The notes under the pieces: model-generated
Database searches by the model: none
What the model was told of the DNA's origin: nothing
What the model saw: only the letters and a program-made list of their open reading frames with translations
In this document: positions 1 to 64,000 of the stretch, one piece after another
How positions within the stretch are numbered: position 1 is the stretch's first letter
Layout: each line of letters begins with the position of its first letter
Position numbers and translations under genes: made by a program
Source: Sulfurovum sp.
GTDB taxonomy: Bacteria > Campylobacterota > Campylobacteria > Campylobacterales > Sulfurovaceae
Assembly (NCBI GenBank): GCA_027068435.1
Contig: JAMOTA010000016.1
Span: forward strand, 15,228-79,227
DNA: 64,000 bases
Reading direction: 5' to 3'

Positions 1-12
1 TTAAATAAAAGT

Positions 13-516
13 ATGAGTCAAAAAATACTTGATTATTTTGAACTATTAGAATTAAAAATTTATAAGAAAGATGAAGACTATCAAAAAGATATAGGAGAGG
101 CTAATCTTTTTGATATAAAAGATGAATCAGAAACTCCTAAAGAACCTAAAAAAGGAAAAAATAAATCTTATTATCCAAGAAATAAATTTCGTGCTAAATT
201 AGCTTTAAGTAGAGCAGCATATACATGTGAAATAGATAGTAATCATACTACTTTTATATCTAAAGCAACTAATGAGAACTATGTAGAAGCTCATCACCTA
301 ATACCTTTTAATGTTCAATCAGAGATAGACTATAACCTAGATGTAACACATAATATTGTTTCTCTTTGTCCTAATTGCCATAAAAAAATACATCTTGCTT
401 CATTTAATGATAAAAAGAAAATGTTAGATACTTTATATAATAAACACTTAGAAGGTTTATCAATAGTTCATTTAGATATTGGGATAGATAGTTTATTTAG
501 TATATATAGTGAGTAA
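13..516 (+). CDS. HNH endonuclease domain protein (McrA-like/type IV restriction-like C-terminal HNH), probably 5'-truncated by the window edge
   Basis: Motif YVEAHHLIP...N...CPNCHKKIH plus an upstream Cys (YTCEID). The frame is open from base 1 (TTA AAT AAA AGT), so the true start may lie outside the window. Confidence 0.75.
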   Translation: MSQKILDYFELLELKIYKKDEDYQKDIGEANLFDIKDESETPKEPKKGKNKSYYPRNKFRAKLALSRAAYTCEIDSNHTTFISKATNENYVEAHHLIPFNVQSEIDYNLDVTHNIVSLCPNCHKKIHLASFNDKKKMLDTLYNKHLEGLSIVHLDIGIDSLFSIYSE

Positions 517-570
517 ACTAAAGATTATTATCCACCTACTCTATCAAAACCAACATACAAATTAAATTTA

Positions 571-597
571 AAGGTACTGTCGTAAGACAAGTACCTT
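571..597. terminator. Hairpin between the HNH gene and rnhB (terminator-like)
   Basis: AAGGTACT-GTC-[GTAA]-GAC-A-AGTACCTT: 11-bp stem with one bulge. Confidence 0.5.
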
Positions 598-612
598 ACA
601 AAAGGACAAAAC

Positions 613-1173
613 ATGAAAAAACTACCATTATGTGGCATAGACGAGGCGGGGCGGGGTCCTTTGGCTGGTTCTTTGGTTATGGCTGGGGTTGTGCTTAACA
701 AGCCTGTAGAGGGGTTGATGGACTCTAAGAAGTTGAGTGAGAAGAAGCGTGAGGCTCTTTACCCTCAGGTGGTAGAAAACTCCGACTACCACATCGTCTC
801 TTTTTCTGCACAAGAGGTAGATGAGCTAGGTATCTCTAAATGCCTACACAATGGACTGCTAAGTATTCAGAAACATCTCCCTCATGCTGAGTATCTTTTT
901 GATGGTAACAGTACCTTTGGGGTAGAGAACATTAACACCATGGTAAAAGCCGATGACAAGGTAGCAGAGGTGAGTGCTGCGAGTATCTTGGCTAAGGTGA
1001 CACGTGACAGAGAGATAGTTCAAATGGCTAAGTTGTACCCAGAGTATGGGTTTGAGAAACATAAGGGGTATGGTACTAAAGCTCACATAGAAGCGTTAGT
1101 AGCACACGGTAGGTGTAAGATCCACCGTTTTACCTTTAGAGTAAAAGGTTTAGATGAACCTAAACTTTTTTAA
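613..1173 (+). CDS. rnhB: Ribonuclease HII
   Basis: GIDEAGRGPLAG, DSKKLSEKKRE, KADDKVAEVSAASILAKVTRD, HKGYGT motifs; AAGGA RBS. Confidence 0.97.
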   Translation: MKKLPLCGIDEAGRGPLAGSLVMAGVVLNKPVEGLMDSKKLSEKKREALYPQVVENSDYHIVSFSAQEVDELGISKCLHNGLLSIQKHLPHAEYLFDGNSTFGVENINTMVKADDKVAEVSAASILAKVTRDREIVQMAKLYPEYGFEKHKGYGTKAHIEALVAHGRCKIHRFTFRVKGLDEPKLF

Positions 1174-1176
1174 CCT

Positions 1177-2508
1177 TTAGAATTTTTTTCCATTGACTGT
1201 AAGTTTACCTTTACTGTAAGTAGCGTTGTAAACTTTTTTACCCTCTTTGTCTTTAGGAGGCATCATCATAAGGAACATCATCACTTTTTTATCTTCTGCT
1301 AGGAGTGCAAAAAGTTCTGTTGATACAGAGAGGTTTAACGTACTATCCATTTTGTCCAATACTGCTAAGATGTTTTCTGAAGCGGCTTTAACATCTAACG
1401 ATTTGTCTATGGAAACCATAGCATCCAAATCAAAACCTTGCATCGTTTTACCCATGTATGTCACCTCTTCTACAGAGAAGTCTGGTATGCTCATCTTTAC
1501 CCCTTTAGAGAGTATTTGTTGAATCATTTCATTGATGGCTTTTTCATCTTCTATATCTATGTTTTGAAGGGTATCAAATGCACTAATATCAAGGTTATTT
1601 ACTTCAAAATCAAAAACCAATTTTCTCATTTTTTGCGTCTCGTTACCTAGTGTCAACTCTGCATTATCTAGGGTAATATTCATCATACTTTTGAGTAATG
1701 CTTTACTTACAATATTACTAGCTTTCACGTTAATGTTATGTATCAATAGTTTTATGTTAAGAAGTGAAGTATCATAAAACTCTATCTTCTCTACGTTATA
1801 CTCTGATTTCATATCATACTTAGATGTACCAGTATGTATGTAGCTAGAGGTTATGTTTGTAAGAGTGATACTCATACTTGTGTCAGAAAGCAATGCAAAT
1901 TGTTTTAAACTCTGTTTCACATTTTGTACTCTGTTCTCTTTTATATCTCCAGAAAAGAGTAATGCTTTAGAGAGAATAGTAATCTTCTCTTCTTCACTTT
2001 TAAATGTTTCATTGATGTCTTTTAAATACCCTTTAAAGCCTGTAAGAAGTTTGTTTATATCTACATGAAGAAGTAGGGCTTTATCTGTAATGAGACTGTT
2101 TACTCTTGCAAAAGTTGCGTTGTCCTCTCTCATTTCATCTTGTATCTCTTGTGGAAGTGCTACTGGATAAAGATCTAAAGATAAGGCACTGTAAACATCT
2201 GCAAGATAGTTTACATCTACACCTAGTTGAACCCCTTTAAAGGCTAGCATATCTTCTTTTTTTACCTTAGTACCTTTTTCATTGAGGTAGGCTGTTATTT
2301 TATCGGTATCTTTAAAACAAAGAACAAAATGTTCACTCTTCTCTTTAATCTCTCTTTGGGTAATACTAAAACCTCTCTTCTCTAAAACCTTTAGCTCACT
2401 TTGAACTTGCTCTTTTATCACTTTTGTTACTTCTTCTGAAGCCGTTGCAAAAAGGTATGCACCTAAAAGTAATAATACACCTACTATAGATAGTCCTAAT
2501 TTTTTCAT
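1177..2508 (-). CDS. Membrane-anchored hypothetical protein (YdgA/DUF945-like)
   Basis: 443-aa ORF with an N-terminal hydrophobic anchor and C-terminal KGKLTVNGKKF, typical of YdgA-like proteins. Family call from pattern only. Confidence 0.55.
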   Translation of the reverse strand: MKKLGLSIVGVLLLLGAYLFATASEEVTKVIKEQVQSELKVLEKRGFSITQREIKEKSEHFVLCFKDTDKITAYLNEKGTKVKKEDMLAFKGVQLGVDVNYLADVYSALSLDLYPVALPQEIQDEMREDNATFARVNSLITDKALLLHVDINKLLTGFKGYLKDINETFKSEEEKITILSKALLFSGDIKENRVQNVKQSLKQFALLSDTSMSITLTNITSSYIHTGTSKYDMKSEYNVEKIEFYDTSLLNIKLLIHNINVKASNIVSKALLKSMMNITLDNAELTLGNETQKMRKLVFDFEVNNLDISAFDTLQNIDIEDEKAINEMIQQILSKGVKMSIPDFSVEEVTYMGKTMQGFDLDAMVSIDKSLDVKAASENILAVLDKMDSTLNLSVSTELFALLAEDKKVMMFLMMMPPKDKEGKKVYNATYSKGKLTVNGKKF

Positions 2509-2533
2509 CTAATTTCCCTTAATTTAATTAATT

Positions 2534-3610
2534 TTATTTCTTATAGATGGCTTGTAGATGCTCCATCTTTTTACCCATGTTTAGTAGGGTCATATCTGCT
2601 AAGGTAAGTGCCATCATCGCTTCACATACCACTGCACCACGAACAGCAACACAAGGGTCATGACGCCCTTTGAGGTTACACTTTACCTCTTCATCATGAA
2701 CAGTAAGTGTATCTTGCTCTTGAAAGATAGAAGGGGTGGGTTTAAAGTGTGTTTTAACCACGATAGTGTCACCATTGGAGATACCTCCTAAAATACCCCC
2801 TGCATGGTTACTCTTAAAACCTTTAGCGGTTATCTCATCGTTGTTTTCACTCCCTTTAAGGTGTGTACTTGCTACGCCATCGCCTATCTCTACAGCTTTG
2901 GCTGCATTGATACCCATCATCGCTTCTGCTAAGATGGCATCGAGTTTGTAGTAGAGAGGTTCACCTAAACCTACAGGTACACCTGTAGCTGTAGTTAGTA
3001 CCACCCCACCTACAGAGTCATGATTCTCTTTAGCTATTAAGATAGCTTCCTCTTGTGCTTTTTCCATGTTTGGGTCAAGAGCGTTCATCTTAGAGGCTCT
3101 TGCGTGTGCAAAGTCTTGTACTTCACTCTTAATGCCATCTACTTCACAGACACCACCTTGAACCTCTATACCTAACGCTTTAAGCATCAGTTTTGCTATG
3201 GCTCCACCTGCTACTCTTGCTGCTGTCTCTCTAGCAGAACTTCTTCCACCACCACGGTAGTCTCTTAGTCCATACTTGTGAAAGTAAGTATAGTCTGCAT
3301 GTCCAGGGCGAAAAAGGTCTTTTACATTGTCATAATCTCTTGACTTTTGGTTGGTGTTAAAGATAACCATGGCTATGGGAGTACCTGTACTCAAGCCCTC
3401 AAAAGTACCAGAGAGAATTTCAAATTTGTCATCCTCTTTTCTTCCTGTCTCTAGTTTACTCTTTCCTGGTTTTCTACGGTCAAGTTCAGACTGAATGAAC
3501 GCTTCATCTATCTGTAGTCCTGCGGGTACTCCATCGAGTATGCACCCTAAGGCTTTACCATGAGATTCACCAAAAGTAGTAAGGGTTAGTTTTTTTCCAA
3601 AGATATTCAT
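2534..3610 (-). CDS. aroC: Chorismate synthase
   Basis: [41 protein letters not shown] signatures. Confidence 0.98.
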
Positions 3611-4278
3611 ACTTTTAGTGCCTCCAACGCTATTTTGGCAGCTTTTTGCTGTGCCTCTTTTTTACTTTTACCTTTTGCTGAAGCGATAGTTTTTTCATCA
3701 AGAACAATAGCAATCTCAAACTCTTTTTTGTGATCTGGACCTGAAGAACCTAACATCTCATAAAGTGGTGTAACCCCATGAGTAGCTTGAGTTAACTCTT
3801 GTAGAGCTGTTTTATAATCTTTAGACAAAGATTGTAAGTCTATTTTAGGGTGACACTCTTCTAGTAGTTTTACTGAAATCTCTTTTACGACATTTAACCC
3901 TGCTTCAAGGTAGATAGCACCCATTACTGCTTCAAAAGCGTTAGAGAGCAGAGAGGCTTTGTTTCTTCCGTTGTTATTCTCTTCTGCCACAGAGAGATAG
4001 ATATATTCTCCTAGTTTTATCTCTTTTGCTAAAAGGGTAAAACCACTCTCATTTACCAAAGATGCTCTCATCTTAGAGAGTACTCCCTCGTTAGAGCTAG
4101 GAAACTTAAAAAAGAGATACTCACCAACTACAAGGTCAAGTACTGCATCTCCTAAAAATTCAAGCCGCTCATTATTGTAAGGCTTTTTATCACTTTTATG
4201 CGTCAAAGCCTCAATAATCAATTGCTTGTTCTCAAATGTATAGTTCAGTCTTTTTTCAAGTTGACTGTAGTCGTTCAT
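3607..4278 (-). CDS. rnc: Ribonuclease III
   Basis: [12 protein letters not shown] signature plus C-terminal dsRBD (GPDHKKEF...AQQKAA); 4-bp overlap with aroC. Confidence 0.98.
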
Positions 4279-4306
4279 TGTATATTCCTTTTGTTGTTTA
4301 TTTATG

Positions 4307-5368
4307 TTACTGAAAATTTACATTATCAGCATAAAGTGCATAGTGTTTTGTACTGGCTTTTACGATAGTCTCTTCAACTTTTATGGAGGTAATCGCCATA
4401 CAGTTAGGACAACGATAAAAAGCCATAGGAGAGTTCTGCTTACATTTTTTACACAGATAAGAGAAGAGTAACTCTCCCTCTTCAAATCCACTTTGTTTAG
4501 CAGTAGCTAACATATCTAAGTAAAATACTCCACTTTTTACCATGGGTTCTTGCAAATACCCCCTTACATAGTACAGTGTGCGTAAGTATTCATTATCCAT
4601 AATTATATCTAAATCGAGTTGTGAATTTGGTAAGAACCATAAGATGTCAATCAGCTCATCTAATCGTGTTGCATCTACCATTTTCCATGCTAGTTTAGTG
4701 TCTAGTTGAAGTACAATACTGATGATTTGCCTATAGAGTTTTGGCTCCTCTTTTAACAAAGATTGTAACTTTTCTAACTTCTCTTTAGTTTCCATACGCT
4801 TGTTTGACTTTAAAGCAGATAAATCTAAAAACTTTGAGAGTACTGTTGTCTCTTCGCCTAGTATGCTTAAGGGTTCTAATATCTCTTTTGATTTATCAAA
4901 TTTATGCAGCATCTCATAGACAACACCTAGCTCATACAGTACCTGTACACTTCGTGGTTTTTTACGAAGTATCTCTACGTAAATACTTCTTGCACGCTCT
5001 AAAAAACCTGCATGTAAGTAAGTGTTTCCTAGTCTCTCCATCAGTTCTACTTTACCTAAATCACTACTAATATTTTTAATAAGATAGAGGTAAATATTGA
5101 TAGATTTATGGTATTCACCAGAGTTTTCAAAGGCTTTTGCTAATAGGCTAAGTGGCTTCATCATATGGGTTTCAAAAGGCATGTCAGTGGTGTCTAAAGC
5201 ACACTCTGCACTCTCAAACTTATCTAAAAATTTTAGAAGGTTTCCCTCCTCTTTTTGCTGTTTGAATACCCCCCAAGCATATGTAGCAAGAGCAATAATA
5301 AGAGCAATAATAACAATAAGTAAAATACTAAAAAGTGGATCATTATATGCAGGTAAAATACTTTCCAA
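4307..5368 (-). CDS. TPR membrane protein with C-terminal CxxC/CxxC rubredoxin-like knuckle (LapB-like)
   Basis: Start reassigned to TTG at 5368 (AAAGGC RBS) because the longer ORF overlaps dnaG. N-terminal TM helix, TPR-like helices, CKKC...CPNC. Confidence 0.75.
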
Positions 5369-5416
5369 AGTTTTGCCTTTTGTGAAAATTATAAAAATAG
5401 TGATTTTTTGTCTTAG

Positions 5417-5438
5417 ATTATATCTAATTAGATATAAT
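5417..5438. promoter_or_regulatory. Symmetric bidirectional promoter: perfect 22-bp palindrome carrying TATAAT on both strands
   Basis: ATTATATCTAATTAGATATAAT is its own reverse complement. The + strand TATAAT (5433-5438) ends 6 nt before the dnaG ATG. Confidence 0.7.
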
Positions 5439-5444
5439 TCTACT

Positions 5445-7100
5445 ATGATAGATAACGCTTCGATTGAATCTCTAAAAAACAATATTGACATAGTAGATGT
5501 GATAGGTAATTTTATAGAACTGCGTAAAGCAGGTGCAAACTATAAAGCAAACTGCCCGTTTCATGGAGAGAAGACCCCCTCTTTTGTCGTAAGCCCAAGT
5601 AAACAGATTTACCACTGTTTTGGTTGTGGAGTAGGTGGAGATAGCATTAAGTTTGTTATGGAACTTGAAAAACTCTCTTACCCTGAGTCTATAGAAAAAC
5701 TCGCTTCCATGTATAACTTTTCACTCTCTTACTCTAAAGGTAGTTCAGACTACTCAGATGCAAAAAGGGTGCTTGAGACCATACAGACATGGTATGTGAA
5801 AAACTTAGAGAACAATGATACAGCAAAACAGTACCTCTTAAGTAGAGGTGTTTCACAAAACTCCATAGAACACTTTGGCATAGGGTATGTTCCTGAGGGT
5901 GCTTCAGTAATGCACTTTTTAAATGCTACACTTCTACCCATGCCTAAAGCTATGGAAGCAGGAATCATTGCTCAAGGTGAGAATGGAGGTTTTTATGCTC
6001 GTTTAGTAGAGCGTATCACTTTTCCTATCTTCTCTGCAAGTGGTTCCGTTGTAGGGTTTGGGGGACGTACCATAAGCAACCACCCAGCAAAGTACATCAA
6101 CTCTCCTCAAACTAAACTCTTTAACAAGTCACGTCTGCTTTATGGTTACAACTTAGCAAAAGAGAGTATTTACAAAAACAAAAAGCTTATTGTCTGTGAG
6201 GGGTACCTTGATGTAGTGATGTTCCATCAAGCAGGTTTCACAGAAGCCGTAGCAAGTATGGGAACAGCACTTACTCCTGAACATTTACCCCTCTTAAGAA
6301 AGGGTGAACCTAAAGTTATCTTGGCGTATGATGGAGACAAAGCGGGAGTAGCTGCTGCACTAAAAGCTGCACAGATGTTAGCCATAGCCAACTTCGATGG
6401 AGGAGTCGTACTATTTCCTGATGGACAAGACCCCGCAGACCTCATAGCCAAAGGAGAGAGTGAAGCAGTAGCTAAACTACTTCGTGAAGCCAAACCTCTC
6501 ATACCTTTTGTGTTAGAAAAACTCATTTACAGTTATGACCTAAATGACCCTCGTGCAAAAGAGGCTGCTTTTGGAACAGCTAGACAATTTTTAGAAGGCT
6601 TAAGCCAAATCATCAAAGATGCGTACATCCCTATGGCTGCCACACTTTTAGGCGTAGCTCCTGCACTATTTGGTGGACAGACACAACCTAGTAGAGCAAG
6701 AGAGAGTTTTAGCCAAAGAAAAGATGACATAGCCCAGTTGAGCATACTCAAAACTCTATTAGAAAAACCAGAACTTATAGATAGTGTTCTAGATGTTATA
6801 GATGTCAATATGTTTGGAGGTTACGCAGGACTTTTTTCAGCACTTATCAATGGAGAGAGTGAACAACCACAAGTGAGAAGTTTAGCAGTAGATGAGAGTT
6901 TACAAGTAATGAATGAAGAGGAGTTACAAAGTGTGTTACGTAACTTTCTAATTAGACATTATGATATTAAGCTAAAGGATATTGTAGCAGATAGAGATAT
7001 GCCTTTTAGCAAGAAGAGTTTTTTGATACGTAAAATAAAAGCTGATATAATTCCAAGATTAAAAAAAGGAGAACTAGTAGTCTATGAAACCAACTGGTAA
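5445..7100 (+). CDS. dnaG: DNA primase
   Basis: Start reassigned to ATG 5445 (MIDNASIESLKNNIDIVDVIG); CPFH...HCFGC zinc finger, KYINSPQT, EGYLDV, YDGDKAG TOPRIM. Confidence 0.97.
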   Translation: MIDNASIESLKNNIDIVDVIGNFIELRKAGANYKANCPFHGEKTPSFVVSPSKQIYHCFGCGVGGDSIKFVMELEKLSYPESIEKLASMYNFSLSYSKGSSDYSDAKRVLETIQTWYVKNLENNDTAKQYLLSRGVSQNSIEHFGIGYVPEGASVMHFLNATLLPMPKAMEAGIIAQGENGGFYARLVERITFPIFSASGSVVGFGGRTISNHPAKYINSPQTKLFNKSRLLYGYNLAKESIYKNKKLIVCEGYLDVVMFHQAGFTEAVASMGTALTPEHLPLLRKGEPKVILAYDGDKAGVAAALKAAQMLAIANFDGGVVLFPDGQDPADLIAKGESEAVAKLLREAKPLIPFVLEKLIYSYDLNDPRAKEAAFGTARQFLEGLSQIIKDAYIPMAATLLGVAPALFGGQTQPSRARESFSQRKDDIAQLSILKTLLEKPELIDSVLDVIDVNMFGGYAGLFSALINGESEQPQVRSLAVDESLQVMNEEELQSVLRNFLIRHYDIKLKDIVADRDMPFSKKSFLIRKIKADIIPRLKKGELVVYETNW

Positions 7101-8091
7101 AGTACGTGCATTAGCAATGTTTAGTGGAGGGCTTGATAGTATGATTGCTATTAAGCTTATGGTAGACCAAGGTGTAGAGGTTATTGCCCTACATATCAAG
7201 ATAGGATTTAGTGGAACTAAAGATATCTCTGAAATTATGAAACAACGTGCTAACATGGCAGGTGCTGAGTTTAAAATAGTCGATGTGAGAGAGGAGTATA
7301 TTCAAAATATTCTCTTTGATCCTGTATATGGGTATGGGAAGAACTTTAACCCTTGTATTGACTGTCATGGGTACATGTTCAAAATAGCCAAAGCGATGAT
7401 GCCTGAATTAGGGGCTTCTTTTATCTTTACTGGTGAAGTGATAGGACAACGTCCTATGAGTCAACGCCATGATGCCATGAAACAAGTAGCTAAGTTAGCT
7501 AATGACAGAGAAGATAAGCTTATCGTTCGTCCAATGTCTGCAAAGCTCATGGAAGAGACTACTCCTGAGTTAGAGGGGTGGATAGACAGAGAGAAGCTAC
7601 TTGATATTACAGGTCGTAGCCGTGAACGTCAACTGGCTATGGCAAAAGAGTATGGGTGGGAGGACTATGAGTCTCCAGGAGGAGGGTGTCTTCTGACAGA
7701 GTCTCACTACTCTGAGCGTATTAGTGAGTTTATCAGCTTTGATACATTTGAAGTAGAAGATATAGAACTCCTCAAGTTTGGTCGTCACTTTAGACTTCCT
7801 GATGGTGCAAAACTAGCTGTAGGAAGAAATAAAGAGGATAATGAAGGGTTACAAAACATACAGAGTGATAAGTATGTCATAGTAAAACTCCCTATAGGAG
7901 GACCTTTTTCACTTTTAAGTACAAACGCAAGTAGTGAAGACAAAGATTTAGCAGCAAAACTAGCCATAACATATGCTAAAAGTTCAGTAGAGGATTGCTA
8001 TGATGTTGAGATAGGAGAAGAGACACTAAGTGTTTCACCCTTTGCACAAAAAAGTGAAGCACAAGCCTACTTTTTTAATGCAAAAAATTAA
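7084..8091 (+). CDS. PP-loop ATPase of the tRNA-thiolase (ThiI/MnmA-like) group
   Basis: FSGGLDS PP-loop, NPCIDCH, TGEVIGQRPMSQ, GGGCLLT; overlaps the dnaG 3' end. Confidence 0.75.
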   Translation: MKPTGKVRALAMFSGGLDSMIAIKLMVDQGVEVIALHIKIGFSGTKDISEIMKQRANMAGAEFKIVDVREEYIQNILFDPVYGYGKNFNPCIDCHGYMFKIAKAMMPELGASFIFTGEVIGQRPMSQRHDAMKQVAKLANDREDKLIVRPMSAKLMEETTPELEGWIDREKLLDITGRSRERQLAMAKEYGWEDYESPGGGCLLTESHYSERISEFISFDTFEVEDIELLKFGRHFRLPDGAKLAVGRNKEDNEGLQNIQSDKYVIVKLPIGGPFSLLSTNASSEDKDLAAKLAITYAKSSVEDCYDVEIGEETLSVSPFAQKSEAQAYFFNAKN

Positions 8092-8113
8092 ATTATAATA
8101 ATAAGGAACAAAA

Positions 8114-8392
8114 ATGAAAGCAAGTGCAAGACATATATTGGTTAATAGTGAAGCGTTATGTATGGAACTAAAAGAGAAAATAAACGCTGGTGAGATAAGT
8201 TTTGAGGAAGCAGCAAAAGAAAACTCTACTTGTCCATCAGGTGCAAGTGGTGGAGCATTAGGAACATTTGGTCAAGGTCAGATGGTACCAGAGTTTGATA
8301 AAGTGGTTTTTAATGACGAAGTAGGAGTAGTACACGGTCCTGTGCAGACACAGTTTGGGTATCACCTTCTTGAGATAACAGAGCGTTCTTAA
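8114..8392 (+). CDS. ppiC: Parvulin-type peptidyl-prolyl isomerase
   Basis: ARHILV, STCPSG..GGALG.F..GQMVPEFD, TQFGYHL. Confidence 0.92.
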   Translation: MKASARHILVNSEALCMELKEKINAGEISFEEAAKENSTCPSGASGGALGTFGQGQMVPEFDKVVFNDEVGVVHGPVQTQFGYHLLEITERS

Positions 8393-8409
8393 ACTACTAG
8401 CCTTTACAG

Positions 8410-11370
8410 CTAAAGCTCTGCTGAGATAAGTTCATTTATTACAGATTTTAATACTTTATTAAATCTAGGAATAAGCGTCTTATCTTGGTTTTTATCAATC
8501 TCTTTGCTTATAGAATAAAGCTCCATAGCCCCAATAGTTTGACTTACCCCTTGAATAGTATGTATTGCTAGTTCAAATGCTTCTCCATCCAGAGTATCAA
8601 GTTCAAAATGTTCATAATTTTTTCTAAATACACGAAGTATTTCAAGGTAAAGTTCTCTATCATTTGCCATAAATTGTAAGCCTATTTCTACGTCAATAGC
8701 ATTAAAAGTAGGTATTATCAAAATAGGTTTTTTTGATACATTATGATATTTGTCCTCTTTTATAGAGAGATATTTTAGTAGCATGGCATAGAGTTTGTTG
8801 ACTTCAATAGGCTTATTAAGATGATCATTCATTCCAGCTTTTTTTGTTTTTTCTATATCTTCTTTCATAACATTAGCAGTTAATGCAATGATAGGAATGT
8901 TAGGGTCTATCTCTCTAATATGTTTACTTACTTCAAAACCATTCATAATAGGCATTTGTAAATCAGTTAAAATAAGTTCATATTTATTAAGGTGAAACAT
9001 ATCTACTGCTTCTTGTCCATTATTAGCCATATCTATGAAAATACCACTATGCTGAAGTAACCCTACAATAATCTCTTGATTGATAAGGTTATCTTCTATG
9101 AGTAGAATTTTACTACCTTTTAGTTTAGTAATCTCATCTTCTAGGCTTACTTCATTTTTCTTATATTCTTTTTCTTGTGTGCTACTTTCTATCTCTTTGA
9201 GTGGAATTTCGAAACTAAATACACTCCCCTTTTCAGGTGTACTCTCAACCCATATTTTACCACCCATCAACTCTACAAGTTGTTTAGAGATACTTAAACC
9301 AAGTCCTGTACCTCCATACTCACGACTCGTACTTCCATCTGCTTGAGTAAATGATTGAAAAAGTTTAGCTTGTTGTTTGGTTGTTAAACCTATACCAGTA
9401 TCTGTGATACTAAATTTAAATGTTTTACTATTTACTCTTTTAATGTAAAGTCCTACCTCTCCACACTCTGTAAACTTTACGGCATTTCCAAGAAGATTAG
9501 TAATAATTTGCCCTATTCTTAGACTATCACCAAAGTAGTGTTTATCTGTTTTAATATCATAATTGATAACTATTGCAAGATTCTTTTCATACGCTTTTAT
9601 CTCTACAAGGTGTATAATATTGGTAATAAGTTCAGGAAGATCAAACTCAATCTTTTCAATTGTAAGTTTTCCCGCTTCTATTTTAGAAAAATCTAAAATA
9701 TCATTGATTATTCCTAAAAGAGATTTGGCACTATAGTCTATTTTCTGAATATAATCTTTTTGTTTATCACTAAGATTTGTTTTCAGTGCTAAATGTGTCA
9801 TACCCAAAATACCATTCATCGGTGTTCTTATCTCATGTGACATATTTGCCAAAAAATCACTTTTTAACTTGGTATTATCTTCAGCTTTTAATCTTGCTAA
9901 TTCTAGTTTCTTATTTACGCAGATAAGCTCTTTTGAACTCTCTTTGGCAAGATAAGTTTGATGCTGTAAATCTATATTTTGTTTTCTATTTTTTTCTATC
10001 TCTTTTTCTAAAGCTATTTTATCTGTAATATCAAGACGAATAGCAATATAGGCTTCTATATTACCGTGTCTGTCAAACATAGGTTCTATATTTGCATCTA
10101 CCCAATAATACCCTTCTAATTTTTTACGATTTTTTACTTGTCCTTTCCATGTTTTACCTTGTTGTATGGTACTCCACATATTTTTAAATACTTCTTTTGG
10201 CATACTAGGGTCTCGTATAATATTATGTGGTTTACCAATCAATTCACTTTTATCATAACCTGCTATTTTACAAAAAGCAACACTTGCATCTGTAATCATC
10301 CCTTTAATGTCGGTAGTAGAACTAATGATATACTTATCTATTAAACTTTTAAGCCTAGATTCATTGGCAATAAGTTTTAAGATAAGATGTATCATAAACA
10401 TAAAAATAAGAAAGCTAATAAACCCAAAGAGTATAAATAAAAAAAGATTCATTTTAGTGTCTTGAAGTTCTGTTTGAATTTTCATATTAATTTGTTTAGC
10501 GAGATAATCATCAATCATTTTAAGGATATCTACTTTTTTAGTACTATCTGTAAACCAATTAATAATATTTATTTTTTTAATTTCATCTATTTTTCCACTC
10601 AAGATAATTTCATTCATAATAGATACATCATCAATCTCTTTACCCTTAAAATAGTTATAATAGTATATTCTAGCATCTTCTGAAGCGTACTGAAGAAAAA
10701 TTTCTCTGCGTAAAAGTTCTTTTTCTATATTGCTGTTAAATTGATTGATTGTAATTTGATTGATAATCTTATCTGATAAAATTGCTGTACCAATCGCACG
10801 TTCTATCCCTGCATTTTCTTTAGAGTACAAAAAGTTACTATAAGCAATAATATTTTGTGCCATATTAGAAAAATTTGACATTTTAGAGATTTCTATAATA
10901 ATTTTTAAAATCTGTTTATTAATATTAGAGTAGTAAAAAAGCATATTATTTTTAGAGATAGAAAAAGTTGAGATAGAATATCTCATCATCTTTATTTTTG
11001 AAAGTTGTTGCAACACTTTTTCTAATGTTATTTTAATAGTAGTAAAAGTATAGGCTTTTTGATTGTTTTTTATAAACTTGGTTAATTCAGTAATCTCTTT
11101 ATCGGTTTCAACCCTTCGTGCATCCAATACTTCTTTAAATTTTTTACCTGATGTACCTAAAAAACCTACAGATAATCCTCTTTCTATCTGTGTAACGTGT
11201 AGGAGTTTAGAGAGTTTTGTAGAAAGAACTATATTATTTTCCAAACGTACAAGAGATTGATATTTAGTATATTTAATTGTAATAAGAAAAGTAATAGTAA
11301 TAAAAAACATAATAATAAGTATAATACTAGGCAGTGTAAATTTTATTTTATTTTGTGATTTTTGATTCAT
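8410..11370 (-). CDS. Hybrid sensor histidine kinase (NIT nitrate/nitrite-sensing domain, 2 TM, PAS, HisKA, HATPase, REC, Hpt)
   Basis: NIT-like QIERGLS and KENAGIERA motifs between two TM helices; PAS (GKPHNI, KGQVKNRKK..YYWV); NMSHEIRTPMN; GGTGLGL; LTDLQMP; HTIQG. Confidence 0.88.
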   Translation of the reverse strand: MNQKSQNKIKFTLPSIILIIMFFITITFLITIKYTKYQSLVRLENNIVLSTKLSKLLHVTQIERGLSVGFLGTSGKKFKEVLDARRVETDKEITELTKFIKNNQKAYTFTTIKITLEKVLQQLSKIKMMRYSISTFSISKNNMLFYYSNINKQILKIIIEISKMSNFSNMAQNIIAYSNFLYSKENAGIERAIGTAILSDKIINQITINQFNSNIEKELLRREIFLQYASEDARIYYYNYFKGKEIDDVSIMNEIILSGKIDEIKKINIINWFTDSTKKVDILKMIDDYLAKQINMKIQTELQDTKMNLFLFILFGFISFLIFMFMIHLILKLIANESRLKSLIDKYIISSTTDIKGMITDASVAFCKIAGYDKSELIGKPHNIIRDPSMPKEVFKNMWSTIQQGKTWKGQVKNRKKLEGYYWVDANIEPMFDRHGNIEAYIAIRLDITDKIALEKEIEKNRKQNIDLQHQTYLAKESSKELICVNKKLELARLKAEDNTKLKSDFLANMSHEIRTPMNGILGMTHLALKTNLSDKQKDYIQKIDYSAKSLLGIINDILDFSKIEAGKLTIEKIEFDLPELITNIIHLVEIKAYEKNLAIVINYDIKTDKHYFGDSLRIGQIITNLLGNAVKFTECGEVGLYIKRVNSKTFKFSITDTGIGLTTKQQAKLFQSFTQADGSTSREYGGTGLGLSISKQLVELMGGKIWVESTPEKGSVFSFEIPLKEIESSTQEKEYKKNEVSLEDEITKLKGSKILLIEDNLINQEIIVGLLQHSGIFIDMANNGQEAVDMFHLNKYELILTDLQMPIMNGFEVSKHIREIDPNIPIIALTANVMKEDIEKTKKAGMNDHLNKPIEVNKLYAMLLKYLSIKEDKYHNVSKKPILIIPTFNAIDVEIGLQFMANDRELYLEILRVFRKNYEHFELDTLDGEAFELAIHTIQGVSQTIGAMELYSISKEIDKNQDKTLIPRFNKVLKSVINELISAEL

Positions 11371-11497
11371 ATTACATTATAGTATATTTAATATTAAGAT
11401 GTAAATATCAGAAAAAACTTAATTAGTAAAAAATTATATTACAACTCTTTCATTACTATTTATAGATATAATCTCAAAAAATTATGAAGGATTAATT

Positions 11498-11977
11498 ATG
11501 ATGACAAGTAATGATATGGATCAAATACGTGATTTATTGATTGGTGATTTTTCTCAAGAGATAAAAAATCAACTTAAAGTCTTAGATGAAAGACTCACAC
11601 AACTTCATGAAGATAACAGACAAGATATAGAAACACTCTCTACTACACTTGATGCAAAAATCAATAAAATATATAAAATTTCTAATGAAAAGACTGAATC
11701 TCTTAAACTCATGATTGAACAACGTCTAAATGAGCAAAACAGTATTACACAAGATGAATTTACATCCATAGAAAATAGACTCAATACCCAAAATATCTCT
11801 ACACAAAAAGCATTAACACTTCTAAAAAGTAGAGTTGATGCTAATATTACCTCTTTACAAGAAGATAACAACCGTAAAAATGTATCTAAGGAGTCGTTAG
11901 CAAGTCTCTTTTTAGAGTATTCACTTAAACTAAAAGACACAAGCCTAGCAGATAAAATCAAAGATAAGACAAAGTAA
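11498..11977 (+). CDS. Coiled-coil hypothetical protein (first gene of the small-GTPase operon)
   Basis: 159 aa, heptad-rich; AAGGA RBS; its stop codon abuts the next ATG (11977/11978). Confidence 0.75.
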   Translation: MMTSNDMDQIRDLLIGDFSQEIKNQLKVLDERLTQLHEDNRQDIETLSTTLDAKINKIYKISNEKTESLKLMIEQRLNEQNSITQDEFTSIENRLNTQNISTQKALTLLKSRVDANITSLQEDNNRKNVSKESLASLFLEYSLKLKDTSLADKIKDKTK

Positions 11978-13939
11978 ATGTCGGAACAATATATCAAACT
12001 AAAATCACTGCTTCTTCAAGAGGAGATGGATAAAATCCAAACGCTTACACAAGATATAAAAGCGTTAGAGCAGATACAAGAGAAAGATATATTGGTAGAG
12101 AGACTCTCTCACATAATTACAGATATTTTAGCCAAAAGTTTACAAAATAATCAACAACAACTCTATGCTACACTACAACCTCTTTTGTCTAAAAGTGTAA
12201 CAGATGAACTCTACAGGTCTAAAGATTTACAAAAAATACTTTTTCCTATTATCACTTCTGCTATACATGAACAAGTACATCAGCAAAAAGAGTCTATAGT
12301 AGATGCTCTTTATCCTATTATGGGTAATATGATTAGTAAATATGTGAGTAGTGCATTTACAGATATGATGCATGAGATAAACAATAGACTTCAATCTTCA
12401 CTCTCATTTTCACGTGTGAAAAGAAAAATAAAGTCTAAAATTTATGGTGTAAGTGAAGCTCAACTTTTACTCCAAGAGACAGACTTTGTAGAGATAGAGA
12501 CCGTATTTTTAATTCATAAAGAGTCAGGACTTCTGATAGTAGATTTACATAAAGAGGAGAATCAAAAGATAGAAGAGGTCGAAATGGTTGCTTCTATGTT
12601 AAGTGCCATCAGGAGTTTTGTAAACGACTGGATTAGCAATGACAAAGAGATGAATGAGATACGTGAGATAGAATATAGTAACTCATCTATTAGCATAGAG
12701 AGTGCAGGAAGCTGTTACTTAGCTGTAGTAACAAGTAACCATGCAGATATGAAAGATACGCTATCTAAAGTCCTCTCACGTGTTGTTTCAAAACATTCAC
12801 AAGAGTTATCTGAATATGATGGAGATACAAGTAAAATTGATATTAACCATATCAAAGCGATACTCTCTACACTCTTTGATAAAGAGAAAGATACCACTCA
12901 AGATAAATTTCCAATTCTTGGAGCTTTAGTACTTTTTGGACTATTAGTACTACCTCTAGGATGGTATGGATATAACTACTATAAAGAGTATATTATAGAA
13001 CAAAATGAGATGAAAATTGATTCTCTGTTAAAAGAGAATCATATCAAAGTTTACGATCTTGATATTCAAACAACTAAAGAGCATAATGCAATATTAAATG
13101 GTATCGTTTTATATCAAGAAGATCAAGAAAAAGTAGATGTGGTTTTAAGAGGGTATCCTCATACTAACCAGATAAACTCCATAGATAGTAACTTTAATAA
13201 AAACCATAGAGTAGTACTACTAGATAAACTCATACATGCAATCAATGAGAAGTATCACTCAAATATCAGCTATACAAGATACTACAATAAGCTAAGATTT
13301 ACAGGTCTATTGGTTGATGAAAAAAATAGAGAAAACTTTATTACTCAAGTAAATATAATACTTGATAATGAAATACCTCTATTTAATATAGAAGTTTTAT
13401 CTCCTTCTGTTAAAAAAATCGTTAATGAGACAAACAAGAAATATCGTTCCAATATCACTTACCATCAAGCGTTTGATAAGGTACGTTTTTCAGGAATAAT
13501 TATTGATAAAAAAGCAAAAGATACATTTATTTCTAAAATTCAAATAGAAATTGAGAAGAGTAAAATAATCAATGAAATAAAAGTTTTACCTACATTAAAA
13601 TATAAAATCTATTTTGATTTAGGTTCTTCTACTATTGATTCTAAATATGATAAGATATTAGACAAATTAACTTCTATAATAAATAAATATAGTCATTATT
13701 ATATAAAAATTAATGGATATACAGATGATAAAGGTTCAAGTTTCATCAATAAAAAATTATCTTTAAATAGAGCTAATAACATTAAGCAAGAGCTTATAAA
13801 TAGAGGAATTAAGAAGAATATGCTTATGATAAAAGCCGTAGCAAAACCACCAATAGAGATAGAAAATATTCAAGATAAAGATAAAGAGTCTCTCTCTCGA
13901 TGTGTTATGTTTAATTGGGAGATTTCTAGTGAGAAGTAA
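11978..13939 (+). CDS. Single-pass membrane protein: helical N-terminus, putative longin/roadblock-like domain, TM, BON-like repeats, C-terminal OmpA peptidoglycan-binding domain
   Basis: TM FPILGALVLFGLLVLPLGWYGY; OmpA motif IYFD.GS...GYTDDKGS..N..LS..RA...R.V; two 53-aa internal repeats at 13241-13399 and 13430-13588. Confidence 0.8.
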   Translation: MSEQYIKLKSLLLQEEMDKIQTLTQDIKALEQIQEKDILVERLSHIITDILAKSLQNNQQQLYATLQPLLSKSVTDELYRSKDLQKILFPIITSAIHEQVHQQKESIVDALYPIMGNMISKYVSSAFTDMMHEINNRLQSSLSFSRVKRKIKSKIYGVSEAQLLLQETDFVEIETVFLIHKESGLLIVDLHKEENQKIEEVEMVASMLSAIRSFVNDWISNDKEMNEIREIEYSNSSISIESAGSCYLAVVTSNHADMKDTLSKVLSRVVSKHSQELSEYDGDTSKIDINHIKAILSTLFDKEKDTTQDKFPILGALVLFGLLVLPLGWYGYNYYKEYIIEQNEMKIDSLLKENHIKVYDLDIQTTKEHNAILNGIVLYQEDQEKVDVVLRGYPHTNQINSIDSNFNKNHRVVLLDKLIHAINEKYHSNISYTRYYNKLRFTGLLVDEKNRENFITQVNIILDNEIPLFNIEVLSPSVKKIVNETNKKYRSNITYHQAFDKVRFSGIIIDKKAKDTFISKIQIEIEKSKIINEIKVLPTLKYKIYFDLGSSTIDSKYDKILDKLTSIINKYSHYYIKINGYTDDKGSSFINKKLSLNRANNIKQELINRGIKKNMLMIKAVAKPPIEIENIQDKDKESLSRCVMFNWEISSEK

Positions 13940-14429
13940 ACAAAAAAAAATTATTTTAATAGGAAACTTTTCTGTAGGAAAAACTTCTCTTATTAGGCGT
14001 TATGTTGACAATAGTTTTGATGATAAATATATTAGTACCATAGGTCTAAAAATATCTAAGAAGAGTATCTCTATAGAAAATGAAGAGATGATTCTTCTTA
14101 TATGGGATATTGAAGGAGCATTAGATAAAGTAAGAAGAGTAAACAAAACATATATTAAAGGTGCTCACGCAGCTATTATTGTTACTGATGTTACATCAGA
14201 AGAGATAGAAGAGACTATTAAAATACATCTTAATGACCTCTATGATGTAACGGGTGAGATACCTGTAATTATAGCCTTTAATAAAATTGATAAAAATGAA
14301 AACTTTCAAATGGATATTACATCTTTACAAAATAATTACCCTTCTCTTATAGGTTCTTGTCTTACTTCTGCAAAAAATAGTTTTAATGTCAATACTTTAT
14401 TTAAACTTCTTGCAAGTGAGCTAGTCTAA
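13929..14429 (+). CDS. Rab/Ras-like small GTPase (stand-alone, about 166 aa)
   Basis: G1 GNFSVGKT, G2 YISTIG, G3 WDIEG, G4 NKID, G5 SAK. Start reassigned to GTG 13929 (GGAG 7 nt upstream; 11-bp overlap with the previous gene). Confidence 0.9.
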   Translation: MRSKQKKIILIGNFSVGKTSLIRRYVDNSFDDKYISTIGLKISKKSISIENEEMILLIWDIEGALDKVRRVNKTYIKGAHAAIIVTDVTSEEIEETIKIHLNDLYDVTGEIPVIIAFNKIDKNENFQMDITSLQNNYPSLIGSCLTSAKNSFNVNTLFKLLASELV

Positions 14430-15556
14430 TGCCCATAAATTATGAAGCTTTATGTGACTTTATAATAGATGAGTACAAAATTGCTTATATTATAATAGAT
14501 AATTCTTTTTTAGTTAAATCTTTTTCACCTATGGTAGAAAACTTTTTTGATAATAGACTCATAGTAGATTGTGATATAAGAAACTATTTCTATGAATTTA
14601 TTGGGTATGAGGATGACTTTAATGCCATAAGTACACAACAGCAAAAAGAGTTTCATCTACTCTCTGTAAATAAAAATAGTTTTTATCTTGATATTCATGT
14701 TGAAAAATTTGATGAGAGTGGAACTTTAGTTGTATTTGTCACAGATGTAACAGAACGTATGCATGCACAACAACTACTCTTACAAGATAGAAACCAAACA
14801 GAACTACTCTCAAGAGAACTTATTTATAAAAGTAAACAAAAAGATAAAATGATGATGTTACAGTCACGCCATGCACAAATGGGTGAGATGATTAGCATGA
14901 TAGCCCATCAATGGAAGCAACCACTTACTGTTATCTCTATTTTAATGCAAAGTATTTATATCAAATTTCTTACAGGTAAACTAAATGAAAATCTTATGGA
15001 AAATTTTCAAAAAGATACCCAAGAGCAGATACAGTTAATGTCACATACCATTAATGATTTTAAAGATTTTTTTAAACCAGAAAAAGAGAAAAAAGACTTC
15101 AATGCAACAGAGACTATTCATCACGTTATAAAACTTCTTCATCCTCTTTTGGAAGATAAAAAAATTCATATAGATACAACTCTTTTAGAAAATGTTGTAA
15201 TTTCAGGGTATTCCAATGAATTTGCACAAGCGTTGATTAATATTTTCACTAATGCTAAAGATGCTTTAGCACTATTATCTGATAATAAACCAAAGATTAT
15301 AAAAGTCTATACCATACAAAATAAAGAGACTATCTCTATTATCATTGAAGACAACGCTGGAGGAATTCCTAATAAAGTTATAGATACTATATTTAATCCT
15401 TATTTTTCCACTAAAGAAAAAGGTACAGGTCTAGGACTATATATGAGTAAAATGATTATAGAAGAGTATATGAATGGACATATTACTGTAAAAAACAGCA
15501 TAGATGGTGCTATCTTTACTATTAGTTTAAAATTAGTGAATCTTATTCATTCGTAA
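14429..15556 (+). CDS. Soluble PAS-like sensor histidine kinase
   Basis: PAS-like N-terminus ending VTDVTER; H-box MIAHQWKQPL; N/D/G boxes (NIFTNAKDA, DNAGGIP, KGTGLGLYMS); TAATG overlap with the GTPase gene. Confidence 0.88.
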   Translation: MPINYEALCDFIIDEYKIAYIIIDNSFLVKSFSPMVENFFDNRLIVDCDIRNYFYEFIGYEDDFNAISTQQQKEFHLLSVNKNSFYLDIHVEKFDESGTLVVFVTDVTERMHAQQLLLQDRNQTELLSRELIYKSKQKDKMMMLQSRHAQMGEMISMIAHQWKQPLTVISILMQSIYIKFLTGKLNENLMENFQKDTQEQIQLMSHTINDFKDFFKPEKEKKDFNATETIHHVIKLLHPLLEDKKIHIDTTLLENVVISGYSNEFAQALINIFTNAKDALALLSDNKPKIIKVYTIQNKETISIIIEDNAGGIPNKVIDTIFNPYFSTKEKGTGLGLYMSKMIIEEYMNGHITVKNSIDGAIFTISLKLVNLIHS

Positions 15557-15626
15557 GCTCACTTTATATTACTGCTATTTTTTAACTTAAATATGATTAT
15601 AATACCCCATTATTACACTTTAAATT

Positions 15627-17363
15627 TTGGAGTACCTTTTGCGTTTATTATCTTTTCTTTTACTTTTGTTTTTTCTACAATCTCCTCTTATTGCTCAAAC
15701 GTTGTCTATGGAAAATATCTCTCTTAATATTAAAACCTCTCTTCCTAGCCTAATAAAAGGGAAAAATAGAGCTATCGTTCAAAATCTTTATGATCAAACT
15801 GAATACAAAGCATTATGGATAGGAGAGAATAATAGAGAGAAAATGAGTCAACTTGTACAAGCACTTAGCAACCCTCTTTTTAACTATAAAGATAAATCTT
15901 TTGACCAAAAAACTATAGCACGTCTCTTTTTCATGTTAGATAATGAAGATATAAGCAGAAAGAAACAAGCTGCTGTGTATGCAAGACTTGATCTTATACT
16001 AAGTAATTCTATGGTGCGATTGGTGCGATTTATTGTGCAAGGAGATGTAGATTGGAACTTAGTACAACGTAAATTTCAAGCCCTTAAAGAGAGTGATGAT
16101 ATTAAAGCCACATGGGAGATGTCATATAAATCATTTCCTAGTGAAACTGTACTTTTTTCTGCTATAAAAAATGGAAATATACGTTCGTATCTTCAAACAC
16201 TTATACCTATGAAAACAAGATATATTAATTTAGTTGACTTGTTAAAAGACTATCGTATCATGGATAAATTTCCAAAAATAAAATATACAAAAAGACCACT
16301 AAAAATAGGCAATAGAAATGCCCTTGTAAAAGAGGTAAAAAAACGCTTACAAATTTCAGGTGACTATCCCAAAAATACTTCCTTAAACAGTACTTTTGAT
16401 GAGACACTACAAGAGGCAGTAAAAAGATACCAAAAACGCTACTTGCTTAAAATCACAGGTATGGTAGATAAAACAATGGTCTATTATTTAAACCAATCTG
16501 TGAAAAAAAATATTCAAGCTATTATTACTAACTTAGATAAAACAAAACTCTATCCTAAATCTTTTGAATCAGAGTATGTAGAGGTAAATATTCCTGACTT
16601 TAACCTTCGCTACTATAGAGGAGGCAGAAAAATCATGAAAATGGGTGTTGTTGTTGGGCGTACAGATAGACCTACACCTCTTTTCCATGATAAGATAGAG
16701 TACATGGTAATCAATCCTACATGGACGATTCCAAATAACCTTATTAAGAGAGATTTGATTCATGTACTAAGAGAGAACCCATCATACCTAGAAGATAATA
16801 ACATTCATGTATTTTCAGGTAAAAAAGAGATACAAATTACCCAAGATATGTTAAACCCTTATGAACACAATCAAAAGCATGTACCTTACCGTTTTGTTCA
16901 ATTTCCAGGAGATAACAACGCTTTAGGTCGTATTAAATTTATGTTCCCTAACAAGTATGCTGTTTATCTTCATGATACAGACAACAAAACCCTACTTAAA
17001 AGACGTTATAAAGTTTATAGCTCAGGGTGTATGAGAGTAGATAAACCTTTTAAACTAATGGATATGCTATTGAAAAGTTCCCATAAAAGTTATTCACAAC
17101 ATGAACTACAGGAAATTATTGATACAGATAAACCTACAACTATAAAATTACGTAAAGCTATACCCGTGCATATACTCTACTTTACTGTCTATAAAGAGGA
17201 TGGTTTAGCCTACTTTAAAAACGATATTTATATGTATGATCAAATTATAGAAGAGTCTATATTAGGTCGTCAGAAATCTACTTTTACTGTACCTAAAAAA
17301 AGACTCATCTCCATAAAAAAACAAACAAATTCACAAACACTTCCACAAAAAAATAAAAACTAA
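15627..17363 (+). CDS. L,D-transpeptidase (YcbB/LdtD-like) with peptidoglycan-binding domain
   Basis: Signal peptide, PG-binding segment (LQEAVKRYQKRY), VNIPDF, NPTWTIP, VYLHDT...SSGCMRV. Confidence 0.88.
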   Translation: MEYLLRLLSFLLLLFFLQSPLIAQTLSMENISLNIKTSLPSLIKGKNRAIVQNLYDQTEYKALWIGENNREKMSQLVQALSNPLFNYKDKSFDQKTIARLFFMLDNEDISRKKQAAVYARLDLILSNSMVRLVRFIVQGDVDWNLVQRKFQALKESDDIKATWEMSYKSFPSETVLFSAIKNGNIRSYLQTLIPMKTRYINLVDLLKDYRIMDKFPKIKYTKRPLKIGNRNALVKEVKKRLQISGDYPKNTSLNSTFDETLQEAVKRYQKRYLLKITGMVDKTMVYYLNQSVKKNIQAIITNLDKTKLYPKSFESEYVEVNIPDFNLRYYRGGRKIMKMGVVVGRTDRPTPLFHDKIEYMVINPTWTIPNNLIKRDLIHVLRENPSYLEDNNIHVFSGKKEIQITQDMLNPYEHNQKHVPYRFVQFPGDNNALGRIKFMFPNKYAVYLHDTDNKTLLKRRYKVYSSGCMRVDKPFKLMDMLLKSSHKSYSQHELQEIIDTDKPTTIKLRKAIPVHILYFTVYKEDGLAYFKNDIYMYDQIIEESILGRQKSTFTVPKKRLISIKKQTNSQTLPQKNKN

Positions 17364-17365
17364 CA

Positions 17366-17848
17366 CTACTTTTTCTTACGCATTTTCACTCTTTGAAGAT
17401 GCGTGATAGCTATTGCCATAGCATCGGTAATATCTAAAGGCTTTATCTCTTTTTTTATGTTGAACAATCTCTTTACCATAAATGCAACTTGTTCTTTGGT
17501 TGCTTTTCCATTTCCAGTGACTGCTTTTTTTACCTGTAACGCTGTATATTCATGAAAAAAACCTACCTCTTGAAGTATTTTTAAACACAATGCTCCTCTA
17601 AACTGTGCAAGTTTTATCACCGACTTTGGATTATATGCAAAAAAGATATCTTCAATAGCTACTTCATCTACTTTGTGTGTCTTTAAAATAAGGTCTATCC
17701 CCTCAACCATCTCAACTATTTGTGTCTGTAACTCTTTCTCTTTCATTTTAAGTAAACCAGCTTCAATAAGTGAAAACTTTTTTCCATCCCAATTTATGAT
17801 ACAGTAGCCTAAATTACGGCTTCCTGGGTCTATTCCTAATATATTCAT
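17366..17848 (-). CDS. ruvC: Holliday junction resolvase
   Basis: [39 protein letters not shown]. Confidence 0.97.
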
Positions 17849-17943
17849 TCACACCTTTGTTCACATGGTGAATAACTTTATTCACCACTGTTTAATACCC
17901 TTATTTTAGCTTATCTTTGTTAAACTATTAAAAGTTATTCACA
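17845..17943. promoter_or_regulatory. oriC1: DnaA-box cluster upstream of dnaA
   Basis: TCATTCACA 17845-17853, TTGTTCACA 17857-17865, TTATTCACC (minus) 17867-17875, TTATTCACC 17878-17886, TTATTCACA 17935-17943. These match the epsilonproteobacterial TTCAC-core DnaA box. Confidence 0.85.
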
Positions 17944-17969
17944 TAATAGTTATTATATAGGGTTTACAC

Positions 17970-19298
17970 ATGAATATTGGACAAAAAGTACTTTTTGAGC
18001 TTAAAAAAGAGATTAGTGAAACAGAATATGAACGTTACATAAAAAAACTCGTTTACGATACAACACATTCAAGAAGTAATATGATTTATTTTAATGCACC
18101 AAATATGATTATTGCAAAGTGGGTGAAAACAAAGTACTTAGATAAAATGATACATCTTTTTGAACTTCAAAATGAAGTAAGACCTAAGATAGAGATAAGT
18201 GTAGGTAAGAAGCAAGTACAAAACAGTAGTGTACAGCAGAAACAACCTTTAGAAAAAAGTAATACTAAAAGCACTTACTTAAACCCTTCTTTAACTTTTG
18301 AAAGTTTTATCGTAGGTGATTCTAACCAATTTGCCTTTACCACTGCCAAATCTGTAGCAGAAAAACCAGGTAGGCAGTATAACCCTCTTTTTATCTATGG
18401 TGGGGTAGGTTTAGGTAAGACCCATTTACTTCAAGCCATAGGTAACTACCATTTAGAGTTAGGTAAAACAGTTATTTACACTACACTTGAACAGTTTATG
18501 AATACCTTTACTTCTCACCTACGTTCTCAAACGATGGATAGATTTAGAGATAAATTTAGAGAGTGTGATTTGTTACTTATAGATGATATACAGTTTCTGA
18601 GCCGTAAAGAGCAGACTCAAGAGGAGTTTTTTCACACCTTTAATGAACTATATAATGCCAACAAACAAATAGTTATCACTTCAGATAGACAACCTAATAA
18701 AATAGCTGGTTTAGTAGATAGACTTAAAAGTCGTTTTGAGTGGGGACTGATGGCAGATATTCAACCTCCTGGACTGGAGACTAAAATTGCTATTATTCAA
18801 AAGAAATGTGAATTAGATGGTATTAATCTTAACTCTGAAATCGTAAACTTTATTGCTACAAATATGGGTGATAATATACGAGAGATAGAGGGAACTATTA
18901 TTAAACTTAATGCTCTATCTTCTATGTTAAATCAAGAGATTACTTTAGATTTTGCACAAAATGCTATAAAAGATCAACTCAAAGAGAAAAAAGAGAATAT
19001 TACCATAGATGATATAGTAAAAATAGTCTCTATAGAACTCAATATTAAACCTTCTGATATAAAATCGAAAAAACGTACTAAAAATGTAGTAAATGCTCGT
19101 AGAACTGCCATATATTTAGCACGTAACCTTACACCAAATTCTATGCCTCAAATTGCTCTATATTTTGGCATGAAAGATCATACTGCTATCTCTCATGCTA
19201 TGAAAAAAATACATGAAATTATAGACCAAGATGAAAACTTCAAAGTATTATTAGAAGAACTTTCAAATAAAATACATACAAACACTAAAATCTTATAA
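17970..19298 (+). CDS. dnaA: Chromosomal replication initiator
   Basis: YNPLFIYGGVGLGKTHLL, LLIDDIQFL, RLKSRFEWGL, KDHTAISHA. Confidence 0.99.
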   Translation: MNIGQKVLFELKKEISETEYERYIKKLVYDTTHSRSNMIYFNAPNMIIAKWVKTKYLDKMIHLFELQNEVRPKIEISVGKKQVQNSSVQQKQPLEKSNTKSTYLNPSLTFESFIVGDSNQFAFTTAKSVAEKPGRQYNPLFIYGGVGLGKTHLLQAIGNYHLELGKTVIYTTLEQFMNTFTSHLRSQTMDRFRDKFRECDLLLIDDIQFLSRKEQTQEEFFHTFNELYNANKQIVITSDRQPNKIAGLVDRLKSRFEWGLMADIQPPGLETKIAIIQKKCELDGINLNSEIVNFIATNMGDNIREIEGTIIKLNALSSMLNQEITLDFAQNAIKDQLKEKKENITIDDIVKIVSIELNIKPSDIKSKKRTKNVVNARRTAIYLARNLTPNSMPQIALYFGMKDHTAISHAMKKIHEIIDQDENFKVLLEELSNKIHTNTKIL

Positions 19299-19475
19299 AA
19301 CTTACTTATAAGATTTGAATATAAAAAAAGATATAATTTTAAAAGTGAATAAAGGTGAATAGTTAAATAAACTTTTACCATTGTTAAACAACGTGTATAG
19401 CGTCTTTAAAGTAGTTTTTCACATTTTCATGGAGAACTACTACTATCTACTATAATATTAAAAATAAGGGAATCT
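19299..19475. other. oriC2: DnaA boxes, AT-rich unwinding region and DnaA-trios between dnaA and dnaN
   Basis: Minus-strand boxes at 19344-19352 and 19354-19362; TTTTTCACA at 19415-19423, followed by GGAG and the trio-like run CTACTACTATCTACTAT (19437-19453). Confidence 0.8.
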
Positions 19476-20543
19476 ATGAAGATTAAAGTAAAAAAGCAAA
19501 TTATAGAATCAATTCTTATCAATCTACAGCCTTTTTTAGAAAAAAAAGATGCTAGTCAAATTACTGCTCATATACTCTTTATTGCTTCAAATGATAAGTC
19601 TATTATCAAAGCATCAGATGGGGAGATAGGATTACAAATAGTTACTGAATATATAACTATAGATTCAGAAGGATCATTTACTGCTAATGGAAAAAAACTA
19701 TTAGACATTATTAGAATTTTAAAAGATGATGAAATAACATTAGAAGTTATAAATGATATATTAATTATTAAACAAAAACACTCTAAATTTAAACTTCCAA
19801 CATTTAATCCAGAAACCTACCCTAAATTTCCATCAGCAGAAAACAAACCAAAAATTACATTAGATTCTTTAAAACTTATTCAAAATCTTAAAAAAATTTC
19901 TCCTGCAATAGATAATAACAATCCTAAGTTTGAACTTAATGGAGCATTAATCAATATTAAAAGTAACTCAACTGATTTAGTAGGTACTGATACAAGAAGA
20001 TTAGCTATTGCTACTATTGAAAGTTTAAATGATGAAGAGCGTTCATTAATAGTTCCTAAAAAAGCTATTTTAGAGATACAAAAACTTTTTTTAGATGAGA
20101 TAGATATTTTTATTGATGAAACCAATTTAATTATTACAAATAAAAATTACTTTTTCTTTACACGTTTAATAAATGGTAAGTATCCTGATTATCAAAGAAT
20201 TATCCCTACTATGATTAAACATGAAGTTACTTTACCTAAAAAAGAGATGATAGATGCTATTAAAATGATTACTACTATTTCTCAAGAGATTAAAATAACT
20301 TTAACTGAGCATGCTATTTTATTTAACTCATTAAGTGCAGATAATGTTGAAGCTAAAACAGAATTAGATATAGCTACAGGAATTACTGAAAACTTTGAAC
20401 TTAGCTTTAATAGTAAATATCTTTTGGATTTTATTTCACAAATTGATACTACAGAGTTTACTATAGAATTCAATGAAACATCACTACCCTTTATCGTTAG
20501 AAACGGTACTTTTATTACTATAATCATGCCTATTGTTGCATAA
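19476..20543 (+). CDS. dnaN: DNA polymerase III beta clamp
   Basis: Position after dnaA; VGTDTRRLA, RLINGKYPDYQRIIP, C-terminal IIMPI. Confidence 0.97.
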   Translation: MKIKVKKQIIESILINLQPFLEKKDASQITAHILFIASNDKSIIKASDGEIGLQIVTEYITIDSEGSFTANGKKLLDIIRILKDDEITLEVINDILIIKQKHSKFKLPTFNPETYPKFPSAENKPKITLDSLKLIQNLKKISPAIDNNNPKFELNGALINIKSNSTDLVGTDTRRLAIATIESLNDEERSLIVPKKAILEIQKLFLDEIDIFIDETNLIITNKNYFFFTRLINGKYPDYQRIIPTMIKHEVTLPKKEMIDAIKMITTISQEIKITLTEHAILFNSLSADNVEAKTELDIATGITENFELSFNSKYLLDFISQIDTTEFTIEFNETSLPFIVRNGTFITIIMPIVA

Positions 20544-20558
20544 AAGGAAAAAACATAA

Positions 20559-22193
20559 ATGACTGAAAAAGATACTAAATATATATTTGTTACAGGTGGG
20601 GTACTCTCTTCTTTAGGAAAAGGTATTACAGCTGCTAGTGTAGGAACGTTACTTAAACATACAGGACTTCGTGTAGGAGTATTAAAACTAGACCCTTATA
20701 TAAATGTTGATCCTGGAACTATGTCTCCATTAGAACATGGTGAAGTTTTTGTTACTAAAGATGGTGCTGAAACAGATTTAGATTTAGGGCATTATGAAAG
20801 ATTTTTAGATACCTCTTTAACTCAAAATAATAACTTTACCACAGGACTTGTTTATAAAACAGTTATTGAAAATGAGAGAAAAGGAAAGTATTTAGGTAAA
20901 ACTATTCAAGTTGTACCACATATTGTAAATGAAATAAAAGAGCGTATTATTAAAGCTGGTGAGGGTAAAAATATTCTTATTGTTGAACTTGGTGGAACAA
21001 CTGGAGATATAGAAGGTTTACCATTTTTAGAGACTATTAGACAGATGAAACATGAGTTTGGCAGCAAACAAGTGATGAATATACATGTTACTCTTCTGCC
21101 TTATATCAAAGCTGCTGGTGAGCTTAAAACAAAACCTACACAACACTCAGTACAAGAACTTAGACGTATTGGTATTGCTCCTCATATGCTTGTACTTAGA
21201 GCAGAAGTACCAGTCGCTAGTGAGATTAAAAGAAAAATCTCTTTCTCTTGTGACGTAGAAGAGGAATCTATTATTATTGCAGCAGATGCAGCGACTATTT
21301 ACCAAGTTCCTCTAAATTTTTTAGAGCAAGATATTCTTCTACCTATTTGTAAACAACTAGAACTTCCCTCTTGTGAACCTAAAATGGATGAGTGGGCAAA
21401 ATTAGTACATAGAATTATTTTACCTACTCATGAGATGAAAATAGCCTTTGTTGGTAAATATTTAGATTTAAAAGAGTCTTATAAGTCATTAACTGAAGCA
21501 CTTATTCACGCAGGAGCACATTTAGATACGAAAGTAAATATCAAATGGGTTGACTCTGAAAAAGTAGAAGAAGATGGTGCTCAAAAGTTCTTAAATGATT
21601 GTGATGGTATTTTAGTTGCAGGTGGTTTTGGAGAGCGTGGTGTAGAGGGTAAAATAAAAGCTATTCAATACGCAAGAGAAGAGAAAATACCTTTCTTAGG
21701 TATCTGTCTTGGTATGCAACTCTCTATGATAGAGTTTGCTAGAAATGTACTAAAATTAGAAGATGCTAACTCTGTAGAGTTTGATGAAAGTACAAAGAAT
21801 CCACTTATTTATCTCATTGATGAGTTTATAGATGCTTCAGGTTCTAAACAGTTAAGAACAAAAAGTTCTCCAATGGGAGGTACTATGCGTCTTGGTGAAT
21901 ATGAGTGTCAAACAAAAGAGGGTTCTAAACTTAGAGAAGCATATGATGCACCTATAATTTTTGAGAGACATAGACACCGTTTTGAAGCAAATCCAGCATA
22001 TAGAGAAGCGTTAGAGTCCAATGGTATGAATATTACAGGTGAGTCTCATGGACTTATAGAAGCTGTTGAAGTAGTTGACCATCCATGGTTCTTAGGGGTA
22101 CAGTTTCATCCTGAGTTTACTTCAAGACTTCAAAGTGTAAACCCATCAATTCTAGCATTTGTAGATGCTTCACTTAAACATAAAAATAGATGA
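20559..22193 (+). CDS. pyrG: CTP synthase
   Basis: [36 protein letters not shown]. Confidence 0.99.
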
Positions 22194-23770
22194 TTCCTTT
22201 ATTAACGCTTCAAGCGTTAGAGAAACTACTCAAACAACGTTTTGAAGAGGGGTTTCTCTCTTTGAAAGATTTACCACACCCATCCACCTTTAAAGATATG
22301 GATAGAGCTACGCAACGCATAGTAAAAGCAATACAACGTAGAGAAAAAATTACTATTATTGGTGATTATGATGTAGATGGAGTTACCTCTACTACACTCA
22401 TGAAACTCTTTTTTGAAGAGATAGATTATCCTATACAGTGGATTATTCCTAACCGTTTTAAAGATGGTTATGGACTCTCTGCTACTATTATCTCCCGTAT
22501 TAAAGGTACTGATTTAGCTATTACTGTTGATAATGGTATCTCTGCTGTAGTAGCTGCAAAACTTTGTACAGAAGCGGGCATAGAACTTATCATTACTGAC
22601 CATCACTTGTTAGCACCAGAACTACCTGAAGCGTACGCGATCATAGATCAGAAACAAGAAGATTGTGATTTTCCTTACTCTGAAGTATGTGGGGCTCAAA
22701 TAGCTTGGTATCTTATTGCTTCAGTCAAAAATGCTCTCAGTATAAAAATAGATATGATGTCATATATGGAGTTAGTATCTATAGCTATTATTGCAGATAT
22801 GATGCCTTTACAGCATATAAATAGAGTGATGGTTATTCGAGGTATAGAAGCGTTAAACTCAAGTAAAAGACCAGCCATAAGAGCATTTTTTGAACATGCT
22901 AAAAAAGAGAGCTTAAGTGCTGAAGATATTGGCTTTTTTTTAGCACCTCTTATTAACAGTGCAGGACGTATGGAAGATGCTTCTTTTGCAGTTGATTTTT
23001 TAGCCTCTACCAATATTTATGATGCAAGAGTAAGACTCGATAGACTCATAGAGTTTAATACCCTTAGAAAATCTACAGAACAGAGCATTACTGAAAAAGC
23101 GATGCAGCAAGTCAACACTGAAGACAAAGTCATAGTAGTTTATGGTGAAGATTGGCATGAGGGTGTAGTAGGTATAGTCGCCGCACGTGTATCAAGAGCG
23201 TATGAAAAACCGTGTATTGTCCTCTCTCAAAATGAAGATGGAGTATTAAAGGGTAGTGGTAGAAGTTTTGGTGCATGTGATTTATTTACTATTACAAGTG
23301 GTGCTAGAGAATATTTGGAAAAATTTGGAGGACATAGTGCTGCGATTGGACTCTCTTTAAAAAAAGAGAATTTAGAAGCATTTAAAATAATACTAGAAAA
23401 AAATTATCATTTAGGTAATTATATTGAAGAGTATGAAGACCCTGAGGTATTAGGTAAATTGCACTTTAAAGATATTAACTTTACACTGACTAATTTAGTT
23501 AAACAGTATGAACCTTATGGTCAGGGAAATCCTACACCTAAATTTATCTCAACAAACGTAGAAATACTTCAAGTAGATGCTATGGGAAAAGAGGGGGAAC
23601 ATTTACGTTTTAATTTTTCTCAAAATGATATACATATGCAAGGTGTAAAGTTTAAAACGAGAGAATCTTTTAATGTTGGAGAAAAGGTTACTATTAGCTA
23701 CACAATTAATGAAAATTATTTTAGAGGAAATGTAACATTACAGTTGATGATAGATAAAGTGACGATTTAA
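22190..23770 (+). CDS. recJ: ssDNA exonuclease RecJ
   Basis: DYDVDG, VDNG, TDHH (DHH), GGHSAAIG (DHHA1), PYGQGNP. Confidence 0.96.
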
Positions 23771-23934
23771 ATAAAGATAATAGATAGATAAAACCCCATT
23801 TGAAGTTAATTTTATTAATAAAAATAATAATAAATATTTGTATAAATTATATTGAGTATAAGTTATTTTTTTTTAATAATATATTATATTAATTGATGTA
23901 GAATAAACAACTAATATAATACAAAGGAGTAGTT

Positions 23935-25398
23935 TTGGATAAAAAAATGCTAAAAGAGGGAATGGATATCATAGATGCACATTTCAAAAATGAAGGAGTA
24001 TCACGTCGTGATGCTATAAAAATGTTTGGTGCAGGTGGGGCAGCAATGCTTATGGGAAGTGGTGCAACTACAGAACTTAATGCTAGCAGTTCAGCTGTTA
24101 AAGCAAAGATCTTAATTGTTGGTGGTGGTTTGGCAGGTATGTCAACAGCTGCACGTTTTGCAAATTCTTTAGATAATCCAGATATTACAGTACTTGAACC
24201 TACAAGTACCTCTACATCATACCAACCAGGTCAAACACTTGTTGGAGCTGGTATATGGGAAGCAAGTGATGTAACTTACCAAAGAGATAACTTTGTACCA
24301 AGTGGTGTAACACTTATTAAAGAAAAAGCTGTTGAATTTGATCCTGAAAACAACACAGTAAAAACTTCAGGTGGTAAAACACTTAAATATGACTATATGG
24401 TTATTGCTGCAGGACTTAAACTTGACTTTGCTAAAATAGAAGGTCTTGGAATTAGCGATACCATTACTACAAGAGGTGATGATTCAGAGGTAAGAAAAGT
24501 TGTTGGTAAAAATGGTATAACTTCTATTTATTTTGCTAATGGTGCTGCTGATACTTGGACTGAGATGCAAAAATTTATTGCTTCTGCTAAAAGTGGTAAA
24601 AAAGTAAAAGGTCTATTTACTCACCCTAATACTCCTATTAAATGTGGTGGAGCTCCTAAAAAGATTATGTATCTTACAGATGCAAGACTTAGAGAAGCAG
24701 GTGCAAGAGACAATGCTGAACTTACATTCTTACCAAATGGTAGTAAAATGTTTGGTGTTAAAGAGTATCATGATGCTATCGTAAACCAGTTTGAAGCTAG
24801 AGATTTTAAATGGAATTATAGACACAACCTTGTTGCTGTAGATCCTGTTAAAAAAGTAGCTACCTTTAACAGACACTGGAAAGAGAAAGGTGCTTGGGAT
24901 GAAGATCTTGAAGAGTACTCAATCGTACCAAGAAGTGAAAAAGTAGAAAAAGAGTTTGATTTCTTACATATCACACCACCAATGAAAGCTGCTGAAGAGA
25001 TTGCTAATTCTCCAGTTGGTTCTGCTAAAGGTTGGGTACCTGTTAAAAAAGAGACACTTCAACATGTTAAATTCCCTAATGTATTTGCACTAGGTGATAT
25101 TGCAGCTGTACCAATGGGTAAAACTGGGGGATCAGCAAGAAAACAGTACAAAGTTGTTGTAGATAATATTATTGCATTAATGGAAGGTAAAGAGTTTACT
25201 TCTTTCTATGAAGGATATACAGTATGTCCATTGATTACAAGTATTGGTACGGTAATGCTTGCAGAGTTTAACTGGACTAAAAAGCCTACACCTTCATTCC
25301 CTCTTGACCCTACACAAGAAAGATGGATTTGGTGGTTGCTTAAAGTTTATGCACTTAAGCCAATGACACAATACGGTATGCTTTCTGGTAGAGCATAA
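23935..25398 (+). CDS. sqr: Tat-exported FAD sulfide dehydrogenase, type II Sqr-like
   Basis: SRRDAIK twin-arginine signal, IVGGGLAG Rossmann motif, PIKCGGAPKK and GYTVCPLIT catalytic-Cys motifs; TTG start after AAGGAG. Confidence 0.8.
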   Translation: MDKKMLKEGMDIIDAHFKNEGVSRRDAIKMFGAGGAAMLMGSGATTELNASSSAVKAKILIVGGGLAGMSTAARFANSLDNPDITVLEPTSTSTSYQPGQTLVGAGIWEASDVTYQRDNFVPSGVTLIKEKAVEFDPENNTVKTSGGKTLKYDYMVIAAGLKLDFAKIEGLGISDTITTRGDDSEVRKVVGKNGITSIYFANGAADTWTEMQKFIASAKSGKKVKGLFTHPNTPIKCGGAPKKIMYLTDARLREAGARDNAELTFLPNGSKMFGVKEYHDAIVNQFEARDFKWNYRHNLVAVDPVKKVATFNRHWKEKGAWDEDLEEYSIVPRSEKVEKEFDFLHITPPMKAAEEIANSPVGSAKGWVPVKKETLQHVKFPNVFALGDIAAVPMGKTGGSARKQYKVVVDNIIALMEGKEFTSFYEGYTVCPLITSIGTVMLAEFNWTKKPTPSFPLDPTQERWIWWLLKVYALKPMTQYGMLSGRA

Positions 25399-25422
25399 TT
25401 AGATAGAAATAAGGAAATATAT

Positions 25423-26001
25423 ATGAAAAAAACAACAATAGTAATGTTAGCAACAGCTACACTTTTTGGATTAAGTGGATGTGGTAATGATACTCCAAGT
25501 TCTTCAGAAGCAAAAGTTTATAGTAAAACAGCAACAGAAGTATATACACAATCTTGTAAAAAATGTCATGGTGATAATGCAGAGGGTATTGTAAAGAAAA
25601 AAGCCCCAGCATTAAATGATAGACAAGCAGGAGAGCTAGAATTGGATCTTTATGATGTTAAAAATGGTGGTACGAACCAGTCTTCTGGAACAGATCATGA
25701 TATCATGGAGCATAATATGCAAAAGCTACTAGATAAAGGTTATGATTATGATCCTAAAGCAATGGCTGAGTATATAGAGAAAAACTTTTATAAAAAAGAT
25801 GCGCCTAAAGCAGCAGTAAAAATAGTAAAAGAAGCAGCAACTGAAGTAGTTGAAGAAGTAAAAGCTGTAGAAGTGCCTACAGAAGTAAAAGAAACAACTG
25901 AAAAAGTAGTAAAAATAGTAAAAGAAGCAACAACTGAAATAGTTGAAGAAGTAAAAGCTGTAGAAGTGCCTACAGAAGTAAAAGAAGTAGTAGCTCACTA
26001 A
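25423..26001 (+). CDS. Monohaem c-type cytochrome lipoprotein with repetitive V/E/K/T-rich tail
   Basis: Lipobox LSGC, CKKCH haem motif, candidate distal Met, duplicated C-terminal segment. Confidence 0.85.
   Translation: MKKTTIVMLATATLFGLSGCGNDTPSSSEAKVYSKTATEVYTQSCKKCHGDNAEGIVKKKAPALNDRQAGELELDLYDVKNGGTNQSSGTDHDIMEHNMQKLLDKGYDYDPKAMAEYIEKNFYKKDAPKAAVKIVKEAATEVVEEVKAVEVPTEVKETTEKVVKIVKEATTEIVEEVKAVEVPTEVKEVVAH
25816..25986 (+). repeat. Intragenic tandem duplication, period 93 bp (31 aa)
   Basis: 78-bp copies at 25816-25893 and 25909-25986 differ at 2 positions. Confidence 0.9.
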
Positions 26002-26005
26002 TACT

Positions 26006-26035
26006 TATTCTCAGAGAAATAATTCTCTGAGAATA
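26006..26035 (+). terminator. Hairpin after the cytochrome c gene
   Basis: TATTCTCAGAGAA-ATAA-TTCTCTGAGAATA, a perfect 13-bp stem. Confidence 0.7.
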
Positions 26036-26088
26036 TTCTCCCACAAATTTCTATTTAAAGTTCAAACTACTCTTATATAAAATTATGT

Positions 26089-26113
26089 TAATCTTATAAC
26101 AGTTATAAGATTA
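26089..26113. promoter_or_regulatory. 12-1-12 palindrome, putative operator of the cytochrome b-DHC gene
   Basis: TAATCTTATAAC-A-GTTATAAGATTA, 19 bp upstream of the ATG. Confidence 0.55.
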
Positions 26114-26132
26114 TATTTTAAGGTCTATCATT

Positions 26133-27263
26133 ATGAATAAAAAAGATGGATATGTATTTGTTTGGCCCATAGGTACAAGAATCATACATTGGATGATGGT
26201 ATTATCCTTCACAACAGCATTTATTACTTCGTTTTATGAGTATTTACTTCATGATCATGTGGCATTTGGTTTTATTTTTTTAATTATTATTATTTATAGA
26301 ATTATTTGGGGCTTTATTGGTCCTGATTATGCTAAGTTTAAAACATTTAAATTAAAACCCTCTCAACTAAAACATTATTTTGTTGAAAAGATACAAAATA
26401 GATGGCGTAAAATACCAGCTGGACACAATGCTGCTTCTAGTTGGTTTACTGTTTGGGCATTAACTGTTGGTACTGTTATTGTTATCTCTGGTTTACTACT
26501 TTATGGTATTCAAGAGGGAAAAGGACTTTTTAGATTTTTAAATGATGATTATTCTCAGTATATGATACTTTTAGGATACATCCATAAATATGCATCTTAT
26601 CTCTTTGCTGCTTGGGCAGTTATACATATAGCTGGTGTAATGGTCGAGCAGTTTTGGCATAAAACCAATATGGTATTTGCTATGATTACAGGGTATAAAA
26701 AAACAGATGGAAAAGATACTAAAGTTAAACCTTATCTCTCCTTTTTTGCTTATAGTATAATTCTTATTGCTATAGGTACTTACTTTTTTATTGTGAGTAG
26801 TAATTATAACTTTTTAACAATACAAAAATATACTAATATTAATTATAAAGAGATAAAGCCTGTTTTTTACAATGAATGTGGAGATTGTCATAAAATATAT
26901 CCTCCTTATCTACTACCTAAAAAATCTTGGACACGTATTATGGGTGCATTGGATAACCACTTTGGTGAAGAGTTGACTGAGGCAAATATTAGCAAATCAC
27001 AACAAAGTTCAATCTTAGAGTTCCTAGTAGCAAACTCTGCTGAAACAAGTAAAAGAGAAGCTTCTGTGAAAATTATGTACTCTTTAGGTATCCGTCGTCC
27101 TAAGGCTATTACTAAAACACCATACTGGAGAGAGACACATAAACATATTCCTTTATCTGTCTATAAAGAGAAAAAGATAAAAGATAAATCAAACTGTATA
27201 GCTTGTCATAAAGACTTTGACCAAGGAAATTTAGACGATATGAATATACTTTATCAAAGATAA
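26133..27263 (+). CDS. Cytochrome b (Ni-hydrogenase cytb-like) fused to dihaem cytochrome c (DHC)
   Basis: RIIHW, HxxxG and HIAG haem-b His in TM helices; C-terminal ECGDCH...YPP..LP..SW and NCIACH haem-c motifs. Confidence 0.85.
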   Translation: MNKKDGYVFVWPIGTRIIHWMMVLSFTTAFITSFYEYLLHDHVAFGFIFLIIIIYRIIWGFIGPDYAKFKTFKLKPSQLKHYFVEKIQNRWRKIPAGHNAASSWFTVWALTVGTVIVISGLLLYGIQEGKGLFRFLNDDYSQYMILLGYIHKYASYLFAAWAVIHIAGVMVEQFWHKTNMVFAMITGYKKTDGKDTKVKPYLSFFAYSIILIAIGTYFFIVSSNYNFLTIQKYTNINYKEIKPVFYNECGDCHKIYPPYLLPKKSWTRIMGALDNHFGEELTEANISKSQQSSILEFLVANSAETSKREASVKIMYSLGIRRPKAITKTPYWRETHKHIPLSVYKEKKIKDKSNCIACHKDFDQGNLDDMNILYQR

Positions 27264-27314
27264 TATTCATACTGACGTAAAAAATGATACATTTTTTCTT
27301 AAAAACATTAAATA

Positions 27315-27328
27315 TTGATTTAAATCAT
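27315..27328. promoter_or_regulatory. Crp/Fnr-family box upstream of psrABC
   Basis: TTGAT-TTAA-ATCAT, one mismatch to TTGAT-N4-ATCAA. Confidence 0.5.
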
Positions 27329-27434
27329 AATTTCATAAGTAAAACTACTATAATATATAATATACGCTTATAAATAGGAGTAATTTACTCCTATTTGACT
27401 ATAGGTAATAATTATTATAAAAGGAGGAGTGCTT

Positions 27435-29819
27435 ATGCAAGTTGAAATGTCAAGACGAAAGTTTTTACAAGGAACTGTTGCAATGAGTGTTGTTAGTGGA
27501 ACAGCAATCTCTGCAACAAATCTTTTTGCAAGTAGTAGTTCACATGATAAAAAGTGGACGATTACAGCTAAAACGAGTAAAGCAAAAGATGTTAAATTAA
27601 TTCCCACACTATGTGAAATGTGTGTAAATAAATGTGCAGCTATAGCCAGAGTAGAAGATGGGGTAGTAACAAAGTTAGATCCAAACCCAATGTTTCCAAA
27701 ATCAAGAAATATGTTATGTCCAAGAGGAAATGCAGGGATTCAAGCCCTGTATGACCCCGACCGTTTAAAACATCCAATGATCCGTATTGGTGAAAAAGGT
27801 GAAGGTAAATTTAAACAAGTTACTTGGGATGAAGCATTCAAATATATCACTGAAAAAACAACAAAAATTTTAGATGAAGAGAAAGATAACCGTTCTTCGT
27901 TCCTTTTTTGTGCAGGTGAAGGTATGGCAGAGCATACATTTAAAACTTTCTATGAAGCATTTGGTTCAGCAAACTGGCTTAATCACGCGTCTATTTGTCT
28001 TCAAACTGTTGCATCAGGATATGGGGTAACTATTGGAGCTTATCCTCAAGCAGATTTAGATAATGCAGAGTATATTATTATGGCAGGTGCTAACAGAGCA
28101 GAAGCAATAGTTACTCCAGATACTATGGATCTTTTTAAAAGAACTAAAGGTAGAGGTGCAAAACTTATCTGTGTTGATCCTAGATTTACTAACACAGCTG
28201 CAAAATCAGACAAGTGGTTGGCTATCAACCCAGGTACTGACTTAGCATTTGTTTTAGCTCTTACACATGTAGTTCTTTCTGAAGAACTTTATAACAAAGA
28301 GTATGTAGAAGCACACTTTAATGGTTTTGCAGAATATAAAGAGCATATACTCTCTAGTAAATATACACCAGAATGGGCAGAACCTCTTACTAATATTAAA
28401 GCTAAAGAGATTTATAAAATAGCAAGAGAATTTATGGTTCATGCCCCTAAAGCTGTTTACTATCCAGGAAGAAGAAGTACTTTTTCAAAAAATGACTTCC
28501 AATTACGTCGTGCTATGGCTATCTTCCAAGGACTTGGTGGAGGAATAGACACTAAAGGTGGACTTATCTTTGGTGACAAGATTAAACTTAAGGGACATGA
28601 AACACTAGTTCCAATGTATGATAAAGCTAAATCAAGAGCAGTAAATAAAACTGAATCTGGATATGATGACTGTGCTGTTGTAAGTGGTGGTGGTTCATGG
28701 TTAGGTTGGAGAGAGAGATTTTTAACAGGTAGTATGTCATATAATGTACGCGGTATGTTCTGTTATAAACACAACCCAATGATGAATATGCCAAATACGG
28801 CAAAAACGGCAAAAATGCTTAAAAAGATGGAACTTCTTGTATGTATTGATACTATGCCTAGTGATACTGTTATGTATGCAGATGTTGTACTTCCTGAATG
28901 TACATACTTAGAGAGAACAGACCCAGTAAAAACATTTGGTGGTGTTGAGCCTTCAGTAGCACAACGTAATAAAGTAATTAATCCTCTATTTGAAACAAAA
29001 CCAGTAAATGAAATTTTACGTGGTTTAACAGCACAACTCTCAAGACCACTTTTTGATATTACTAAAAAGTATGATGAAGAGGTACAAGATGGGATTGCTG
29101 ATTCAAGTGAAGAGGAATACTATAAAGAAGAGTTTGATATGACTCAAATTTATGCTCATGATCAAGAAGAGATTAATGAACATGCTGTTCATCACTATCA
29201 TGGTGCAGCAGAACAGTTAAAAAAACATGGTGTTTATTACCCTAATATGGATCAACATTATAAAAAAATATCAGTAAATGAACATCAGTATTATCCTGAA
29301 AAAGAGAAATCATACTCTGTAGGTAATGGAAAGCTTAAAACATCTTCTGGAAAACTAGAGTGTAATCTTATAGGTTTAGGTAAAAAAGGTATTGATGCAA
29401 TGCCAACATGGAAAGATGAGTATAAATTTGTTGTTCCAGAAGGTAAGTTTAGACTTATTACAGGAAGACATGCACAGTACACGCAAAGTGGTACATCAAA
29501 TAATGCAATGCTTAGAGATTTAATGCCAGAAAATTATATCTGGATTAATAAACGTGTTGCTAAAGAAAAAGGTATTGCTTTTGGTGATACTATTGAAGTA
29601 AAAAGTAGAACAGGTTCTACAACGATTAAAGCCTATCCTACAGAGAAAATGGCACCTAATCAAGTATTCTTTATTCATGGATTTGGAGAAGAGAGTTCAG
29701 CATTGACATGGGCCTACAAAAATGGTGGTAATGATAATGCAGTTATTGAAGATATTATTGAACCAGTATATGGTGCTGCAGCAATGCATGAAACTAACGT
29801 AGAAATAAGAAAGGTATAA
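27435..29819 (+). CDS. psrA: Polysulfide/thiosulfate reductase molybdopterin subunit
   Basis: Tat SRRKFLQ; CEMCVNKC...LCPRG [4Fe-4S]; HASIC Mo-ligand region; ITGRHAQYT; ATG 7 nt after AGGAGG. Confidence 0.88.
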   Translation: MQVEMSRRKFLQGTVAMSVVSGTAISATNLFASSSSHDKKWTITAKTSKAKDVKLIPTLCEMCVNKCAAIARVEDGVVTKLDPNPMFPKSRNMLCPRGNAGIQALYDPDRLKHPMIRIGEKGEGKFKQVTWDEAFKYITEKTTKILDEEKDNRSSFLFCAGEGMAEHTFKTFYEAFGSANWLNHASICLQTVASGYGVTIGAYPQADLDNAEYIIMAGANRAEAIVTPDTMDLFKRTKGRGAKLICVDPRFTNTAAKSDKWLAINPGTDLAFVLALTHVVLSEELYNKEYVEAHFNGFAEYKEHILSSKYTPEWAEPLTNIKAKEIYKIAREFMVHAPKAVYYPGRRSTFSKNDFQLRRAMAIFQGLGGGIDTKGGLIFGDKIKLKGHETLVPMYDKAKSRAVNKTESGYDDCAVVSGGGSWLGWRERFLTGSMSYNVRGMFCYKHNPMMNMPNTAKTAKMLKKMELLVCIDTMPSDTVMYADVVLPECTYLERTDPVKTFGGVEPSVAQRNKVINPLFETKPVNEILRGLTAQLSRPLFDITKKYDEEVQDGIADSSEEEYYKEEFDMTQIYAHDQEEINEHAVHHYHGAAEQLKKHGVYYPNMDQHYKKISVNEHQYYPEKEKSYSVGNGKLKTSSGKLECNLIGLGKKGIDAMPTWKDEYKFVVPEGKFRLITGRHAQYTQSGTSNNAMLRDLMPENYIWINKRVAKEKGIAFGDTIEVKSRTGSTTIKAYPTEKMAPNQVFFIHGFGEESSALTWAYKNGGNDNAVIEDIIEPVYGAAAMHETNVEIRKV

Positions 29820-29821
29820 TC

Positions 29822-30385
29822 ATGGCAAGATATGGAATGGCTTTAGATTATAAAAATTGTATTAATTGTAAAGCATGTGAAGTTGCCTGTAAAGAAGAGA
29901 ACGGTGTTCTTATGGGTGCAGACAAACACAGAATATGGGTAGGAGTTAATGAAATAGAAGGGGAATATCCTCTTTTAGATATTGTATCAAGCTCTTTTCA
30001 ACCGAGTCAGTGTCAGCATTGTGATGAAGCTCCTTGTCAAGAAGTTTGTCCTACAAACGCAACATATTACGATAAAAATGGTGTAGTAAGAGTAGATAGT
30101 GATAAGTGTATTTTATGTTCTTACTGTATGGTTGCTTGTCCTTATGATGCACGTTATGTAGATGATAGAACTATGACTGTAGATAAGTGTAATTTCTGTT
30201 CAGATACAAGACTAGATCGTGGTGAGACAACAACAGCATGTCAAAATACTTGTCCTACAAAAGTAAGAACTTTTGGTGATTTAGATGATTATGACAGTGA
30301 AATTAGTGAACTACTTAGAACGAGAGAACACTTTTCTCTTAAAGCAAATCTTGGTACTAAACCAAAACTTTACTACCTAACATAA
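29822..30385 (+). CDS. psrB: 4Fe-4S dicluster electron-transfer subunit
   Basis: CINCKAC..AC, CQHCDEAPCQEVCP, CILCSYCMVACP, KCNFC...ACQNTCP. Confidence 0.9.
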   Translation: MARYGMALDYKNCINCKACEVACKEENGVLMGADKHRIWVGVNEIEGEYPLLDIVSSSFQPSQCQHCDEAPCQEVCPTNATYYDKNGVVRVDSDKCILCSYCMVACPYDARYVDDRTMTVDKCNFCSDTRLDRGETTTACQNTCPTKVRTFGDLDDYDSEISELLRTREHFSLKANLGTKPKLYYLT

Positions 30386-30395
30386 GGAGTGTAAT

Positions 30396-31631
30396 ATGTC
30401 AGAAACAGTAGAAAAACCAGAACAAACAGGCATTATAGCCAAGGCAAAAGATTTTGTTACTACGATTCCTTATAATAAAATAGGTATGAAAGAGTTATTA
30501 GGTTATGAAAAAACACCTAGAAATCAGTTAGTAGCACTTCTTACTCTAATAATGTTATCTATGTTCCTAATAGGAATAATAACCTATTTTGTAGAGGGAC
30601 ACCACGCTTACAATGTGAGTAAAGAACATCCATGGGGACTATTACTCGCAGTATATATCTTTTTTGTTGTAAGCTCAACAGGACTATGTATTATTGGTTC
30701 ATTAGGTGATGTCTTTGGATTTAAAGACTATATGCTTATCTCTAAACGGGCAATTTTTGGTTCTATAGTTACTATATTAGCAGGATTTGCTGTTATCTCC
30801 GTAGAGATAGGACACCCTATAACGATGTTGATTTATAATGTTTTAACACCAGGACTTAGTTCTGCTATTTGGTGGATGGGTACATTATATGGTGCATACT
30901 TAGTATTTATGATTATTGAATTTGTTTTTCTCCTTAAAGGAGATATGAAGTGGGCAAAGAGATTTGGATTATCAGGTCTTTTGGTAGGTCTTGCTGCTCA
31001 CTCTAACCTAGGTTCAGTATTTGGTTTCTTAAATGCTAGACCTATTGCTAATGGAGTATTTTATCCAACATACTTTATCTTAACAGCATTTATTACAGGT
31101 GTATTTATTGCTTTTATTATTATGGGATTCAGATATAAATTAGAGTTTCCAGAAAAAGTAAAAACGATGTTAACTGGTTTAGCTAAAATACAAGCTTTAC
31201 TTATTTCTATTCTTATCTTTTTTGTAACATGGAAAATGTTTACAGATATTTACGGTGGTATGCCAAATCGTTCAGAAGTTGCTGTGCATATCTTAGGTTC
31301 ATGGACATTCTGGGCAGAAGTTATTTTAGCAATGCTTATTCCTTTATTCTTGATTTTGAAAGATATGGGAAAATCACCAGTAGTTCTTTTTTGGGCATCA
31401 CTCAGTGGTATGGTAGGGGTCTTCTTTATGAGATATAATCTTGTACACGACACACAACTTAAACCACTTCAAATGATGAAGTTAAAAGAGTACCAACCTG
31501 TACCTGAATGGATACACTATTTCCCATCAGGAACAGAGATGATGATCTCTTTAGGTGGATTAGGTCTATGTATAGCAATGTACTACGCAGGAACAAAATT
31601 CTTCAATCTTGATGAAGATGAAAATCACTAA
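30396..31631 (+). CDS. psrC: NrfD/PsrC-family membrane anchor
   Basis: HPWGLLLAVYIFF, EIGHP, SSAIWWM, multiple TM helices; follows psrAB. Confidence 0.88.
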   Translation: MSETVEKPEQTGIIAKAKDFVTTIPYNKIGMKELLGYEKTPRNQLVALLTLIMLSMFLIGIITYFVEGHHAYNVSKEHPWGLLLAVYIFFVVSSTGLCIIGSLGDVFGFKDYMLISKRAIFGSIVTILAGFAVISVEIGHPITMLIYNVLTPGLSSAIWWMGTLYGAYLVFMIIEFVFLLKGDMKWAKRFGLSGLLVGLAAHSNLGSVFGFLNARPIANGVFYPTYFILTAFITGVFIAFIIMGFRYKLEFPEKVKTMLTGLAKIQALLISILIFFVTWKMFTDIYGGMPNRSEVAVHILGSWTFWAEVILAMLIPLFLILKDMGKSPVVLFWASLSGMVGVFFMRYNLVHDTQLKPLQMMKLKEYQPVPEWIHYFPSGTEMMISLGGLGLCIAMYYAGTKFFNLDEDENH

Positions 31632-31644
31632 CATTTAAAATAGC

Positions 31645-31671
31645 TATCTAAAGGAGAGACTCCTTTAGATA
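31645..31671. terminator. Bidirectional hairpin between convergent psrC and the DUF493 gene
   Basis: TATCTAAAGGAG-AGA-CTCCTTTAGATA. Confidence 0.7.
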
Positions 31672-31715
31672 CTACTTACAGTAAAACTCTCTTTATTTAT
31701 CTTTTTCGTTAAATT

Positions 31716-31985
31716 CTATATCACCATATCTACATCATCATGATCTTCAAAGTATTTGAAAATTCTATTTCTCTCCTCTTCTGAATTTACAGAACAACTT
31801 GCATTGTATGAGTGAAACTTACCCGTTTTGGAACGGTTTCCTAAATCACATTTATGCTCTTTTTCTCCCATTGCCTCTTTAATACATTTAAGAAGAGAGT
31901 CTTTATCTCTTCCTATGAGTTTGAAACCCCAGTTAGTAGGGTAGTCTATTTGTGGTCTATCTGGAGTTTTATCGTCTAAAATCAC
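31716..31985 (-). CDS. DUF493 (YbeD/HP0495-like) protein
   Basis: [13 protein letters not shown]...SKTGKFHSY...V.MVI pattern. Confidence 0.8.
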
Positions 31986-32439
31986 CGCTGTTACCTCCTG
32001 ATTTCTTTTCTAGTTGTACATTTTTAATCACCATACCTTTATCTATGGCTTTGAGCATATCGTAAATAGTAAGTAGTCCTACACTCACGCCTGTAAGTGC
32101 TTCCATCTCTACACCTGTTTGTCCATTAAGTTTTGCTGTTACTGTCAGTTTAAACCCTGGTAACTCTGGTACCTCTTCTATATCTGTCTTTACAGAAGTA
32201 AGCATAAGAGGATGACACATAGGAATGAGAGTACTTGTCTGTTTAGTCGCTTGTATCGCTGCAATGACAGCAGTTTGAAGTACAGGACCTTTTTTTGCAC
32301 TGTTTGATACTACGGCATCAAAAGCTGATTGTCCTACCTCTATGATACCTGAGGCAGTAGCCACACGTGTAGTATTGGCTTTATCTGAAACATCTACCAT
32401 TTTGGGTTTGTTTTGTTCGTCAAGATGTGTTAAATTCAC
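31969..32439 (-). CDS. moaC: Cyclic pyranopterin monophosphate synthase
   Basis: LTHLD...[29 protein letters not shown]. Confidence 0.97.
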
Positions 32440-32483
32440 AAAAAATCCTTAATATTAATAATTAGTTTTTGCATTTTAACATA

Positions 32484-32537
32484 AAAAGTGACGTATTTAA
32501 AGTAAAAGTGACGTAAAAATAGAATAAATGACGTAAA
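32484..32537 (+). repeat. Three TGACGTA direct repeats with exact 20-bp period
   Basis: TGACGTA at 32489, 32509 and 32529, each in an A-rich context (AAAAGTGACGTA twice). Confidence 0.85.
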
Positions 32538-32604
32538 TATAGTAAAAAACCTTGACTTTAAACACCACTATTAGCTAATATTATGACAATGATAAAGGAG
32601 TAGT

Positions 32605-33273
32605 ATGACGTATGCCTATTTAAGACAGATGCCAGACAATAATAACATGTCTGCGCAACAGCGTAATATTCTCTCATTTTCATTGACTCAAAGTATAAAT
32701 ATAGATAAAGAGGTTATTGAGTACTCAAGTAAAAACCACCTTATAGAAGAGAGAAAGAAATTTGAAGAGTTTATGCACTCATTAGAAGAGGGGAGTAGTC
32801 TTATCATAGACACACTCTCAGTTTTAAGTGATCGTGCAGAAGAGTTGATAAAAATTATCAACTGTATGTTAAGTCGTAGAATAGACTTATACATCGCAAG
32901 CTCTAAGACACTGCTCAATAAAAAGACTACCGTAGTTGAAATTTTTCCTCTGCTTAATGATTTACGTGAAGCACAAAAGGCAAAGTCTAACCAGATAGGT
33001 CGTCCTAAAGGGAGTCGTTCTTCTTCTAAATTTGATGTACATCAACTAAGGATTATCAATTTTCTTAAAGAGGGTTTAAATGTGAGTGCTATAGCTAGAG
33101 AGTTAGAAGTAAGTCGTAGCTCTTTAAAAGATTATATAGAGTCAAGAGGTATTAAAGAATTGGTAGATGGGTCTTGGATTGAGATAAATCAACCAAGGGA
33201 GATGTCAGGTGTGGACAATACATTGTTAATATGTCCATTTGAACAAGAAAAACAACAAAAAAGGATATTGTAA
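32605..33273 (+). CDS. Degenerate serine-resolvase-fold protein with C-terminal HTH
   Basis: YAYLRQM (canonical YxRVS lacking Ser), GRPKGS linker, GLNVSAIARELEVSRSSL HTH; AAGGAG RBS. Confidence 0.75.
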   Translation: MTYAYLRQMPDNNNMSAQQRNILSFSLTQSINIDKEVIEYSSKNHLIEERKKFEEFMHSLEEGSSLIIDTLSVLSDRAEELIKIINCMLSRRIDLYIASSKTLLNKKTTVVEIFPLLNDLREAQKAKSNQIGRPKGSRSSSKFDVHQLRIINFLKEGLNVSAIARELEVSRSSLKDYIESRGIKELVDGSWIEINQPREMSGVDNTLLICPFEQEKQQKRIL

Positions 33274-34730
33274 TGGCAGAAGTAAATACTGAAACCCAAG
33301 AGAAACCAAAGAAAAATCAATCAAAAGAGTATCTAAAAGGGTGGATTCCTTATAGAATTAAACGGTATTGGGCTTATGCTATAGCTACTATCATGGCTTT
33401 AGTTATGCCATGGATTACTATTGGTGGAAATCATATCTTTTTACTTAGCTTTGACCAAAAGAAACTACACCTTATGGGTACAGCATTTGATATGCAAGAG
33501 CTTTACCTTATGCCTTTTTTACTTATGTTACTTTTTCTTGGTATTTTTGCAGTGACTGCTGTAGGTGGTAGAGCATGGTGTGGATGGGCTTGTCCTCAAA
33601 CAATCTTTAGAGTTATATATAGAGATGGAATAGAGACAAAACTTTTAGGTTTACATAAACGTATTAAAAATAAGCAAAAAAAACCAGATATGTCTAAAAA
33701 AGAAAATATGGTTAAAAAAATAATTGCAATTTTACTTTGGTCTGTCTTGGCACTCGTTGCTGCATCAGACTTTTTATGGTTCTTTGTACCACCTGAAGAT
33801 TTCTTTACTTATTTATCTAACCCTACAGAACACATGATGCTTGTGGGTATTCTTTTGAGTGTAGCTGCATTTATTGTAATAGATGTTGTTTTTATTAAAG
33901 AAGATTTTTGTATTTATATCTGTCCTTACAGCCGTGTACAGTCAGTACTCTATGATGATGAGACAATTCAAGCAGTTTATGACCCTATCCGTGGTGGTAG
34001 CATTTACCAAGGTAAAGGGTACAGTAGAGAGAAAAAATATGAAAAAACAAAAGAGTTACTTCTTGTAGAACCAACGGCTGAATGTACAACATGTGAAAGT
34101 TGTGTAACAGTTTGTCCTACTCATATTGATATTCGTAAAGGGATGCAGTTAGAGTGTATCAACTGTCTTGAATGTGTAGATGCATGTACAACAGTTATGG
34201 GAGCGTTAGGTAAAGAGAGTTTAGTGCGTTGGTCTAGTGAAAAAGAAACACTTAGACATGAGGGGAAAACTAACCTGTTTAGACCAAAAATTATTGCATA
34301 CTTTACTGTTCTTGCACTGGTTTTAGTAGCACTATTTGCTATGGGTAGTACAAAAGAAAATATGCTTTTAAATGTTAATAAAAACACAAGACTTTATAAA
34401 ATTCTTGATGGTGGTGTGGTACAGAATGATTATCTATTCTTATTTCAAAATACAGATAGTAAAAGACATACTTATTTCTTTGAAATTGTAGATAATGACA
34501 ATATAAAAATTATTAGACCTAAAGAGTCATTTAGTATTGCCGCAGGGAAAAAGAGAAAAAAAGTAGTTATTTTACAAACAAAAGAGAAGTTAGCAGATGA
34601 TGCAAGAAAAGATATACCTATTCCTGTAACTATCAGAGCTTATGCACTTGATAATAAAGAGAAAATAATTATTACAAGACATACAGTATTTGTTTATCCT
34701 CGTTCAGACTTAATAAACAATAAGAAATAG
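33273..34730 (+). CDS. ccoG: cbb3 oxidase accessory protein CcoG/FixG/RdxB
   Basis: GRAWCGWACPQT, FCIYICPYSRVQS, CTTCESCVTVCP, CINCLECVDAC, FixG C-terminal domain. Confidence 0.95.
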   Translation: MAEVNTETQEKPKKNQSKEYLKGWIPYRIKRYWAYAIATIMALVMPWITIGGNHIFLLSFDQKKLHLMGTAFDMQELYLMPFLLMLLFLGIFAVTAVGGRAWCGWACPQTIFRVIYRDGIETKLLGLHKRIKNKQKKPDMSKKENMVKKIIAILLWSVLALVAASDFLWFFVPPEDFFTYLSNPTEHMMLVGILLSVAAFIVIDVVFIKEDFCIYICPYSRVQSVLYDDETIQAVYDPIRGGSIYQGKGYSREKKYEKTKELLLVEPTAECTTCESCVTVCPTHIDIRKGMQLECINCLECVDACTTVMGALGKESLVRWSSEKETLRHEGKTNLFRPKIIAYFTVLALVLVALFAMGSTKENMLLNVNKNTRLYKILDGGVVQNDYLFLFQNTDSKRHTYFFEIVDNDNIKIIRPKESFSIAAGKKRKKVVILQTKEKLADDARKDIPIPVTIRAYALDNKEKIIITRHTVFVYPRSDLINNKK

Positions 34731-34735
34731 TTAGT

Positions 34736-34939
34736 ATGAAAAATATAGAACCTACATTAGAAACAATAGAAGACTATGATGGAAAGGAGAGTCCTGAGAA
34801 GAGAATGACTATTTGGATAGTCATTCTTACAGGACTCCTTATTGGTGCAGTGTATATTATTTTGAATGCAACAACAGATGTATCAGATGAGTTAGATAAA
34901 GTGGATGTAGTGCAGACATCAACTATCTATAAACATTAA
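34736..34939 (+). CDS. Small single-TM hypothetical protein
   Basis: 67 aa with one hydrophobic helix; 5 bp after ccoG. Confidence 0.6.
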   Translation: MKNIEPTLETIEDYDGKESPEKRMTIWIVILTGLLIGAVYIILNATTDVSDELDKVDVVQTSTIYKH

Positions 34940-34960
34940 TAGAAATAAAGGAAAAGTAAA

Positions 34961-36130
34961 ATGACAAAAGTTTTAGTACTTGGTGGAGGTTTTGCTGGTG
35001 TAGAAGCAGCTATCTACCTTAGAAAACAAGAGATAGATGTAACCCTTGTAAGTGATAGAGATTATTTTTATATCTATCCTACTTCTATCTGGATTCCTAC
35101 AGGAGAAGTGACAAGAGAAGATGTATCTGTACCTTTAGATAAATTGGCTTTTGCACATGGTTTTAAACTTATTATAGAATCAGTGACACTAATAGAAGCT
35201 AAAAATAGAAAAGTAACTTTAGAGAGTGGGCGTATATTAGATAACTATGATTACATTGTTATAGCATTAGGACAAGGTAAGATAAAACATGAGGGGATAG
35301 AACATACCCTCTCTATTTGTGGTAAACCAGAAGAAGCTACCGCACTTTATAAACAGTTAGATGACTTAGTCCTTAGTGGAAAAGGTAAGATAGCTATGGG
35401 CTTTGGTGGTAACCCTAAAGATGGTTCTGCTGTACGTGGTGGACCAGCATTTGAGGTACTGTTTAATGTAGATAACTACTTAAAGAAAAAAGGAATTCGT
35501 GATAATTTTGAACTGACTTTTTTTGCTCCTATGGCTAAACCTGGACAAAAGATGGGTGAAAAAGCACTTGTTATGATGGACAAGATGTTTAAAATGACAA
35601 ATATCAATAAAAAAGTAGGTTCTAAAATCACCTCTTTTGATGAAGAGGGTGTAAACTTTGAAGATGGTACAAAATTAGAGTCAGATCTTGTGATGTTTAT
35701 CTCTGCAGGAAAAGGACACCCTATTATAGAATCTTCAGATTTACCATTAAGTGATGCAGGTTTTGTTGTAACCAATGAGTACAATGAAGTAGAGGGTTTT
35801 GAAAACATCTACGCTATAGGAGACTCTTCTGCCTTAATGGGACCAGATTGGAAAGCTAAACAAGGACATGTAGCTGAAGTAATGGCTAAAAATGTTGCTT
35901 ATAATATTTTTCAACATGCTCAGAATATTTGTTCTAAAAAAAGTTATACAGACCATTTAAATATTCTTTGTGTCATGGATACAGGTAATGGAGCAGCTTT
36001 TGTATATCGTGATGATAAAAGTGGAAAGATGATTCCTCTTCCTATTATAGGACACTGGATGAAAAAAGGGTGGGGTTGGTACTGTAAAAATTCTAAACTA
36101 GGAAAAATACCTCGAATTCCTGGAATGTAA
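34961..36130 (+). CDS. sqr: Sulfide:quinone oxidoreductase, type VI (SqrF)-like
   Basis: VLGGGFAG, LSICG (FAD-linked Cys position), SAVRGGPAFE (no Cys at the usual CxGP site), ILCVMDTG. Confidence 0.78.
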   Translation: MTKVLVLGGGFAGVEAAIYLRKQEIDVTLVSDRDYFYIYPTSIWIPTGEVTREDVSVPLDKLAFAHGFKLIIESVTLIEAKNRKVTLESGRILDNYDYIVIALGQGKIKHEGIEHTLSICGKPEEATALYKQLDDLVLSGKGKIAMGFGGNPKDGSAVRGGPAFEVLFNVDNYLKKKGIRDNFELTFFAPMAKPGQKMGEKALVMMDKMFKMTNINKKVGSKITSFDEEGVNFEDGTKLESDLVMFISAGKGHPIIESSDLPLSDAGFVVTNEYNEVEGFENIYAIGDSSALMGPDWKAKQGHVAEVMAKNVAYNIFQHAQNICSKKSYTDHLNILCVMDTGNGAAFVYRDDKSGKMIPLPIIGHWMKKGWGWYCKNSKLGKIPRIPGM

Positions 36131-36233
36131 TATTTAAAAAAATAAAAGTTACTATTATAATTATCATAATAGTAACTTTTAGTTAAAATCGGTAAAATAC
36201 GGAAATCTCTCAAACTAAATGAAGGAATTCTAA

Positions 36234-36626
36234 ATGAAACAAATTACAGTTATGGAAAAATATCCAGTTTTTACATTGGAAATTGCTAAAAGTGAAACAA
36301 GCTATCAAACAATAGATGAAATCTTTGTCTATCTTAAAAAACAAATCTCTGAACATCCTATTGCTACGTATATAGGAGAGTTTGACCACTATACACATAC
36401 TTCAAATCTTGAAGTAGGCGTCATTAGTGATGAGATAAAAGATGCTAAAAATATTATCTGTTGTTTTGGAAAAATGTTACCAAAACCAGAAATGTTAGCT
36501 GTTCGTCCTAGAGCTATGGGTGTAGCACTTATGGAAGATAGTTTTGTCGTGAGTTTCTTAGAAGCACCCAATCCTGATGCAAATACAACGATGGAAAAAT
36601 GGGCTAAAGGTATAGCCAACCTCTAA
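36234..36626 (+). CDS. Conserved hypothetical protein (DUF302-like fold suspected)
   Basis: 130 aa with AAGGA RBS; FDHYTHT, CCFG, RPRAMGV. Confidence 0.6.
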   Translation: MKQITVMEKYPVFTLEIAKSETSYQTIDEIFVYLKKQISEHPIATYIGEFDHYTHTSNLEVGVISDEIKDAKNIICCFGKMLPKPEMLAVRPRAMGVALMEDSFVVSFLEAPNPDANTTMEKWAKGIANL

Positions 36627-36814
36627 TGCTTGGAAAAGATTAAGGTGTTACTATAATTCACATATTTACTACTTAAATAACGCTATAGCGTTACTTAAAA
36701 GTTTTTTTATTTACGCTAAAAAAGCATAATAAATAGAAAAAAACTTAATTAAGACTAAATTTATCCTATTTAGATTATAATACTTTTATCAAACAAAATA
36801 ACAAGGATTTAAAA

Positions 36815-37330
36815 ATGGCAACAGTAACATTTAAAAACGACACAGTATGTAATTTAGCAGGAACAGAAATTAACGTAGGTGACACAGCACCAGTATCAAC
36901 AGTAGTAAACTGTAACCCAATGCTTCAAAATGAGCAAATTGGTGGAGAAGGTAAAGTTCAACTTGTAATTGCAGTACCATCTTTAGATACAGGTACATGT
37001 GATGCAGAAACAAGAAGATTTAACACAGAAGCAGCGTCACTAGACGGTGTAGAAGTAATCACAGTTTCTATGGATTTACCATTTGCAGCAGCAAGATGGT
37101 GTGGAGCAGCTGGAATCGAAAACATCAAAGTATGTTCAGATTTTAGAAACAAAGACTTTGCAAACGCTTATGGTGTACTTTTAGCAGATGGTCCTTTAGC
37201 TGGTCTTACTGCAAGAGTTATCTTCGTAGTTGGTAAAGATGGTAAAGTTGCATATAAGCAAGTTGTTCCAGAAATTACAGAAGAGCCTAACTATGAAGAA
37301 GCTCTAGCAGCAGCTAAGGCAGCTTGTTAA
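36815..37330 (+). CDS. tpx: Thiol peroxidase (atypical 2-Cys peroxiredoxin)
   Basis: VPSLDTGTCDAETRRFN, SMDLPFAAARWC, VPEITEEPNYE. Confidence 0.96.
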   Translation: MATVTFKNDTVCNLAGTEINVGDTAPVSTVVNCNPMLQNEQIGGEGKVQLVIAVPSLDTGTCDAETRRFNTEAASLDGVEVITVSMDLPFAAARWCGAAGIENIKVCSDFRNKDFANAYGVLLADGPLAGLTARVIFVVGKDGKVAYKQVVPEITEEPNYEEALAAAKAAC

Positions 37331-37476
37331 TCTTAACACACTTTAAAGGGTCTCTCTTTTGAGAGATTCTTCTTCTCTTTTATCTTCTTTATATTTCTCT
37401 CTTTTTAAAAACCTATTTAACCTCATTATAATTGTGCTAAAATACTTATATGTATTACTTGTAAGGAACCAAAACT

Positions 37477-38037
37477 ATGAAATATATCATACTACTCTTC
37501 GCTCTTTTTCTCTCAGGGTGTGGACTTACTCCTGATGCCTCTAAAGATTATTACAATTTAACAGAGTGTAAAGAGGAGATGCTTAATGCAAAAGACTATA
37601 GTGAAGATGCAGGTATAGACCGTATTTTAGTAGTAAAAAAAGACCGTAAAATGTATCTCTATAGAGAAAAAAGTCTAGTAAGTGTTATCCCTATATCTTT
37701 AGGTAAAAACCCTATAGGAGATAAAGTACAAAAAGGGGATAACCGTACACCAGAGGGGGAGTTTTTTATTCACAGAAAGCTCTGCTCTCCGAAGTACTAC
37801 CGTTCACTTTGTATCTCTTATCCTAATGAAGAAGATAAAGTAAAAGCACGAAGAAGAGGGGTAAACCCTGGAGGAGATATTACCATACATGCACAACCAA
37901 AATGGAATGCAGATGGTAAAGGTAACGACTATACACTATCAAAAAACTGGACACAAGGTTGTGTTGCAGTGACAAATGAAGCAATGAATAAATTATGGTA
38001 CGCAGTACGTGAAGGTGTACCTATTACCATACGATAA
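37477..38037 (+). CDS. YkuD/L,D-transpeptidase-family lipoprotein (copy 1)
   Basis: Lipobox LSGC; GDNRTPEG; ITIH...WTQGCVAV catalytic His/Cys. Confidence 0.88.
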   Translation: MKYIILLFALFLSGCGLTPDASKDYYNLTECKEEMLNAKDYSEDAGIDRILVVKKDRKMYLYREKSLVSVIPISLGKNPIGDKVQKGDNRTPEGEFFIHRKLCSPKYYRSLCISYPNEEDKVKARRRGVNPGGDITIHAQPKWNADGKGNDYTLSKNWTQGCVAVTNEAMNKLWYAVREGVPITIR

Positions 38038-38434
38038 AGGGGTTATAATTAGATATACACAAAAACAGATAGATAAGTTTAATCGTCAAAAATATATTAC
38101 AGAGTTGGAAAAAATAAGTAAAAACCTTTTTCGTATGTTTAGAGATGTAAATATATCTGCTCAAAAATTTATGGTAAAATTTGAAGAACTCAAAAAGAAT
38201 TTTGATAAAAGAGTGGTAGTCCATCTTGATTCAGAGTATCATCAACAGCTTAAAGATTATATAGTGAGACTTTATTTGCAGACATGTTTAGCAGAAGAGT
38301 TTTCCGATAAAGATTTCAACGATATAAGAGAGTTAGAGATGAGTAACTTAAACCGTCTGCAAAAACTCAAAAATTCGGCATCTTATAAAAAAGATAAACA
38401 TAAATCTAAACACCAAGATACAGATTGGGGTTGA
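38009..38434 (+). CDS. Hypothetical protein (start uncertain)
   Basis: 141-aa ORF fills the gap between the two YkuD genes. A TATAAT at 38044-38049 suggests a later start. Confidence 0.55.
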   Translation: MKVYLLPYDKGVIIRYTQKQIDKFNRQKYITELEKISKNLFRMFRDVNISAQKFMVKFEELKKNFDKRVVVHLDSEYHQQLKDYIVRLYLQTCLAEEFSDKDFNDIRELEMSNLNRLQKLKNSASYKKDKHKSKHQDTDWG

Positions 38435-38459
38435 TTATAAAATTAAAAAGGAAAAAGAG

Positions 38460-39056
38460 ATGAAAATAGCTTTAGGATTAGTAAGTTTAGCACTTGTATG
38501 GTTTAGTACAGGATGTAAAGAACAACCCACAGCGTATGGCACAGTAGATCATACCCCTTATGCAACAAAAACATGTATTAATGAACTATCAAGAGGTGCA
38601 GAGATTGACTATAGTAATACAATAGATAATATTGTTGTCTATAAATCAAAAAGAAAACTTTATACCTATAAAGATGGAAAGCTAGTTGACGAGTTTCGCA
38701 TTTCTTTAGGGGCAAATGGTGGTGCAAATGGTGGTAATAAAGTTAAAGTAGGAGACTACAGAACACCAGAGGGTAGTTATAGTATAGTCAGAAAAAAATG
38801 TGATTCAAGACTCTACAAGTCACTTATGATCTCTTACCCTAGTGAAGCAGATAAAGCAAAAGCACGAAAAAGAGGGGTAAGTCCTGGAGGGTATATTACT
38901 ATTCATGGACAACCAAAATGGAATGCCGATGGAAGAGGTGATAACTTTACACTTACTAAAGATTGGACAGAAGGGTGTGTAGCCGTCGCTAACTCAACGA
39001 TGGATAAACTCTGGAGTGCTGTTCAAAGAGGTGTGAAAGTAGAAATACATCCATAA
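38460..39056 (+). CDS. YkuD/L,D-transpeptidase-family lipoprotein (copy 2)
   Basis: Lipobox STGC; GDYRTPEG; ITIH...WTEGCVAV. Confidence 0.88.
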   Translation: MKIALGLVSLALVWFSTGCKEQPTAYGTVDHTPYATKTCINELSRGAEIDYSNTIDNIVVYKSKRKLYTYKDGKLVDEFRISLGANGGANGGNKVKVGDYRTPEGSYSIVRKKCDSRLYKSLMISYPSEADKAKARKRGVSPGGYITIHGQPKWNADGRGDNFTLTKDWTEGCVAVANSTMDKLWSAVQRGVKVEIHP

Positions 39057-39100
39057 TCAATAGCATTATTTAGCTAAATATGATAAAGGTTATATTATCA

Positions 39101-39130
39101 TATTGAATAATATTGAATAATATTGAATTT
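39101..39130 (+). repeat. 10-bp tandem repeat x3
   Basis: TATTGAATAA TATTGAATAA TATTGAATTT, just upstream of the RBS of the DUF1566 gene. Confidence 0.85.
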
Positions 39131-39144
39131 TATAAAGGATAAAT

Positions 39145-39648
39145 ATGAAAAAATTACTATTAGTCTCTTGGATGGTTTTATCATCAGTACTACTTATAGC
39201 AGGAGGAGATGTATCAGAAAAGCTTCCTACTGTAGCTAAAGTACCCAATAAAGTGTGTAATACAGATACAGTATATGTAGAGAAAGATGCACACCTTATG
39301 TGGCAAGATGCACGTTATGGAGATATTGAAGATGCTGCATATAAAAGAGAACATACTGCAAAAAAAGCAGGAACTCACAGTTATGCAAAAGGGTATTGTC
39401 AAAGATTGAACTATAATGGATATGCAGATTGGAGACTTCCTAATTCCGATGAGTTATTGAATGTACATAGAAAATTTGGACAAGTATTTACACACTTTAG
39501 AGAGGGTGACTTTTGGACATCTACTCCTGCAGAATCTGGAAAATACTATGTAGTTTTTCCTGCAGATGCTTACCGTTATAGACGTAACCCAAAACAATCA
39601 AACTACATTAGGTGTGTGCGTTGTTTAGATAAAGAGGAAACAAAGTAG
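39145..39648 (+). CDS. Exported DUF1566 (Lcl C-terminal-like) protein
   Basis: Signal peptide; LMWQD...C..L...GY.DWRLP...EL...FWTST...IRCVR. Confidence 0.85.
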   Translation: MKKLLLVSWMVLSSVLLIAGGDVSEKLPTVAKVPNKVCNTDTVYVEKDAHLMWQDARYGDIEDAAYKREHTAKKAGTHSYAKGYCQRLNYNGYADWRLPNSDELLNVHRKFGQVFTHFREGDFWTSTPAESGKYYVVFPADAYRYRRNPKQSNYIRCVRCLDKEETK

Positions 39649-39667
39649 TTAACTTTCTCTCTTTAGA

Positions 39668-40444
39668 TTAGAGGAGTTTAATCTCCTCTTTCATCTCTAT
39701 GTTATACGCGTTTAAAATCTTCTCTTTCGTAAGGTCTATAAGATACTTCGCATCAGCAAATGAACCTTCTCCTAGATTTACTAAAAAATTAGCATGAACT
39801 TCACTCCACTGCATATCGCCTTTTCTAAATCCTTTTAGTCCTACAGCTTCTATAAGCCTACCTGCGTGGTCATCTGAGGGGTTTTTAAATGCAGAACCAG
39901 CACTTGGGTCTAAAGGTTGGTTGGCACGCAGATTTAACAGCTCTTCAAGAAGTGTTTGACTAAAGCCTTTGACTACTTCAAAACGTGCATGGGTTGCCAC
40001 ACCACCTAAAGAGGCAAAACGATACCCATGCTCGATATCTTCTTTTAAAATCCACTCTCCATCTATCTTAATAGAGTGTAAGATATTAAATATCTCATAA
40101 CTTTTAACTCCAGCATTCATCGCTAACATGCCACCCATAGTCCCTGGTAGTTTTGCACAAAATTCAAACCCTGCGATGTCATGCTTTCTAGCATAAGAGA
40201 CAATACGCCCAGTAGACATAGCACAACCCACAGTAAGCATCTCTTTTTCTTGCATAATCGTAGCAAAGTCTTTAGAGAGCATCATGAGTAGAGGAGGGGT
40301 AGGAGAGACTAACAGATTATTAGCCCCACCAATCAAATATCTATCAGTAGGGATACTATCACCCCTCTCTAACATAAGCACCTCTGTAGGCTGTCCTACT
40401 TTGATACTTGAGTATTTTTGGAAGTTTATGGTTTTAAAAAACAT
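39668..40444 (-). CDS. murB: UDP-N-acetylmuramate dehydrogenase
   Basis: IGGANNLL, PGTMGGMLAMNAG, QPLDPSAGSAFKNP, HANFLVN. Confidence 0.96.
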   Translation of the reverse strand: MFFKTINFQKYSSIKVGQPTEVLMLERGDSIPTDRYLIGGANNLLVSPTPPLLMMLSKDFATIMQEKEMLTVGCAMSTGRIVSYARKHDIAGFEFCAKLPGTMGGMLAMNAGVKSYEIFNILHSIKIDGEWILKEDIEHGYRFASLGGVATHARFEVVKGFSQTLLEELLNLRANQPLDPSAGSAFKNPSDDHAGRLIEAVGLKGFRKGDMQWSEVHANFLVNLGEGSFADAKYLIDLTKEKILNAYNIEMKEEIKLL

Positions 40445-41311
40445 TTAACTATTCCTCAATCCTTCATACTCTGTAGGTATCAAATAATCTTCTGTTTTTA
40501 TAGGGGTTTCCCATAGTCCGTGTTTGAAGCCTATCTCGTAGAGGGTGTCTAGGGCTTTAAGTTGTAGGGGGGAGAGTTCTATGGATTCATCTGATGCATA
40601 CATATCAAGATACTTTTCAAGCATTTTATCTGAGATACGTACGAGGTTGTCTGCTTCGAGTTTGCTACAGAGTTCCTCTTTTCTTTCGTTGGCTACTTTA
40701 ACGGCATCTATGAGTATGTTTTCTATCTCTATCGCACGGTTAAGTGGTAGGCTTCTTCGTATAGCCATACCTCCAAGAGGAAGAGGAAGCCCCTCACCTG
40801 CTAGTTCAACCCAAATGTCCCACAGCTCTTTCTCTACCTCTAAGCTGTCGTCAAAGTCTAAAATAGACTCATGTATCAGTACTCCTGCATCTACTTTTCC
40901 ACTGACTACTGCCTCTTCTATCTCAAGAAAATCCATGTAAACAGGTCTTGCATCAGGATAGTAGATACGAAAAAGCATGGCATTGGTTGTGTATTGTCCA
41001 GAGAGTGCTACTTTAAAGTTACGTTTGAGTTTTTTCTCTTTACGGCGTATGAGTTTTGGACCATACCCCTCACCAAAGCTTACAGCTGTACGGAGCATGG
41101 CATACTCCTCTTTTATTAGTGGGTACATACCAAAACTAATAGCACTTACATCATAAGTACCTTTCATCGCTTCTACATTGAGGGTCTCAATATCTAGTCC
41201 AATGTTAGTAAATTCATAATCTTTCATATCGACCCAACCAAATTTAATGGCAAAGTACATAAAAATATCGTCGGCATCTGGGGAGTGGGCTAGTTGTATT
41301 GTTTTTGGCAT
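40445..41311 (-). CDS. mqnD: 1,4-dihydroxy-6-naphthoate synthase (futalosine pathway)
   Basis: Start reassigned to ATG 41311; AHSPDADDIFM, DIETLN, GEGYGP, GVLIHE, PLPLGG. Confidence 0.92.
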   Translation of the reverse strand: MPKTIQLAHSPDADDIFMYFAIKFGWVDMKDYEFTNIGLDIETLNVEAMKGTYDVSAISFGMYPLIKEEYAMLRTAVSFGEGYGPKLIRRKEKKLKRNFKVALSGQYTTNAMLFRIYYPDARPVYMDFLEIEEAVVSGKVDAGVLIHESILDFDDSLEVEKELWDIWVELAGEGLPLPLGGMAIRRSLPLNRAIEIENILIDAVKVANERKEELCSKLEADNLVRISDKMLEKYLDMYASDESIELSPLQLKALDTLYEIGFKHGLWETPIKTEDYLIPTEYEGLRNS

Positions 41312-41517
41312 AGAGACTCTCTTTGTTTTATAGTAAGTGTATTTTAGCATAAGGCAGTAAAAAAAAGAAATTTTATAAAAAATATAACAATTTGACATAT
41401 TTTTGCCTATTTCTTAAAAATTAGATTAAACTAGCAACATGATTAAATAAATAATGAAACTTATTCAATGTTTATTTAGATAAAATGACTCTAATATTAA
41501 GGTTTAAGGATATGACA

Positions 41518-42552
41518 ATGGCAATGGACGCAAACAAACAAAAAGCACTAGATATGGCGATCAAACAGATAGATAAAACGTTTGGTAAAGGTACACTAAT
41601 GAGACTAGGAGATAAGGCATTTGAACCTATAGAAGCTATCTCTACAGGTTCTTTAGGATTAGATATGGCACTAGGAATTGGTGGTATTCCAATAGGAAGG
41701 GTAATAGAAATATATGGTCCAGAATCTTCAGGTAAAACAACATTGGCACTGCAAACTATTGCTTCTGCACAAAAGGATGATATGGTTTGTGCTTTTATAG
41801 ATGCTGAACATGCTTTAGATGTAGTCTATGCTAAAAACTTAGGGGTTGATACAGACAACCTTTTAGTCTCTCAACCAGACTTTGGTGAACAAGCACTAGA
41901 TGTTCTTGAGACATTGACACGTTCTGGTGCAGTTGACTTAATTGTTGTTGATTCTGTTGCTGCGTTGACTCCAAAGTCTGAAATAGAAGGTGACATGGGC
42001 GATACACACGTAGGACTTCAAGCAAGACTTATGTCACAAGCACTTCGTAAACTAACAGCTATTTTACACAAAACGAACACTACTGTTATCTTTATTAACC
42101 AAATTCGTATGAAGATTGGTACTATGGGATATGGTTCTCCTGAGACAACAACAGGTGGTAATGCTTTGAAGTTTTACTGTTCTGTACGTATAGATGTAAG
42201 ACGTATTGCAACACTTAAACAAGGTGAATCAAGCATTGGTAACCGTGTAAAAGCTAAAGTTGTCAAAAACAAAGTTGCACCTCCATTTAGACAAGCAGAG
42301 TTTGACATTATGTTTGGTGAAGGTATCTCATTTGTTGGGGAACTGATAGACTACGGTGTCAAAATGGATATTGTTGACAAATCTGGTGCATGGTTCTCGT
42401 ATGGAGCTGAAAAGCTAGGTCAAGGTAAAGAGAATGCAAAAATAACCATAAAAGAGAACCCAGAGATGATGGCAGAGATAGAAGCCAAAATCAAAGAGGC
42501 TCTAGGTTACGGAGAGAGCTTAACTGTAGATGAAAAAGAGATGAAAGAGTAA
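41518..42552 (+). CDS. recA: Recombinase A
   Basis: [34 protein letters not shown]; start placed 7 nt after AAGGA. Confidence 0.99.
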
Positions 42553-42574
42553 AAATTATCCAATACATACTTAA

Positions 42575-42745
42575 AGTGTAAATCAATACTCTACACTTCA
42601 AGAGAAGCTAAAAACGTTAAACCTAAATCCACTTTTTGTACCAAGTGAGTACTTCAAAGTAGAAGAGATACCTAAACTTGGTACAGGAAAAGCAGACTTT
42701 AAAGGCTACAAACTCTTAGCTCAAGCGTTGAGTCATAAAGGCTAA
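42575..42745 (+). pseudogene. 3'-terminal remnant of an Aas-like acyl-ACP synthetase/acyltransferase (AMP-binding C-terminus)
   Basis: Translates as ...LQEKLKTLNLNPLFVPSEYFKVEEIPKLGTGKADFKGYKLLAQALSHKG*. An in-frame TAA lies at 42572-42574 and there is no ATG. IPKLGTGK.D is the A10 motif of ANL enzymes. Confidence 0.75.
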
Positions 42746-43827
42746 AAAATGGTAGGTTGTATCTTCTCGTTATTGACACCACCCTCTTGGTTTACTTGAA
42801 GTACCGTACTCCATAGCTTTGTGGCTATGGTTTGGTAACGTTTAGAGGTTTCACAGTTAGGGGCTAAAACAGTGATGGGAAGACCACTATCTCCACCCTC
42901 TCTAATAGCAGGTTCTATGGGGATGTACCCAAGAACTTTAGTTTGGTAGTTATCGGCTAAGGGTTGGGTTGTCCCTTTTCCAAAGATGTCATACTCTTTC
43001 CCACTCTCAGGACAGATAAACCCACTCATATTTTCTACGATACCTGCTATGGGTACATGAAGTTGTTTAAACATATCCATACTTCGTATCGTGTCGTCTA
43101 GGGCTACTTTTTGAGGTGTGGTTACACAGACTCCTGCAGTCACAGGTAAGCTTTGTGCTAGTGTCAACTGTGCATCTCCTGTTCCTGGAGGCATATCAAA
43201 GAGTAGAACATCAAGTTTGTCCCACAAGATATCTTCTAACATCTGTTCTATGGCTTGGGTAACCATAGCCCCTTTCCAGATGAGTGAAGCTCCTCTCTCA
43301 ACGAGTGAACCTATAGACATTACTTGTACATTATGAGCCATAATAGGTTTAATGTTTTTACCTAAAAAGATAGGTTGTTCCCCTTCTATCCCCATCATAC
43401 GTGGAATATTTGGTCCATAAATATCAAGATCAAGTACACCTACTCTTTTACCTTGTTGGGCAAGGGCTATGGCAAGGTTTACCGTTGTAGTTGACTTCCC
43501 TACGCCTCCTTTACCAGAACTTACCATGACAAAGTTTTGTATGTTTGGTAGTACATTTTTACCATGAGAACTTGTCTCTCTAGGTAAACTAGGTTTGTTA
43601 ACCGTGACTACTATCTCAACCTCTTCTAGTACAGAGATACGTTTCACTATCTCATCACGAAGTTGATTCTCTATGGTCGGTGAAGAGGAGGGGATATCTA
43701 GTTCAATGTTTATGAGATGTTCTTTTATCTCTAACTCTTTTACAAAACCAAACTCTATAATGTTCTTTTGAAAACCTGGATAGATAACCAGTTTGAGCTT
43801 TTCTTCAATATCTGTTTTTTTTAACAT
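42742..43827 (-). CDS. mrp: Mrp/NBP35 (ApbC) Fe-S carrier ATPase
   Basis: SGKGGVGKST, DLDIYGPN, DMPPGTGDAQL, ENMSGFICP. Confidence 0.93.
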   Translation of the reverse strand: MLKKTDIEEKLKLVIYPGFQKNIIEFGFVKELEIKEHLINIELDIPSSSPTIENQLRDEIVKRISVLEEVEIVVTVNKPSLPRETSSHGKNVLPNIQNFVMVSSGKGGVGKSTTTVNLAIALAQQGKRVGVLDLDIYGPNIPRMMGIEGEQPIFLGKNIKPIMAHNVQVMSIGSLVERGASLIWKGAMVTQAIEQMLEDILWDKLDVLLFDMPPGTGDAQLTLAQSLPVTAGVCVTTPQKVALDDTIRSMDMFKQLHVPIAGIVENMSGFICPESGKEYDIFGKGTTQPLADNYQTKVLGYIPIEPAIREGGDSGLPITVLAPNCETSKRYQTIATKLWSTVLQVNQEGGVNNEKIQPTIF

Positions 43828-43950
43828 GGAGTGCAACCTTTTTAGTTAAGTAAGTATTATATCTATACTAAGTAGAAATTTTAGATATATTTTGGGAATT
43901 ATTGTTATTATTTTGCTATGATTGTGCCATATTTTACAAGGAAATCAATT

Positions 43951-44172
43951 ATGAAAAAAGAACTTTCAATATTTACAGGTTTATTTCTATTTTTAGCTAT
44001 AGGAATGCATTTTAAAGAGTGGATGAGCCACCCCATAGAACATGCCATGGCACTACCATCAGCAGGAGCCTACGGCATAGGAGCCTTCCACCCACTCGTT
44101 TTTACTTTAGCGTTATATCTTCTACTAGCACTAGGTCGTGGAGTAGGGAAGTTGTTTAGTAGAGGGAAGTAG
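43951..44172 (+). CDS. Small two-TM hypothetical protein
   Basis: ATG after AAGGA; two hydrophobic helices. Confidence 0.65.
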   Translation: MKKELSIFTGLFLFLAIGMHFKEWMSHPIEHAMALPSAGAYGIGAFHPLVFTLALYLLLALGRGVGKLFSRGK

Positions 44173-44883
44173 GGAAAACTTTTCAAAACCATAATAATCC
44201 AAAAGCATAAGAGGAAAAGCACTTAATACAGCTACTTTCTCCTCTTGGTCTATATATTTCTCTTTTTGATGCTCAAAAATAGTCAATTGTTCAATAAAAT
44301 CTGTGGGAAATTCAAATTTACTATTGACTATAAAATTTGCTTTTTTAGAGTGTTGAATAATTAAAGTTTTCCATATATCTTTTGTATAATTGATAGGATG
44401 CTTATATATTTCATCACAGTTTAGAGATACAAGGTTTTTATATTTTCCTTCTGAAATAGCACAAGTATCTCTAAAATTTACACTATCTTTGATATGTTTA
44501 AGTGCTTCTCCCATAGGGTAGCTAATATACAATAGTCCTTGCTCTGTTTCATTATCAAATAGAGTCAACATCTCTTGAAGTTTTTGACTACTCTGCTTAT
44601 TGGCATGACCATCATAATCAAAGATTAGATAGATTCTAGCAATATTATCTCTGTTTAAAGCATCATCTATTTTCCCTTCTTCTTTGAGAAGTTCAAAAAA
44701 TTCTAAATACTCATTTTCATGAATCTTTTTTGCTAAATGATAGATATTATTACAGTAGGATATACTTATCTGCTCATTCTCTTTTTCATTCAAAAAATAT
44801 TTTCTCAAACTATTAAATATTTGAGGTTCAGTCTTCTCTCCCTCAAAAACAAATAGATTATATGTCTGCTTATTCAAATGCAC
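44131..44883 (-). CDS. RloB-like/TOPRIM-fold putative nuclease
   Basis: FVFEGEKTEP (conserved Glu) and LIFDYDGH (DxD); overlaps the ATPase gene. Confidence 0.65.
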   Translation of the reverse strand: MHLNKQTYNLFVFEGEKTEPQIFNSLRKYFLNEKENEQISISYCNNIYHLAKKIHENEYLEFFELLKEEGKIDDALNRDNIARIYLIFDYDGHANKQSSQKLQEMLTLFDNETEQGLLYISYPMGEALKHIKDSVNFRDTCAISEGKYKNLVSLNCDEIYKHPINYTKDIWKTLIIQHSKKANFIVNSKFEFPTDFIEQLTIFEHQKEKYIDQEEKVAVLSAFPLMLLDYYGFEKFSLLPSTKQLPYSTT

Positions 44884-45979
44884 CTGCTCTATACATTTTT
44901 TCTATATTGTGTGCTTTTCTCAACTCTTGTGCTGTGCTTCTTGAGAGAGACTGTATCTTGTTAGGGTGCATCAAAAAATAACAATCAGGACGAAGTAAAT
45001 CATTTGATATATTTGATGTATTATGTGTGGTCAATATAATTTGAGTATCGGTTATCTTTTTTAACATTTTAATGACTAGCCTTGACAAATCATGGTGGTA
45101 AAAAGCGTCAAATTCGTCTATAAATACAAATGAAGCTTTTTTCTCTTGTATTTTCAGATACCAAAAGTAAAACATTTTTAAAGCATTTGTACCCGATGAA
45201 GCTATATTTTTAAATTCTATCTCTTTATTTTTATAGATAAAAAAGATATATTCTTTACCTTCAATCTCTTTACTTTTTAATTTACATTGAACGCCAATAC
45301 CATTTAATATTTTTTCAAAATCATTCAATTTATCTCTTTTAACAATATAATCATCAACCAATTGTGTTCCCTGTTCATATCCAATATAAATATTTTCATC
45401 CAATGTTTTAGATAGCAACATATTTTTAATAAAGATAATAAAAGTATTAAAAGTTTTGTTTATAAGATTTTCATTTAAAATACTATTTTTGTCAACATAA
45501 GATACAATAGATATATTGGAGTTACCAACATCTGTTTTAAGCGTTTCAGTACCTTCCATTTCAACTCTGAATTTTGTACTTTTTTCTCTATCAATAGATA
45601 AAACTTCTTTATTATCTATAGTCAATTTTTCACTTATTAAAGTCTGATAATCTTTTTTACTATATTCATAAATAACTTCTATATCATTCAGTAAAAATGT
45701 AAACCTAAAAGAGGCTTTATCTTCATTACTATCAGCATTCAGATAGTTTGTATATTTACTTTTCATAAAAAAATTATCTGTAAGGTGTGAGATTATATCA
45801 AAAATAGCAAATCCTAAATTAGATTTTCCACAACCATTTTGACCATAAATCAGTGCTTTATTTACAATCCCATTTTTTACAGACTCTTGGTTAAATTCAA
45901 AATTACCAATATCACTTAAATCAAAAGTGAATGTTTCATTAAAATTCTTAAAATTGGTTATTTCAATTTTTGTTAACAT
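44870..45979 (-). CDS. ABC/AAA_21-type ATPase (RloA/AriA/AbiEii-like)
   Basis: Walker A GQNGCGKS, degenerate signature ASSGT, Walker B FIDEFD, H-loop TTH. Confidence 0.82.
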   Translation of the reverse strand: MLTKIEITNFKNFNETFTFDLSDIGNFEFNQESVKNGIVNKALIYGQNGCGKSNLGFAIFDIISHLTDNFFMKSKYTNYLNADSNEDKASFRFTFLLNDIEVIYEYSKKDYQTLISEKLTIDNKEVLSIDREKSTKFRVEMEGTETLKTDVGNSNISIVSYVDKNSILNENLINKTFNTFIIFIKNMLLSKTLDENIYIGYEQGTQLVDDYIVKRDKLNDFEKILNGIGVQCKLKSKEIEGKEYIFFIYKNKEIEFKNIASSGTNALKMFYFWYLKIQEKKASFVFIDEFDAFYHHDLSRLVIKMLKKITDTQIILTTHNTSNISNDLLRPDCYFLMHPNKIQSLSRSTAQELRKAHNIEKMYRAGAFE

Positions 45980-46165
45980 TTTAAATATACTCTTTCTTTT
46001 TAATTTATTTTAACATATTTAAATTATATATCCATTATGAAGAAGTTGATGTGCTAACACTTATTCAAACAGGGAAGTTTAAAGATTCCCCGTCAAAATA
46101 AAAAGTATGCGATATACAATAATCAGTTATACTATCAATAATAAATTTTAAACATAAGTAGCAAG

Positions 46166-49100
46166 ATGATAAAAATAGAAAACTATAAAAATGTATTAAA
46201 AAAGCTTGGATTTGAACATAAATCTGATATTTATACTAAAAACTTTAATGAATTTAAAACTAAGCTAGAAGTAGATTTTAAAAATGAAAAGCTCATCTAC
46301 CCTGAAACTGATGGATTAAAAGTAAATGACAAAACTACATCAAATTTTACAAGTGCAGAAAATTTTGTAGTTTTTGAATGTGTATGTAAACTTTTGACTC
46401 AAGGATACAATCCAAAACATATAGAACTTGAACCAAAGTGGCAAGTAGGTCATGGGGCTAGTGGTGGTAAGGCTGATATACTCATAAAAGACAATGATGA
46501 AAAAACTCTTCTAATCATAGAGTGTAAAACAGCAGGTGTAGAGTTTAAAAAAGCTTGGGATACAACACAGATAAAACCAACACAACTTTTTTCTTATGCC
46601 CAACAAGACAGAGATACAAAGTTTATAGCACTCTATGCTAGTGATTTTGTAGATGATGAGATTAAATCTGATTATTATCTTATTAGTTTAGCTGATGATA
46701 ACAAAAGACTTTTTGAAAATAAAGCTTTAAAATCATACAGCGATGCTAATACAGTAGAAAATATTTACAATGTTTGGAGTGAAACTTATAAAAAAGAGTT
46801 TAAAACAAATGGTATATTTGAAGAGAATAAAGCCTACTATATAGGGGTAGAAAAAACAAATATAAATGATTTAAAAATCGTCTCTTCAAACGATATAAAA
46901 GGCAAGTATAACGAATTTGCTACTATTATGAGACAGCATAATATTGGTGGTGCAGAGAGAGCTTTTAATGTACTTGTAAATCTTTTCTTATGTAAAATCA
47001 TTGATGAAAACAAAAATATAAAAAATGAAAAAAGTGGTCTTGAGTTTTACTGGAAAGGTATATCTTATGATGATGCGTTTGCTCTGCAAGATAGACTTCA
47101 AGAACTCTATAAAGTAGGTATGTTTGACTTTTTAAATGAAGAGATAACTTATATATCTGATAAAGCCATTGATGATATGTTTAAAATTATAGATTTAGAT
47201 AGTTTAAAAGTAGATGTAAAAAGTAAGTTTAGAGAACAGAAGTTTTTTACAAATAATGACTTTAGTTTTTTAGATGTACATAGCGAAGAGCTTTTTTATA
47301 AAAACTTTGAGGTGCTTTTAAAAGTTGTTGAGATGTTTCAAGATATACGACTTACTGGTGTAGAAGACAACCAATTTTTAGGAGATATGTTTGAGGGCTT
47401 TTTAGATAATGGAGTAAAGCAAAGTGAAGGACAATTTTTTACCCCTATGCCAATAGTAAAATTTATCATAAACTCATTACCTCTTGATGATATACAAAAA
47501 ACACACAACGAACCAAAAGCGATAGATTTTGCTTGTGGTGCTGGACATTTTTTAAATGAGGTCGCAAAGGTATTTACTACGAACGAAGTTGTGGGAATAG
47601 AAAAAGAGTATAGGCTTTCTAAAGTTGCAAAAGTATCTGCCTTGATGTATGGACAAGAGAATATAAATATAGTCTATAATGATGCTTTAACTAAAAATGA
47701 AGAGATAGAGGATGATACTTTTTCAGTGCTTGTAGCAAACCCACCCTACAGTGTAAAAGGTTTTTTAGAAACACTAAGCAAAGATGATATACAAACTTAT
47801 GAATTAACAAAAACTATAGAAGAGAAAAGTTTTACAGCAAACAACTCTATTGAGTGTTTTTTCATAGAAAAAGCTAAACAAATTTTATCTGCTGATGGGG
47901 TTACAGGTATAGTGTTACCTAGTTCTATTTTAAGCAAGGGCGATGGTCAAAACACTTATGTAGGAACAAGAGAGATACTTATAAAATATTTTGAAATCAT
48001 CGCTATTGCTGAGTTTGGAAGTGGCACATTTGGAAAAACTGGAACAAATACAGTCACACTGTTTTTAAGAAGAAGAGATGACACTCAAAATATAGTAGGA
48101 AAATATAAAGACTTTGTAGATAATCTTTTTGTAAAAAATAACAATACTCAAACACTGTTTCAAAATAAAAATATTGTAGAGGATTATTGTACTCATATAG
48201 ATATAAAAAAAGATATATATTTGAGTCTATTTGAGAGTGAATTAAATCAAGATATATTTAAACATGAAACTTTTGCAGAGTATAGAGCAGATTTTTTAAA
48301 ACTAACAGTTACAAAAAATAGAAAAACAAAAACTAATTATAAAGCATTAGCTAAAGAGAAAAAAGAGGAAAAAGAAGCTGTTGAGTTGCTAAAGTATATT
48401 AAAAATATTGAAGCAGATAAGCTTTATTATTTTTGTTTAGCAGAGGAAACTAATAAAGAGGTTTTAATCATAAAAGCCCCAAGTGATGGTAAAGAAAATA
48501 AAAAGTTCTTAGGTTATGAGTGGAGTGGAAGAAAAGGAAATGAGGGCATTCAGTACAGTGGCGGAACTCTAGGTAACATAAACACACCACTTTACAATCC
48601 AAATGATAAAAAAGATGAAACTAAGATAAATAGTTTAATAGCTAAGAATTTTATTGAAGATACTGTTGAGATACCTCAAGAGCTAAAAAAGTTTGTTTCA
48701 AAGGCTAGGCTAGTTGATATGCTTGATTTTAGTAGGAAAGAGTTTAATAAGACTTTTAATTTAATACCGAAAAAAGAAATTAAACTATTGAGCAATAAAT
48801 ATGAAAGTATTGATTTAGATATTTTATTACAGAAAATAAAAGGGAATACAACGAAAATATCAAAAGATGAAATACAAAAAATTGGTAAATTTCCAGTAAT
48901 TACTCAAGAACAAAATAATTTAATAGCTGGGTATTCAGATTTAAATTTAACAATTACTGACTTACCCTTAGTAATGTTTGGTGACCATAGTTGTACTTTT
49001 AAATATATTGATTTTCAATTTATTAGAGGTGCAGATGGTACACAATTGTTAAAATTTAATGAAGATAAAATTTTAACAAAATATTTCTATTACTTATCTA

Positions 49101-49810
49101 ATATATTAGAAATTACAAATCAAGATAAATACGAAAGACATATGAAATATTTAAAAAGTAATAAAATCCCACTTCCTCCACTTGATATTCAAAAAGAGAT
49201 AGTTAAGGAGTGCGAGAAAGTTGATAAAGATGTTGAAAAAGCCAACACTACAAGTAAAGCATCAAAAAATGAAATTATAAACTCTTTGAACTTTTCATCA
49301 GAGAATGAATTAATGAAATTAAGTGATGTTTGTGATATGAAAGCAGGAAAATTTGTATCTGCTTCAAATATAAATGATGAATATTTAGAGGGTTTATACC
49401 CTTGTTATGGGGGAAATGGTCTTCGTGGTTATGTTGAGACATTTACACATGACGGTATTTACCCTATTATTGGAAGACAAGGTGCATTATGTGGTAATGT
49501 TATGTTGGCTAAAAATAAATTTCATGCAACAGAACATGCCGTAGTAGTTATTCCTAAAATTGAAGTAGATATAATTTGGTTGTATCATAAATTAGTAATA
49601 ATGGATTTAAATCAATATAAAACAGGTGTAGCTCAACCTGGACTTTCTGTGAAAAATCTAAATGTAGTAGATATTCAGATTCCATCATTTAAAAACCAAA
49701 AAGAGATAGTTTCTAAGATTGAAAAATTAGAAGAGAATATTGCTAAATCTCAAAAGGTTATAGATGAAGCAAGTGATAAAAAACAAGCTATTTTAAGAAA
49801 GTATTTGTAA
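46166..49810 (+). CDS. Fused restriction-modification enzyme (endonuclease + N6-MTase + two TRDs), CjeI/Cj1051c-like type IIG/IIC
   Basis: PD-(D/E)xK ADILIK...IIECK; motif I DFACGAG; motif IV NPPY; two HsdS-like segments ending IPLPPLDIQKEIV and IPSFKNQKEIV. Confidence 0.88.
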   Translation: MIKIENYKNVLKKLGFEHKSDIYTKNFNEFKTKLEVDFKNEKLIYPETDGLKVNDKTTSNFTSAENFVVFECVCKLLTQGYNPKHIELEPKWQVGHGASGGKADILIKDNDEKTLLIIECKTAGVEFKKAWDTTQIKPTQLFSYAQQDRDTKFIALYASDFVDDEIKSDYYLISLADDNKRLFENKALKSYSDANTVENIYNVWSETYKKEFKTNGIFEENKAYYIGVEKTNINDLKIVSSNDIKGKYNEFATIMRQHNIGGAERAFNVLVNLFLCKIIDENKNIKNEKSGLEFYWKGISYDDAFALQDRLQELYKVGMFDFLNEEITYISDKAIDDMFKIIDLDSLKVDVKSKFREQKFFTNNDFSFLDVHSEELFYKNFEVLLKVVEMFQDIRLTGVEDNQFLGDMFEGFLDNGVKQSEGQFFTPMPIVKFIINSLPLDDIQKTHNEPKAIDFACGAGHFLNEVAKVFTTNEVVGIEKEYRLSKVAKVSALMYGQENINIVYNDALTKNEEIEDDTFSVLVANPPYSVKGFLETLSKDDIQTYELTKTIEEKSFTANNSIECFFIEKAKQILSADGVTGIVLPSSILSKGDGQNTYVGTREILIKYFEIIAIAEFGSGTFGKTGTNTVTLFLRRRDDTQNIVGKYKDFVDNLFVKNNNTQTLFQNKNIVEDYCTHIDIKKDIYLSLFESELNQDIFKHETFAEYRADFLKLTVTKNRKTKTNYKALAKEKKEEKEAVELLKYIKNIEADKLYYFCLAEETNKEVLIIKAPSDGKENKKFLGYEWSGRKGNEGIQYSGGTLGNINTPLYNPNDKKDETKINSLIAKNFIEDTVEIPQELKKFVSKARLVDMLDFSRKEFNKTFNLIPKKEIKLLSNKYESIDLDILLQKIKGNTTKISKDEIQKIGKFPVITQEQNNLIAGYSDLNLTITDLPLVMFGDHSCTFKYIDFQFIRGADGTQLLKFNEDKILTKYFYYLSNILEITNQDKYERHMKYLKSNKIPLPPLDIQKEIVKECEKVDKDVEKANTTSKASKNEIINSLNFSSENELMKLSDVCDMKAGKFVSASNINDEYLEGLYPCYGGNGLRGYVETFTHDGIYPIIGRQGALCGNVMLAKNKFHATEHAVVVIPKIEVDIIWLYHKLVIMDLNQYKTGVAQPGLSVKNLNVVDIQIPSFKNQKEIVSKIEKLEENIAKSQKVIDEASDKKQAILRKYL

Positions 49811-50811
49811 TGAATAATCTAAGCCTAAAAGATGAACTCACAGAGTTTTTACTCTACACAACTCCATCAAGTGATGTAAAAGTAGAGATTTTCATGCACA
49901 ACGAGAGTGTTTGGCTACCTCAAAAACGAATGGCTGAACTCTTTGGAGTGCAAAGACCTGCCATTACTAAACATCTAAAAAATATTTTTGAGAGTGGAGA
50001 ACTAGAAGAAGATTCAGTTAGTTCCATTTTGGAACATGCTGCTGAAGATGGTAAAAAGTATAATACAAAATTTTATAACCTTGATGCAATTTTATCTGTT
50101 GGATATAGAGTAAACTCTTCACAAGCAACACAGTTTCGTATCTGGGCTACAAAGATTTTAAAAGAATATATCATCAAAGGCTTTGCCATGGATGATGATA
50201 GACTTAAAAATGGTCAGTACTTTGGAAAAGACTACTTTAAAGAGCTTCTAGAAAGAGTTCGTTCCATACGAACGAGTGAGAGAAGAATCTACCAGCAAAT
50301 CACAGATATATTTGCAGAGTGTAGTTTTGACTACGATAAAAACTCGCAAACTACAAAAGATTTTTATGCCATGGTTCAAAATAAATTTCATTTTGCCATT
50401 AGTGGTAAAACTGCTGCTGAGATAGTCTATAAAAGTGCAGATATAAAACGACCTAATATGGGGTTAACCTCTTGGAAAAACTCACCTAATGGACGAGTAC
50501 TAAAATCAGATACTACAATAGCAAAAAATTATCTTGAAGAAGATGAGATTAAAAAACTAGAGCGAACTATAGGGGCTTACTTTGACTATATTGAAAGAAT
50601 TATTGAAAATAGACAAGAGTTGAGCATGAAAGATGTAAGTGACTCTGTCAATAAATTTTTAGAGTTTAATGAGTTTAAAGTGCTTGAAGGAAAAGGTACA
50701 ATCTCTCATATACAAGCAAAAGAAAAAGCATCAAAAGAGTATGAAGCGTTTAATAAAATACAAAAAATCGAGTCTGACTTTGATAGAGAGATGAAGAAAT
50801 TATTGAGTTAG
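49810..50811 (+). CDS. RhuM-family DNA-binding protein
   Basis: VWLPQKRMAELFG, YNLDAILSVGYRVNS, KGFAMDDDRLK, IRTSERR.YQ; TAATG coupling to the RM gene. Confidence 0.9.
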   Translation: MNNLSLKDELTEFLLYTTPSSDVKVEIFMHNESVWLPQKRMAELFGVQRPAITKHLKNIFESGELEEDSVSSILEHAAEDGKKYNTKFYNLDAILSVGYRVNSSQATQFRIWATKILKEYIIKGFAMDDDRLKNGQYFGKDYFKELLERVRSIRTSERRIYQQITDIFAECSFDYDKNSQTTKDFYAMVQNKFHFAISGKTAAEIVYKSADIKRPNMGLTSWKNSPNGRVLKSDTTIAKNYLEEDEIKKLERTIGAYFDYIERIIENRQELSMKDVSDSVNKFLEFNEFKVLEGKGTISHIQAKEKASKEYEAFNKIQKIESDFDREMKKLLS

Positions 50812-50852
50812 AAAGTGTATGTTGTGTATAAGAAGTGATACTTATATCTTCA

Positions 50853-50878
50853 AAGGGTACATAACGCTATGTACCCTT
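50853..50878. terminator. Hairpin between convergent rhuM and nifU
   Basis: AAGGGTACATA-ACGC-TATGTACCCTT. Confidence 0.65.
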
Positions 50879-50898
50879 GAGGGAGTTTTTTAAGAGTG

Positions 50899-51867
50899 TT
50901 AGATAGGTAAAACTCTAATGTTTTGAGAGAGTTTCTCTTTTAAGATATTTTCTATGGCGAAGAGTGTTCCTGTGCTTGAGCTTGCACAGCCGTTACATGC
51001 ACCTAGGTATCTGATGTAGATGTCTATGTCTTCTCCGTTGTCTTTAATGTCAAGAATTTCCATATCTCCACCATCCATAATGAGCATTTGACGGATGTTA
51101 GCATCTATCACTTTATCTACAGCTTTGATACGCTGAACGATGGTCATCTCATTGAAGTTTGCACTTCCTGTTCCTAATGCGTCTGCGGCTTTGCTCATTT
51201 TCTCTTTTTCATACTCTTCAAGTAAATCAACCAAATAAATATCTTTAGCTTCATGTCCACCAGGGCGAATACATGATTTACAAAAAGCACCTGCTTTTGT
51301 ATAGTCTGTTATCTCTTCTATAGTTGTAAGGTCATTAAGACGAATAACCTCTTGAAGAGTAGATAGGGAAACTCTAGCACATTCACATACAATGATTTCC
51401 TCTTCAAAACTCTCCATGTCAACACCTTTATATTGAGCTGCTGCTTTTTTGATAACATCATATGCCATAACAGAACAGTGCATCTTCTGTGGTGGAACTG
51501 CTGGTGTGTCTGGGTTGTCACGCATTGCCATCTCAACGTCTATATTTGTGATTTTGACAGCTTCATCTACTGTTTTACCTTTACAAAGTTCAGCCATTGT
51601 GTCAGAAGAAGCGATAGCTGTACCACAACCAAAACTCTTAAACTTAGAGAGCATAATCACATCACTAATAGGATGTACTGCCCAGTAAAGACGTACTGCG
51701 TCTCCACAACTCTCAGCACCAAAGTCAGCAACGATAAGTGTAGCACCCATCTCTTTTGCTTGCTCTTCTGTAATCTCACCCATATTTTGTGGGTTGTTCA
51801 TCAAGTTTGTTACTTTGTTACTGTACTCATCCCAGATGCTACCACCTACTAAACTATCTATTCCCAT
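50899..51867 (-). CDS. nifU: Three-domain NifU-type Fe-S scaffold
   Basis: SCGDA, FGCG, KMHCS (IscU domain); CEC...C..C central cluster; GACNGC C-terminal domain. Confidence 0.95.
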   Translation of the reverse strand: MGIDSLVGGSIWDEYSNKVTNLMNNPQNMGEITEEQAKEMGATLIVADFGAESCGDAVRLYWAVHPISDVIMLSKFKSFGCGTAIASSDTMAELCKGKTVDEAVKITNIDVEMAMRDNPDTPAVPPQKMHCSVMAYDVIKKAAAQYKGVDMESFEEEIIVCECARVSLSTLQEVIRLNDLTTIEEITDYTKAGAFCKSCIRPGGHEAKDIYLVDLLEEYEKEKMSKAADALGTGSANFNEMTIVQRIKAVDKVIDANIRQMLIMDGGDMEILDIKDNGEDIDIYIRYLGACNGCASSSTGTLFAIENILKEKLSQNIRVLPI

Positions 51868-51920
51868 TTTATATCCTTTAATCTTTTCAACTTATAATGA
51901 CTCGATTGTATCGACTCTTT

Positions 51921-53253
<1,333 letters not shown>

Positions 53254-53264
53254 AATTAGATTAT

Positions 53265-53290
53265 GTTCACTTGATTTGTGTCAAGTGAAC
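53265..53290 (-). terminator. folE terminator hairpin
   Basis: GTTCACTTGA-TTTGTG-TCAAGTGAAC. Confidence 0.65.
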
Positions 53291-53313
53291 TGTTTAAAAA
53301 GGAGGGAGTTAGA

Positions 53314-53892
53314 CTAAAAGTTTGAAGGTGTAGGGGTGTTAATAAGGTTGTAAAACTCACTTCTTGTACGTTCATCACTCTTAAAAAGTCCACGAAGTGC
53401 AGAACTTACAGTTGTAGAGTTAATCTTTTGGACACCTCTCATCTCCATACACATATGACGAGCATGAAGTACAACAGCCACACCTTTAGGTTTGATAGTT
53501 CCTAAAATCGCATCGGCTATCTGTTCTGTCATCTGCTCTTGTATCTGAAGTCGTCTTGCATAAACATTGACAATACGAGGTATTTTAGAAAGACCTACAA
53601 CTTTACCATTGGGAATGTAAGCTACATGCGCACGTCCGATAATAGGTAGCATATGGTGTTCACACATAGAGTAAAACTCAATATCACGTACTAAAACCAT
53701 CTCATCATTACTCGTAGTGAAAAGTGCTTGGTTGAGTATCTCTTTTGGGTCTTGCTCATAACCTTCAGTAAGAAACTTTAGGGCTTTTGCTACACGTGAA
53801 GGGGTTTTAAGTAGCCCTTCGCGTTTTGGGTCTTCACCTAAAAGTTCAAGGACTTTAGTGATAGCTTGTTCAAATTCTTCTTCTTTTGACAT
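53314..53892 (-). CDS. folE: GTP cyclohydrolase I
   Basis: [30 protein letters not shown]; start reassigned to ATG 53892 after AGGA. Confidence 0.97.
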
Positions 53893-54161
53893 GTATATTC
53901 CTAAGTAGGGTGGATTTATTTTCATATTGTATCTAAGTATAGTTTAACTATTTTTCATCTGCTTTGAATATATGGTTAATTTTTGTATCGCATCTTCTGA
54001 AAAGTAATCTATCTGCTTAGGATGGTTTTCATGATAAACATAGACTTTAGACTTAAGTAAAAGATATGTTTTATGGGGCAAATTATAGCTAGATTATACT
54101 CTCAATTCTTTTTTTAGTAAATTTTAGATAAAATCACGCAATTATATATAAAAGGATTGTA

Positions 54162-55451
54162 GTGAAAGTTACAGTAAACAAAACAGACGAAGCAAACGTA
54201 ATCGTAAGTGGTACAATAGAAAAAAGTATTGTTGAAGCAAATGTTGAAAGACTTGCAGTTCAAGCAGGTAAAGAGATAAAAGTAGATGGATTTAGAAAAG
54301 GTAAAGTACCAGCACATGTAGTAAAAAAACTACATGGTGAAAAACTTGTTCAAGATGCTGAAGCAGATGCACTTAAAGATCTTATCGATTCTGGTATTAA
54401 AGAAGCAGGTATAAACGCGTCTGATGTTTTAGGACAACCTACATTTAAAAAATATGACAAAACAGATGCTGGTATAGAAGTTGAAGTAGAGATTTCTGTA
54501 AGACCAACATTTAAAGCTGAAGGGTACATGGATGTAGTACCTGCATTTGAAAAACCAACAGCTACAGATGATGAAGTAGATGCAAAACTTACAGAGATTG
54601 CAGCACAACAAGCACCATTTGAAGCTATATCTGAAAAGCGTACAGTAAAAGATGGTGATACAGTTATAATTGACTTTGAAGGTTTCGTTGATGCTGTAGC
54701 ATTTGATGGTGGAAAAGCAGAGAAATTCTCACTTAAAATCGGTTCAGGTCAATTTATCCCAGGATTTGAAGATCAAATCATCGGTATGAAGTATGAAGAA
54801 GAGAAAACAGTAACTGTTACTTTCCCAGCAGAGTATCAATCAGCAGACCTTGCAGGTAAAGAGGCAGAGTTTAAAGTAACACTTCATGAGATTCAAGAGC
54901 AAGTAGTTCCTGAAATCAATGACGAGTTAGCAAAAAAACTTCTTCAAGGTGAAGAAGATGCAACAGTAGATACACTAAAAGAGAAAGTAAATGAGCAAAT
55001 CGTATCTGAAAAAGTAGCAAAATTATTTAACGAAGATTTAAAGCCTAAGCTTATCGAAGCGTTAGTAGCACACTTTGACTTTGCACTTCCAAACAACATA
55101 GTTGACCAAGAAGTAGATGCAAAAGTAAATGAAAAAGCAAGAAACATGAGTGAAGAAGAGCTTAATGGTTTCAAAGAGAACCCAGAAAAAGTAGATGAAC
55201 TTCGTAATGAAGTAAGAGCAGATGCAGCAGCAAGTGTAAAAGCTACATTTATTGTAGATGCATTGGCTAAAGCTGAAGAGGTAGCAGTAAATGATCAAGA
55301 AGTATCTCAAGCTATCTATTATGAAGCGATGATGAGTGGTCAAAACCCACAAGAAGTGATTAAGTATTATGAAGATAATAACTTACTTCCAGCAGTTAAA
55401 ATGGGTATGATTGAAGATAAACTATTTGGTAAAATGCTTGGTCTAAACTAA
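54162..55451 (+). CDS. tig: Trigger factor
   Basis: GFRKGKVP ribosome-binding motif; FKBP domain (IDFEG...FIPGFEDQ). Confidence 0.98.
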   Translation: MKVTVNKTDEANVIVSGTIEKSIVEANVERLAVQAGKEIKVDGFRKGKVPAHVVKKLHGEKLVQDAEADALKDLIDSGIKEAGINASDVLGQPTFKKYDKTDAGIEVEVEISVRPTFKAEGYMDVVPAFEKPTATDDEVDAKLTEIAAQQAPFEAISEKRTVKDGDTVIIDFEGFVDAVAFDGGKAEKFSLKIGSGQFIPGFEDQIIGMKYEEEKTVTVTFPAEYQSADLAGKEAEFKVTLHEIQEQVVPEINDELAKKLLQGEEDATVDTLKEKVNEQIVSEKVAKLFNEDLKPKLIEALVAHFDFALPNNIVDQEVDAKVNEKARNMSEEELNGFKENPEKVDELRNEVRADAAASVKATFIVDALAKAEEVAVNDQEVSQAIYYEAMMSGQNPQEVIKYYEDNNLLPAVKMGMIEDKLFGKMLGLN

Positions 55452-55466
55452 TAGCATTTATCTAAT

Positions 55467-55499
55467 AAACAAGTAACAACTTCGTGTTGTTACTTGTTT
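55467..55499 (+). terminator. Hairpin after tig
   Basis: AAACAAGTAACAAC-TTCGT-GTTGTTACTTGTTT, a 14-bp stem with a T-tail. Confidence 0.75.
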
Positions 55500-55571
55500 T
55501 GTTAACGCTTCTAATGTATATTCAAGTTGATTCAATAATCTATTTAACTATATATTAATTAAAGGTAAAAA

Positions 55572-56159
55572 ATGAGTTATATTCCATACGTAGTAGAACA
55601 AACAGGTAGAGGTGAGAGATCTTACGATATCTATTCACGTCTTTTAAAAGATAGAATTATCATGTTAAGTGGTGAAGTAAATGACCAAGTGGCTTCTACT
55701 ATAGTAGCTCAGTTACTTTTTCTTGAAGCACAAGACCCAGATAAAGATATATATTTTTATATTAACTCTCCAGGGGGAGTTATCACTTCAGGACTCTCAA
55801 TGTTTGACACGATGAACTACATCAAGCCAGACATTGTAACTATCTGTATGGGTCAAGCAGCTTCTATGGGTGCATTTTTATTGGCTTCAGGAACAAAAGG
55901 TAAGCGTTATGCTCTACCAAATGCACGTATTATGATTCATCAACCTTCAGGTGGAGCTCAAGGGCAGTCAACCGATATACAGATACAAGCACAAGAGATA
56001 CAGAGACTTAAAGATACACTCAATGAGATTTTAGCAGAGCAGACAGGTAAAACAGCAAAACGTATAGAAAAAGATACAGAACGCGATAACTTTATGTCTT
56101 CTAAAGAAGCGGTTGAGTATGGTCTTATCGATAAAGTGTTAACAAAAAGTTTTGCATAA
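55572..56159 (+). CDS. clpP: Clp protease proteolytic subunit
   Basis: [27 protein letters not shown]. Confidence 0.99.
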
Positions 56160-56165
56160 GGTTTT

Positions 56166-56693
56166 ATGATGATTAGAGAAATAGTAGTATACCCCGATAA
56201 AAGATTGAAGCTTATCTCTAAAGAAGTAAAACTATTTAATGGTGCATTACATGATTTACTTGATGATATGTATGAGACTATGTGTGCTAAAAATGGTGTA
56301 GGACTCGCTGCTATTCAAGTAGGTGTTGAACAAAGAGTACTTATTATCAATGTTCCTATAGAGGCTAAAGAGGGCGAAGCAGATCAACCTAAAGAGAATA
56401 CTTTAGAGATGATAAACCCTGTTATCATAGAACAAGATGGTGCAGAGAAGTACCAAGAGGGGTGTCTCTCTATTCCTGGGGTTTATGAAGATGTTGAGCG
56501 TTCTAAGCATGTGAAAGTAGAGTACCTAGACAGAGATGGAAACCCACAAACCATAGATGATGATGCTTTTCTAGCAGTAGCAATACAACATGAAATAGAC
56601 CACCTAAACGGTAAAGTCTTCATAGAAAAACTATCTTACATCAAACGAAAAAAGTTTGAAAAAGAGTGGAAAAGAAAGTTAAAAGAGGGGTAA
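56166..56693 (+). CDS. def: Peptide deformylase
   Basis: GVGLAAIQ, EGCLS, QHEIDH. Confidence 0.98.
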   Translation: MMIREIVVYPDKRLKLISKEVKLFNGALHDLLDDMYETMCAKNGVGLAAIQVGVEQRVLIINVPIEAKEGEADQPKENTLEMINPVIIEQDGAEKYQEGCLSIPGVYEDVERSKHVKVEYLDRDGNPQTIDDDAFLAVAIQHEIDHLNGKVFIEKLSYIKRKKFEKEWKRKLKEG

Positions 56694-56760
56694 ATACTCC
56701 AAAACATTACAATTTGACATATTTTCAAACTTTTTCTTAAACTTGTGTCATACTACTACT

Positions 56761-58356
56761 ATGAATGCAAAAAATCATAGTGGTAATCTTCCACCCCAAA
56801 CAATCAAAGTTAAAACAGTAAAACAAAAAGAGAAAAAACAAGCCATAGTCAATAGGCTTACTTGTGCAACTCTTGAAGGTGTGAATGCCAAGGTGATAGA
56901 AGTTGAAGCTACCTTTACCAAAGGGCTACCAGGTTTTGCTGTGGTGGGTCTAGCTAGTAGTGATATACAAGAGTCTAAAGAGCGTACAAAGTCGGCTCTA
57001 CTTACTAATGACTTTATTTTTCCTCCTTTAAAAGTAACGATAAATCTGAGCCCAAGTGACCTTAAAAAGCGAGGAACACATTTAGATTTAGCCATGGGGC
57101 TTTTGATAGCTTTACATAAAGTAAAGATAGAAGAAGAGGGGCTTTTTGTATTTGGTGAGTTGGGGCTAGATGGTAAGGTCAAGAGTAGCTCTATGTTATT
57201 TCCTCTTGTTTTGTCTTTAAAAGAGCAAGGACTTATTAAAAGAGCCATCGTTCCCACAGAAGCCATAGAGTATTTAAGTCACATATCTGCTGTAGATTTT
57301 ATTGCAGTAGATACGTTAAGTGAAGCGATACAGATAGTTAAAAATAGAGATTTTAAGGCTAATGTAGAGAGATTTTCTTATGAGTCTGATACTTTTTGTA
57401 TAGATAAAACAGCCTACTATTTTGAGAAAAAGTATGAGAGTGATTTTATGGAGGTTAAAGGGCAGTCTATAGCAAAGAGAGCTTCACTCATAGCAGCTGC
57501 AGGGATGCATAACTTTTTAATGGAGGGTAACCCAGGGTGTGGTAAGAGTATGATAGCTAAACGTATTAAAGATATACTTCCTCCTCTTTTTGAAGAGGAG
57601 ATACTCTCTATTGCTAAACATCAATTTTTAGATGGTGTAACACCTACCTTTACAGCACTCCGCCCGATACGTTCCCCGCACCATACTGCTACTTCAGCTT
57701 CTATCTTTGGAGGTGGCTCATCTATGGCAAAAATAGGTGAAGTAGCTTTAGCTAATAAGGGTATCTTATTTTTTGATGAACTTCCTCACTTTTCTAAAAA
57801 TATCTTAGAGGCATTAAGAGAACCATTACAAGATAAAAAGGTTCATATAGCCCGTGTCAATGCTAAGATAGAGTATGAAGCAGATATTATGTTCGTTGCA
57901 GCTCAAAATCCTTGTCCTTGTGGAAACTTACTCTCTAAAGTGCGTGCATGTCGTTGTAGTGAAGTAGAGATAAAACGCTATCAAAATAAGCTTTCAGATC
58001 CTTTTTTAGATCGTATAGACCTTTTTGTAGTGATGCAAGAGGTGAGTAGTGATGATAGAGGAGATATAAGTTCTAAAGAGATGCATGAAGCAGTACTTAA
58101 TGCCTTTAAAATACAAAAACATAGAGGACAGCAGAGACTCAATGGAAAGTTAACTGAAGAGGAGATAGAGTATTTTTGTCTTTTGTCTGAAGATGCACAG
58201 AAGATACTTGAAGGGGCTATTGGTAAATTTGGACTTTCACATAGGAGTATAGCGTCTGTGAAAAAGATAGGTAGAACGATAGCAGACCTTAATACCCATG
58301 AGAAGATAGAAAAGTCTGATTTATTGGAAGCTTTGAGTTATAGACGTAGAAAGTAG
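56761..58356 (+). CDS. YifB/ComM-family Mg-chelatase-like AAA+ ATPase
   Basis: Lon-like N-domain (INLSPSDLKKRG), GNPGCGKS, RSPHHT, FFDELP, AAQNPCPCG. Confidence 0.92.
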   Translation: MNAKNHSGNLPPQTIKVKTVKQKEKKQAIVNRLTCATLEGVNAKVIEVEATFTKGLPGFAVVGLASSDIQESKERTKSALLTNDFIFPPLKVTINLSPSDLKKRGTHLDLAMGLLIALHKVKIEEEGLFVFGELGLDGKVKSSSMLFPLVLSLKEQGLIKRAIVPTEAIEYLSHISAVDFIAVDTLSEAIQIVKNRDFKANVERFSYESDTFCIDKTAYYFEKKYESDFMEVKGQSIAKRASLIAAAGMHNFLMEGNPGCGKSMIAKRIKDILPPLFEEEILSIAKHQFLDGVTPTFTALRPIRSPHHTATSASIFGGGSSMAKIGEVALANKGILFFDELPHFSKNILEALREPLQDKKVHIARVNAKIEYEADIMFVAAQNPCPCGNLLSKVRACRCSEVEIKRYQNKLSDPFLDRIDLFVVMQEVSSDDRGDISSKEMHEAVLNAFKIQKHRGQQRLNGKLTEEEIEYFCLLSEDAQKILEGAIGKFGLSHRSIASVKKIGRTIADLNTHEKIEKSDLLEALSYRRRK

Positions 58357-58357
58357 T

Positions 58358-59419
58358 TTAAGTACATACTAGTTTAGTAACTACAAATCCACCTACAACA
58401 AGCCAAATAAACATACTTAATGCTGTATATACAGGAGCAAGTCCTAAGCCTCTAAACTTAGAAAAAATAGTTCCCATTCCTAGAGCAGTCATAGCCATAG
58501 TCAGTAAAAAGGTATCTATTTGGTTGATAATATCAACGATGTTTTGTGGGACAAGTTGTAATGAATTAAATCCTGCTACACCAATAAAGTATACTGCAAA
58601 CCATGGGATAACCAGTTTCATTTTACTCTCAGAATCTGTCCCCTCTTTTTTTGCACTATACGCAAGGTAAAGACCTAGGACTATAAGCATAGGGGCTATC
58701 ATGATGACACGTGTCATTTTAACAATTACTGCTGCATTTGCCATTTCAGCTGAAGCATTAGGTATAGAAGCAGGAACTGCAACGACTTGTGCTACTTCAT
58801 GGATAGTCCCTCCTACGTAGATACCAAACTCTCTTGGACTCATGTGTAAAAAGCCAGTGGCATGTTCAAAAATAGCCGTATAGAGTACAGGGTAGAGGAA
58901 CATAGAAATAGTTCCAAAGAGTACAACCATAGAAACGGCTATGGCAGTTTTATACTCTTCAGCTTTAAGTACAGGCTCCGTAGCAAGTACAGCAGCTGCT
59001 CCACAAACAGAAGCACCTGAAGCGGTAAGTATAGAAGTGTCTTTCTCCATACCAAAGATTTTAAATCCTATCCATGAACCAAAGATAAGGGTAGTTGAGA
59101 GCATAATAAGTGAAACTAAAAAACCATCCATTCCTACTTCTGCAATCTGTTGAAAGGTGATACGAAAACCGTAAAGTACAATAGCAAAACGTAAAATCTT
59201 TTTCCCTGAAAAAGTAATACCACTTTGCCACGCTTGTGGGGTTTGGTTATGAAGTGTATTGGCATAGAAAATACCCATAACAATACCAATGACTAGAGGA
59301 GAGAGTCCTAAATCTTTTATAAATGATATATCTGAGATAAAAGTGGCAGCAGCTGCGAATATAGCAACAAAAAAGACACCACTTAGGGTTCCATTACGAT
59401 GAGCAGGAGAAAAAGGCAT
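58358..59419 (-). CDS. YeiH/UPF0324 putative sulfur-compound exporter
   Basis: LRFAIVLYG, GASVCGAAAV, GGTIHEVAQV, VKMTRV; multi-TM; divergent from a LysR gene. Confidence 0.9.
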   Translation of the reverse strand: MPFSPAHRNGTLSGVFFVAIFAAAATFISDISFIKDLGLSPLVIGIVMGIFYANTLHNQTPQAWQSGITFSGKKILRFAIVLYGFRITFQQIAEVGMDGFLVSLIMLSTTLIFGSWIGFKIFGMEKDTSILTASGASVCGAAAVLATEPVLKAEEYKTAIAVSMVVLFGTISMFLYPVLYTAIFEHATGFLHMSPREFGIYVGGTIHEVAQVVAVPASIPNASAEMANAAVIVKMTRVIMIAPMLIVLGLYLAYSAKKEGTDSESKMKLVIPWFAVYFIGVAGFNSLQLVPQNIVDIINQIDTFLLTMAMTALGMGTIFSKFRGLGLAPVYTALSMFIWLVVGGFVVTKLVCT

Positions 59420-59501
59420 AGCGTTCCTTCAAGAGAATTGATAATAATTGTAAAATTCTACTATAATTTTGATACAATTACAAATAAATAAAATAAAAAA
59501 C

Positions 59502-59520
59502 ATTCATAAGTTTTATGAAT
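59502..59520. promoter_or_regulatory. LysR-type operator between yeiH and the LysR gene
   Basis: ATTCATAA-GTT-TTATGAAT palindrome containing T-N11-A. Confidence 0.6.
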
Positions 59521-59533
59521 ACAAAGAGAAAAC

Positions 59534-60451
59534 ATGAAATTAACACTCAGACAGATGCAAATTTTTTTAAATGTGGCAAACTTGGGACACTTAACAAATG
59601 TTGCAAAAGATATGAATTTAAGCCAATCTGCTATCTCTATGTCCATTAAAGAGTTGGAAAATATTTTGGGAAGACCTGTCTTTGATAGAATTAATAAAAA
59701 ATTAGTTCTCAATGAAGTAGGACGTGCTTTTTATAAAGAGATAGACCCACTATTTAAAAAGCTTTCAGATATAGAGTATGAGTTTAAAAATTCTGAAAAT
59801 AAAGGGATGATACGTGTGGGGGCAAGTACTACTATTGTAGATTATTTAATGCCTTCAATCATCTGTAGTTATATGAGTGCTTATCCTGATGTAAAGATTA
59901 CTCTAAAAGAAGGCAATACTAAAGAGATTACAGAAATGATAAAAAAAGGTATTATCGATGTAGGTTTTGTAGAAGGATTTGTCTCTGGTTCTGATATTAT
60001 AAAAAAAACGATAGGAATAGATGAACTGTTAGTCATCACTGCAGATAAAAACTTAACTAAATCCTATTATATAGATGAACTCGCATCTAAAAGATGGGTA
60101 CTTCGTGAAGAGGGGTCTGGAACAAGAGAAATTTTTTTAGACTATATTAAAGAGAAAGTAGATGATTTAAATATCTTTTTTGAGTTAGGACATACTGAAT
60201 CTATAAAGAGTATTTTAATGAATCGTGAGTGTTTAACTTGCATCTCTAAAATAGCTGTAGAGAGTGAAATAAGTGAAGGAAAATTACATAAGGTAGATGT
60301 GAAAAACTTTTCATGCAAAAGAGATTTTTTGATGATTTATCATAAAGATAAATACCATAGTTCACTCTTTGAAAAATTTCTTTTTTTCTCAAGAAAACTT
60401 ATGGTTCAAATGCTTGAAAATGAAAACAGTGTAACTTATAAAGAGAAGTAG
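59534..60451 (+). CDS. LysR-family regulator (YeiE-like)
   Basis: HTH LTNVAKDMNLSQSAISMSIKELE; GASTTI, LREEGSGTR. Confidence 0.93.
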   Translation: MKLTLRQMQIFLNVANLGHLTNVAKDMNLSQSAISMSIKELENILGRPVFDRINKKLVLNEVGRAFYKEIDPLFKKLSDIEYEFKNSENKGMIRVGASTTIVDYLMPSIICSYMSAYPDVKITLKEGNTKEITEMIKKGIIDVGFVEGFVSGSDIIKKTIGIDELLVITADKNLTKSYYIDELASKRWVLREEGSGTREIFLDYIKEKVDDLNIFFELGHTESIKSILMNRECLTCISKIAVESEISEGKLHKVDVKNFSCKRDFLMIYHKDKYHSSLFEKFLFFSRKLMVQMLENENSVTYKEK

Positions 60452-60509
60452 CTAGTTTTAAAAAGTTATAGTATAATTCAAGCAAATCAAAAAATATAGG
60501 ATTTAATTT

Positions 60510-60920
60510 ATGGATAAAAGCTTCTTAGTATTTATGGGCATTGGTATAGGTGTTTTATACTTAACAACAAATTTTATAGGTGACATTCAACAAGAAGATG
60601 ATAGATATCAGAATGAAGAGTATAAAGAAAAAAATCAATTTAACAAATATCAGACAATAGACAGTATAGGGCGTAGTGTCTTAGACCTTACTGGAGTAGA
60701 TAGTTCAACACAACTAAAAGCTTGGAATAAGAGTAATTTAAAAAATGAATTTTTAGAAGTGTTTCCAGATTTTGATGAGATGAAAAAGTTTGTAAAAGAG
60801 CGAACTAGAGGTGACGCATTACAGACAAAATTAAGAAGAACTATTGATACAGTAGAAAATGGATATTTTTCAGGAACGATGAGTGCCGAAGAGGCTAAAC
60901 GAATGCTTAGCTCTCTATAA
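60510..60920 (+). CDS. Membrane-anchored hypothetical protein
   Basis: 136 aa with an N-terminal TM helix; AGGA RBS. Confidence 0.7.
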   Translation: MDKSFLVFMGIGIGVLYLTTNFIGDIQQEDDRYQNEEYKEKNQFNKYQTIDSIGRSVLDLTGVDSSTQLKAWNKSNLKNEFLEVFPDFDEMKKFVKERTRGDALQTKLRRTIDTVENGYFSGTMSAEEAKRMLSSL

Positions 60921-60944
60921 AAAGGGAACTTCCCCCTTTTTTGA

Positions 60945-61658
60945 TTAACGACAAGGGTTAATCATCTTATTTCTATCTGAGTAAAGATAAACTTCTACTC
61001 TTCTATTTAATCCTCTATTTTTTGCACTGTTATTTGGTGCAATTGCTTTATTATAAGAACATCCTTTTGTTGCAGGGTATCCATTTGTTGAAAGTATAGT
61101 AGCTACAGTATTAGCTCTTTTTTGAGATAAATCTTGGTTAAATGCATAACTTCCTTGATCATCTGTAAATCCGGCTACACCTACGATAGTTTTTGGATAA
61201 TTTGCTAAAAGTTTAGCTACTTTTCTTACTTTAGATTTTGCACGTGATTGAAGTCTTGCTGAACCTGTTGCAAACATCATAGGATCTCTAAACATAATTT
61301 TTACATAGTTACTTGTTTTAGAGACAATAAGTTCATTGTTAGGGTCAAGGGCTGCTAATGGGTCATTATTTACACCTGTTCCTAATGCTCGTGCTATTTC
61401 ATTGGCTTGATTATCCATGCTATAGCCTATTGCACCACCAGTTGCTGCACCTAATGCTGCACCAAAGAGTGCATTACGTCCACTGTGACTACCAGAATTT
61501 GCTCCTATTAAAGCACCCGCCATCGCACCTAGTAGTGCACCACCTGTAGCGTTGCTATTACTACTCTCTACAAGACCAGGTTGTGTACTTGCACATCCTC
61601 CTAGCATAGCTACAGAGATAGCAGCAGCAAGAAGAGGTTTTCTTATATTTCTTTTCAT
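60945..61658 (-). CDS. OmpA-family lipoprotein with glycine zipper (YiaD-like)
   Basis: Lipobox LGGC; GALLGAMAGALIG; GFTDDQGS..FN..LS.KRA...NRRVE. Confidence 0.9.
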   Translation of the reverse strand: MKRNIRKPLLAAAISVAMLGGCASTQPGLVESSNSNATGGALLGAMAGALIGANSGSHSGRNALFGAALGAATGGAIGYSMDNQANEIARALGTGVNNDPLAALDPNNELIVSKTSNYVKIMFRDPMMFATGSARLQSRAKSKVRKVAKLLANYPKTIVGVAGFTDDQGSYAFNQDLSQKRANTVATILSTNGYPATKGCSYNKAIAPNNSAKNRGLNRRVEVYLYSDRNKMINPCR

Positions 61659-61714
61659 TATGAACTCCTAAATTTATTTACTTTATTATATCAAATAAAA
61701 GTGATAAATATGTG

Positions 61715-62902
61715 CTAGGAGTGCATAGAAGTAATTTTTTCATGCCATTGGAAGAGTTTTTTCTCAAATCCTATCTGTTGAGTTTGATAGAAGTGAAAAG
61801 GTTTTGTTACATAAGATTGTTTTACCCACCCTCCAAAATTGTGCGGATTGATATAGGTTTTTGCATGAGTTTTAATATGTGAAGGAATAGGTTCTATTGC
61901 TCCTTCCTCAATAGCTTTTAATGCTTTGTTAATAGCCATATACGCACTATTTGACTTAGGTGAAGAGGCAAGGTAAATAACCAATTGGGAGAGAGAAATA
62001 CGTGCTTCAGGGTAGCCTATATGTTTAACTATATTAAGTGTTGAGCTTGCTAGGTTTAGAGCAGGTGGGTTAGCATTTCCTATATCTTCACTAGCGAGTA
62101 TGGCTAAACGTCTAGCTATAAATTCAGCAGGCTCTCCCCCATCAATAAGCCTTGCAAGATAGTAGATAGAAGCATCTATATCTGAGCCACGAATACTCTT
62201 TATCATAGCAGAGGTTAACTCGTAGTGACTCTCACTCTCTGAACTTCCTACTTGCATAGCATGAGGTCGTATCTGTTTAAGTATTGAAAGAGTAATAGGT
62301 GAAGCTACCATTTTTGCACTCTCTAGTAAGTTTAACATTGCCCTTGCATCACCTGAACTAGAAAAGACCAAATAGGATTCTGCCTCTTTCTCTAGTACTA
62401 TGGACTCTAATTTTATTATTTTTTGAAGATAATTTAGCATCTCTTTAGATGGGAGTGCTTCAAGCTTAAAAAGGTGAGAACGTGAACGTATGGCTGCGGT
62501 TAAAGAGTAGTAAGGATTTTCAGTAGATGCACCTATAATAAGTGCTGCATTATTCTCCATAAAAGGTAGAAGTACCTCTTGTTGATTTTTACTTAATCTA
62601 TGTATCTCATCAATAAAGATAAGAGGTTTTTGAAGTGCATTTTGGTACTCTTTAAATATTTTACGAAGCTCATCTATTTTAAGTGTTGTTGCATTCATTT
62701 CATAAAAAGGTCTCTCTAAATAGGTTGCAATAACTCTAGTAAGTGTGGTTTTACCCGAACCTGGAGGACCATAAAAAAAAGCATGAGGCATGGTATGAGC
62801 TTCTATAAGTTTTCTTAGAGGAGCTTCTTTATCTAGTAGATGAGACTGTCCTATAATTTCATTGAGTCTCTTGGGACGATATTTTAGGGCAAAATTTATC
62901 AA
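61715..62902 (-). CDS. rarA: Replication-associated recombination protein A
   Basis: RPKRLNEIIGQSH, GPPGSGKTT, IDEIHR, SAMIKSIRGSD, ASEDIGNA. Confidence 0.95.
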   Translation of the reverse strand: MINFALKYRPKRLNEIIGQSHLLDKEAPLRKLIEAHTMPHAFFYGPPGSGKTTLTRVIATYLERPFYEMNATTLKIDELRKIFKEYQNALQKPLIFIDEIHRLSKNQQEVLLPFMENNAALIIGASTENPYYSLTAAIRSRSHLFKLEALPSKEMLNYLQKIIKLESIVLEKEAESYLVFSSSGDARAMLNLLESAKMVASPITLSILKQIRPHAMQVGSSESESHYELTSAMIKSIRGSDIDASIYYLARLIDGGEPAEFIARRLAILASEDIGNANPPALNLASSTLNIVKHIGYPEARISLSQLVIYLASSPKSNSAYMAINKALKAIEEGAIEPIPSHIKTHAKTYINPHNFGGWVKQSYVTKPFHFYQTQQIGFEKKLFQWHEKITSMHS

Positions 62903-62904
62903 AA

Positions 62905-63783
62905 TTAATCTCTATTATTGAACTTTTTTTCTCTTTCAGCTTTGCTTTTTTGGTAAGCTTTTTCTCTTTCGTTCTCTTCTTTTTGTTTCTCTTCATTGGC
63001 TTTGTTATAAATATCTGCCTTAGCATTCTCTTTTCTACGTTTCATAAACTGATGTACTTCATCATACTCTTTACGACTAAAGAAACGTGTTTTACTTGTA
63101 GGGAGGTTATTGAGTTCTATTCCACCAAAAGCGATACGCTTTAAGTCAAGTACTTTTGCTTCAAAGTGTCCAAAGAAACGTCTAAGCTCTCTATTTTTCC
63201 CTTCGGTTATCGTAACACGTAGTTTTGAAAAGTTTTTACCCTTTCCACGTATTTCAAAGTGTGCAAAAGGTGCAAACTCCATACTAAAAATTTTACTCTT
63301 TTCATGACCACCTGCACGTGCATCATCAAGTACAAGTCCCTCTTTCATAGCTGTTAGCATCTCAGTGGTTATGGGTTTATCTATTTTGAGATTATAGGTA
63401 CGGTCTAACTGACTCTCCATAAGTGCAGTGGCAACTTCTGGAGTGTCTGTTAAGAGTAAAAGTCCCTCAGAGGCATAGTCTAGCCTACCTACGGGTACAA
63501 AGTGTCTAAATTTACCAGGAAGCTTATGGTAAATAGTAGTTCGTCCTCTGTCATCTTTTTTTGTAACCAAAGAACCTTTTGGTTTATTAAATACAATAAT
63601 AGTAAGCTCTTTACTAGGCTGTACTCTTCTACCTTTAATGTATATAGTATCATCTGCTTCTACTTCGTACCCAAACTCATTGAGTACTCTTTTATTTAGT
63701 GTGACTAATCCCTCTTCTATGAGTTTGTCTGCTTCACGTCGTGAATATTTTGTGTTATGTGAAATATATTTATTTAATCTCAT
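62905..63783 (-). CDS. S4-domain rRNA pseudouridine synthase (RluB/RsuA family)
   Basis: MRLNKYIS...SRREAD S4 domain; VGRLDYASEGLLLLTD; EGKNRELRR. Confidence 0.92.
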   Translation of the reverse strand: MRLNKYISHNTKYSRREADKLIEEGLVTLNKRVLNEFGYEVEADDTIYIKGRRVQPSKELTIIVFNKPKGSLVTKKDDRGRTTIYHKLPGKFRHFVPVGRLDYASEGLLLLTDTPEVATALMESQLDRTYNLKIDKPITTEMLTAMKEGLVLDDARAGGHEKSKIFSMEFAPFAHFEIRGKGKNFSKLRVTITEGKNRELRRFFGHFEAKVLDLKRIAFGGIELNNLPTSKTRFFSRKEYDEVHQFMKRRKENAKADIYNKANEEKQKEENEREKAYQKSKAEREKKFNNRD

Positions 63784-63940
63784 AATATGTCCAATCTTAT
63801 TTGCTTTTTATATCAGTATTGACCAAGTTATGAATATTTCAATAGCTTGACAATCTTTTGTTATGATAGGAAGGAGTTGTGTCCGACGCTCTTTTAAAAT
63901 TTCTAAGGATTTTGATATTTGGTTATCGCATAGAGGTAAG

Positions 63941-63960
63941 CTGGGGTAGATTTACCCCAG
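63941..63960. terminator. GC-rich hairpin
   Basis: CTGGGGTA-GATT-TACCCCAG. Confidence 0.5.
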
Positions 63961-64000
63961 ACAGAAGTATTAAACTATAAAAATTGTAGGGATAATAAGC

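Follow-up and report, generated by a model that had tools for sequence, protein, structure and literature searches.

The window analysed here is a 64,000-nucleotide stretch of a Sulfurovum contig. Between positions 11498 and 15556 it contains four co-directional open reading frames, all on the plus strand (as are all the features given below), which encode in this order a cytoplasmic coiled-coil protein (DUFY), a bitopic membrane protein with an OmpA domain (DUFX:OmpA, hereafter DUFX), a small GTPase (Rup) and a histidine kinase. As read from the sequence, the TAA of the DUFY gene (11975-11977) abuts the ATG of the DUFX gene at 11978; the Rup gene starts with a GTG at 13929, preceded by GGGAG, and overlaps the DUFX gene (TAA at 13937-13939) by 11 bp, an overlap that an alternative GTG at 13902 would lengthen; and the GTPase and kinase genes are joined by TAATG (14427-14431). 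A preliminary description of this DNA had proposed four coupled genes on one strand, encoding a coiled coil, a transmembrane protein with an OmpA domain, a GTPase and a soluble kinase; the reading frames and their junctions, which couple translation of the genes, agree with the first part, and the second is confirmed as well. No mobile-element genes flank the locus among the ORFs of the window. The GC content is slightly low across 10-16 kb of the window. A neighbouring L,D-transpeptidase and an unrelated NIT hybrid kinase are not part of the system.

The neighbourhood DUFY > DUFX:OmpA > Rup > kinase or GGDEF output has been described for Group 1 Rup (Rup1) GTPases (Wuichet & Søgaard-Andersen 2014, Genome Biol Evol 7:57; PMC4316618), and we are nearly certain that the locus is a member of the Rup1 signalling system, with the order DUFY > DUFX:OmpA > Rup > PAS-output. 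The two share the same four components in the same order, a Rup without the G3 Gln, and an output protein bearing a Gln in a conserved N-terminus. That study also put forward the hypothesis of a membrane signalling complex for Rup1 and lists a Sulfurovum copy (NBC37-1 SUN_0835) in its Table S2, so the novelty implied in the preliminary description does not stand. The term "uncharacterised" holds at the experimental level, as the literature searched yielded no bench study of any Rup1 member, but not genomically, since the system was catalogued in 2014. PMC4316618 gives no fold for DUFX or for the N-terminal region of the output; what is newly added here is a predicted longin/roadblock fold for DUFX, a PAS fold with a Q119xxN122 linker for the output, and at least four switches of output type.

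DUFY (159 aa, 11498..11977), identified as an ORF matching the "DUFY" of PMC4316618, has no real match among Pfam or NCBIfam profiles; its conserved parts are an N-terminal DQIRDLLIG motif and a C-terminal helix (SKESLASLFLEYSLKLK). DUFX (653 aa, 11978..13939), analysed by ORF, Pfam, AlphaFold2 and homologue alignment, consists of a cytoplasmic N-terminal part, one transmembrane helix and a periplasmic part made up of a BON-like region, repeats and an OmpA domain. It has 276 close homologues, for the most part in Campylobacterota, and its cytoplasmic core recruits 3707 clusters (50% identity) at E<=1e-10. The most conserved motif in homologue alignments, DALYPIMG (residues 109-116, 12302..12325), lies in a helical repeat region. 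In 49 sequences L111, Y112, P113 and G116 are invariant and D109 and A110 are conserved in at least 90%, while 56 sequences from across phyla all share D, L, Y, P and G and keep A at or above 90%; residues 109-127 have a pLDDT below 50 in the AlphaFold2 model.

The same model, analysed with Foldseek, predicts a longin/roadblock-like alpha/beta domain at residues 173-300 (12494..12877), with the order strand-strand-helix-strand-strand-strand-helix-helix and a pLDDT of about 52-91 per 10-residue block. Nearly all of the 50 PDB matches listed for this core are longin/roadblock domains or components of complexes assembled from such domains, including Sec22b (TMt 0.70), Rag C-terminal domains, LAMTOR, AP sigma, zeta-COP, TRAPP, Mon1-Ccz1 and dynein LC7. 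The fold assignment comes from a single model of moderate confidence (mean pLDDT 68.8); the core has no Pfam match and no PDB sequence match as a longin/roadblock domain, and hhalign gives DUFX and Campylobacterota Robl_LC7 a probability of 0.7%. We therefore present the cytoplasmic core of DUFX as a predicted longin/roadblock domain.

A hydrophobic stretch at residues 311-333 (FPILGALVLFGLLVLPLGWYGYN; 12908..12976) is the single transmembrane helix, and AlphaFold2 places a helix at 313-339 with a pLDDT of 80-94. The region that follows (residues about 340-410, 12995..13207) is periplasmic and degenerate BON-like: in the relatives P0050, P0028 and P0104 the segment aligned with it is a Pfam BON domain, and Pfam BON is present in 28 of 49 DUFX homologues, though DUFX of the window itself has no such match. 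Alignment with a 590-aa relative (P0002, 86% identical) leaves as sole gap a 63-aa insertion at residues 437-499 (13286..13474), which is a second copy of a periplasmic repeat unit and is extra with respect to the published Rup1 system; the internal repeats of DUFX score 97, whereas shuffled versions average 34 (sd 6). The OmpA-like peptidoglycan-binding domain at residues 545-622 (13610..13843; Pfam OmpA, E 4.9e-15) is also covered by NCBIfam matches of the YiaD, Pal and MotB type. It retains the D/G/N/R motif (GYTDDKGSSFINKKLSLNRA) and a later Arg, in columns that are near-invariant across 49 homologues.

The GTPase is a stand-alone Rup1 protein of 166 aa (13929..14429), assigned from Pfam, NCBIfam, PDB comparison and neighbourhood, and the only stand-alone Rup in the genome. 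It matches the Ras (E 3.5e-27) and Roc (E 6.2e-25) profiles and carries all five G motifs announced in the preliminary description: GNFSVGKTS, the T of YISTIG, WDIEG, NKID and SAK. Its G3 (WDIEGA) lacks the catalytic Gln, and Phe and Ser occupy the positions of Ras G12 and G13. Across 67 Rup loci G3 reads WD[ILV]EG followed by a variable residue, which is Gln in just 8. The protein ends in SELV, with no C-terminal Cys. Its classification as Rab-like and Rup-type rather than MglA-type was also correct: G3 is a canonical DxxG and not TVPGQ or GTPGQ, no Robl_LC7 protein adjoins it, and among solved structures its closest relatives are Rab1 and Rab35 (E about 1e-22). Later analyses cluster Rup1 with Rab/Ras/Rho/Ran. 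In PMC4316618 Rup proteins are not predicted to function with MglB-like proteins, whereas here a longin/roadblock-like fold is predicted for DUFX.

The output of the module is a soluble PAS-HisKA-HATPase histidine kinase of 375 aa (14429..15556; ORF, Pfam, NCBIfam), with HisKA at residues 151-218, HATPase_c at 263-369, and H160, the N-box, G1 and G2 all present. It lacks a receiver domain, no response regulator adjoins it, and within the 64 kb of the window a receiver domain is found only in the NIT hybrid kinase. Its N-terminal region (residues 1-107, 14429..14749) has no Pfam match, yet the PAS domain claimed earlier is recovered by AlphaFold2 (pLDDT 94) and Foldseek (PAS matches down to E 1.6e-5), so that we take the modelled fold to be a divergent, module-specific PAS domain. 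In an alignment of 63 sequences E56 and G59 are invariant and Y20, E61 and Y86 are conserved in at least 90%. A long helix predicted by AlphaFold2 (residues 108-149, 14750..14875) links PAS and HisKA and bears the stripe Q115/Q119/N122/L126, conserved in the same alignment at Q119 (55/63), N122 (59/63) and L126 (61/63). Q119, replaced by Lys in a Sulfurimonas/Arcobacter GGDEF clade, is probably the "invariant glutamine" of PMC4316618, although here the Gln is less conserved than the neighbouring Asn. Instead of forming a catalytic face, the last three positions of the stripe could belong to the core of a dimeric PAS-kinase linker.

A survey of 80 loci, all from other species, addressed whether the four genes form a module. 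DUFY lies directly upstream of DUFX in 71/74 loci, Rup downstream of DUFX in 67/72, and a protein with the shared N-terminal PAS domain next to Rup in 63/66. With this gene order shared by most of the 80 loci, the arrangement is far beyond chance, and the four-gene module of the preliminary description is upheld. Behind the shared domain stand GGDEF (26), histidine kinase (21) or other outputs (16); the surveyed Campylobacterota relatives have mostly GGDEF, in contrast to the plain orphan HisKA kinase found here. A tree of the N-terminal domain requires at least four switches of output type, and the PAS domain of the window groups with that of a GGDEF protein (L020; 42% identity, SH-aLRT 93). 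One Sulfurovum locus even carries a Rup-HK pair and a Rup-GGDEF pair after a single DUFY-DUFX. Among 41 relatives, all 6 genomes with DUFX (that of the window included) also carry a stand-alone Rup; in one further Rup genome (G008) the gene sits on a 3.9-kb contig, 32 lack both DUFX and any Rup match, and in 2 more the only matches are to long Roco-like GTPases. Of 24 genomes from the same genus, 4 carry Rup, and this patchiness agrees with the earlier statement that the module is not core Campylobacterota content.

The actinobacterial conservon CvnA-D (Komatsu 2006 as cited in PMC4316618; also PMC12236503, PMC8510531), as far as these sources describe it, likewise encodes a small Ras-superfamily GTPase with a histidine kinase and a roadblock-type partner but no response regulator, and both systems have been proposed to be G-protein-like membrane signalling complexes. 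However, the conservon GTPase is of the MglA family (GTPGQ, against WDIEGA here), its kinase is itself the membrane protein whereas here a separate OmpA protein is in the membrane and the kinase is soluble, and no coiled-coil DUFY is described for it; the window locus in turn has no Robl_LC7 or DUF742 Pfam match. MglA/MglB of Myxococcus and Thermus share with the locus a stand-alone small GTPase, a two-component link and a partner of roadblock-type fold (predicted in our case), but MglA has TVPGQ and an intrinsic Arg finger, against a DxxG without Gln in Rup, and MglB is a free Robl_LC7 protein while the platform domain here is fused to a TM/OmpA protein without Robl_LC7 sequence similarity. 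In predicted fold only, the DUFX core resembles the longin/roadblock GEF and GAP platforms that serve eukaryotic Rab and Rag GTPases (TRAPP, Mon1-Ccz1, Ragulator, GATOR1). Rup differs from these GTPases in lacking a prenylation Cys and the catalytic Gln, and its proposed partner is a bacterial protein of the inner membrane attached to peptidoglycan, its proposed effector a kinase or cyclase and not trafficking machinery. Rap, a Ras-family GTPase that lacks the Gln, receives its catalytic residue in trans from the "asparagine thumb" of RapGAP. By analogy, N122 and Q119 of the kinase are candidate in-trans residues for the equally Gln-less Rup, although they may be structural, and the PAS/linker region has no homology to RapGAP.

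Overall, the locus is probably best explained as a Rup1 member working as a GTPase signalling module. It is unlikely, though still worth weighing, that DUFX, DUFY and Rup form instead an MglA-type localisation module in which Rup-GTP does no more than bring the kinase or cyclase to a fixed site anchored to peptidoglycan, for example a pole or septum, and leaves its catalytic rate unchanged. The anchoring of DUFX by OmpA and BON-like domains, its long helical part, the coiled coil of DUFY, the need of soluble outputs for a route to the membrane, and the published setting of Myxococcus polarity by small GTPases with roadblock partners would all suit such a role. However, the same PAS and linker helix are always fused directly to the catalytic module, which is the usual allosteric layout and not one for tethering, and Rup is not MglA-like, having a DxxG, no intrinsic Arg finger context and no adjoining MglB.

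Signal flow could also run in reverse, the PAS kinase or cyclase sensing a cytoplasmic cue and acting as a GAP or regulator of Rup, which would control DUFX and, through its OmpA part, alter envelope or peptidoglycan attachment, so that Rup/DUFX would be output and not input. This is how PMC4316618 reads the conservon GTPase, on account of the missing response regulator, and the locus likewise has none adjacent; PAS domains are typically sensors, and the Gln/Asn stripe could serve a GAP function. We nevertheless find this direction rather improbable, because the variety of intact catalytic outputs (HK, GGDEF, hybrid HK with receiver) would be hard to explain if they were mere GAPs, and because the PAS domain is co-inherited with Rup while the enzymatic domain swaps, as fits a receiver of the Rup signal. 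That the locus is an anti-phage or conflict system, or a stator or Tol-Pal-like energy-transducing unit merely resembling a signalling module, is very hard to credit: it could draw on the patchy distribution even within the genus, the slightly low GC and weak PADLOC matches to ZorB/MotB and LeoA, but these matches are confined to the generic OmpA domain (E 5e-6) and the P-loop (E 8e-5), the locus has no nuclease or toxin-type effector, no MotA/ExbB/TolQ-type partner (DUFX has a single TM helix) and no flanking mobile-element genes, and in fourth position the conserved gene invariably encodes a signalling enzyme.

For the signalling module we propose an allosteric mechanism, which as a whole we consider evenly balanced between right and wrong, and in which all contacts between proteins, the signal and the direction in which it travels are inferred. 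The periplasmic BON-like and OmpA part would fix DUFX to peptidoglycan, and its cytoplasmic longin/roadblock-like platform, probably offered jointly with DUFY, would bind Rup and, in the role of a GEF, GAP or scaffold, determine which nucleotide it carries or where it is located. With no catalytic Gln of its own and a bulky Phe in place of Ras G12, Rup is expected to be slow in GTP hydrolysis as long as no partner contributes a catalytic residue; the Q119/N122 stripe of the linker may be what is given to it in trans. The evidence fits the suggestion of the preliminary description that a GTPase switch anchored in the envelope acts on two-component signalling (or, beyond that description, on c-di-GMP signalling), while the relay of polar position suggested with it is unsupported. 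Rup-GTP would dock on the module-specific PAS domain or on the linker helix of the downstream protein and, via this helix, switch its output, which here would be the autophosphorylation of an orphan HisKA kinase at H160 and in most relatives the activity of a GGDEF cyclase.

The locus consists of four genes on the forward strand: ORF 1 (11498-11977, 159 aa), the coding sequence of DUFY; ORF 2 (11978-13939, 653 aa), that of DUFX with its OmpA domain; ORF 3 (13929-14429, 166 aa), which encodes the small GTPase Rup from a GTG start after GGGAG; and ORF 4 (14429-15556, 375 aa), which encodes a kinase. The coupling claimed for them in the preliminary description is borne out by the junctions: TAA and ATG abut at 11975-11980, ORFs 2 and 3 overlap by 11 bp at 13929-13939, and TAATG joins ORFs 3 and 4 at 14427-14431. 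No Pfam or NCBIfam match was found for ORF 1, for the first 540 residues of ORF 2 or for the first 140 of the kinase, and promoter and terminator scans of the AT-rich DNA were uninformative (44 promoter-like sites against 38 expected).

Rup is a stand-alone protein carrying the full set of G1 to G5 motifs (GNFSVGKTS, the T of YISTIG, WDIEG, NKID and SAK). It matches Pfam Ras (E 3.5e-27) and Roc (E 6.2e-25), and its nearest solved relatives are Rab1A, Rab35 and Rab1B (E about 1e-22). These relatives, together with a G3 of the DxxG form in which neither TVPGQ nor GTPGQ is present, uphold the earlier view of the protein as a Rab-like and not an MglA-like GTPase. The switch-II Gln position is occupied by Ala, and since G3 reads WDIEGA the catalytic Gln is absent. 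Among 67 neighbouring Rup proteins the residue that follows DxxG is H, S, R, K, A or another, Gln being found in 8 of the 67, and absence of the catalytic Gln is a stated feature of Group 1 Rup proteins (PMC4316618). The C-terminus (...ASELV) contains no Cys, and the whole protein is 43-52% identical to Rups from those loci of Sulfurovum and other Campylobacterales that share the same neighbourhood.

Wuichet and Søgaard-Andersen described in 2014 two families of prokaryotic small GTPases, MglA, with TVPGQ or GTPGQ at G3 and coupled to MglB (Robl_LC7), and Rup, with a canonical DxxG and uncoupled from MglB (PMC4316618). MglA proteins combine their G3 signature with an MglB gene within four genes (PMC4316618), whereas our Rup has neither. 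In Roco proteins the Roc domain is fused to COR, usually with LRRs, but Rup is 166 aa long and alone, and its Roc match is limited to the G domain. Eukaryotic Rabs possess the switch-II Gln and a C-terminal Cys for prenylation, both of which Rup lacks. The actinobacterial conservon comprises CvnB (Robl_LC7), CvnC (DUF742) and a membrane kinase, CvnA, with an LPxR tail; in contrast, none of the four cassette proteins matches Robl_LC7 or DUF742, and the cassette kinase is soluble. The genome of the window (G000) yielded no MglA-type GTPase. The sole Robl_LC7 (MglB-like) gene of this genome is on another contig, C33 (positions 1426-1836 of locus L098, 136 aa), followed by a 121-aa ORF (2312-2677) that appears roadblock-like by eye; an orphan MglB is likewise listed for Sulfurovum in the 2014 table (PMC4316618).

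The same study defined the neighbourhood of Group 1 Rup as a cytoplasmic coiled-coil protein (DUFY), DUFX, Rup and an output protein (PMC4316618). DUFX was introduced there as a conserved domain without known function, often followed by a transmembrane helix and OmpA; the output is a GGDEF/EAL protein or a histidine kinase with a conserved Gln in its N-terminal region, and according to the authors' proposal Rup borrows this Gln in trans (PMC4316618). The window shares a stand-alone Ras-type GTPase without the G3 Gln, DUFY, a DUFX with transmembrane helix and OmpA domain, and, at 14429-15556, a histidine kinase with the shared N-terminal domain and a Gln at position 119. The interpretation advanced in the preliminary description is broadly reasonable, but its claim to novelty does not survive, because the cassette had already been catalogued, this genus included (PMC4316618). 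The GTDB genus of the window's genome contains the Sulfurovum MAG contig NZ_WGDD01000051 (contig C51 of genome G020). Later work uses the name Rup1 and finds tight clustering with eukaryotic Rab/Ras/Rho/Ran and with Asgard RasL. The term 'uncharacterised' of the preliminary description holds at the bench level: our literature search returned no experimental study of any Rup1 member, found 'Rup GTPase' by that name in the 2014 paper alone, and recovered no experimental work by locus tag on the Nostoc, Anabaena, Cyanothece or Sulfurovum members. What is presented here beyond the published description is a predicted longin/roadblock fold for DUFX and a predicted PAS fold for the N-terminus of the output.

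A DUFX alignment was scanned against one genome per species, giving at least 570 loci. The best 80 of these, from Campylobacterota, Cyanobacteria, Chlorobi and Sericytochromatia, were analysed by calling ORFs and running against these the iterated profiles built from each window protein. Among loci with enough flank, DUFY is found immediately 5' of DUFX on the same strand in 71 of 74, Rup immediately 3' in 67 of 72, and a protein with the kinase-type N-terminal domain next past Rup in 63 of 66; the gene order of the window is thus repeated in most of these loci from other species. The family of the DUFX cytoplasmic core amounts to 3707 clusters at 50% identity with E ≤ 1e-10. In a set of 41 relatives that includes the window's genome, DUFX is present in 6, all of them with a stand-alone Rup; one more genome carries Rup on a 3.9-kb contig of an assembly that is 78% complete, 32 have neither DUFX nor Rup, and 2 others gave long Roco-like GTPase matches only. 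Rup occurs in only 4 of 24 genomes of the same genus, at identities of at most 48%, a patchiness that agrees with the cassette not being core Campylobacterota content, as had been supposed.

The GC content at positions 10001-16000 is 26-29%, whereas most of the window has 31-40%, and the closest DUFX relatives among the loci listed belong to unclassified Campylobacterota MAGs (81% and 79% identity). This low GC, the scattered occurrence within the genus and nearest relatives outside named Sulfurovum may point to horizontal acquisition of the cassette. The locus is followed by ruvC (-), dnaA (+) and dnaN (+) (17366-20543), and at about 20 kb in the window the cumulative GC skew begins to rise; these neighbours and the skew turn place the cassette near a likely replication origin. 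One further locus, L087 (JBLNEP010000080), comes from a MAG labelled Actinomycetota, and its Rup cassette is placed within cyanobacteria on the PAS tree, beside Kamptonema and Microcoleus, which points either to misbinning or to a recent transfer.

The cytoplasmic core of DUFX contains 15 invariant columns in 56 sequences. Residues 1-340 were modelled with AlphaFold2 and 49 homologues, at moderate confidence (mean pLDDT 68.8). The model shows long helices to residue 167 and then, at 173-300, a strand-strand-helix-strand-strand-strand-helix-helix unit (strands 173-180, 186-191, 229-233, 236-243 and 246-252; helices 201-220 and 259-278), which, in the predicted structure only, forms a five-stranded alpha/beta sandwich with the element order of longin/roadblock domains. 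Nearly all of the 50 PDB matches listed by Foldseek are longin/roadblock proteins or subunits of complexes that contain them. The top match among those listed is the longin domain of Sec22b (TMt 0.70), and others listed are the C-terminal domains of RagA/C, LAMTOR subunits, AP sigma, zeta-COP, TRAPP subunits, Mon1-Ccz1 and dynein LC7. Longin/roadblock domains are platforms to which small GTPases bind and by which they are regulated, in eukaryotes and, in the form of MglB, in bacteria. At the level of sequence, hhalign of DUFX against three Campylobacterota Robl_LC7 proteins gave a probability of 0.7%, the core has no Pfam match even in permissive scans, and the DUFX profile found nothing below E 0.9 among PDB sequences. 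The predicted assignment of DUFX to the longin/roadblock group holds, on the model, for the fold and not for the sequence.

The rest of DUFX would connect this core to the cell envelope. A transmembrane helix is found at residues 311-333 (313-339 in the model), residues ~340-410, which are periplasmic, align with BON domains of relatives, and the OmpA domain at 545-622 (Pfam/NCBIfam) keeps the D/G/N/R peptidoglycan-binding pattern. Compared with 590-aa relatives that are 81-86% identical, the window protein contains one periplasmic repeat unit of 63 aa more, duplicated in frame (13286-13474); the 653-aa form is also seen in some relatives (the homologue P0003 and that of locus L019). DALYPIMG (residues 109-116), the most conserved motif of DUFX, is in a helical repeat region that has no confident placement in the model. 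Residues ~60-140 (12155-12400), within the helical N-terminal part, repeat the pattern L-x-P-h-h-x-x-x-I/V (LQPLLSKSV, LFPIITSAI, LYPIMGNMI), which could be a membrane-surface or protein-binding repeat, and cyanobacterial DUFX proteins of 800-1150 aa (for example at loci L082 and L034) contain more copies, with 2-4 overlapping profile matches.

The N-terminus of the output gave by sequence only hits of E 0.2 to 3fg8 and 3a0v, and no Pfam match. Its AlphaFold2 model (kinase residues 1-150 with 62 homologues, pLDDT 94) shows a PAS fold at 5-106, in which helices flank an antiparallel sheet of five strands, and after it a single long linker helix at 108-149. Foldseek matched it to PAS structures (3fg8, FixL and YF1, E 1.6e-5 to 1e-3), including PAS-kinase chimeras of like PAS-linker geometry. 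Across 63 aligned sequences E56 and G59 are invariant, and conservation reaches 90% or more at Y20, E61, Y86, N122 and L126. The 'invariant glutamine' of PMC4316618 is probably Q119, which falls short of strict invariance here: 55 of the 63 sequences have it, and the Sulfurimonas/Arcobacter GGDEF clade has Lys instead. Q115, Q119, N122 and L126 form a stripe along the linker helix (i, i+4, i+3, i+4), which may be exposed for docking or catalysis or may instead lie in the core of a dimeric linker. The enzymatic part consists of HisKA and HATPase_c; with H160 in AHQWKQPL, an N-box, G1 and G2 present, the kinase should be catalytically competent. No response regulator was found beside it, nor beside the histidine kinase outputs of the other surveyed loci, where 9 of 21 are hybrid kinases with their own receiver domain.

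The 63 output proteins of the survey comprise 26 GGDEF proteins, 21 histidine kinases and 16 of other or unrecognised type, and a tree of their PAS domains calls for four or more switches of output type; on it the window kinase groups with a GGDEF protein (from locus L020; 42% identity, SH-aLRT 93). In a Sulfurovum genome of the same genus (G013), locus L012 (5751-11698) has a single DUFY-DUFX followed in tandem by Rup-histidine kinase and Rup-GGDEF, the genes of each pair overlapping or abutting, and one membrane platform may serve two GTPase branches there. These switches and the double pair argue that the PAS domain belongs to the Rup module while the enzymatic domain is exchangeable. Output swapping joins gene order, coupling, conservation, co-occurrence and the predicted folds among the observed properties of the cassette, and of the indirect arguments for Rup acting at the PAS domain or the linker, the exchangeable output is the strongest.

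Two flanking genes were considered as cassette members and rejected. The L,D-transpeptidase at 15627-17363 (+), a 578-aa YkuD-type protein with Scaffold and PG_binding_1 domains that starts 70 bp 3' of the kinase gene, invites a link with the OmpA protein, but none of the 80 related loci contains a homologue of it. For the divergent NIT-PAS-HisKA-HATPase-REC hybrid kinase at 8410-11370 (-), the 80 loci gave generic kinase and receiver matches only. The latter protein (986 aa) contains the sole receiver domain of the 64-kb window and ends in a C-terminal extension, read as Hpt-like in the preliminary description.

The best-supported reading of these data, sharpened by the fold predictions, is the 2014 authors' own (PMC4316618); in it, the contacts between the proteins, the direction in which the signal flows, the signal itself and the kinase substrate are all inferred. 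DUFX would sit in the inner membrane, tethered to peptidoglycan, and together with DUFY would offer a longin/roadblock-like platform to which Rup binds and which controls its nucleotide state or position. As the Gln is absent and Phe occupies the position of Ras G12, Rup should be a slow hydrolyser of GTP that depends on a partner. Rup-GTP would contact the PAS/linker region of the kinase, switching would pass through the linker helix, and the active site of Rup may be completed by N122 or Q119, much as the Asn of RapGAP completes that of the Gln-less Rap. A pure localisation role for the system is one rival to this reading, and a reversed flow, with DUFX as the output, is another. A third is a defence or stator-like system; PADLOC gave only generic matches, to OmpA (ZorB, E 5e-6) and to a P-loop (LeoA, E 8e-5), and the anti-phage defence reading was dropped for this reason.

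A bolder form of the favoured reading, to which we would give somewhat less than an even chance, is that DUFX is a membrane-anchored longin/roadblock platform, in which case Rab/Ras-like GTPases and longin/roadblock regulators would already be paired in bacteria, and the cassette would form a transmembrane receptor-G protein-effector path from the cell wall or periplasm to a kinase or c-di-GMP cyclase through a dedicated PAS adaptor, with a catalytic Asn or Gln supplied in trans by the linker helix of the effector. In eukaryotes GTPases are paired with longin/roadblock regulators in TRAPP, Mon1-Ccz1 and Ragulator. The window copy itself brings little beyond one more example, and its use is as a compact variant, with an orphan histidine kinase output and a single Rup, together with the fold predictions. 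Of the bacterial GTPase groups, Rup1 shows the tightest clustering with eukaryotic Rab/Ras/Rho/Ran. Knowing how such a Gln-less, Rab-like switch is loaded, hydrolyses GTP and acts on a kinase or cyclase that reads it would provide a second bacterial G-protein signalling design beside MglA and the conservon, and would also inform the origin of the eukaryotic GTPase-regulator pairs.

Follow-up and report, generated by a model that had tools for sequence, protein, structure and literature searches.

What is a recombinase gene doing directly ahead of a cytochrome oxidase assembly gene? The window, a 64,000-nt stretch of a Sulfurovum sp. contig, contains a resolvase-like ORF (RES) whose stop codon overlaps the start of ccoG. 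A sequence-only reading of this locus described a resolvase that has lost its nucleophile serine but kept its helix-turn-helix (HTH), and proposed that it had been repurposed as a transcription factor for respiratory genes (ccoG, sqrF). Here, we assessed whether RES is dead, whether it is conserved and what it may regulate.

Gene organization and predicted fold

The gene and its parts are located as follows (coordinates are those of the window).

32595..32600, + strand: Shine-Dalgarno sequence AAGGAG, with the ATG 4 nt further on (sequence reading)
32605..33273, + strand: RES, 222 aa, homologous to small serine recombinases but catalytically dead (ORF, domain, alignment and fold evidence)
32605..32988, + strand: resolvase-fold N-terminal domain and helix E, aa 1-128 (alignments, secondary structure, dN/dS)
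32998..33168, + strand: predicted DNA-binding module, arm plus HTH (invariant columns, domain matches, Sin alignment, model helices)

The ORF begins with MTYAYLRQMPDNNN. Both of the translational signals named in the sequence-only reading are present, as AAGGAG stands 4 nt from the ATG (AAAGGAG is conserved at this place in the Sulfurovum orthologues) and the RES stop and ccoG start overlap as TAATG (33271-33275). The claim of a resolvase-like N-terminus followed by an HTH also held: PF00239 (Resolvase N-terminal domain) was matched above its Pfam cut-off (31.5 bits versus 23.3), and, while HTH_7 taken alone fell short (20.7 bits versus 23.8), the HTH helices were modelled and the GRPKG arm is invariant. 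In the AlphaFold2 model (pLDDT 76), a long helix follows the alpha/beta domain, and the C-terminal part is a bundle of 3-4 helices (residues 144-155, 160-166, 171-180 and 183-188). Foldseek comparison of this model with the PDB returned gamma-delta, Tn3 and Sin resolvases as the best matches (E ~1e-8 to 1e-6), and the target-normalised TM score of ~0.7 for the catalytic domain identifies it as having the resolvase alpha/beta fold. Sin and gamma-delta resolvase were also matched in a profile search. Helix E, however, is ~11-12 residues shorter in the alignment than that of Sin or the L021 protein.

The arm and HTH form the best-conserved block of the protein in our family alignments and align to the 'KGRP' arm and HTH of Sin. 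The invariant GRPKG arm (aa 132-136, 32998-33012) is followed by further invariant positions (S139, S141 and D144) and by the HTH itself (aa 144-188), which has the recognition region 'VSRSSLKDYIESR' and matches HTH_7, HTH_28 and HTH_23 at aa 147-178. Three features expected of a small serine recombinase are thus present in RES: helix E, a G-R arm for the minor groove and an HTH at the C-terminus.

Loss of the recombinase active site

Catalytic positions were read in register with Sin (PDB 2r0q). R7 of RES corresponds to R7 of Sin, while the Sin nucleophile S9 is replaced by M9 (32629-31); Sin 'ESIDRLGRN' aligns with RES 'DTLSVLSDR', placing S-V-L-S-D where the D-R-x-x-R stretch is expected. 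In terms of gamma-delta resolvase, D67, R68 and R71 have become S72, V73 and D76. The lost serine and degraded DRLxR motif noted from the sequence alone are therefore real, and they are not peculiar to this genome: a Ser nucleophile is absent from all 325 unique family members in the alignment and from all ~50 clusters at 50% identity, the position being occupied by M, D, L, V, E, I, A or K across the 325. Family-wide, S or W stands in place of D67, V or I in place of R68 and D, T or N in place of R71, with the same result in all ~50 clusters. R7 and R50, equivalent to gamma-delta R8 and R45, are kept in 320/320 and 325/325 members, respectively. Because the Ser nucleophile and three phosphate-activating residues are missing, the alignments indicate that RES can no longer cut DNA.

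A few members have Thr at the nucleophile position, or Ser one position earlier.

Distribution and selection

Among 297 complete Campylobacterales genomes, ~125 have an orthologue of RES (E<=1e-25). The hosts are sulfur- and hydrogen-oxidising members of the order, with Sulfurovum, Hydrogenimonas, Nitratiruptor/Nitrosophilus, Sulfurimonas and Sulfurospirillum among them; the best 80 related loci from genome contigs were all from Sulfurovaceae. The gene is chromosomal and single-copy, its frame is intact in at least five families, and it provides the sole PF00239 match in the 2.0-Mb assembly (94% complete). The dN/dS values of 0.03-0.09 reveal strong purifying selection, and those of the N-terminal half (0.02-0.07) show that the dead domain is constrained at least as much as the protein as a whole. 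Sporadic or plasmid-like homologues, or relaxed selection, would have spoken against domestication; instead, the family is chromosomal, single-copy and order-wide, and its selection is not relaxed. These sequence comparisons indicate that RES has been inherited vertically and kept for a very long time. Database annotation of the RES genes reads just 'recombinase family protein'.

Linkage to ccoG and genomic neighbourhood

Downstream of RES lie the following genes.

33273..34730, + strand: ccoG, cbb3 oxidase assembly factor/cupric reductase family (TIGR02745, domains, adjacency, co-divergence)
34736-34939, + strand: 67-aa single-TM ORF, first gene of the lineage-variable cluster tail (34736..36130)
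34961-36130, + strand: SQR-like flavoprotein, second gene of the same tail

CcoG was identified by TIGR02745 (489.5 bits versus a cut-off of 316.7) and contains Fer4_18, FixG_C and Fer4_5 domains. In the two sets of loci examined, ccoG is the next gene downstream of RES, in the same orientation, in 96/98 and 17/18 cases, so the linkage that the sequence-only reading had put forward for checking holds in nearly all of them. The two proteins have also diverged together (Mantel r 0.886 for pairwise distances, with 0/999 permutations as high), while the genes flanking RES-ccoG vary by lineage. The tail genes follow ccoG in Sulfurovaceae, Hydrogenimonas, Nitratiruptor/Nitrosophilus and L018, and were absent after ccoG in Sulfurimonadaceae, Sulfurospirillaceae and three other-family loci examined, where RES-ccoG stands alone between unrelated genes. 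We therefore rejected sqr as a universal RES target; of the respiratory link proposed earlier, the ccoG part stands, whereas sqr joins the cluster in some lineages only. The conserved partner of RES is ccoG alone. In Campylobacterales, ccoG is present in 273/301 genomes versus ~125 for RES, and many families have ccoG without RES; hence, RES is not needed for ccoG function in general.

Between 19.5 and 41.4 kb, the window carries dnaN, pyrG, recJ, an SQR-like gene, cytochrome b/dihaem c, a PhsA/Psr-like ABC set, DUF493, moaC, ccoG, an SQR-like gene, DUF6858, tpx, murB and a menaquinone-synthesis gene. All genes in this interval around RES are housekeeping or respiratory. No transposase, integrase or phage gene is among them, as the sequence-only reading had maintained, and no recombination site, invertible or excisable segment or mobile element linked to RES was found.

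Promoter architecture

Two features upstream of RES bear on its possible regulatory role.

32489..32535, + strand: three direct TGACGTA boxes, putative operator half-sites (32489-32495, 32509-32515 and 32529-32535; sequence reading)
32552..32581, + strand: predicted sigma-70-type promoter of RES-ccoG (consensus scan and anchored consensus)

The three boxes recur with an exact 20-bp period. The predicted promoter consists of a -35 element TTGACT (32552-32557), an 18-bp spacer and a -10 element TAATAT (32576-32581); its score in the consensus scan (9/12) is not significant alone (20 matches versus 17.3 expected). The anchored consensus of 82 loci reads TGACGaaaatA..N..TTGACTTTtatCATCAaA..Taa.At, and the spacer between the -35 and TAnAAT is 17-18 bp order-wide. 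An order-wide palindrome, TTGAC-N7-(G/A)TCAA, covers the -35 and extends into the beginning of the spacer; in it, the start-to-start distance from TTGAC to [GA]TCAA is 12 in 48/51 cases; the CGTCAA form of the arm occurs in Sulfurimonas, Nitratiruptor, Sulfurospirillum and others. The palindrome is degenerate in the genome studied here (TTGACTTTAAACACCAC, 32552-32568), with CACCAC as its second arm.

Across 111 unique orthologous upstream regions, we counted 222 forward TGACG versus 5.6 +/- 2.3 in shuffles, a comparison that overstates independence since the sequences are related. Successive TGACG are spaced 20-21 bp apart in 105 of the 116 pairs in these regions, and box positions are in register across orthologous promoters, each with 1-3 direct half-sites. 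Within its own 2.0-Mb genome, TGACG-N15-TGACG occurs at the RES promoter only, and tandem TGACG with AT-rich spacers was confined to RES promoters in this genome and four complete relatives. The TGACG/palindrome footprint, present in at least five families, travels with RES rather than with the upstream gene. Thus, as expected for an autoregulator, an operator-like motif lies in the gene's own promoter and co-varies with it in presence.

Two further candidate sites were discarded. One more TGACGTA, which would be the fourth box and overlaps the start codon (32606), is probably due to chance, because ACG at codon 2 is not conserved (7/32 Thr-2 orthologues versus 19% ACG elsewhere in these genes). 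An FNR-type box (TTGAC-N4-ATCAT) fits the Sulfurovum versions only, whereas every lineage, and also the upstream half-site, agrees with the N7 palindrome carrying CGTCAA.

Genome-wide, TTGAC-N7-GTCAA is present in 1-5 copies per genome versus 0-2 for the control, the other copies having no obvious common feature, and TGACG-N15/16-TGACG showed no enrichment over the reversed-pattern control. Motif searches of the own genome and relatives found no RES target beyond its own promoter; with no wider regulon detected, the broad description of RES as a regulator of respiratory genes lacks support.

Two conserved cysteines

Two cysteines stand out in the family.

32863..32865, + strand: Cys87 codon (helix D, 'NCM'), C in 324/325 unique members
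33232..33243, + strand: C-terminal tail motif C-P-F-E (Cys210), C in 323/325 unique members

Both are present in 392/402 full-length members, 315 of the 402 having exactly two Cys, so RES possesses the conserved cysteine pair characteristic of thiol- or metal-switch regulators. The tail Cys occurs in every ccoG-linked lineage, as EC(P/S/K)(L/F); the clade that does not adjoin ccoG (L019, L119) is the only one without it and has Ala or Lys at the helix-D position. The tail (aa 190-222) was modelled with low confidence and is probably flexible (pLDDT <50 for aa 190-210), and no Cys87-Cys210 contact was predicted in the AlphaFold2 model, in which the Cys210 tail is itself low-confidence.

Proposed function and alternatives

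The catalytic loss, fold, purifying selection, synteny, co-divergence and conserved promoter motifs and cysteines were all computed directly. Given these, we consider it probable that RES is a domesticated recombinase of an invertase (Mpi-like) lineage that autoregulates RES-ccoG, probably via a thiol or metal switch. The repurposing proposed in the sequence-only reading is thereby favoured insofar as RES is dead, conserved, ccoG-linked and preceded by an operator-like promoter; its role as a regulator we infer from the conservation of that promoter architecture and from the arm and HTH being the most conserved part of the protein. RES heads a unit of two genes, RES-ccoG, that is passed on vertically. 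Its oligomers would bind TGACG half-sites in their own promoter, with one half-site pair forming the palindrome over the -35 and spacer and one to three more half-sites repeated upstream in direct orientation, at intervals of two helical turns. RES bound on the -35 would repress the operon and so set the level of both itself and CcoG, the cupric reductase that supplies copper to the cbb3 oxidase. The likeliest signal input would be the Cys of helix D together with that of the flexible tail, acting as a disulfide/persulfide switch or in Cu(I) binding.

A bolder version of this proposal, which we regard as possible but doubtful, is that RES is the founding member of a family of transcription factors that respond to a signal and are built on a serine-recombinase scaffold, in which a two-Cys switch tunes copper delivery to cbb3. 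Dimers or tetramers of RES would form a res-like nucleoprotein complex on the phased TGACG half-sites, and the switch, its cysteines divided between the old catalytic domain and the new flexible tail, would sense Cu(I), persulfide or oxidants. Such tuning would take place in vent and sediment Campylobacterales that lack FNR and ArcA; Campylobacterota are reported to have no FNR, ArcA or NarP orthologues (PMC6682613), which leaves room for lineage-specific respiratory regulators.

The same linkage to ccoG could also reflect a DNA-independent partner of CcoG, for example a cytoplasmic protein that handles Cu(I) or Fe-S or acts as a chaperone via its two Cys, in which case some other transcription factor would occupy the TGACG boxes. 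Strict adjacency and co-divergence, the translational coupling implied by TAATG, the two near-invariant Cys and the action of CcoG on cytoplasmic copper (PMC8267372) would all suit such a partner. However, the most conserved parts of RES are the GRPKG arm and HTH recognition region, which a pure chaperone would not need, and a conserved DNA motif co-occurs with RES across the order while the flanking genes change; we therefore judge this explanation unlikely. An architectural protein or accessory subunit without catalysis, pairing with an active recombinase encoded elsewhere or organising local DNA, has a lower probability still. At their accessory sites, resolvases employ subunits that are catalytically silent, the phased direct repeats resemble Sin site II, and Sin (2r0q) is the best PDB sequence match of RES; yet the 94%-complete assembly holds no second resolvase-domain gene, neither an invertible or excisable segment nor mobile-element genes were found, and the sites lie exactly on and upstream of RES's own promoter.

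We consider it very improbable that RES is a live recombinase with a non-canonical nucleophile. The invariance of R7 and R50 would be in keeping with residual activity, as would the few members that carry Thr in place of the nucleophile or Ser just before it, but no hydroxyl residue is conserved at or beside the nucleophile position, none of D67, R68 and R71 is kept, their places being taken mostly by hydrophobic or acidic residues, and the shortened helix E is the one needed for synapsis and subunit rotation. As to a functionless, decaying mobile-element relic, which the database label alone might suggest, its probability is negligible, since the low dN/dS, the frame intact in several families and the fixed synteny outside any mobile-element context refute it.

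Significance

The reuse of catalytically dead enzymes for regulation is a familiar theme. Our literature searches, however, found no paper describing an order-wide family of dead serine recombinases conserved as putative DNA-binding proteins, nor one on ccoG with a resolvase. The label 'recombinase family protein' gives such genomes a misleading mobile-element annotation. As a natural experiment, the family can show which resolvase parts are used to recognise sites and to assemble when catalysis is gone, and RES is a concrete candidate regulator of cbb3-oxidase biogenesis in Campylobacterota, a group with few known respiratory regulators (PMC6682613). Its predicted operator and two cysteines make the hypothesis directly testable.

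Comparison with known systems

RES is built like the small serine recombinases (gamma-delta/Tn3, Sin and Hin/Gin; PF00239 plus HTH_7): the fold is the same, and the alpha/beta domain is followed in the same order by helix E, the GR-arm and the C-terminal HTH. Like gamma-delta, it retains the R8 and R45 equivalents; unlike it, it has neither the Ser nucleophile nor D67, R68 and R71. It also differs from the small serine recombinases in its shorter helix E and in an extra C-terminal tail with a near-invariant Cys, and from active resolvases in being chromosomal, vertical and fixed by ccoG, with no recombination substrate or mobile element. Active resolvases autorepress from res, and RES probably resembles them in binding several phased subsites before its own gene; the upstream direct repeats at its promoter are reminiscent of res accessory subsites and of Sin site II, which is a direct repeat.

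The nearest live relatives of RES are Mpi-like invertases, which rank directly below the dead family in the profile search (<=116 bits). Mpi-type master DNA invertases (~200 aa; Y-x-R-V-S, SRLGRS and LGRPKGS) have the LGRPKGS arm in common with RES and keep the RVS and SRLGR that RES does not. RES is not itself a member of the Mpi family, because its best NCBIfam match, NF009949, scored 55.8 bits versus a 272-bit cut-off and covered the N-terminal 100 residues only.

With the two-cysteine persulfide sensors SqrR, CstR and BigR and the CueR-type Cu(I) sensors, RES may share a functional analogy only: it would likewise be a small, autoregulated DNA-binding protein with two conserved Cys, encoded near sulfide or copper genes. 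The position of sqr after ccoG in several lineages bears on the analogy to sulfide sensors. There is no sequence or fold kinship between RES and the ArsR, CsoR and MerR proteins, its scaffold being that of a resolvase. Finally, in Proteobacteria, FixK/FNR controls fixGHIS (ccoGHIS) via a palindromic TTGA-type box, and the proposed RES system would be analogous in pairing a dedicated transcription factor and a box of this type with cbb3-assembly genes. The FixK/FNR box is TTGAT-N4-ATCAA at -41.5, whereas the RES promoter has TTGAC-N7-GTCAA over the -35 together with direct repeats, and the two protein families are unrelated.

RES gene, active site and DNA-binding module

RES and its surroundings in the window are arranged as follows:

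32489, 32509 and 32529: TGACGTA boxes with an exact 20-bp period
32552: TTGACT of the promoter predicted from conservation, followed by an 18-bp spacer and TAATAT
Ending 4 nt upstream of the RES ATG: AAGGAG ribosome-binding site
32605-33273 (+): RES, 222 aa, N-terminus MTYAYLRQMPDNNN
Directly downstream of RES: full-length CcoG (TIGR02745, 489.5 bits, cut-off 316.7)
34736-34939: 67-aa single-TM ORF, between ccoG and the SQR-like gene
After the 67-aa ORF: SQR-like flavoprotein gene
36234-36626: DUF6858 protein gene (191.7 bits), downstream of the SQR-like gene

The TAA stop of RES overlaps the ATG of ccoG (TAATG), and moaC and a DUF493 gene lie upstream on the opposite strand. The 19.5-41.4 kb stretch encodes dnaN, pyrG, recJ, a Tat-signal SQR-like protein, a cytochrome b/dihaem c protein, a PhsA/Psr-like ABC set, DUF6858, tpx, murB and a menaquinone-synthesis gene, and no transposase, integrase or phage family was matched among the ORFs scanned. 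The sequence-only reading had described the ribosome-binding site, the stop-start overlap and the absence of mobile-element genes nearby, all of which were confirmed. The 67-aa ORF matches no Pfam or NCBIfam model; tblastn places homologues of it in Sulfurovum, Nitratiruptor and Nitrosophilus loci, and shows DUF6858 homologues equivalently placed in several Sulfurovum loci and in Hydrogenimonas.

RES is a resolvase by fold and, as read from its residues, catalytically dead by chemistry. It matches the Pfam Resolvase N-terminal domain (31.5 bits, cut-off 23.3) and, at residues 147-178, several HTH models (HTH_7: 20.7 bits, slightly below cut-off), and a 50-member family profile can be aligned with Sin (2r0q) and gamma-delta resolvase over the whole length. 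The AlphaFold2 model (mean pLDDT 76) has the alpha/beta domain; residues 110-128 form a long helix, 133-137 a disordered arm and 144-188 the helical DNA-binding domain. Its top Foldseek PDB matches are the gamma-delta, Tn3 and Sin resolvases. In the Sin register, RES R7 corresponds to Sin R7, Met9 replaces the nucleophile S9, and 'LSVLSD' lies opposite 'IDRLGR'.

Residues at catalytic positions in the RES family (gamma-delta numbering; survey of 325 unique members)
R8 (RES R7): R in 320/320
S10 (nucleophile): M 144, D 109, then L, V, E, I, A, K; Ser 0/325
R45 (RES R50): R in 325/325
D67: S or W
R68: V or I
R71: D, T or N

The loss of the nucleophile and the degradation of the DRLxR motif, both proposed from this one gene, extend to the whole family. 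Helix E is approximately 11-12 residues shorter in RES than in Sin or in L021, a relative of more canonical length.

The L021 protein (L021:5983-6612 (-), genome G032; 209 aa, 26% identical to RES) is a second resolvase-like protein that also lacks the nucleophile Ser (FTYIRKNRN). Its gene does not adjoin ccoG and has a housekeeping context, flanked by ORFs that resemble, from their translations only, rplI-hslV-hslU and, on the opposite side, ubiX-coaD-tmk-hisS. Weak matches like it occur in many genomes of the same family, and it may belong to an independent dead-resolvase family.

The resolvase minor-groove arm and HTH make up the most conserved segment of the family: G132-R-P-K-G136, S139, S141 and D144, together with 'VSRSSLKDYIxSR' as recognition region. 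Two cysteines are also strongly conserved: Cys87 in helix D (324/325 members) and Cys210 (323/325), in a C-P-F-E or E-C-x-L motif within a flexible C-terminal tail modelled at low confidence. Both occur in 392/402 full-length members, 315 of the 402 having exactly two cysteines.

Maintenance, distribution and origin

RES is the sole PF00239 match in the 2.0-Mb assembly (94% complete). Signs of relaxed selection were sought; instead, pairwise Nei-Gojobori comparison with the closest Sulfurovum orthologues gave dN/dS values of 0.03-0.09 (0.02-0.07 for the dead N-terminal half), ratios that are rough as dS is saturated (>1), although their direction is not in doubt. By these measures, the gene is maintained, not decaying. 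For the four closest pairs (87-91% identity), dS was 0.47-0.62 in the 3' half (32965-33273) and >1.9 or saturated in the 5' half, which could reflect nucleotide-level constraint (e.g. an internal signal for ccoG expression) or recombination history.

Homologues proved neither sporadic nor plasmid-like: a strong orthologue (E<=1e-25) is present in approximately 125 of a sample of 297 high-quality genomes of the order, nearly always in single copy. Hosts named in source annotations, which cover a subset of loci, are Sulfurovum, Hydrogenimonas, Nitratiruptor, Nitrosophilus, Sulfurimonas and Sulfurospirillum; database labels are all 'recombinase family protein' or 'DNA invertase Pin-like'. When 1.84 billion representative proteins were searched with the profile, approximately 50 clusters reached >=120 bits, all without the RVS and DR..R motifs; below 116 bits came ordinary ~200-aa invertases with Y-x-R-V-S, SRLGRS and an LGRPKGS arm as in RES. 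This clean score break from live invertases, together with an agreeing best NCBIfam match (the Mpi master-invertase model, 55.8 bits, cut-off 272), suggests that the family arose once, long ago, from an invertase lineage.

ccoG as the fixed partner

The proposed linkage to ccoG held up well: of the 98 loci that extend far enough downstream, 96 have ccoG directly after RES on the same strand, as do 17/18 further loci picked from more distant families. Regulation of sqrF as well had been suggested; sqr (with or without the 67-aa ORF) is found after ccoG in Sulfurovaceae, Hydrogenimonas, Nitratiruptor/Nitrosophilus and one other lineage only, so that this part of the claim could apply to those lineages at most. 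Upstream, moaC is a neighbour only in Sulfurovaceae and Hydrogenimonas. In Sulfurimonadaceae, Sulfurospirillaceae and the three further-family loci examined, the RES-ccoG pair lies between unrelated housekeeping genes, and no other gene is conserved with it.

Pairwise distances of RES and the adjacent CcoG are correlated across 91 loci (Mantel r 0.886, reached in 0/999 permutations), RES evolving approximately 1.25 times faster. As ccoG is nearly universal in the order (273/301 genomes), RES is a lineage-restricted addition to ccoG and not a requirement. Two or three ccoG paralogues occur in several Hydrogenimonas and Nitratiruptor/Nitrosophilus-family genomes (G181, G027, G122, G040, G060, G090, G118); in the loci fetched from multi-ccoG genomes, one copy is directly downstream of RES.

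In one exceptional family (L019 in genome G030, L119 in G124), the RES orthologue does not adjoin ccoG. The protein stops directly after the HTH, so that the C-terminal tail and the tail Cys are missing, and it carries Ala or Lys at the helix-D Cys position. A TGACGATAAA box is still found upstream, both orthologues are close to 67-aa ORF homologues, and L119 is also near a DUF6858 homologue.

An operator-like promoter

Alignment of 82 orthologous upstream regions on the -35 gave the consensus tgacg-aaAAA ... TGACGaaaatA ... TTGACTTTtatCATCAaA ... Taa.At. In distant lineages the spacer element is CGTCAA, which with the -35 forms TTGAC-N7-GTCAA, whose arms are the half-site (TTGACG) of the upstream direct repeats. 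The 111 unique upstream regions contain 222 forward TGACG copies, against 5.6 +/- 2.3 in mononucleotide shuffles (a comparison that overstates independence, the sequences being related) and 11 in the coding control. At least one copy is present in 106 regions, and 105/116 successive copies are spaced 20-21 bp apart. The motif is kept even at 33-45% protein identity and with differing flanking genes; the putative operator evidently travels with the RES gene.

Within its own genome, TGACG-N15-TGACG occurs only at the RES promoter. In the other genomes searched, generic motif patterns were no more frequent than in controls, and only RES promoters had tandem copies separated by AT-rich spacers, which points to a dedicated local regulator rather than a global one.

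A fourth TGACGTA box, on the RES start codon (32606-32612), was rejected: it is not conserved, and Thr codon 2 is ACG in 7/32 orthologues, not above the 19% background. Six Sulfurospirillaceae loci (L108, L109, L113, L114, L115, L122; two named via source annotation) share a conserved leader, '(g)TGACAAAAAGGTGACA', within the ~25 nt immediately upstream of the RES ATG. This leader overlaps the ribosome-binding site and includes a further pair of TGAC direct repeats; it may serve as an additional site for binding or act at the level of translation.

Proposed role of RES and comparison with known systems

We consider it very probable that RES is a dead recombinase that has been kept as a DNA-binding protein linked to ccoG. 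That it autoregulates the RES-ccoG operon through the TGACG sites is a somewhat less secure but still favoured reading; autoregulation predicts that an invariant recognition helix should go with a half-site that is likewise invariant, and the conservation observed fits. RES could instead be a DNA-independent partner of CcoG, with the boxes bound by another factor; the fixed adjacency of the two genes is common to both readings, but the way in which the arm and HTH are conserved speaks against this one, which we regard as unlikely. An architectural or accessory subunit is more doubtful again, neither an active partner nor a substrate having been found. Cryptic recombinase activity seems very improbable beside the family-wide catalytic losses, and a relic of a mobile element is scarcely credible for a gene under purifying selection.

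Under autoregulation, RES oligomers would bind both the palindrome that spans the -35 and spacer and, upstream of it, the phased half-sites, which the 20-bp period would place on the same helix face; occupation of the -35 and spacer would repress the RES-ccoG transcript. The Cys pair is tentatively a sensor, which might change state with a signal and so release or tighten DNA binding. CcoG, the universal partner, is a cupric reductase supporting cbb3 oxidase biogenesis according to a passage of PMC8267372 citing Marckmann 2019, and our first guess for this signal is therefore Cu(I) or an oxidant. Persulfide is a second guess, because several lineages have sqr in the operon and the habitats of all hosts are sulfidic.

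The literature searched contained no description of a dead-recombinase regulator family and no resolvase-ccoG link of any kind. A review of mobile-element recruitment in prokaryotes treats serine recombinases only as active invertases (PMC8987985), and according to a review of respiratory regulation, Campylobacterota lack FNR, ArcA and NarP orthologues (PMC6682613).

Both the domestication of an enzyme as a regulator and autorepression by resolvases are known kinds of event. RES shares the fold of the small serine recombinase superfamily without its defining catalytic features and, unlike canonical resolvases, has a C-terminal tail, which bears Cys210. The site II bound by Sin consists of direct repeats, to which the phased direct repeats upstream of RES may be likened. 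We infer that RES acts as a resolvase does in its repressor role, but has lost recombination and gained a cysteine switch.
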